The position numbers were made by a program, and so were the translations under genes. This document shows positions 1-4,218 of a stretch of 4,218 nt of DNA, piece after piece. The stretch comes from a virus (lineage: Duplodnaviria; Heunggongvirae; Uroviricota; Caudoviricetes). The notes below the pieces were generated by a model. The model was given only the letters and a program-made list of their open reading frames with translations, was not told the origin of the DNA and searched no databases. Numbering within the stretch: the first letter of the stretch is position 1; every line of letters begins with the position of its first letter. Where the stretch lies: IMG/VR virus record IMGVR_UViG_2711768017_000017. One strand, 5' to 3'.

Positions 1-220
1 GGTTATCGCTCGCCACGGGAATATCTGCGGCAGCGGGCTTGTAATGGGTTAAGTGATAACAGATGTCTGGAAATATAGGGGCAAATCCAATCGTCGCCGT
101 ATTCCCGTATTAACAGAGACCGTAGCCCGACGGGGAACTCCTTCTGCGCGAGTGTGCGGGAATAATCAAAAACGATGCACACCGGGGTTACCGGGTACAC
201 ATATTTCATCATGCCAGCGA

Positions 221-249
221 GTCCGGTTCTGGCACGGAAGAAACCGGAC
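221..249 (-). other. Stem-loop (8-bp stem GTCCGGTT / AACCGGAC, 13-nt loop) lying 9 nt downstream of the stop of the minus-strand 141-aa ORF; possible transcript 3' end structure, but no U-tract follows on the minus strand
   Basis: Direct reading: 221-228 gtccggtt and 242-249 aaccggac are perfect reverse complements. On the + strand a weakly T-rich run (gttatgattt) follows; on the minus strand none does. The strand assignment is therefore uncertain. Confidence 0.3.
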
Positions 250-257
250 GTTATGAT

Positions 258-683
258 TTAGTGCGGAAATATTTGTGTAGTGTTCTGTATGTTCTCAGTA
301 AAGAGTAATGAATTATCAAAGGTATAGTAATACCTTTTGTTTTCGTGGATATTTGTAATCCATCTGAAAACCCCTGCTGTAGCAAGATTTTTCCTGTATT
401 CGTAAAATGATAACTCTCCTGATTTGAATCCTTTTAAGGTGGCTTCTATAAGGCATTTATTTTTTGAAAATCTTACATTTACAACCTTACCCTGTCCTTT
501 TATTAAAACCGTATTATCGTTTTCAAGAACAAGATGAATATTCTCTGTGGCTAAATAGTAAATGTAATGTGAGACATTGTGACGTTTTAGTTCAGAATAA
601 AACCAGTGATAGTTTAAATTATTTCGCACTTTATCGAATATTTGTTTAAAAATGGCAACCTGAGCCATTGTAGTACCTTCCAT
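258..683 (-). CDS. Hypothetical protein, 141 aa from the first ATG (likely 136 aa from the ATG at 666-668); strongly AT-rich moron-like gene of unknown function
   Basis: Uninterrupted 141-codon ORF in DNA of roughly 27-30% GC, where stop codons are frequent by chance, so an ORF this long is unlikely to be accidental. The second ATG (666-668) is preceded by GGAAGG with a 7-nt spacer; the first ATG (681-683) has no Shine-Dalgarno-like sequence. No transmembrane-length hydrophobic stretch and no motif I recognise. Composition contrasts sharply with the roughly 55% GC packaging genes. Confidence 0.65.
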
Positions 684-725
684 GTGATATGAGGGGGCGT
701 AGTCTGCACGATTATCTAAATTGCT

Positions 726-959
726 TCAATCTGGTCTAACCTGTTTTCTGAGCAATTCAGTAATGTCACTCTTTTCTTTGTTTGCTTCAGGCGAAACTCT
801 TTTTTCTGAGCACAGTCTCCGGCGGCAGGCTTCAATGACCCAGGCTGAGAAATTCCCGGACCCTTTTTGAACAAGAGCGATGTTAATTTGTTCAATCATT
901 TGGTTAGGAAAGCGGATGTTGCGGGTTGTTGTTCTGCGGGTTCTGTTCTTCGTTGACAT
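726..959 (-). CDS. ylcI: Small basic DNA-binding-like protein, 77 aa, with ribbon-helix-helix (Arc/CopG-like) features; resembles YlcI/DUF3950 proteins found next to cos in lambdoid prophages (recalled from memory, not verified)
   Basis: ORF with ATG at 957-959 preceded by AGGG about 7 nt upstream. Arg/Thr-rich basic N-terminus (RTRRTTTR), then a predicted beta-strand (NIRFP) followed by two helices (NQMIEQINIALVQKG and NFSAWVIEACRRRL), as in RHH folds. The position immediately upstream of cos/Nu1 on the opposite strand matches where ylcI sits next to nohD in E. coli DLP12, as I remember it. Confidence 0.7.
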   Translation of the reverse strand: MSTKNRTRRTTTRNIRFPNQMIEQINIALVQKGSGNFSAWVIEACRRRLCSEKRVSPEANKEKSDITELLRKQVRPD

Positions 960-1147
960 GAGGTTGCCCTGTATTCAGTGTCGCTGATTTGTATTGTCTG
1001 AAGTTGTTTTTACGTTAAGTTGATGCAGATCAATTAATACGATACCTGCGTCATAATTGATTATTTGACGTGGTTTGATGGCGTAGATGCACGTTGTGAC
1101 ATGTAGATGATAATTATTATCATTTTGCGGGTCCTTTCCGGCGATCC

Positions 1148-1180
1148 GACAGGTTACGGGGCGGAAGGCGCGCGGGTTTT
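1148..1180. promoter_or_regulatory. cosN: cosN, the terminase nicking site; predicted 12-nt cohesive-end segment at 1159-1170 (GGGCGGAAGGCG), flanked by lambda-like AGGTTACG and CGCGGGTTTTCGC
   Basis: Flanks match the lambda right-end/left-end junction as I recall it (..GATCCGACAGGTTACG | 12 nt | CGCGGGTTTTCGCTATTTATGA..). The location is 189 bp upstream of the Nu1 ATG, consistent with lambda (Nu1 begins at nucleotide 191 of the genome). Confidence 0.75.
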
Positions 1181-1210
1181 CGCTATTTATGACAATTTTC
1201 CGGTTTAAGG

Positions 1211-1321
1211 CGTTTCCGTTCTTCTTCGCCGTAACCTAATGTTTTTATTTAAAACACCCCCTGAAAAGAAAGGAAACGACAGGTGCTGAAAACGGGCTTT
1301 TTGGCCTCTGTCGTTTCCTTT
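1211..1321. promoter_or_regulatory. cosB: cosB, the terminase small-subunit binding region: three copies of a CGTTTCC-core element (R3 1211-1228; R2 1269-1282; R1 1308-1321) with an AT-rich candidate IHF site (I1) between R3 and R2
   Basis: Directly visible: cgtttccgttcttcttcg at 1211-1228; aaaggaaacgacag at 1269-1282 and ctgtcgtttccttt at 1308-1321 are a perfect 14-bp inverted repeat separated by 25 bp. The AT-rich tract 1229-1268 (taatgtttttatttaaaa) sits where the lambda I1 site lies. This matches the known cosB organisation R3-I1-R2-R1. Confidence 0.8.
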
Positions 1322-1347
1322 CTCTGTTTTTGTCCGTGGAATGAACA

Positions 1348-1867
1348 ATGGAAGTCAACAAAAAGCAGCTGGCTGACATTTTCGGTGCGAGTATCCGTAC
1401 CATTCAGAACTGGCAGGAACAGGGAATGCCCGTTCTGCGAGGCGGTGGCAAGGGTAATGAGGTGCTTTATGACTCTGCCGCCGTTATAAGATGGTATGCC
1501 GAAAGGGATGCTGAAATTGAGAACGAAAAGCTGCGCCGGGAAGTTGAAGAACTGCGGCAGGCCAGCGAGACAGATCTCCAGCCAGGGACTATTGAGTACG
1601 AACGCCATCGACTTACGCGTGCGCAGGCCGACGCACAGGAGCTGAAAAATGCCAGAGACTCCGCTGAAGTGGTGGAAACCGCATTCTGTACTTTCGTGCT
1701 GTCGCGGATCGCAGGTGAAATTGCCAGTATTCTCGACGGGATCCCCCTGTCGGTGCAGCGGCGTTTTCCGGAACTGGAAAACCGACATGTTGATTTCCTG
1801 AAACGGGATATCATCAAAGCCATGAACAAAGCAGCCGCGCTGGATGAACTGATACCGGGGTTGCTGA

Positions 1868-1893
<26 letters not shown>
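1348..1893 (+). CDS. nu1: Terminase small subunit gpNu1 (181 aa), lambda-type
   Basis: The translation MEVNKKQLADIFGASIRTIQNWQEQGMPVLRGGG... matches lambda gpNu1 along its length as I recall it, including the N-terminal winged helix-turn-helix that binds the cosB R elements. Lies immediately downstream of cosB; stop TAA at 1891-1893. Confidence 0.97.

Positions 1894-4218
<2,325 letters not shown>

What the first reader, a model, noticed from the sequence alone, without database searches (positions are those of the whole stretch)
258..683. AT-rich moron gene of unknown function inserted just upstream of cos
A 136-141 codon ORF at about 27-30% GC sits inside an otherwise lambda-like packaging region of about 50-55% GC. 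The abrupt compositional switch, the intact ORF and the plausible ribosome-binding site suggest a horizontally acquired cargo gene. The region between the lysis genes and cos is a place where lambdoid prophages commonly carry morons (bor sits there in lambda). The protein shows no motif I can place, appears soluble, and could encode an exclusion, defence or host-modulating function. This is the best candidate in the window for something undescribed, but its function cannot be read from the sequence.
Basis: partly seen in the sequence, partly recalled or inferred. Interest (0 to 1): 0.75.

Follow-up and report, generated by a model that had tools for sequence, protein, structure and literature searches.

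The report
Lambda's own YbcV/YdfO-family accessory gene
The AT-rich ORF is a real gene, but it is the well-catalogued DUF1398 (YbcV/YdfO/lambdap78) accessory gene that phage lambda itself and half of all E. coli genomes carry next to cos; it already has a solved structure and is dispensable for phage growth, and its function is still unknown.

Summary
An intact minus-strand ORF (258-683) of 31-32% GC lies beside 53-56% GC packaging genes. The conserved coding sequence is 258-668 (136 aa).

The claim that it is undescribed does not hold.
- The protein is a full-length Pfam DUF1398 member and is identical to RefSeq WP_000079508.1.
- Its DNA occurs in 2717 of 5426 complete E. coli genomes.
- It is locked to YlcI/YnfO-cos-nu1 in 51 of 51 viral contigs. 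The truly variable cargo slot is the next one to the left, between Rz and this gene.

The accessory reading is supported.
- It lies opposite the late operon, behind a conserved upstream block holding promoter-like hexamers and a PdhR box.
- It is under purifying selection (dN/dS 0.1-0.35).
- It is absent from one otherwise similar lambda-type phage.
- It is nonessential in lambda (CRISPRi EOP 1.9).

The fold is an orphan, and no catalytic, membrane, defence or virion signature was found. The most likely role is a prophage-expressed, non-enzymatic cytoplasmic binding protein. That role is inferred, not shown. Verdict: already known, low interest.

The parts
258..668 (-). DUF1398 (YbcV/YdfO/lambdap78-family) coding sequence, 136 aa including the conserved start ATG 668-666; stop codon 260-258
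   Evidence: Pfam PF07166 full length, E 3e-43. PDB 2HH8 YdfO, E 1.4e-69. RefSeq annotates the same 136-aa CDS as WP_000079508.1. dN/dS 0.08-0.43 with no indels.
669..683 (-). Five in-frame codons upstream (MEGTT). These are most likely 5' leader, not coding. They contain the Shine-Dalgarno-like GGAAGG (681-676), 7 nt before ATG 668.
   Evidence: A 1-nt indel in lambda, DLP12 and O157 puts ATG 683 out of frame, while the sequence ATGGAAGGT itself is invariant.
711..738 (-). Sigma-70-like promoter candidate for the DUF1398 gene (TAGACC, 16-nt spacer, GATAAT), inside the 3' end of the ylcI-like gene
   Evidence: Consensus scan, 9 of 12 matches. The block from GGTyAGACCAGATTGAA to the ATG is conserved across lambda, DLP12, Qin-like, ETEC and O157 although the DNA further upstream differs. 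No transcription start was measured here.
729..745 (-). PdhR-box-like palindrome (AACAGGTTAGACCAGAT on the gene strand) overlapping the -35 hexamer
   Evidence: It corresponds to the gSELEX PdhR sites reported for Qin (AAcaGGTcagACCAgaT) and DLP12 (reverse complement AtcTGGTctgACCtcTT) in PMC7660256, as aligned. Binding to this allele is inferred.
726..959 (-). YlcI/YnfO-family (DUF3950) gene, 77 aa, pI 10.9; probable ribbon-helix-helix DNA-binding protein with a variable C-terminal tail
1159..1170 (+). cosN cohesive-end position, here the variant GGGCGGAAGGCG (context for the locus)
   Evidence: Alignment with DLP12, O157, Qin-like and ETEC prophages, which have GGGCGGCGACCT.
1348..1893 (+). 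nu1, terminase small subunit (context)
   Evidence: Pfam Phage_Nu1, E 2e-101.
1868..3904 (+). A, terminase large subunit, interrupted by a run of N at 3344-3477 (context)
   Evidence: ORF list and sequence; annotated as terminase large subunit in near-identical prophages.

Best explanation
The ORF is the lambda-type DUF1398 gene, orthologous to lambda lambdap78, DLP12 ybcV and Qin ydfO. It is a small (16 kDa), basic (pI 9.4), soluble cytoplasmic protein. Its fold is an orphan, internally duplicated (helix-helix-strand-strand-strand) x2.

Shown here or in the cited papers:
- family membership and structure;
- fixed position in the block DUF1398 / YlcI-YnfO / cos / nu1;
- purifying selection;
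- dispensability of the lambda homologue for plaque formation;
- absence from an otherwise similar phage.

Inferred: it is a moron-type accessory gene read from its own sigma-70-type promoter, antisense to the late operon. It would therefore be expressed from the prophage rather than as part of virion production. Its AT-rich DNA is probably held down by H-NS and is modulated by the host pyruvate sensor PdhR.

Also inferred, with the least support: the protein acts non-enzymatically, by binding a host macromolecule (protein or nucleic acid) through its conserved aromatic/Arg-bearing beta-sheet, and so changes host physiology to the benefit of the lysogen.

My confidence by layer: identity about 0.97; accessory, prophage-expressed gene about 0.75; non-enzymatic binder about 0.45.

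For: Conserved module: the same order is seen in lambda, DLP12, Qin-like, O157 and ETEC prophages. In 51 of 51 IMG/VR loci YlcI and nu1 sit at fixed distances.

Accessory status: opposite strand to nu1/A/W. Lambdap78 CRISPRi EOP 1.9, scored nonessential (PMC10695390). Lambda recombinants carrying ybcV::Kan are active phages (PMC3945230). PhiR11_1_star has bor-YlcI-cos-nu1 without this gene. Only 43 of 50,697 phage records encode it, against 166 that share the adjacent ylcI-cos-nu1 DNA.

Selected outside the lytic cycle: kept intact in the cryptic prophages DLP12 and Qin and as stand-alone chromosomal copies in Kluyvera, Klebsiella, Raoultella, Pseudocitrobacter and Salmonella. dN/dS 0.08-0.43.

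Own expression signals: a conserved ~95-nt upstream block with promoter-like hexamers and the PdhR box. ybcV mRNA falls 10-fold in a pdhR mutant (PMC7660256). ydfO is induced about 100-fold by an ionic liquid (PMC4077768). ybcV rises more than 1000-fold when T4 MotB is overexpressed, in a study whose title attributes the effect to altered H-NS-dependent repression (PMC7827196).

Non-enzymatic binder: the nearly invariant residues are L, Y, T, N, A, G, W, R and Y, with no Asp/Glu/His/Cys/Ser set. The sheet is the most conserved part and helices 3 and 4 the most variable. No hydrophobic segment (maximum KD19 0.39).
Against: No experiment assigns any activity to a DUF1398 protein. A 2025 survey could draw no inference for the paralogue ycgX (PMC12356324). 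The promoter is only a consensus match, and the scan of 1-1400 found 4 sites against 2.5 expected by chance. No intrinsic terminator follows the gene; the hairpin at 221-249 has no T-run and a z-score of -1.3. Expression in an intact lambda-type lysogen was not checked. Absence of catalytic-looking residues in a 15-sequence alignment is weak evidence. I could not inspect model coordinates, so the conserved aromatic/Arg surface is inferred from strand positions only. The strict linkage to cos-nu1 would also fit a packaging-related role.
Confidence: 0.6

Rival explanations
1. It is a prophage-encoded anti-phage factor (superinfection exclusion or defence) that protects the lysogen against other phages.
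For: It sits among lysogenic-conversion genes at the Rz-cos end of lambdoid prophages. It is retained in cryptic prophages and is very common in E. coli, 2717 of 5426 genomes. It is nonessential for the phage itself.
Against: There is no significant match to any of 5027 PADLOC defence models; the best is Csx23 at E 0.025. It is a single 16-kDa protein without nuclease, NTPase or membrane features. No paper found links ybcV, ydfO, ycgX or DUF1398 to phage resistance. The one phage-related mention is loss of ydfO in a single phage-resistant APEC mutant, which points the other way if it means anything.
Confidence: 0.15
2. It is the toxin, or effector, of a two-gene toxin-antitoxin-like cassette whose antitoxin and repressor is the upstream ribbon-helix-helix protein YlcI/YnfO.
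For: The gene order matches: a small basic DNA-binding-type protein, then a 42-nt gap, then the 136-aa protein on the same strand. The YlcI model's best structural matches are RHH antitoxins (RelB, ParD, DinJ, TacA, CopG family). YlcI has a variable C-terminal tail, as antitoxins do. The pair is co-located in 51 of 51 loci.
Confidence: 0.08
3. It is a lytic-cycle helper tied to the lambda-type cos/terminase module, for example one that modulates cos cleavage, packaging or late transcription across cos.
For: It shows invariant physical linkage to YlcI-cos-nu1. Among phages it is found only in lambda-like ones. PHROG labels the family 'head protein'.
Against: It is transcribed against the late operon. 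Lambdap78 knock-down gives EOP 1.9. Kan-disrupted recombinants are active. A lambda-type phage with the same cos/nu1 lacks it. Intact copies persist where no terminase exists. Linkage may simply reflect proximity to the recombination-prone cos end (PMC3945230).
Confidence: 0.07
4. It is a structural 'head' or 'envelope' protein, as database labels say.
For: Only the labels: PHROG 413 'head protein' and 'putative envelope protein' in lambda-derived records.
Against: There is no signal peptide or membrane segment. Its strand is opposite to the head genes. It is nonessential. Its fold is unrelated to any capsid or envelope protein in the PDB or BFVD. From general knowledge, the lambda virion protein set has long been catalogued and does not include it.
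Confidence: 0.01

Closest known systems
E. coli K-12 YdfO (Qin prophage), PDB 2HH8, the founding structure of the 'YdfO-like' fold; Pfam DUF1398
   Different: The alleles differ mainly in strand 3, the linker and helices 3 and 4 (residues about 58-100). This copy sits in what looks like a complete lambda-type packaging module rather than a decayed prophage.
Phage lambda lambdap78 and DLP12 YbcV
   Same: 76-77% identical protein, 136 aa, same strand and position between the lysis genes and cos, and the same conserved upstream block. Lambdap78 is nonessential.
   Different: In lambda and DLP12 a ~530-bp segment with ybcW/lambdap79 on the other strand separates the gene from ylcI, and bor lies just downstream. 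Here the gene directly follows a 77-aa YnfO-type YlcI, and bor is absent from the part of the window seen.
Lambda morons bor and lom (lysogenic-conversion genes with their own promoters)
   Same: Reverse or independent transcription relative to the late operon, atypical composition, dispensable for lytic growth, and present or absent among related phages.
   Different: Bor and Lom are outer-membrane proteins with known phenotypes. This protein is cytoplasmic, has no known phenotype, and its expression in a lysogen has not been shown here.
Type II toxin-antitoxin cassettes with RHH antitoxins (RelBE, ParDE, DinJ-YafQ)
   Same: A small upstream RHH-like gene with a variable tail is followed closely by a second small gene.
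   Different: The partners occur independently of each other. The DUF1398 fold matches no known toxin. No toxicity is reported.

Membership tests
Pfam DUF1398 / YdfO-like | Full-length match to the family HMM above the curated cutoff | tested here: met
   PF07166: 147 bits against a cutoff of 22, profile positions 1-119 of 119; PHROG 413 positions 1-141 of 141, E 1e-89.
Pfam DUF1398 / YdfO-like | Same three-dimensional fold as YdfO (2HH8) | tested here: met
Pfam DUF1398 / YdfO-like | Genomic setting of the phage-borne members (between lysis genes and lambda-type cos/nu1, minus strand, with YlcI/YnfO) | tested here: met
   (51 of 51 loci).
Moron (independently transcribed accessory gene in a prophage) | Base composition distinct from flanking phage genes | tested here: met
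   GC 0.31 against 0.52 (left flank) and 0.53-0.56 (nu1/A/W).
Moron (independently transcribed accessory gene in a prophage) | Own promoter and own terminator | tested here: inconclusive
   A promoter-like site at 738-711 lies within a conserved upstream block. No canonical terminator was found downstream. K-12 homologues are transcribed in cryptic prophages. The transcription start was not mapped.
Moron (independently transcribed accessory gene in a prophage) | Present in some and absent from other closely related phages | tested here: met
   PhiR11_1_star has bor-YlcI-cos-nu1 without it. Stx phages have YlcI only. 43 phage records encode it against 166 that share the neighbouring DNA.
Moron (independently transcribed accessory gene in a prophage) | Dispensable for lytic growth | not testable with these tools
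   From the literature on the lambda homologue: CRISPRi EOP 1.9 (PMC10695390); ybcV::Kan recombinant lambda phages are active (PMC3945230).
Type II toxin-antitoxin module | Obligate pairing of the two genes | tested here: not met
   Stand-alone DUF1398 genes; YlcI without DUF1398; genes separated by ybcW in lambda and DLP12.
Type II toxin-antitoxin module | Upstream partner is a DNA-binding antitoxin-type protein | tested here: inconclusive
Type II toxin-antitoxin module | Second gene product is growth-inhibitory and is neutralised by the first | not testable with these tools
   Needs expression experiments. The ASKA ybcV clone gave a glycogen phenotype in a colony screen.
Known anti-phage defence systems (PADLOC) | Significant match to a defence-protein model | tested here: not met
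   Best hit Csx23, E 0.025, 12.6 bits.
Virion head protein or envelope protein (database labels) | Signal peptide or membrane segment, or similarity to capsid or envelope folds; late-operon orientation | tested here: not met
   Maximum 19-residue hydropathy 0.39; no structural relatives in the PDB or BFVD other than YdfO; opposite strand to the head genes.

The most novel reading that the evidence does not exclude
DUF1398 proteins could be a still-uncharacterised class of prophage conversion factor: a small platform-like binding protein, with a conserved six-stranded sheet and variable helices, that is wired to the host pyruvate sensor PdhR and targets a specific host or rival-phage macromolecule. 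It might work as an exclusion or anti-defence factor, or as a modulator of a host regulator. That would explain why half of all E. coli genomes, and lambda itself, keep it under purifying selection.
Probability: 0.25. Interest if true: 0.5.

Novelty: already known. Interest (0 to 1): 0.15.

Why it matters
As a finding it matters little. The gene, its family, its structure and its dispensability are already on record, and the sequence here is identical to a RefSeq protein and to the gene in several isolated phages. What remains interesting is general rather than specific to this window. DUF1398 is one of the last genes of phage lambda without a function, it is carried by about half of E. coli genomes, and it has an orphan fold. 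A phenotype for it would close a small gap in the best-studied phage. The analysis also tidies the record in four ways:
- the 'head protein' and 'envelope protein' labels are unsupported;
- the true start gives a 136-aa protein;
- the variable moron slot is the interval between Rz and this gene, not the gene itself;
- a published claim of oxidative-stress protection by YdfO appears to be a confusion with YfdO.

Tried and rejected
- Remote homology. A single-sequence HMMER scan of 1.8 billion cluster representatives gave only 196 hits, many of them fragments, and the family members I could place are from Enterobacteriaceae. No link to a characterised family appeared.
- Internal repeat by sequence. 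Not significant: score 31 against a shuffle mean of 26 +/- 5. The duplication is visible only in the predicted secondary structure.
- Gene neighbourhood of distant homologues. No constant partner. The 42-aa ORF upstream of the P0216 copy is not YlcI-like.
- Rfam. Only two sub-threshold microRNA-family matches, at the cos-nu1 inverted repeat.
- Terminator downstream of the gene. The hairpin at 221-249 is not distinguishable from shuffles.
- Literature. No functional study exists. The 'YdfO increases oxidative-stress resistance' statement (PMC4077768) cites Wang 2010, whose text names YfdK/YfdO/YfdS and never ydfO.
I could not read the lambda ribosome-profiling paper or the Casjens-Hendrix review (not held). 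The cap on papers stopped me reading three ydfO mentions: PMC5821084, PMC8229198 and PMC1943423.
- First attempt at related loci. The diverse alignment failed for lack of a conserved stretch. It was redone with a subset.

Full report
**What is in the sequence**

The window holds a lambda-type packaging region: nu1 (1348-1893), A (1868-3904, interrupted by a run of N at 3344-3477), W (3901-4107) and the start of the next gene, all on the plus strand. To the left, on the minus strand, are two small genes. One is a 77-aa ORF (959-726). The other is the ORF of the finding (683-258, 141 codons from the first ATG).

GC is 0.317 over 258-683. It is 0.521 in the left flank, 0.44 in the 77-aa gene, 0.43 around cos and 0.53-0.56 in nu1/A/W. 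About 7-8% of codons in DNA of this composition would be stops, so a 141-codon open frame has a chance of about 1e-5.

**The true start**

An alignment of the upstream region in six lineages shows a 1-nt indel between the first ATG (683) and the second (668) in lambda, DLP12 and O157. Only the second ATG is therefore in frame everywhere. The invariant ATGGAAGGT then serves as a Shine-Dalgarno-like element 7 nt upstream of it. RefSeq annotates the 136-aa form, WP_000079508.1, in genomes whose DNA is 100% identical over 258-683.

**Identity**

- The protein matches Pfam DUF1398 over the whole model (E 3e-43) and PHROG 413 over all 141 positions (E 1e-89).
- It aligns end to end with E. coli K-12 YdfO, whose NMR structure is PDB 2HH8 (E 1.4e-69).
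- Identical proteins are encoded by the isolated phages PhiR49_1, Kati, Chlobot and ev099. Phage lambda itself encodes a 76% identical copy (J02459 complement about 47048-47452, RefSeq lambdap78).
- The gene's DNA is found in 2717 of 5426 complete E. coli genomes, with up to five copies per genome.
- 373 IMG/VR contigs encode a relative.

This is not an undescribed gene.

**Locus anatomy across relatives**

In lambda, DLP12 (ybcV), a Qin-like prophage (ydfO), an O157 prophage, an ETEC prophage and two prophages nearly identical to the window, the order is always the same. It runs lysis genes, variable segment, DUF1398 (minus strand), optionally ybcW (plus strand), YlcI/YnfO (minus strand), cos, nu1, A.

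Among 51 viral contigs with full flanks, all have YlcI at about 126 nt and nearly all have nu1 at about 680 nt from the gene. The 1.2 kb on the other side falls into at least 10 sequence types. That side holds nothing, KilA-N-type genes, a 174-aa ORF I did not identify, or Rha/Ant-like genes (I named these ORFs from their sequences and by comparison with the annotated prophages, and did not search them against Pfam), and bor in lambda and DLP12.

So the hot spot for cargo is the interval between Rz and this gene. The DUF1398 gene belongs to the conserved cos-proximal block. It is nevertheless accessory:
- PhiR11_1_star has bor-YlcI-cos-nu1 without it.
- Stx phages keep only the YlcI-type gene.
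- Only 43 of 50,697 phage records encode it, against 166 that share the adjacent ylcI-cos-nu1 DNA.

**Selection and distribution**

Six alleles all have 136 codons, GC 0.31-0.33 and pairwise dN/dS of 0.08-0.43. A scan of 1.8 billion cluster representatives gave 196 hits, many of them fragments. Full-length distant members (26-44% identity) come from Kluyvera, Klebsiella, Raoultella, Pseudocitrobacter and Salmonella. They stand alone in unrelated chromosomal contexts and usually have lower GC than their surroundings. The gene is thus kept where no phage morphogenesis exists.

**Regulation**

A block of about 95 nt upstream of the start is conserved in all lineages, although the DNA further upstream differs: it is the 3' end of ynfO here and the ybcV-ybcW intergenic region in lambda and DLP12. 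It contains a sigma-70-like promoter candidate (738-711). It also contains the palindrome AACAGGTTAGACCAGAT (745-729). This palindrome corresponds to the PdhR gSELEX sites reported for Qin and DLP12. The same paper shows a 10-fold drop of ybcV mRNA in a pdhR mutant (PMC7660256).

Other reports on the K-12 homologues:
- ydfO is induced about 100-fold by an ionic liquid (PMC4077768).
- ybcV is induced more than 1000-fold when T4 MotB is overexpressed, in a study of altered H-NS-dependent repression (PMC7827196).
- ybcV is up-regulated in sabinene-adapted cells.

These results show that homologues are transcribed in cryptic prophages that make no late transcripts. I did not map a transcription start, and I found no convincing terminator.

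**Function**

No paper found assigns a function. A 2025 survey could infer nothing for the paralogue ycgX. The lambda homologue is nonessential: CRISPRi EOP is 1.9 (PMC10695390), and lambda recombinants that picked up ybcV::Kan from DLP12 are active (PMC3945230).

The statement that YdfO raises oxidative-stress resistance (PMC4077768) cites Wang 2010. That paper names YfdK/YfdO/YfdS of CPS-53 and never mentions ydfO, so the statement looks like a name mix-up.

The protein has pI 9.4, 16% aromatic residues and no hydrophobic segment. It has no PADLOC match. Its nearly invariant residues (L, Y, T, N, A, G, W, R, Y) do not resemble a catalytic set. Within the phage clade the sheet is the most conserved part and helices 3 and 4 the most variable. 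The 'head protein' and 'envelope protein' labels have no support.

My best reading is a prophage-expressed accessory protein that works by binding rather than catalysis. This is inference.

**The upstream partner**

**Verdict**

The central claim of novelty fails, because this is the known DUF1398/YbcV/YdfO/lambdap78 gene. Interest is low for this window. The only open question is the general one of what DUF1398 proteins do.

Noticed in passing
window 1159-1170 (context 1151-1237): The cohesive-end sequence is GGGCGGAAGGCG instead of the canonical lambda GGGCGGCGACCT found in the DLP12, O157, Qin-like, ETEC and O9:H10 prophages. The same variant is in E. coli strain 582 (L002 7063-7087) and in 14 IMG/VR contigs. 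It makes 1151-1167 more complementary to 1221-1237 (17-nt arms, 82%)..
   Followed up: partly
window 726-959 (-): The YlcI/YnfO (DUF3950) gene looks like a ribbon-helix-helix DNA-binding protein with a variable C-terminal tail. It keeps the same place, reverse strand just before the packaging genes, even in Stx phages that have a different terminase and no DUF1398. Its function is unknown..
   Followed up: partly
window 729-745: A PdhR-box-like palindrome overlaps the predicted -35 of the DUF1398 gene. It coincides with the published PdhR gSELEX sites of DLP12 and Qin, so a host pyruvate sensor appears to be wired to this phage gene in all lineages..
   Followed up: partly
window 3344-3477: A run of 134 N lies inside the terminase large-subunit gene A. 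It is a masked stretch or assembly gap, and the reading frame continues across it..
   Followed up: no
window 1-257: The left flank (GC 0.52) has no annotated gene in related prophages. Most near-identical prophages match the window only from position 90, so a recombination junction lies near 89/90. A 69-aa minus-strand ORF (3-212) matches only the C-terminal 29 residues of PHROG 20197, so it is probably a gene remnant..
   Followed up: partly
literature (PMC4077768 versus PMC3105296): The claim that YdfO overexpression increases oxidative-stress resistance cites a paper that reports this for YfdK/YfdO/YfdS of prophage CPS-53 and does not mention ydfO. It is a likely gene-name confusion that has propagated..
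   Followed up: yes
database labels for the 258-668 product: PHROG 413 is labelled 'head protein', and lambda-derived records say 'putative envelope protein'. Neither label fits a soluble, nonessential protein encoded on the reverse strand..
   Followed up: yes
L023 (Salmonella enterica subsp. diarizonae) about 2265-5396: A stand-alone DUF1398 homologue (GC 0.33 in a 0.45 locus) lies next to an ORF whose N-terminus resembles the effector SopE2 (from memory) and an ORF resembling a lambda-type Ser/Thr phosphatase. This suggests an old prophage remnant..
   Followed up: no

Follow-up and report, generated by a model that had tools for sequence, protein, structure and literature searches.

The closest described counterpart of the locus analysed here is the ynfO (b4533)-ydfO (b1549) pair in Qin of E. 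coli K-12. In lambda and DLP12 the same two families occur in the order ylcI-ybcW/gp79-ybcV/gp78-bor, between Rz and cos, where a ~610-bp insert with the opposite-strand ybcW parts the two genes, YlcI has 64 aa and another tail, and ybcV is reportedly transcribed from the divergent ybcV/ybcW promoter region. Two broader classes of element also bear comparison. Phage morons, as described by Hendrix and colleagues, are additional genes set between genes that related phages conserve; they bring signals of their own and a deviant base composition, lambda bor and lom being the classic cases. Type II toxin-antitoxin (TA) operons of the RHH kind (ParD-ParE, CcdA-CcdB, VapB-VapC, and RHH-type MazE) begin with a small basic putative DNA-binding protein with a variable C-terminal tail, followed by a second gene on the same strand.

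The stretch of DNA analysed here (4,218 nt; hereafter the window) represents the right end of a lambdoid prophage, in which an IS2 end is followed by a DUF1398 gene, ylcI, cos, Nu1, terminase A and W (Table 1). The window resembles Qin in families, order and strand, in a 57-nt spacer and in the neighbours cos and nohA/Nu1; the pair is a copy of the catalogued E. coli y-genes ynfO and ydfO. It departs from Qin in that gnsB, ynfN and cspI lie downstream of ydfO there, whereas the window has a junction hairpin and then IS2, and in that the DUF1398 alleles are only 75% identical in protein. With lambda and DLP12 it has in common the placement of the pair, a YlcI core that is 94.5% identical over 55 residues, and the hairpin that comes behind the stop of DUF1398. 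The AT-rich cassette of the window is moron-like in its presence or absence with sharp boundaries, a GC content 12-20 points below that of its neighbours, its orientation against the late operon, and its position near bor, within the accessory region between lysis genes and cos. Unlike a typical moron, it has a weak promoter match and a hairpin without a U-tract, and with its insertion the 3' end of the adjacent ylcI ORF has been replaced as well. The likeness to TA operons extends to the order of the genes, the variable tail and the same-strand second gene (~136 aa here), but the pair shows no obligate co-occurrence, its two genes have had discordant histories, the fold of the second protein is an orphan one, and the literature on homologues gives no sign of toxicity for DUF1398. 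We consider it probable that the locus is the Qin-type (ynfO-ydfO) version of the lysis-to-cos accessory region of lambdoid prophages, made up of two units with separate histories, a conserved cos-adjacent ylcI and an optional AT-rich DUF1398 passenger, and not a TA module.

Table 1. Features of the window (positions in nt from its first letter)
Feature	Position	Strand	Remarks
IS2 end	1..89		Cuts the prophage ~170 bp past the DUF1398 stop
Facultative AT-rich cassette	190..796	-	ylcI C-terminal tail, spacer, DUF1398 gene and trailing hairpin; pairwise blastn breakpoints
Junction hairpin	221..249	-	GTCCGGTT, 13 nt, AACCGGAC; inverted repeat directly after the DUF1398 stop
DUF1398 gene, homologue of ydfO, ybcV and lambda gp78	258..683	-	Longest ORF 141 aa; conserved start ATG 668, 136 aa
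ylcI-DUF1398 spacer	669..725	-	57 nt if measured to ATG 668, 42 nt if measured to the 141-aa ORF
Candidate weak sigma-70-like site at the ylcI 3' end	711..738	-	TAGACC / 16 nt / GATAAT; 9/12 consensus matches
ylcI/ynfO homologue, 77 aa	726..959	-	ORF with DUF3950, YlcI_YnfO_N and phrog_949 matches
Upstream region of ylcI, up to the right cohesive end	960..1158	-	Lambda right end aligns to window 1158
cosN cohesive-end position	1159..1170	+	Variant GGGCGGAAGGCG; lambda has GGGCGGCGACCT
Nu1/NohD terminase small subunit	1348..1893	+	Divergent from ylcI

The two genes and their products

Both ORFs are real genes and not chance occurrences, as judged by their family matches and by purifying selection (dN/dS 0.08-0.35). 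The original prediction had placed two minus-strand genes 42 bp apart (684-725), which is correct for the longest ORFs, and had given the second product 136 aa, a length that is incompatible with the 42-bp spacer. As lambda and DLP12 have the upstream ATG (683) in a different frame from the DUF1398 ORF, ATG 668 is the conserved start, which is preceded by GGAAGG and agrees with the RefSeq annotation; the 136 aa therefore stand, while the spacer becomes 57 nt. The ylcI and DUF1398 genes lie in the same frame with a TGA stop between them, and database clusters that contain both domains exist (P0013, 233 aa, 761 members; P0014). A Rosetta-stone fusion or programmed TGA read-through was considered and rejected: the encoding contigs carry the TGA, and the 'W' in the cluster proteins stems from calling genes under code 4. 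Moreover, the distance between the longest ORFs is 41 instead of 42 nt in roughly half of the related loci, where the in-frame relation is gone. Users of the databases should be warned that the DUF3950+DUF1398 'fusion' proteins are gene calls under the wrong genetic code.

The 77-aa protein is 97% identical to K-12 YnfO and belongs to its family by its matches to Pfam PF13132 DUF3950, a motif of 30 residues (E=2e-20; 72.8 bits, cut-off 25), and to NCBIfam NF041551 YlcI_YnfO_N, which models the N-terminus of YlcI/YnfO (35.2 bits, cut-off 30). The DUF3950 model was matched by 28/28 aligned YlcI homologues, and the alignment separates a nearly invariant core (residues 1-50, DUF3950) from a variable C-terminal tail (residues 51-77); dN/dS for ylcI is 0.08-0.22. 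In the AF2 model (pLDDT 69), an extended arm precedes helices 19-32 and 34-53. The protein had been described beforehand as small, basic and RHH-like. It is indeed basic, with a net charge of about +9 by residue count and an N-terminal arm rich in Arg, Lys and Thr. As for the fold, no RHH family appeared among the Pfam matches of the 28 homologues at E up to 10, a PDB profile search with YlcI found no RHH chain, and sequence and profile similarity do not place the 77-aa protein in the RHH superfamily. RHH antitoxins (ParD, VapB, MazE) and repressors are among the best fold matches, all of them weak and non-significant, and hhalign paired YlcI with Arc over 22 columns in the expected register (NIRFP to the NLRWP β-strand; P=0.017, probability 2.7%) and with Mnt at P=0.22. 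The arm, the candidate β-strand of an RHH fold, is not predicted as a strand in the model. An RHH-like fold is plausible, hinted at but unproven, and going by the model YlcI is probably an RHH-like, DNA-binding dimer.

Pfam DUF1398 (PF07166; YbcV/YdfO/YcgX) matches the second protein over its full length at E=3e-43, above the curated cut-off, which establishes its membership, and the 141-aa ORF matches the solved YdfO structure PDB 2HH8 at E=1e-69. That entry is a solution (NMR) structure from structural genomics, so a homologue has been produced as an NMR sample. The fold is a duplicated α/β one, represented by PDB 2HH8 only and with no known structural relatives, and is in this sense an orphan. 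Identity is 75% to Qin YdfO (dS 0.67), with a hypervariable central part, and 76-78% to the lambda and DLP12 homologues (YbcV/gp78). No toxin family was found among the Pfam matches of the 136-aa protein, and PADLOC and NCBIfam gave nothing significant; the sole PADLOC match, to Csx23 (E=0.025), is at chance level, and membership of a defence system was rejected. The labels 'head protein' (PHROG) and 'envelope protein' (old lambda annotation) were likewise discarded, there being no signal of either; since this non-essential gene is on the opposite strand and not within the head module, we regard them as annotation carry-over. Lambda gp78 is non-essential (PMC10695390), and the K-12 homologues are transcribed from cryptic prophages (PMC7660256, PMC4077768). 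A statement that YdfO over-expression increases oxidative-stress resistance (PMC4077768) was set aside, as it may mix up ydfO with yfdO.

Occurrence of each gene with and without the other

The distribution of the two families was compiled from phage records, E. coli complete genomes and a diverse IMG/VR sample of 80 YlcI loci. It showed that (i) 155 phage records contain YlcI homologues, but only 43 contain DUF1398; (ii) the E. coli complete genomes hold 9865 YlcI places, up to 12 per genome, with 8 or 9 in each of three O157 genomes, while two other O157:H7 genomes, from the DUF1398 listing, have one DUF1398 place each; (iii) about 55 of the 80 IMG/VR loci are without DUF1398, which lies downstream of YlcI in 23; (iv) ~36 of the 80 have HNH/TerS upstream and Rz directly downstream, and 10 have Nu1 upstream, Rz downstream and no DUF1398; and (v) in Stx phages (BP-4795) and in phage 434, YlcI adjoins packaging genes and DUF1398 is absent. 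Conversely, DUF1398 without YlcI was found as the chromosomal ycgX, which adjoins bluR and is present in nearly all E. coli genomes, on the chromosomes of Citrobacter and other Escherichia, on a metagenome contig (L092), and beside a DUF1441 gene in Tritos-like phages (including locus L122). The search for distant DUF1398 proteins returned close relatives only, and the corresponding profile scan of genome contigs was dominated by lambda control-DNA contamination.

Each gene is thus found without the other, the very outcome that the idea of a toxin-antitoxin or obligate repressor-plus-cargo module had named as its refutation, and the alternative put forward with it, that of a conserved YlcI-like gene kept beside cos and unrelated to the AT-rich gene, gains support. 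The association is much closer for the phage-type DUF1398 (the Qin, lambda and DLP12 kind): counting only genes with enough upstream sequence, a same-strand YlcI lies within 0.7 kb in 79/79, and in a second set YlcI is nearby in 77/78, plus one IS5 case; a further group of loci agrees. Such near-constancy is also what a relationship of regulator and cargo would produce. The Qin-type YlcI tail, in turn, occurs only where DUF1398 directly adjoins (87/88 non-redundant loci); locus L187, which looked like a Qin-type YlcI without DUF1398, was dismissed because its spacer is interrupted by IS5. This linkage formally resembles the partner-specific C-terminus of an antitoxin, and is explained equally well by physical linkage within 100 bp.

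These data bear directly on a type II TA or abortive-infection operon, in which YlcI would be an RHH antitoxin with a partner-specific tail, neutralising DUF1398 as its toxin and regulating its own operon. TA modules are common in prophage accessory regions, and the small DNA-binding-like protein followed on the same strand, after a short spacer, by a ~136-aa protein has the expected appearance, as do the strict tie of the Qin-type tail to its neighbour and the ParD, VapB and MazE antitoxins among the top weak fold matches. Yet overlapping or few-nt junctions are typical of type II modules, for which 57 nt is long, and beyond the failure of co-occurrence in both directions, YbcV of lambda and DLP12 sits behind a tail-less YlcI with an opposite-strand gene between them, and ybcV is transcribed in K-12. 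The synonymous divergence of the two neighbours is discordant (dS 0.015 against 0.67), and the orphan fold of DUF1398 is unlike known toxin folds, no recognisable toxin fold or family having come from Pfam, PADLOC, NCBIfam or the fold search. Over-expression clones and the NMR sample of homologues were obtained without reported toxicity, among them an ASKA ybcV clone that reached stationary phase in a glycogen screen (PMC2853380), and lambda gp78 is dispensable. We therefore regard a TA module as most improbable.

The constant feature of YlcI is its place between the lysis and packaging modules, divergent from the small terminase gene, which it keeps with two unrelated terminase types (Nu1/A and HNH+TerS). 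YlcI could, for this reason, serve the packaging site as a cos-proximal DNA-binding accessory factor, for instance by shaping cos or by preventing, in the lysogen, packaging or late read-through, with DUF1398 an unrelated passenger; its reported presence in capsid-forming PICIs that have their own packaging genes (PMC13612085) fits this. The ylcI strand is, however, opposite to late transcription, so that expression during packaging would be poor, and Tritos-like phages have a ybcW/ybcV cassette beside a packaging-module gene with no YlcI. Minimal cos fragments, moreover, suffice for lambda packaging. A packaging role seems to us very unlikely. Among the fetched loci, the variant form of the cosN 34-mer seen in the window was present in 13 and the canonical form in 148.

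Cassette boundaries and transcription signals

Pairwise comparison placed the boundaries of the cassette. Homology to lambda, DLP12 and 434 extends from cos to window 797; in 434 and BP-4795, which cleanly lack window ~190-796 between flanks of 86-97% identity, it picks up again at about 189-200. In lambda and DLP12 it is back at 746, after the ~610-bp ybcW insert, the cassette there being replaced or extended by ybcW. The cassette therefore behaves as a moron does, both in its sharp presence or absence between homologous phages and in its base composition, the GC of the DUF1398 gene being 31.7% (30% at GC3), where the ylcI core has 48.7% and Nu1 52.7%. For the whole ylcI gene the figure is 44.4%, so that the GC difference between the two genes on which the original prediction had remarked is real and points to independent origins. 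Between cos and the start codon of DUF1398, identity to Qin is 95-100%; it begins to drop at that codon, dS against Qin being 0.015 for the ylcI core and 0.67 for its neighbour. From the differences in GC and in dS we conclude that ylcI and DUF1398 are probably of separate origin.

The terminator scan found no hairpin or terminator in the spacer (669-725), which carries the Shine-Dalgarno-like GGAAGG; DUF1398 is therefore probably also read through from the ylcI transcript, and the two genes are possibly co-transcribed at the window locus. In DLP12 the homologues have separate transcripts (PMC12288877, PMC7660256): ybcV and ybcW of K-12 are divergently transcribed, with mRNA down 9-10-fold in a pdhR mutant (PMC7660256), and ybcW-ylcI is reported as a convergent, overlapping pair (PMC12288877). 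The -10 GATAAT of the candidate promoter and the AGACCAGATTGAA stretch accompany the DUF1398 gene in lambda and DLP12, with a spacing that differs by 3 nt, while the promoter scan counted no more sites in the region than in shuffled sequence. Downstream, the junction hairpin of the window is an CCGGTTTCTTCC...CCGG element that recurs elsewhere: 434, lambda and DLP12 have it behind the stop of ylcI, lambda and DLP12 also behind that of DUF1398, and L122 carries it too. An intrinsic terminator after DUF1398 is doubtful, since the hairpin, although conserved, has no U-tract and an ordinary folding energy (z = -0.57), and the Rfam scan of window 1-1400 gave nothing near any family threshold. Upstream of ylcI, the promoter scan found no consensus minus-strand promoter in 960-1158, a region 95-100% identical to Qin, lambda and DLP12, which holds a 13-nt inverted repeat (1029-1041/1049-1061) 70-100 nt from the ylcI start. 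BP-4795 has no homology to this region, its homology beginning at the ylcI start codon.

The inverted repeat and the terminator-free spacer could also be read as parts of a regulator with swappable cargo, in which YlcI, as a DNA-binding repressor or activator, would control a leftward accessory unit starting next to cos, and any insert behind it (DUF1398; bor in 434; ybcW/ybcV/bor in lambda) would come under its control. YlcI does come first, on the strand of its cargo (DUF1398 in the window and in Qin, bor in 434), and its core is conserved, basic and compatible with an extended arm and two helices; RHH antitoxins and repressors are among its best, though non-significant, fold matches, with NIRFP in register with the NLRWP of Arc. 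The RHH fold is nevertheless unproven, and in ~36 of the 80 loci, as in BP-4795, the next recognised gene is the convergent Rz, which leaves nothing recognisable to regulate. Lambda and DLP12 have an opposite-strand gene in between, ybcV is reportedly served by a PdhR-dependent divergent promoter region, and the ylcI upstream region is unlike between lambda-type and BP-4795-type phages, despite the conservation of the protein core. We hold regulation of this kind to be unlikely.

The probable arrangement: a conserved gene with an optional passenger

In the explanation that we favour, ylcI/ynfO would be a conserved gene fixed beside the packaging site; it reads leftward, in antisense to the late operon, and diverges from the terminase genes. 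Its small, very basic product, with a 50-residue core of an extended arm and two helices, would bind DNA as an RHH-like dimer. DUF1398 would be an optional 'moron'-type passenger, brought in on a ~600-bp cassette that separated the ylcI core from the hairpin otherwise trailing ylcI; with the cassette would have come a ribosome-binding site, perhaps also a weak promoter, and a rewriting of the last 27 ylcI codons. Neither gene would need the other. DUF1398, a non-essential protein, would most likely be expressed from the prophage for the benefit of the host or of the prophage, and would not be a toxin restrained by YlcI.

The ynfO and ydfO genes are present in thousands of genomes, phage lambda included, and the pair itself is of little consequence. 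What the analysis provides is a clear negative for a TA module, together with a corrected DUF1398 start codon and spacer length. Both genes also sit in lambda, the best-studied phage, and the position of YlcI next to the packaging site is maintained across phages with unrelated terminases. DUF1398 shows mosaicism at the level of alleles, the central third being hypervariable, an observation tied to a further and unlikely proposal, in which YlcI would be an RHH-type regulator at the head of a lysogeny-expressed leftward 'cargo slot' and DUF1398 a phage-host conflict protein. If this were true, accessory genes such as DUF1398, ybcW/ybcV and bor would be exchanged in the slot, a recombination hotspot with the ylcI core at one edge and the CCGGTTTCTTCC hairpin at the other, and DUF1398 would act, for example, in superinfection exclusion, defence or counter-defence.

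Layout of the window and reading frames of the two genes

The window is the right/left end junction of an E. coli lambdoid prophage (Table). Prophage homology begins at about base 90, right after the IS2 end, so that the lysis side is cut some 170 bp beyond the DUF1398 stop codon; the prophage is probably defective. Both minus-strand genes of the original prediction proved to be real: the 141-aa ORF matched Pfam DUF1398 over its full length (E = 3e-43) and the solved E. coli YdfO structure 2HH8 (E = 1e-69), the 77-aa ORF matched DUF3950 (E = 2e-20) as well as the NCBIfam YlcI/YnfO N-terminal model, and purifying selection acts on both (dN/dS 0.08-0.35). The predicted GC gap was likewise borne out, at 44.4% for the YlcI/YnfO gene (48.7% in its conserved core) versus 31.7% for the DUF1398 gene.

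Features of the window
Feature	Position	Strand	Remark
IS2 terminal 89 bp	1-89		99% match to the ends of IS2, present thousands of times in E. coli
Hairpin-like element CCGGTTTCTTCC...CCGG	221-249		conserved; marks junctions of accessory cassettes
DUF1398 gene	258-683	minus	141-aa longest ORF
Sigma-70-like site TAGACC, 16 nt, GATAAT	738-711	minus	weak; -10 kept in lambda and DLP12
YlcI/YnfO gene	726-959	minus	77 aa
14-nt direct repeat TGCTCAGAAAA[A/C]AG (coding strand)	741-754 and 799-812		the two copies within the ylcI tail are read in different frames
Interval between YlcI/YnfO gene and cohesive-end site			about 200 bp; right end of lambda aligns up to 1158
Sigma-70-like site GTGACA, 16 nt, TATCAT	1096-1123	plus	10/12; top match of the region
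cosN (12 nt)	1159-1170
Nu1, then large terminase subunit, then W		plus	N run inside the large-subunit gene
Run of 135 N	3343-3477		assembly gap or masking

The 42-bp gap and the 136-aa product originally predicted belong to different start codons. ATG 683 opens the longest DUF1398 ORF and leaves 42 nt to the YlcI gene; the equivalent codon of lambda and DLP12, however, is in another frame than the conserved MAQV... start, which places the conserved start at ATG 668. This codon is preceded by GGAAGG and yields 136 aa and a 57-nt spacer, in agreement with the RefSeq annotation of related genomes; the protein length thus stands, while the gap does not. In the window the YlcI and DUF1398 ORFs share one frame across a TGA, and the spacer is shorter by one base in about half of the related loci. 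Clusters P0013 (233 aa, 761 members) and P0014 resemble a DUF3950-DUF1398 fusion, which was rejected since the source contigs carry TGA, read as Trp by gene calling under genetic code 4. Such calls turn the ynfO/ydfO TGA into Trp on the short metagenome contigs L006-L011. There is neither a fusion nor a conserved read-through frame between the two genes, and clusters of this type are a trap for domain-fusion (Rosetta-stone) inference.

Known counterparts and co-occurrence

The locus is already known as an object: it belongs to two catalogued families and repeats the K-12 ynfO-ydfO pair of Qin, which it matches in order, strand, spacer and neighbours. Lambda and DLP12 also have both families, but in a different layout, namely ylcI (64 aa), ybcW/gp79 on the opposite strand, ybcV/gp78 and bor. 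The literature consulted gives no function for DUF1398 or the YlcI/YnfO family, the lambda copies included. Lambda gp78 is non-essential (PMC10695390); ybcV and ybcW are transcribed divergently, with the mRNA of both down roughly ten-fold when pdhR is mutated (PMC7660256); a list of convergent overlapping pairs includes ybcW and ylcI (PMC12288877); ionic-liquid shock raises ydfO mRNA (PMC4077768); and an ASKA ybcV over-expression clone was scored in a glycogen screen (PMC2853380). The chromosomal paralogue ycgX is of prophage origin (PMC3509220), and no function could be inferred for it (PMC12356324).

A tblastn search of 50,697 phage records found YlcI homologues in 155 and DUF1398 homologues in 43, so that YlcI stands without DUF1398 in at least 112. 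In the Stx phage BP-4795 no DUF1398 accompanies the DUF3950 gene, which lies between Rz and an HNH endonuclease plus TerS/TerL, and in phage 434 bor directly follows the DUF3950 gene. Among 80 diverse IMG/VR loci sampled with the BP-4795-type protein as query, DUF1398 lay downstream of YlcI in 23, about 36 had HNH/TerS on the upstream and Rz on the downstream side, and 10 lacked DUF1398 and lay between an upstream Nu1 and a downstream Rz. ylcI has a conserved position, between the lysis module and the packaging module, with two unrelated terminase types; given this setting we also weighed a role of YlcI tied to cos, which we regard as improbable. A search of 5,426 complete E. coli genomes gave 9,865 places with YlcI DNA and as many as 12 in a single genome; among the matches listed, three O157 genomes have 8 or 9 YlcI places each, and two other O157:H7 genomes among the DUF1398 matches listed have one DUF1398 place each. 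Lambda DNA (48.5-kb genomes and nanopore control fragments of about 3.5 kb) contaminates "species representative" assemblies of unrelated organisms (L101-L121, L123, L124 and L133-L136; e.g. Kitasatospora, Brevibacillus, Flavobacterium, Pedobacter, Cohnella and Bradyrhizobium), which accounts for "YlcI/YnfO" proteins that carry the label Staphylococcus, Bacillus or spider.

DUF1398 was also found on its own: (i) ycgX (44-53% identical) adjoins bluR in chromosomes of Escherichia, Shigella and Citrobacter, where no DUF3950 ORF lies within 4 kb, (ii) a homologue 38% identical lies without YlcI on a metagenome contig, and (iii) Tritos-like phages carry a ybcW-ybcV cassette beside a DUF1441 gene, without YlcI. 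For phage-type DUF1398 of the lambda and Qin lineages, YlcI is always at most 0.7 kb upstream; the single apparent exception, IMG/VR contig L187, is explained by an IS5 in the spacer (equivalent to about window 700) of an otherwise identical locus. That IS5 parts DUF1398 from both ylcI and the candidate promoter. The association is one-sided. YlcI alone in many phages and DUF1398 alone elsewhere are together what the original prediction said would refute its toxin-antitoxin-like unit; the pair shows neither the co-occurrence nor the toxin features by which type II systems are defined, and a true toxin-antitoxin module is very improbable.

Cassette boundaries and separate histories

Cassette limits were set by pairwise comparison with lambda, DLP12, 434 and BP-4795. 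From cos to position 797 (YlcI codon 54) lambda, DLP12 and 434 are 95-97% identical to the window, and homology ends there. It returns only at about window 189-200 in 434 and BP-4795, which lack some 600 bp (YlcI tail, spacer, DUF1398 gene and hairpin), and at 746 in lambda and DLP12, after an insert of about 610 bp with ybcW. The CCGGTTTCTTCC...CCGG element, listed for 434 (L140), BP-4795 (L139), lambda (L001), DLP12 (L005) and a Tritos-like phage (L122), lies 3' of the ylcI stop in 434, 3' of the DUF1398 stop in the window, 3' of both stops in lambda and DLP12 (where the DUF1398 gene is ybcV), and beside ybcW at the L122 junction. These limits and hairpin positions suggest that DUF1398 was inserted behind the ylcI core, ahead of the hairpin by which ylcI is normally followed. 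As the hairpin has no U-tract and ordinary stability (z = -0.57), we do not claim it as a classical terminator; it may instead be an RNA end or a hotspot of recombination. The TGCTCAGAAAA[A/C]AG copies flank 746 and 797, the breakpoints at which the ybcW insert is found instead in lambda and DLP12, and are possibly a short-homology recombination scar.

YlcI residues 1-50 are nearly invariant, while the C-terminal tail (51-77) varies by lineage, each tail type being paired with a particular downstream sequence. Such pairing is expected if the edge of the inserted DNA encodes the tail. A rival reading, in which YlcI regulates whichever cargo comes after it, we consider unlikely.

Identity to Qin at the DNA level is 95-100% over the stretch that runs from cos across ylcI to the end of the spacer, and it falls exactly at the DUF1398 start codon. 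Within the DUF1398 gene the central third (396-556, residues ~40-95) is 57-82% identical to the Qin allele, and the 5' part (~536-635) and a segment close to the 3' end (~296-355) are 90-97% identical, so that the gene is itself a mosaic at the allele level. Synonymous divergence from Qin amounts to 0.015 in the ylcI core and 0.67 in DUF1398, a 45-fold gap which argues against inheritance of the adjacent genes as a functional unit. The DUF1398 cassette is facultative, compositionally foreign and evolving separately. The failure of co-occurrence in both directions, the cassette limits and the divergence values thus support the alternative in the original prediction, a conserved cos-adjacent YlcI gene unrelated to the AT-rich gene, and the toxin-antitoxin-like reading is not supported.

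The cos region and expression of the pair

At cosN the window reads GGGCGGAAGGCG and lambda GGGCGGCGACCT, with six differences in a row in the right half. Of 301 loci retrieved, 13 have the variant 34-mer exactly and 148 have the canonical one; the window carries a minority allele, which could affect packaging compatibility. The sigma-70-like candidate at 1096-1123 faces rightward to cos and Nu1, inside the palindromic AT-rich stretch ATGATAATTATTATCAT.

Transcription of ylcI would run leftward from a start between 960 and cos, an interval in which the promoter scan found no consensus promoter for it. In the Qin-type layout it probably continues into DUF1398, since no terminator lies between the genes, and DUF1398 may also have a weak promoter of its own at 738-711. 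Overall, we consider it likely that the locus combines a conserved, cos-adjacent, small putative DNA-binding protein with an optional moron, the DUF1398 cassette having the presence/absence pattern and composition of phage morons. Both genes, like bor, run antisense to the late operon, which makes them candidates for expression in the prophage rather than during lytic growth.

Follow-up and report, generated by a model that had tools for sequence, protein, structure and literature searches.

A Widely Shared Alternative Cohesive-End Sequence at the cos Site of a Lambda-Type Prophage

The Locus and Its Genes

The stretch of DNA analysed here, called the window throughout (4,218 nucleotides), spans the junction between the right and left ends of a lambda-type prophage, and its features are collected in Table 1. 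The visible part of the prophage covers 4.2 kb, in which Nu1, A and W have open frames, as does the start of B, and every subsite of cos is present, with a run of N lying within A. The reference phage DE3 is a derivative of lambda, and its record annotates a 12-bp "cos site". Nu1 of the window is identical to that of DE3/lambda at 178 of 181 residues and starts at +190, as in DE3, and the first 327 residues of gpA match those of the DE3 protein at 325 positions.

The cosB of the window has the complex architecture, with R3, an inverted R2 and R1 at fixed distances from cosN; three substitutions relative to DE3 are found in the R3–R2 interval, which holds the IHF site I1. R3 is a TerS-binding site and the reported anchor of TerL during bottom-strand nicking. 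Its assignment to bp 50–65 and the definition of cosN as 16 bp with 10 symmetric bp were taken from the literature, as was the naming of R2 and R1 (PMC9026076), and the nick positions given in Table 1 are those predicted for the window by homology to lambda (PMC9026076). cosQ serves as the packaging-termination signal (PMC4669245, PMC9026076).

Table 1. Features of the window (bp numbering starts at the cohesive-end 12-mer's first base)
Feature	Position	Strand	Remarks
DUF1398 protein gene	258–683	−	Upstream of cos; E = 3e-43
DUF3950/YlcI-YnfO-type protein gene	726–959	−	Upstream of cos; E = 2e-20
cosQ heptamer GGGTCCT	1129–1135	+	bp −30 to −24; sequence and spacing as in DE3/lambda
16-bp cosN (CG + 12-mer + CG)	1157–1172	+	Expected nicks at 1158/1159 (top) and 1170/1171 (bottom)
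Flanking dinucleotides CG / CG	1157–1158, 1171–1172	+	bp −2 to −1 and 13 to 14; kept relative to DE3
Left half GGGCGG	1159–1164	+	bp 1–6; as in lambda
Right half AAGGCG, variant segment	1165–1170	+	bp 7–12; CGACCT in lambda
cosB R3 AGGCGTTTCCGTTCTT	1208–1223	+	bp 50–65; sequence and distance as in DE3/lambda
cosB R2, inverted, AGAAAGGAAACGACAG	1267–1282	−	bp 109–124; exact reverse complement of R1, placed as in DE3
cosB R1 CTGTCGTTTCCTTTCT	1308–1323	+	bp 150–165; identical to DE3, equal spacing
Nu1, terminase small subunit	1348–1893	+	181 aa; Pfam PF07471 Phage_Nu1, E = 2.4e-101
A, terminase large subunit	1868–3904	+	Frame open; N-run 3342–3477
W	3901–4107	+	PF02831
B, first codons only	3' end of window	+	Open

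The region of DE3 that matches the DUF1398 and DUF3950 genes carries lambdap78- and lambdap79-like ORFs instead. The run of N in A spans 136 nt and preserves the frame, giving 678 codons instead of 641. Its lambda counterpart is presumably 25 nt long, and 9 residues of gpA occupy its place in phage PhiR46_1, which is described below; either the run reflects masking or a gap in the assembly, or it conceals an in-frame difference of 111 nt. Between cosN and R3 there is an A-to-C change at window position 1193 (cos bp 35), where the window reads ATGACAATTTTCC and lambda ATGAAAATTTTCC. This change is common to 11 of 89 carriers of the variant 12-mer, and in its flank context it was found in none of the 5,426 complete E. 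coli genomes searched, the best match being 98.9%.

The Cohesive-End Segment

The 12-mer at positions 1159–1170 is GGGCGGAAGGCG, and it occurs once in the window. At the aligned position, all four reference phages, DE3, PhiR63_1, 2H10 and the Stx1a phage Stx1_9793, carry GGGCGGCGACCT, which the literature gives as the canonical cosN allele common to lambda, 21, 434 and phi80. The lambda sequence to which the initial annotation had compared the window was correct, as the cos annotation of DE3 and three more phages agree with it. Seven of the 12 bases are identical between the window and canonical lambda cosN, the mismatches being at bp 7, 8, 9, 10 and 12. The claim of differences at five of the final six bases was thus confirmed by alignment to four phages, and the conservation reported for the immediate flanks was also borne out, with AGGTTACG and CGCGGGTTTTCGC unchanged relative to the same four. 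It had further been proposed that the substitutions sit where the staggered nicks are made. This stands for the bottom strand, where they abut the expected nick between bp 12 and 13, but not for the top strand, where the expected nick and its neighbours are unaltered. Apart from these five bases, the window and lambda have in common cosQ, the flanking CG dinucleotides, GGGCGG, the sequence and spacing of R3, R2 and R1, and near-identical Nu1 and gpA.

The clustering of the five mismatches is not due to chance. Outside the 6-mer, 17 of 285 aligned positions differ from DE3, 7 from PhiR63_1 and 6 from 2H10, and because this background divergence makes five or more mismatches in 6 bp improbable (about 1e-3 for DE3, 1.5e-5 for PhiR63_1 and 7e-6 for 2H10, for any 6-bp interval of the 291-bp alignment), the cluster must be regarded as real. 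An origin of AAGGCG by inversion of CGACCT was considered and rejected, since the reverse complement, AGGTCG, matches it at only 4 of 6 positions.

The rotational symmetry of the 16-bp cosN comprises 8 bp in the window versus 10 in lambda, the symmetric pairs 3/10 and 6/7 having been lost and 4/9 gained. The G+C content of the overhang is 10 of 12 in both, with predicted duplex melting temperatures of 46.3 °C for the variant and 47.8 °C for lambda. A literature search for the exact string GGGCGGAAGGCG returned no relevant paper, its sole match being an unrelated plant paper.

Variation of the Right Half in Lambda-Like Phages

Differences at bp 7–12 are described as "common" among lambda-like phages, with cosN differing from that of lambda at bp 9 and 12 in N15 and in phiD326, and at bp 8, 9 and 11 in Gifsy-1 (Feiss et al. 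2015, PMC4669245). Many right-half mutations had little or no phenotype, whereas the symmetric left-half changes were severe, G2C lowering the yield about 10-fold where C11G had no effect; cosQ and the CG dinucleotides flanking cosN were conserved (PMC4669245). Yields were equal on cosN-lambda and cosN-N15 for the lambda and N15-hybrid terminases, with no cosN specificity, and Feiss et al. concluded that bp 7–12 are free of selection because R3-bound TerS positions TerL for bottom-strand nicking (PMC4669245). A 2-bp mismatch between cohesive ends cost about 4-fold in yield, and mismatched ends were found to segregate in chromosomes packaged between unlike cos sites (Feiss et al., PMC4669245). 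The published tolerance data deal with alleles of one to three changes, in contrast to the five of the window, and in these bp 7 and bp 10 were never altered.

N15 and phiD326 resemble the window in that their cosN varies naturally in the right half, keeps the left half of lambda and has a G at bp 12. N15 begins with the 12 nt GGGCGGCGTCCG, which confirms its changes at bp 9 and 12; against these two, the window has five, with bp 7, 8 and 10 also altered and a G rather than the T of N15 at bp 9, so that the two alleles differ from each other at bp 7, 8, 9 and 10. In N15 cosB is simple, containing one R site, and TerL is 64.9% identical to that of lambda (PMC4669245), whereas the window combines its allele with the complete cosB of lambda and a terminase nearly identical to that phage's. 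The Salmonella phage Gifsy-1 is also a right-half variant at multiple positions, in a host genus other than that of the window. The CAGCGT-type allele met in the scans, which the published variant positions suggest is that of Gifsy-1, shares A8 and G9 with the window and has different bases at bp 7, 10, 11 and 12.

The spectrum of right halves was surveyed in three scans of IMG/VR in which the left half GGGCGG and the conserved flank motifs were held fixed, the canonical right half was excluded and all matches were returned. Every allele scan kept the left half as GGGCGG, and the asymmetry between the halves is therefore known from the literature and not from the scans. At least 19 right-half alleles were found. 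AAGGCG was the most frequent non-lambda right half (82 contigs; the canonical tally in IMG/VR is not comparable), followed by the N15-type CGTCCG (53 contigs), CAGCGG (22), CGACCG (12), CAGACT (7), AGACCT (5), CAGACG and CAGGCG (4 each), and about ten rarer alleles in 1–3 contigs each. Putative stepping stones, CAACCT, CAGACT, CAGGCT, CAGGCG and AAGGCT, are among the IMG/VR alleles, and a stepwise path from lambda to AAGGCG through such intermediates is possible. A scan of one genome per species gave mostly chance matches in G+C-rich genomes and was filtered on lambda-like flanks, after which there were 19 lambda right halves, 5 of the N15 type, 2 of CAGACT and 1 each of CAGCGT, CGGCCT and AAGGCG, the last in Escherichia sp. 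E1V33.

Some other records deserve mention. Among 120 lambda-type cos sites listed at random, the sole left-half variant was at about position 5197 on the minus strand of IMGVR_UViG_2778261513_000005 (L089), which reads GGGCGACGACCT and has a G-to-A change at bp 6. The cos sequences in Raphidiopsis brookii D9 (ACYB01000015.1, L213) and in a 3,062-bp contig of Aeromicrobium sp. PE09-221 (L220) equal lambda at the 50 flank positions scored, and in these cyanobacterial and actinobacterial records contamination with lambda or a cosmid vector is the most likely source. Lambda-type cos or Nu1 sequence is also present in a Bacillus thuringiensis plasmid record and in a "Campylobacter phage" record.

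Distribution of the Allele

The searches were made with queries short enough that each 28-nt megablast seed covers bp 7–12. Of 5,426 complete E. coli genomes, 155 have the variant 12-mer, at 166 sites in all, and 4,101 have the canonical 12-mer, at 7,413 sites. Divided by replicon, there were 150 variant versus 7,394 canonical sites on chromosomes and 16 versus 19 on plasmids, a plasmid enrichment of the variant with an odds ratio of 41.5 (p = 4e-18). In PLSDB, 23 of the 40 plasmid records with a lambda-type cos have the variant, mostly replicons of 45–47 kb. It was also found in 31 metagenome contigs, human-gut and food samples among them, in addition to the IMG/VR contigs counted above, and in two of 50,697 phage records, PhiR46_1 and YDC107_1. 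The variant 12-mer is a discrete and widely shared natural allele, and not a private lesion of the window.

PhiR46_1 (PV340565, 46,290 bp) is a deposited complete phage genome with an annotated telL, a region for replication and immunity in the style of N15, and a complete set of lambda-type head and tail genes. Its gpA is identical to that of the window at 627 of 632 readable residues. The host in its GenBank record is ECOR13, although its name suggests an origin in ECOR46. The PhiR phages were reportedly described by Brenes and Laub in 2025. In a later paper that cites this description, the PhiR panel served for plaque assays, and it is on this and on the GenBank record that PhiR46_1 is taken to be a propagated phage. 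PhiR46_1 and related E. coli phage-plasmids of about 46 kb (e.g., pRHBSTW-00124_4) are identical to the window in the 12-mer and at bp 13–34 and have a lambda-type cosB; they differ in the unrelated sequence upstream of cosQ and in Nu1 (168 of 181 residues identical). PhiR46_1 is a linear plasmid prophage with telL, whereas the window belongs to an integrated lambda-type prophage. Like that of N15, the allele of the window is associated with linear (telomere) plasmid prophages, among which it is strongly enriched.

Two variant cos copies (L282 and L290) lie on one metagenome-derived viral contig of 56,122 bp, IMGVR_UViG_3300045988_113976, which may be an over-unit-length assembly (concatemer or over-circularised) of a phage-plasmid of about 46 kb, or may hold tandem elements.

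The range of alleles and their distribution bear on the proposal that diversifying selection acts on the right half because it serves as a cohesive-end compatibility tag, with many alleles kept by selection rather than drift. This we consider unlikely, and we hold the same doubt about the role that it gives to the tag, in which unlike overhangs would stop hybrid chromosomes from cyclizing and so reduce cross-packaging among co-resident prophages, phage-plasmids and satellites. The 19 or more right halves in IMG/VR and the enrichment of one of them in a single lifestyle are in keeping with such selection, as is the roughly 4-fold cost of a 2-bp mismatch (PMC4669245), compared with which five mismatches should be far worse. 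However, shared ancestry of the phage-plasmid lineage explains the plasmid enrichment equally well, and the published interpretation is that bp 7–12 are simply not selected (PMC4669245). The proposal addresses the persistence of the allele and is compatible with the allele being functional. If it were true, a chromosome running from a lambda cos to an AAGGCG cos would have 5 of 12 overhang positions mismatched and would fail to cyclize, and the telomere phage-plasmid lineage, along with those prophages that acquired the allele, would be reproductively separate from the canonical lambda-type prophages, which some three in four complete E. coli genomes contain.

Terminase Types and Carriers

The flanks of the allele are diverse, with 24 left-flank haplotypes (31 bp, −31 to −1) and 11 right-flank haplotypes (60 bp) among the 89 carriers, and three types of TerS/cosB were seen with it. 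Type one, as in the window, has the lambda Nu1 and lambda R sites. In type two (18 contigs), TerS departs from Nu1 in its N-terminal DNA-binding region and matches it over the C-terminal two thirds, beginning near residue 75, and cosB has three R-like repeats containing CATGTCGG; this module may resemble that of phage 21. Type three (4 contigs) has a TerS that is a distant match to PF07471 (E = 1e-24). The isolated phage IdasGreatGrand, which has the canonical cosN, encodes a TerS 99.4% identical to that of type two, and the lambda-type and type-two modules are each found with both the variant and the canonical 12-mer. The variant allele is therefore independent of terminase type.

This independence weighs on the suggestion, made in the initial annotation, that the 12-mer has a distinct cos specificity. 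On that reading the variant would have its own cosN cleavage specificity and a co-adapted TerL, and lambda terminase would not cut it, nor its terminase cut lambda. Five of six right-half bases are changed, that at bp 12 beside the bottom-strand nick included, and the loss of the symmetric pairs 3/10 and 6/7 also fits. Yet in a per-residue comparison no position of Nu1 (14 carriers against 72 canonical loci) or of gpA (11 against 34) segregates with the allele, gpA residues 9, 21 and 466 showing partial linkage only. Moreover, the gpA of the window is about 99% identical to that of lambda and its Nu1 nearly so, two of the three TerS/cosB types occur with both alleles, and in published work the lambda and N15-hybrid terminases had no cosN specificity (PMC4669245). 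A distinct specificity is thus unsupported, and we regard it as very unlikely.

Nu1 looks intact in 14 of the 15 carrier loci long enough to be judged and gpA in 11 of 13, and one of the two gpA exceptions is the window itself, on account of its run of N.

Two carriers are visibly damaged. L011 (IMGVR_UViG_3300039332_000035, positions 2055–3337, minus strand) has the variant cosN with a left context like that of the window (DUF3950, DUF1398). To the right of cosN lies a type-two cosB and then a gpA ORF without its first 55 or so codons, and there is no TerS gene. An IS insertion or a satellite-type cos was considered for this right flank and rejected, as the sequence is type-two TerS/cosB joined to a truncated A, and L011 is a recombinant or degraded prophage. 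L137 (positions 26173–38474, E. coli APEC E14033, NZ_CP126948) is a lambda-type prophage adjoining ybhC, in which an insert of about 11 kb divides the major capsid gene into two halves, both of them pseudogenes. The insert has genes for an integrase, an HTH regulator, an Icd-like protein, a primase and an SSB, as well as for a major capsid protein and a head-decoration protein of its own, and it looks like a capsid-forming satellite (PICI-type) within the capsid gene of the prophage.

The initial annotation also raised a packaging-impaired cryptic prophage, in which the 12-mer would be a lesion of a decaying, packaging-dead element, its substitutions gathered after selection on cos had ended. 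Many lambda-type cos sites in E. coli do sit in defective prophages, L137 and L011 are damaged carriers, and the prophage of the window is visible over 4.2 kb only. Decay, however, would scatter changes, whereas here a single 6-mer holds five of them, with cosQ, the left half, R3, R2 and R1 all equal to lambda. Independent contexts numbering in the hundreds, with three types of TerS among them, share the identical allele, both terminase genes have open frames in the window as in most carriers, and the deposited phage PhiR46_1, with its closely similar gpA, has the allele as well. A dead site would hardly be expected to turn up in identical form at 166 sites in E. coli, on 23 plasmids and in 82 IMG/VR and 31 metagenome contigs. 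The suggestion of impairment finds no support in these data, and a decayed site is in our view very unlikely.

A Probably Working Alternative Allele

As judged from sequence comparison, the cos of the window is most likely a working lambda-type site with a natural alternative cohesive-end allele, GGGCGGAAGGCG. What is established directly is its sequence, how it is conserved and distributed, and that it does not depend on the type of terminase. The course of packaging at such a site would be that of lambda. By homology, dimers of Nu1 would bind R3, R2 and R1 of cosB, and Nu1 bound at R3 would place gpA for the bottom-strand nick at bp 12/13, whatever the sequence of the right half. A second gpA would nick the top strand beside the conserved CG/GGGCGG left half. 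We infer from this that the variant cos would be cleaved and that virions would carry 12-nt 5' overhangs of GGGCGGAAGGCG, with ends complementary to each other and about as stable as those of lambda. The published genetics suggest that the drop in symmetry from 10 to 8 bp is tolerated.

The allele is probably old, and lambda-like prophages and telomere phage-plasmids would have exchanged it by recombination, with segregation of mismatched cohesive ends possibly also spreading it. The sharp restriction of the changes to the 12-mer fits either ordinary recombination in a highly conserved region or such mismatched-end segregation.

Some points count against a working site. The five changes exceed the one to three of the published alleles, the symmetry is lower, some carriers (L137, L011) are defective, and the phage records with the allele number two of 50,697. 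None of 78 IMG/VR contigs and none of 31 metagenome contigs with the variant allele starts at bp 1. In IMGVR_UViG_2693429719_000008 (L328, locus positions 1–43) the contig ends 1 nt beyond bp 12, either by coincidence or because the assembly broke off at a physical cos end, and this is weak evidence at best.

The last possibility named in the initial annotation, ordinary non-coding divergence, comes closest of its three readings, but what is found is more specific, being a discrete and widely shared allele of bp 7–12 in a segment reported to be variable and tolerant (PMC4669245). The allele is a common natural variant in the mutation-tolerant half of cosN and most likely functional, with a dead site very unlikely and no distinct terminase specificity supported.

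Implications for Lambda-Type cos Sites

There are practical consequences for the identification of cos sites. Programs and annotation pipelines that match the lambda 12-mer literally will miss about 2% of the lambda-type cos sites on E. coli chromosomes and will overlook roughly half of those of phage-plasmids.

The principle that the right half of cosN tolerates change was already established by the Feiss laboratory, and no new question is opened by the variant described here. It does place an allele with five of six right-half bases altered beside a terminase about 99% identical to that of lambda. If the site is functional, this would extend the view that the anchoring of TerS at R3, and not the local sequence, positions the bottom-strand nick.
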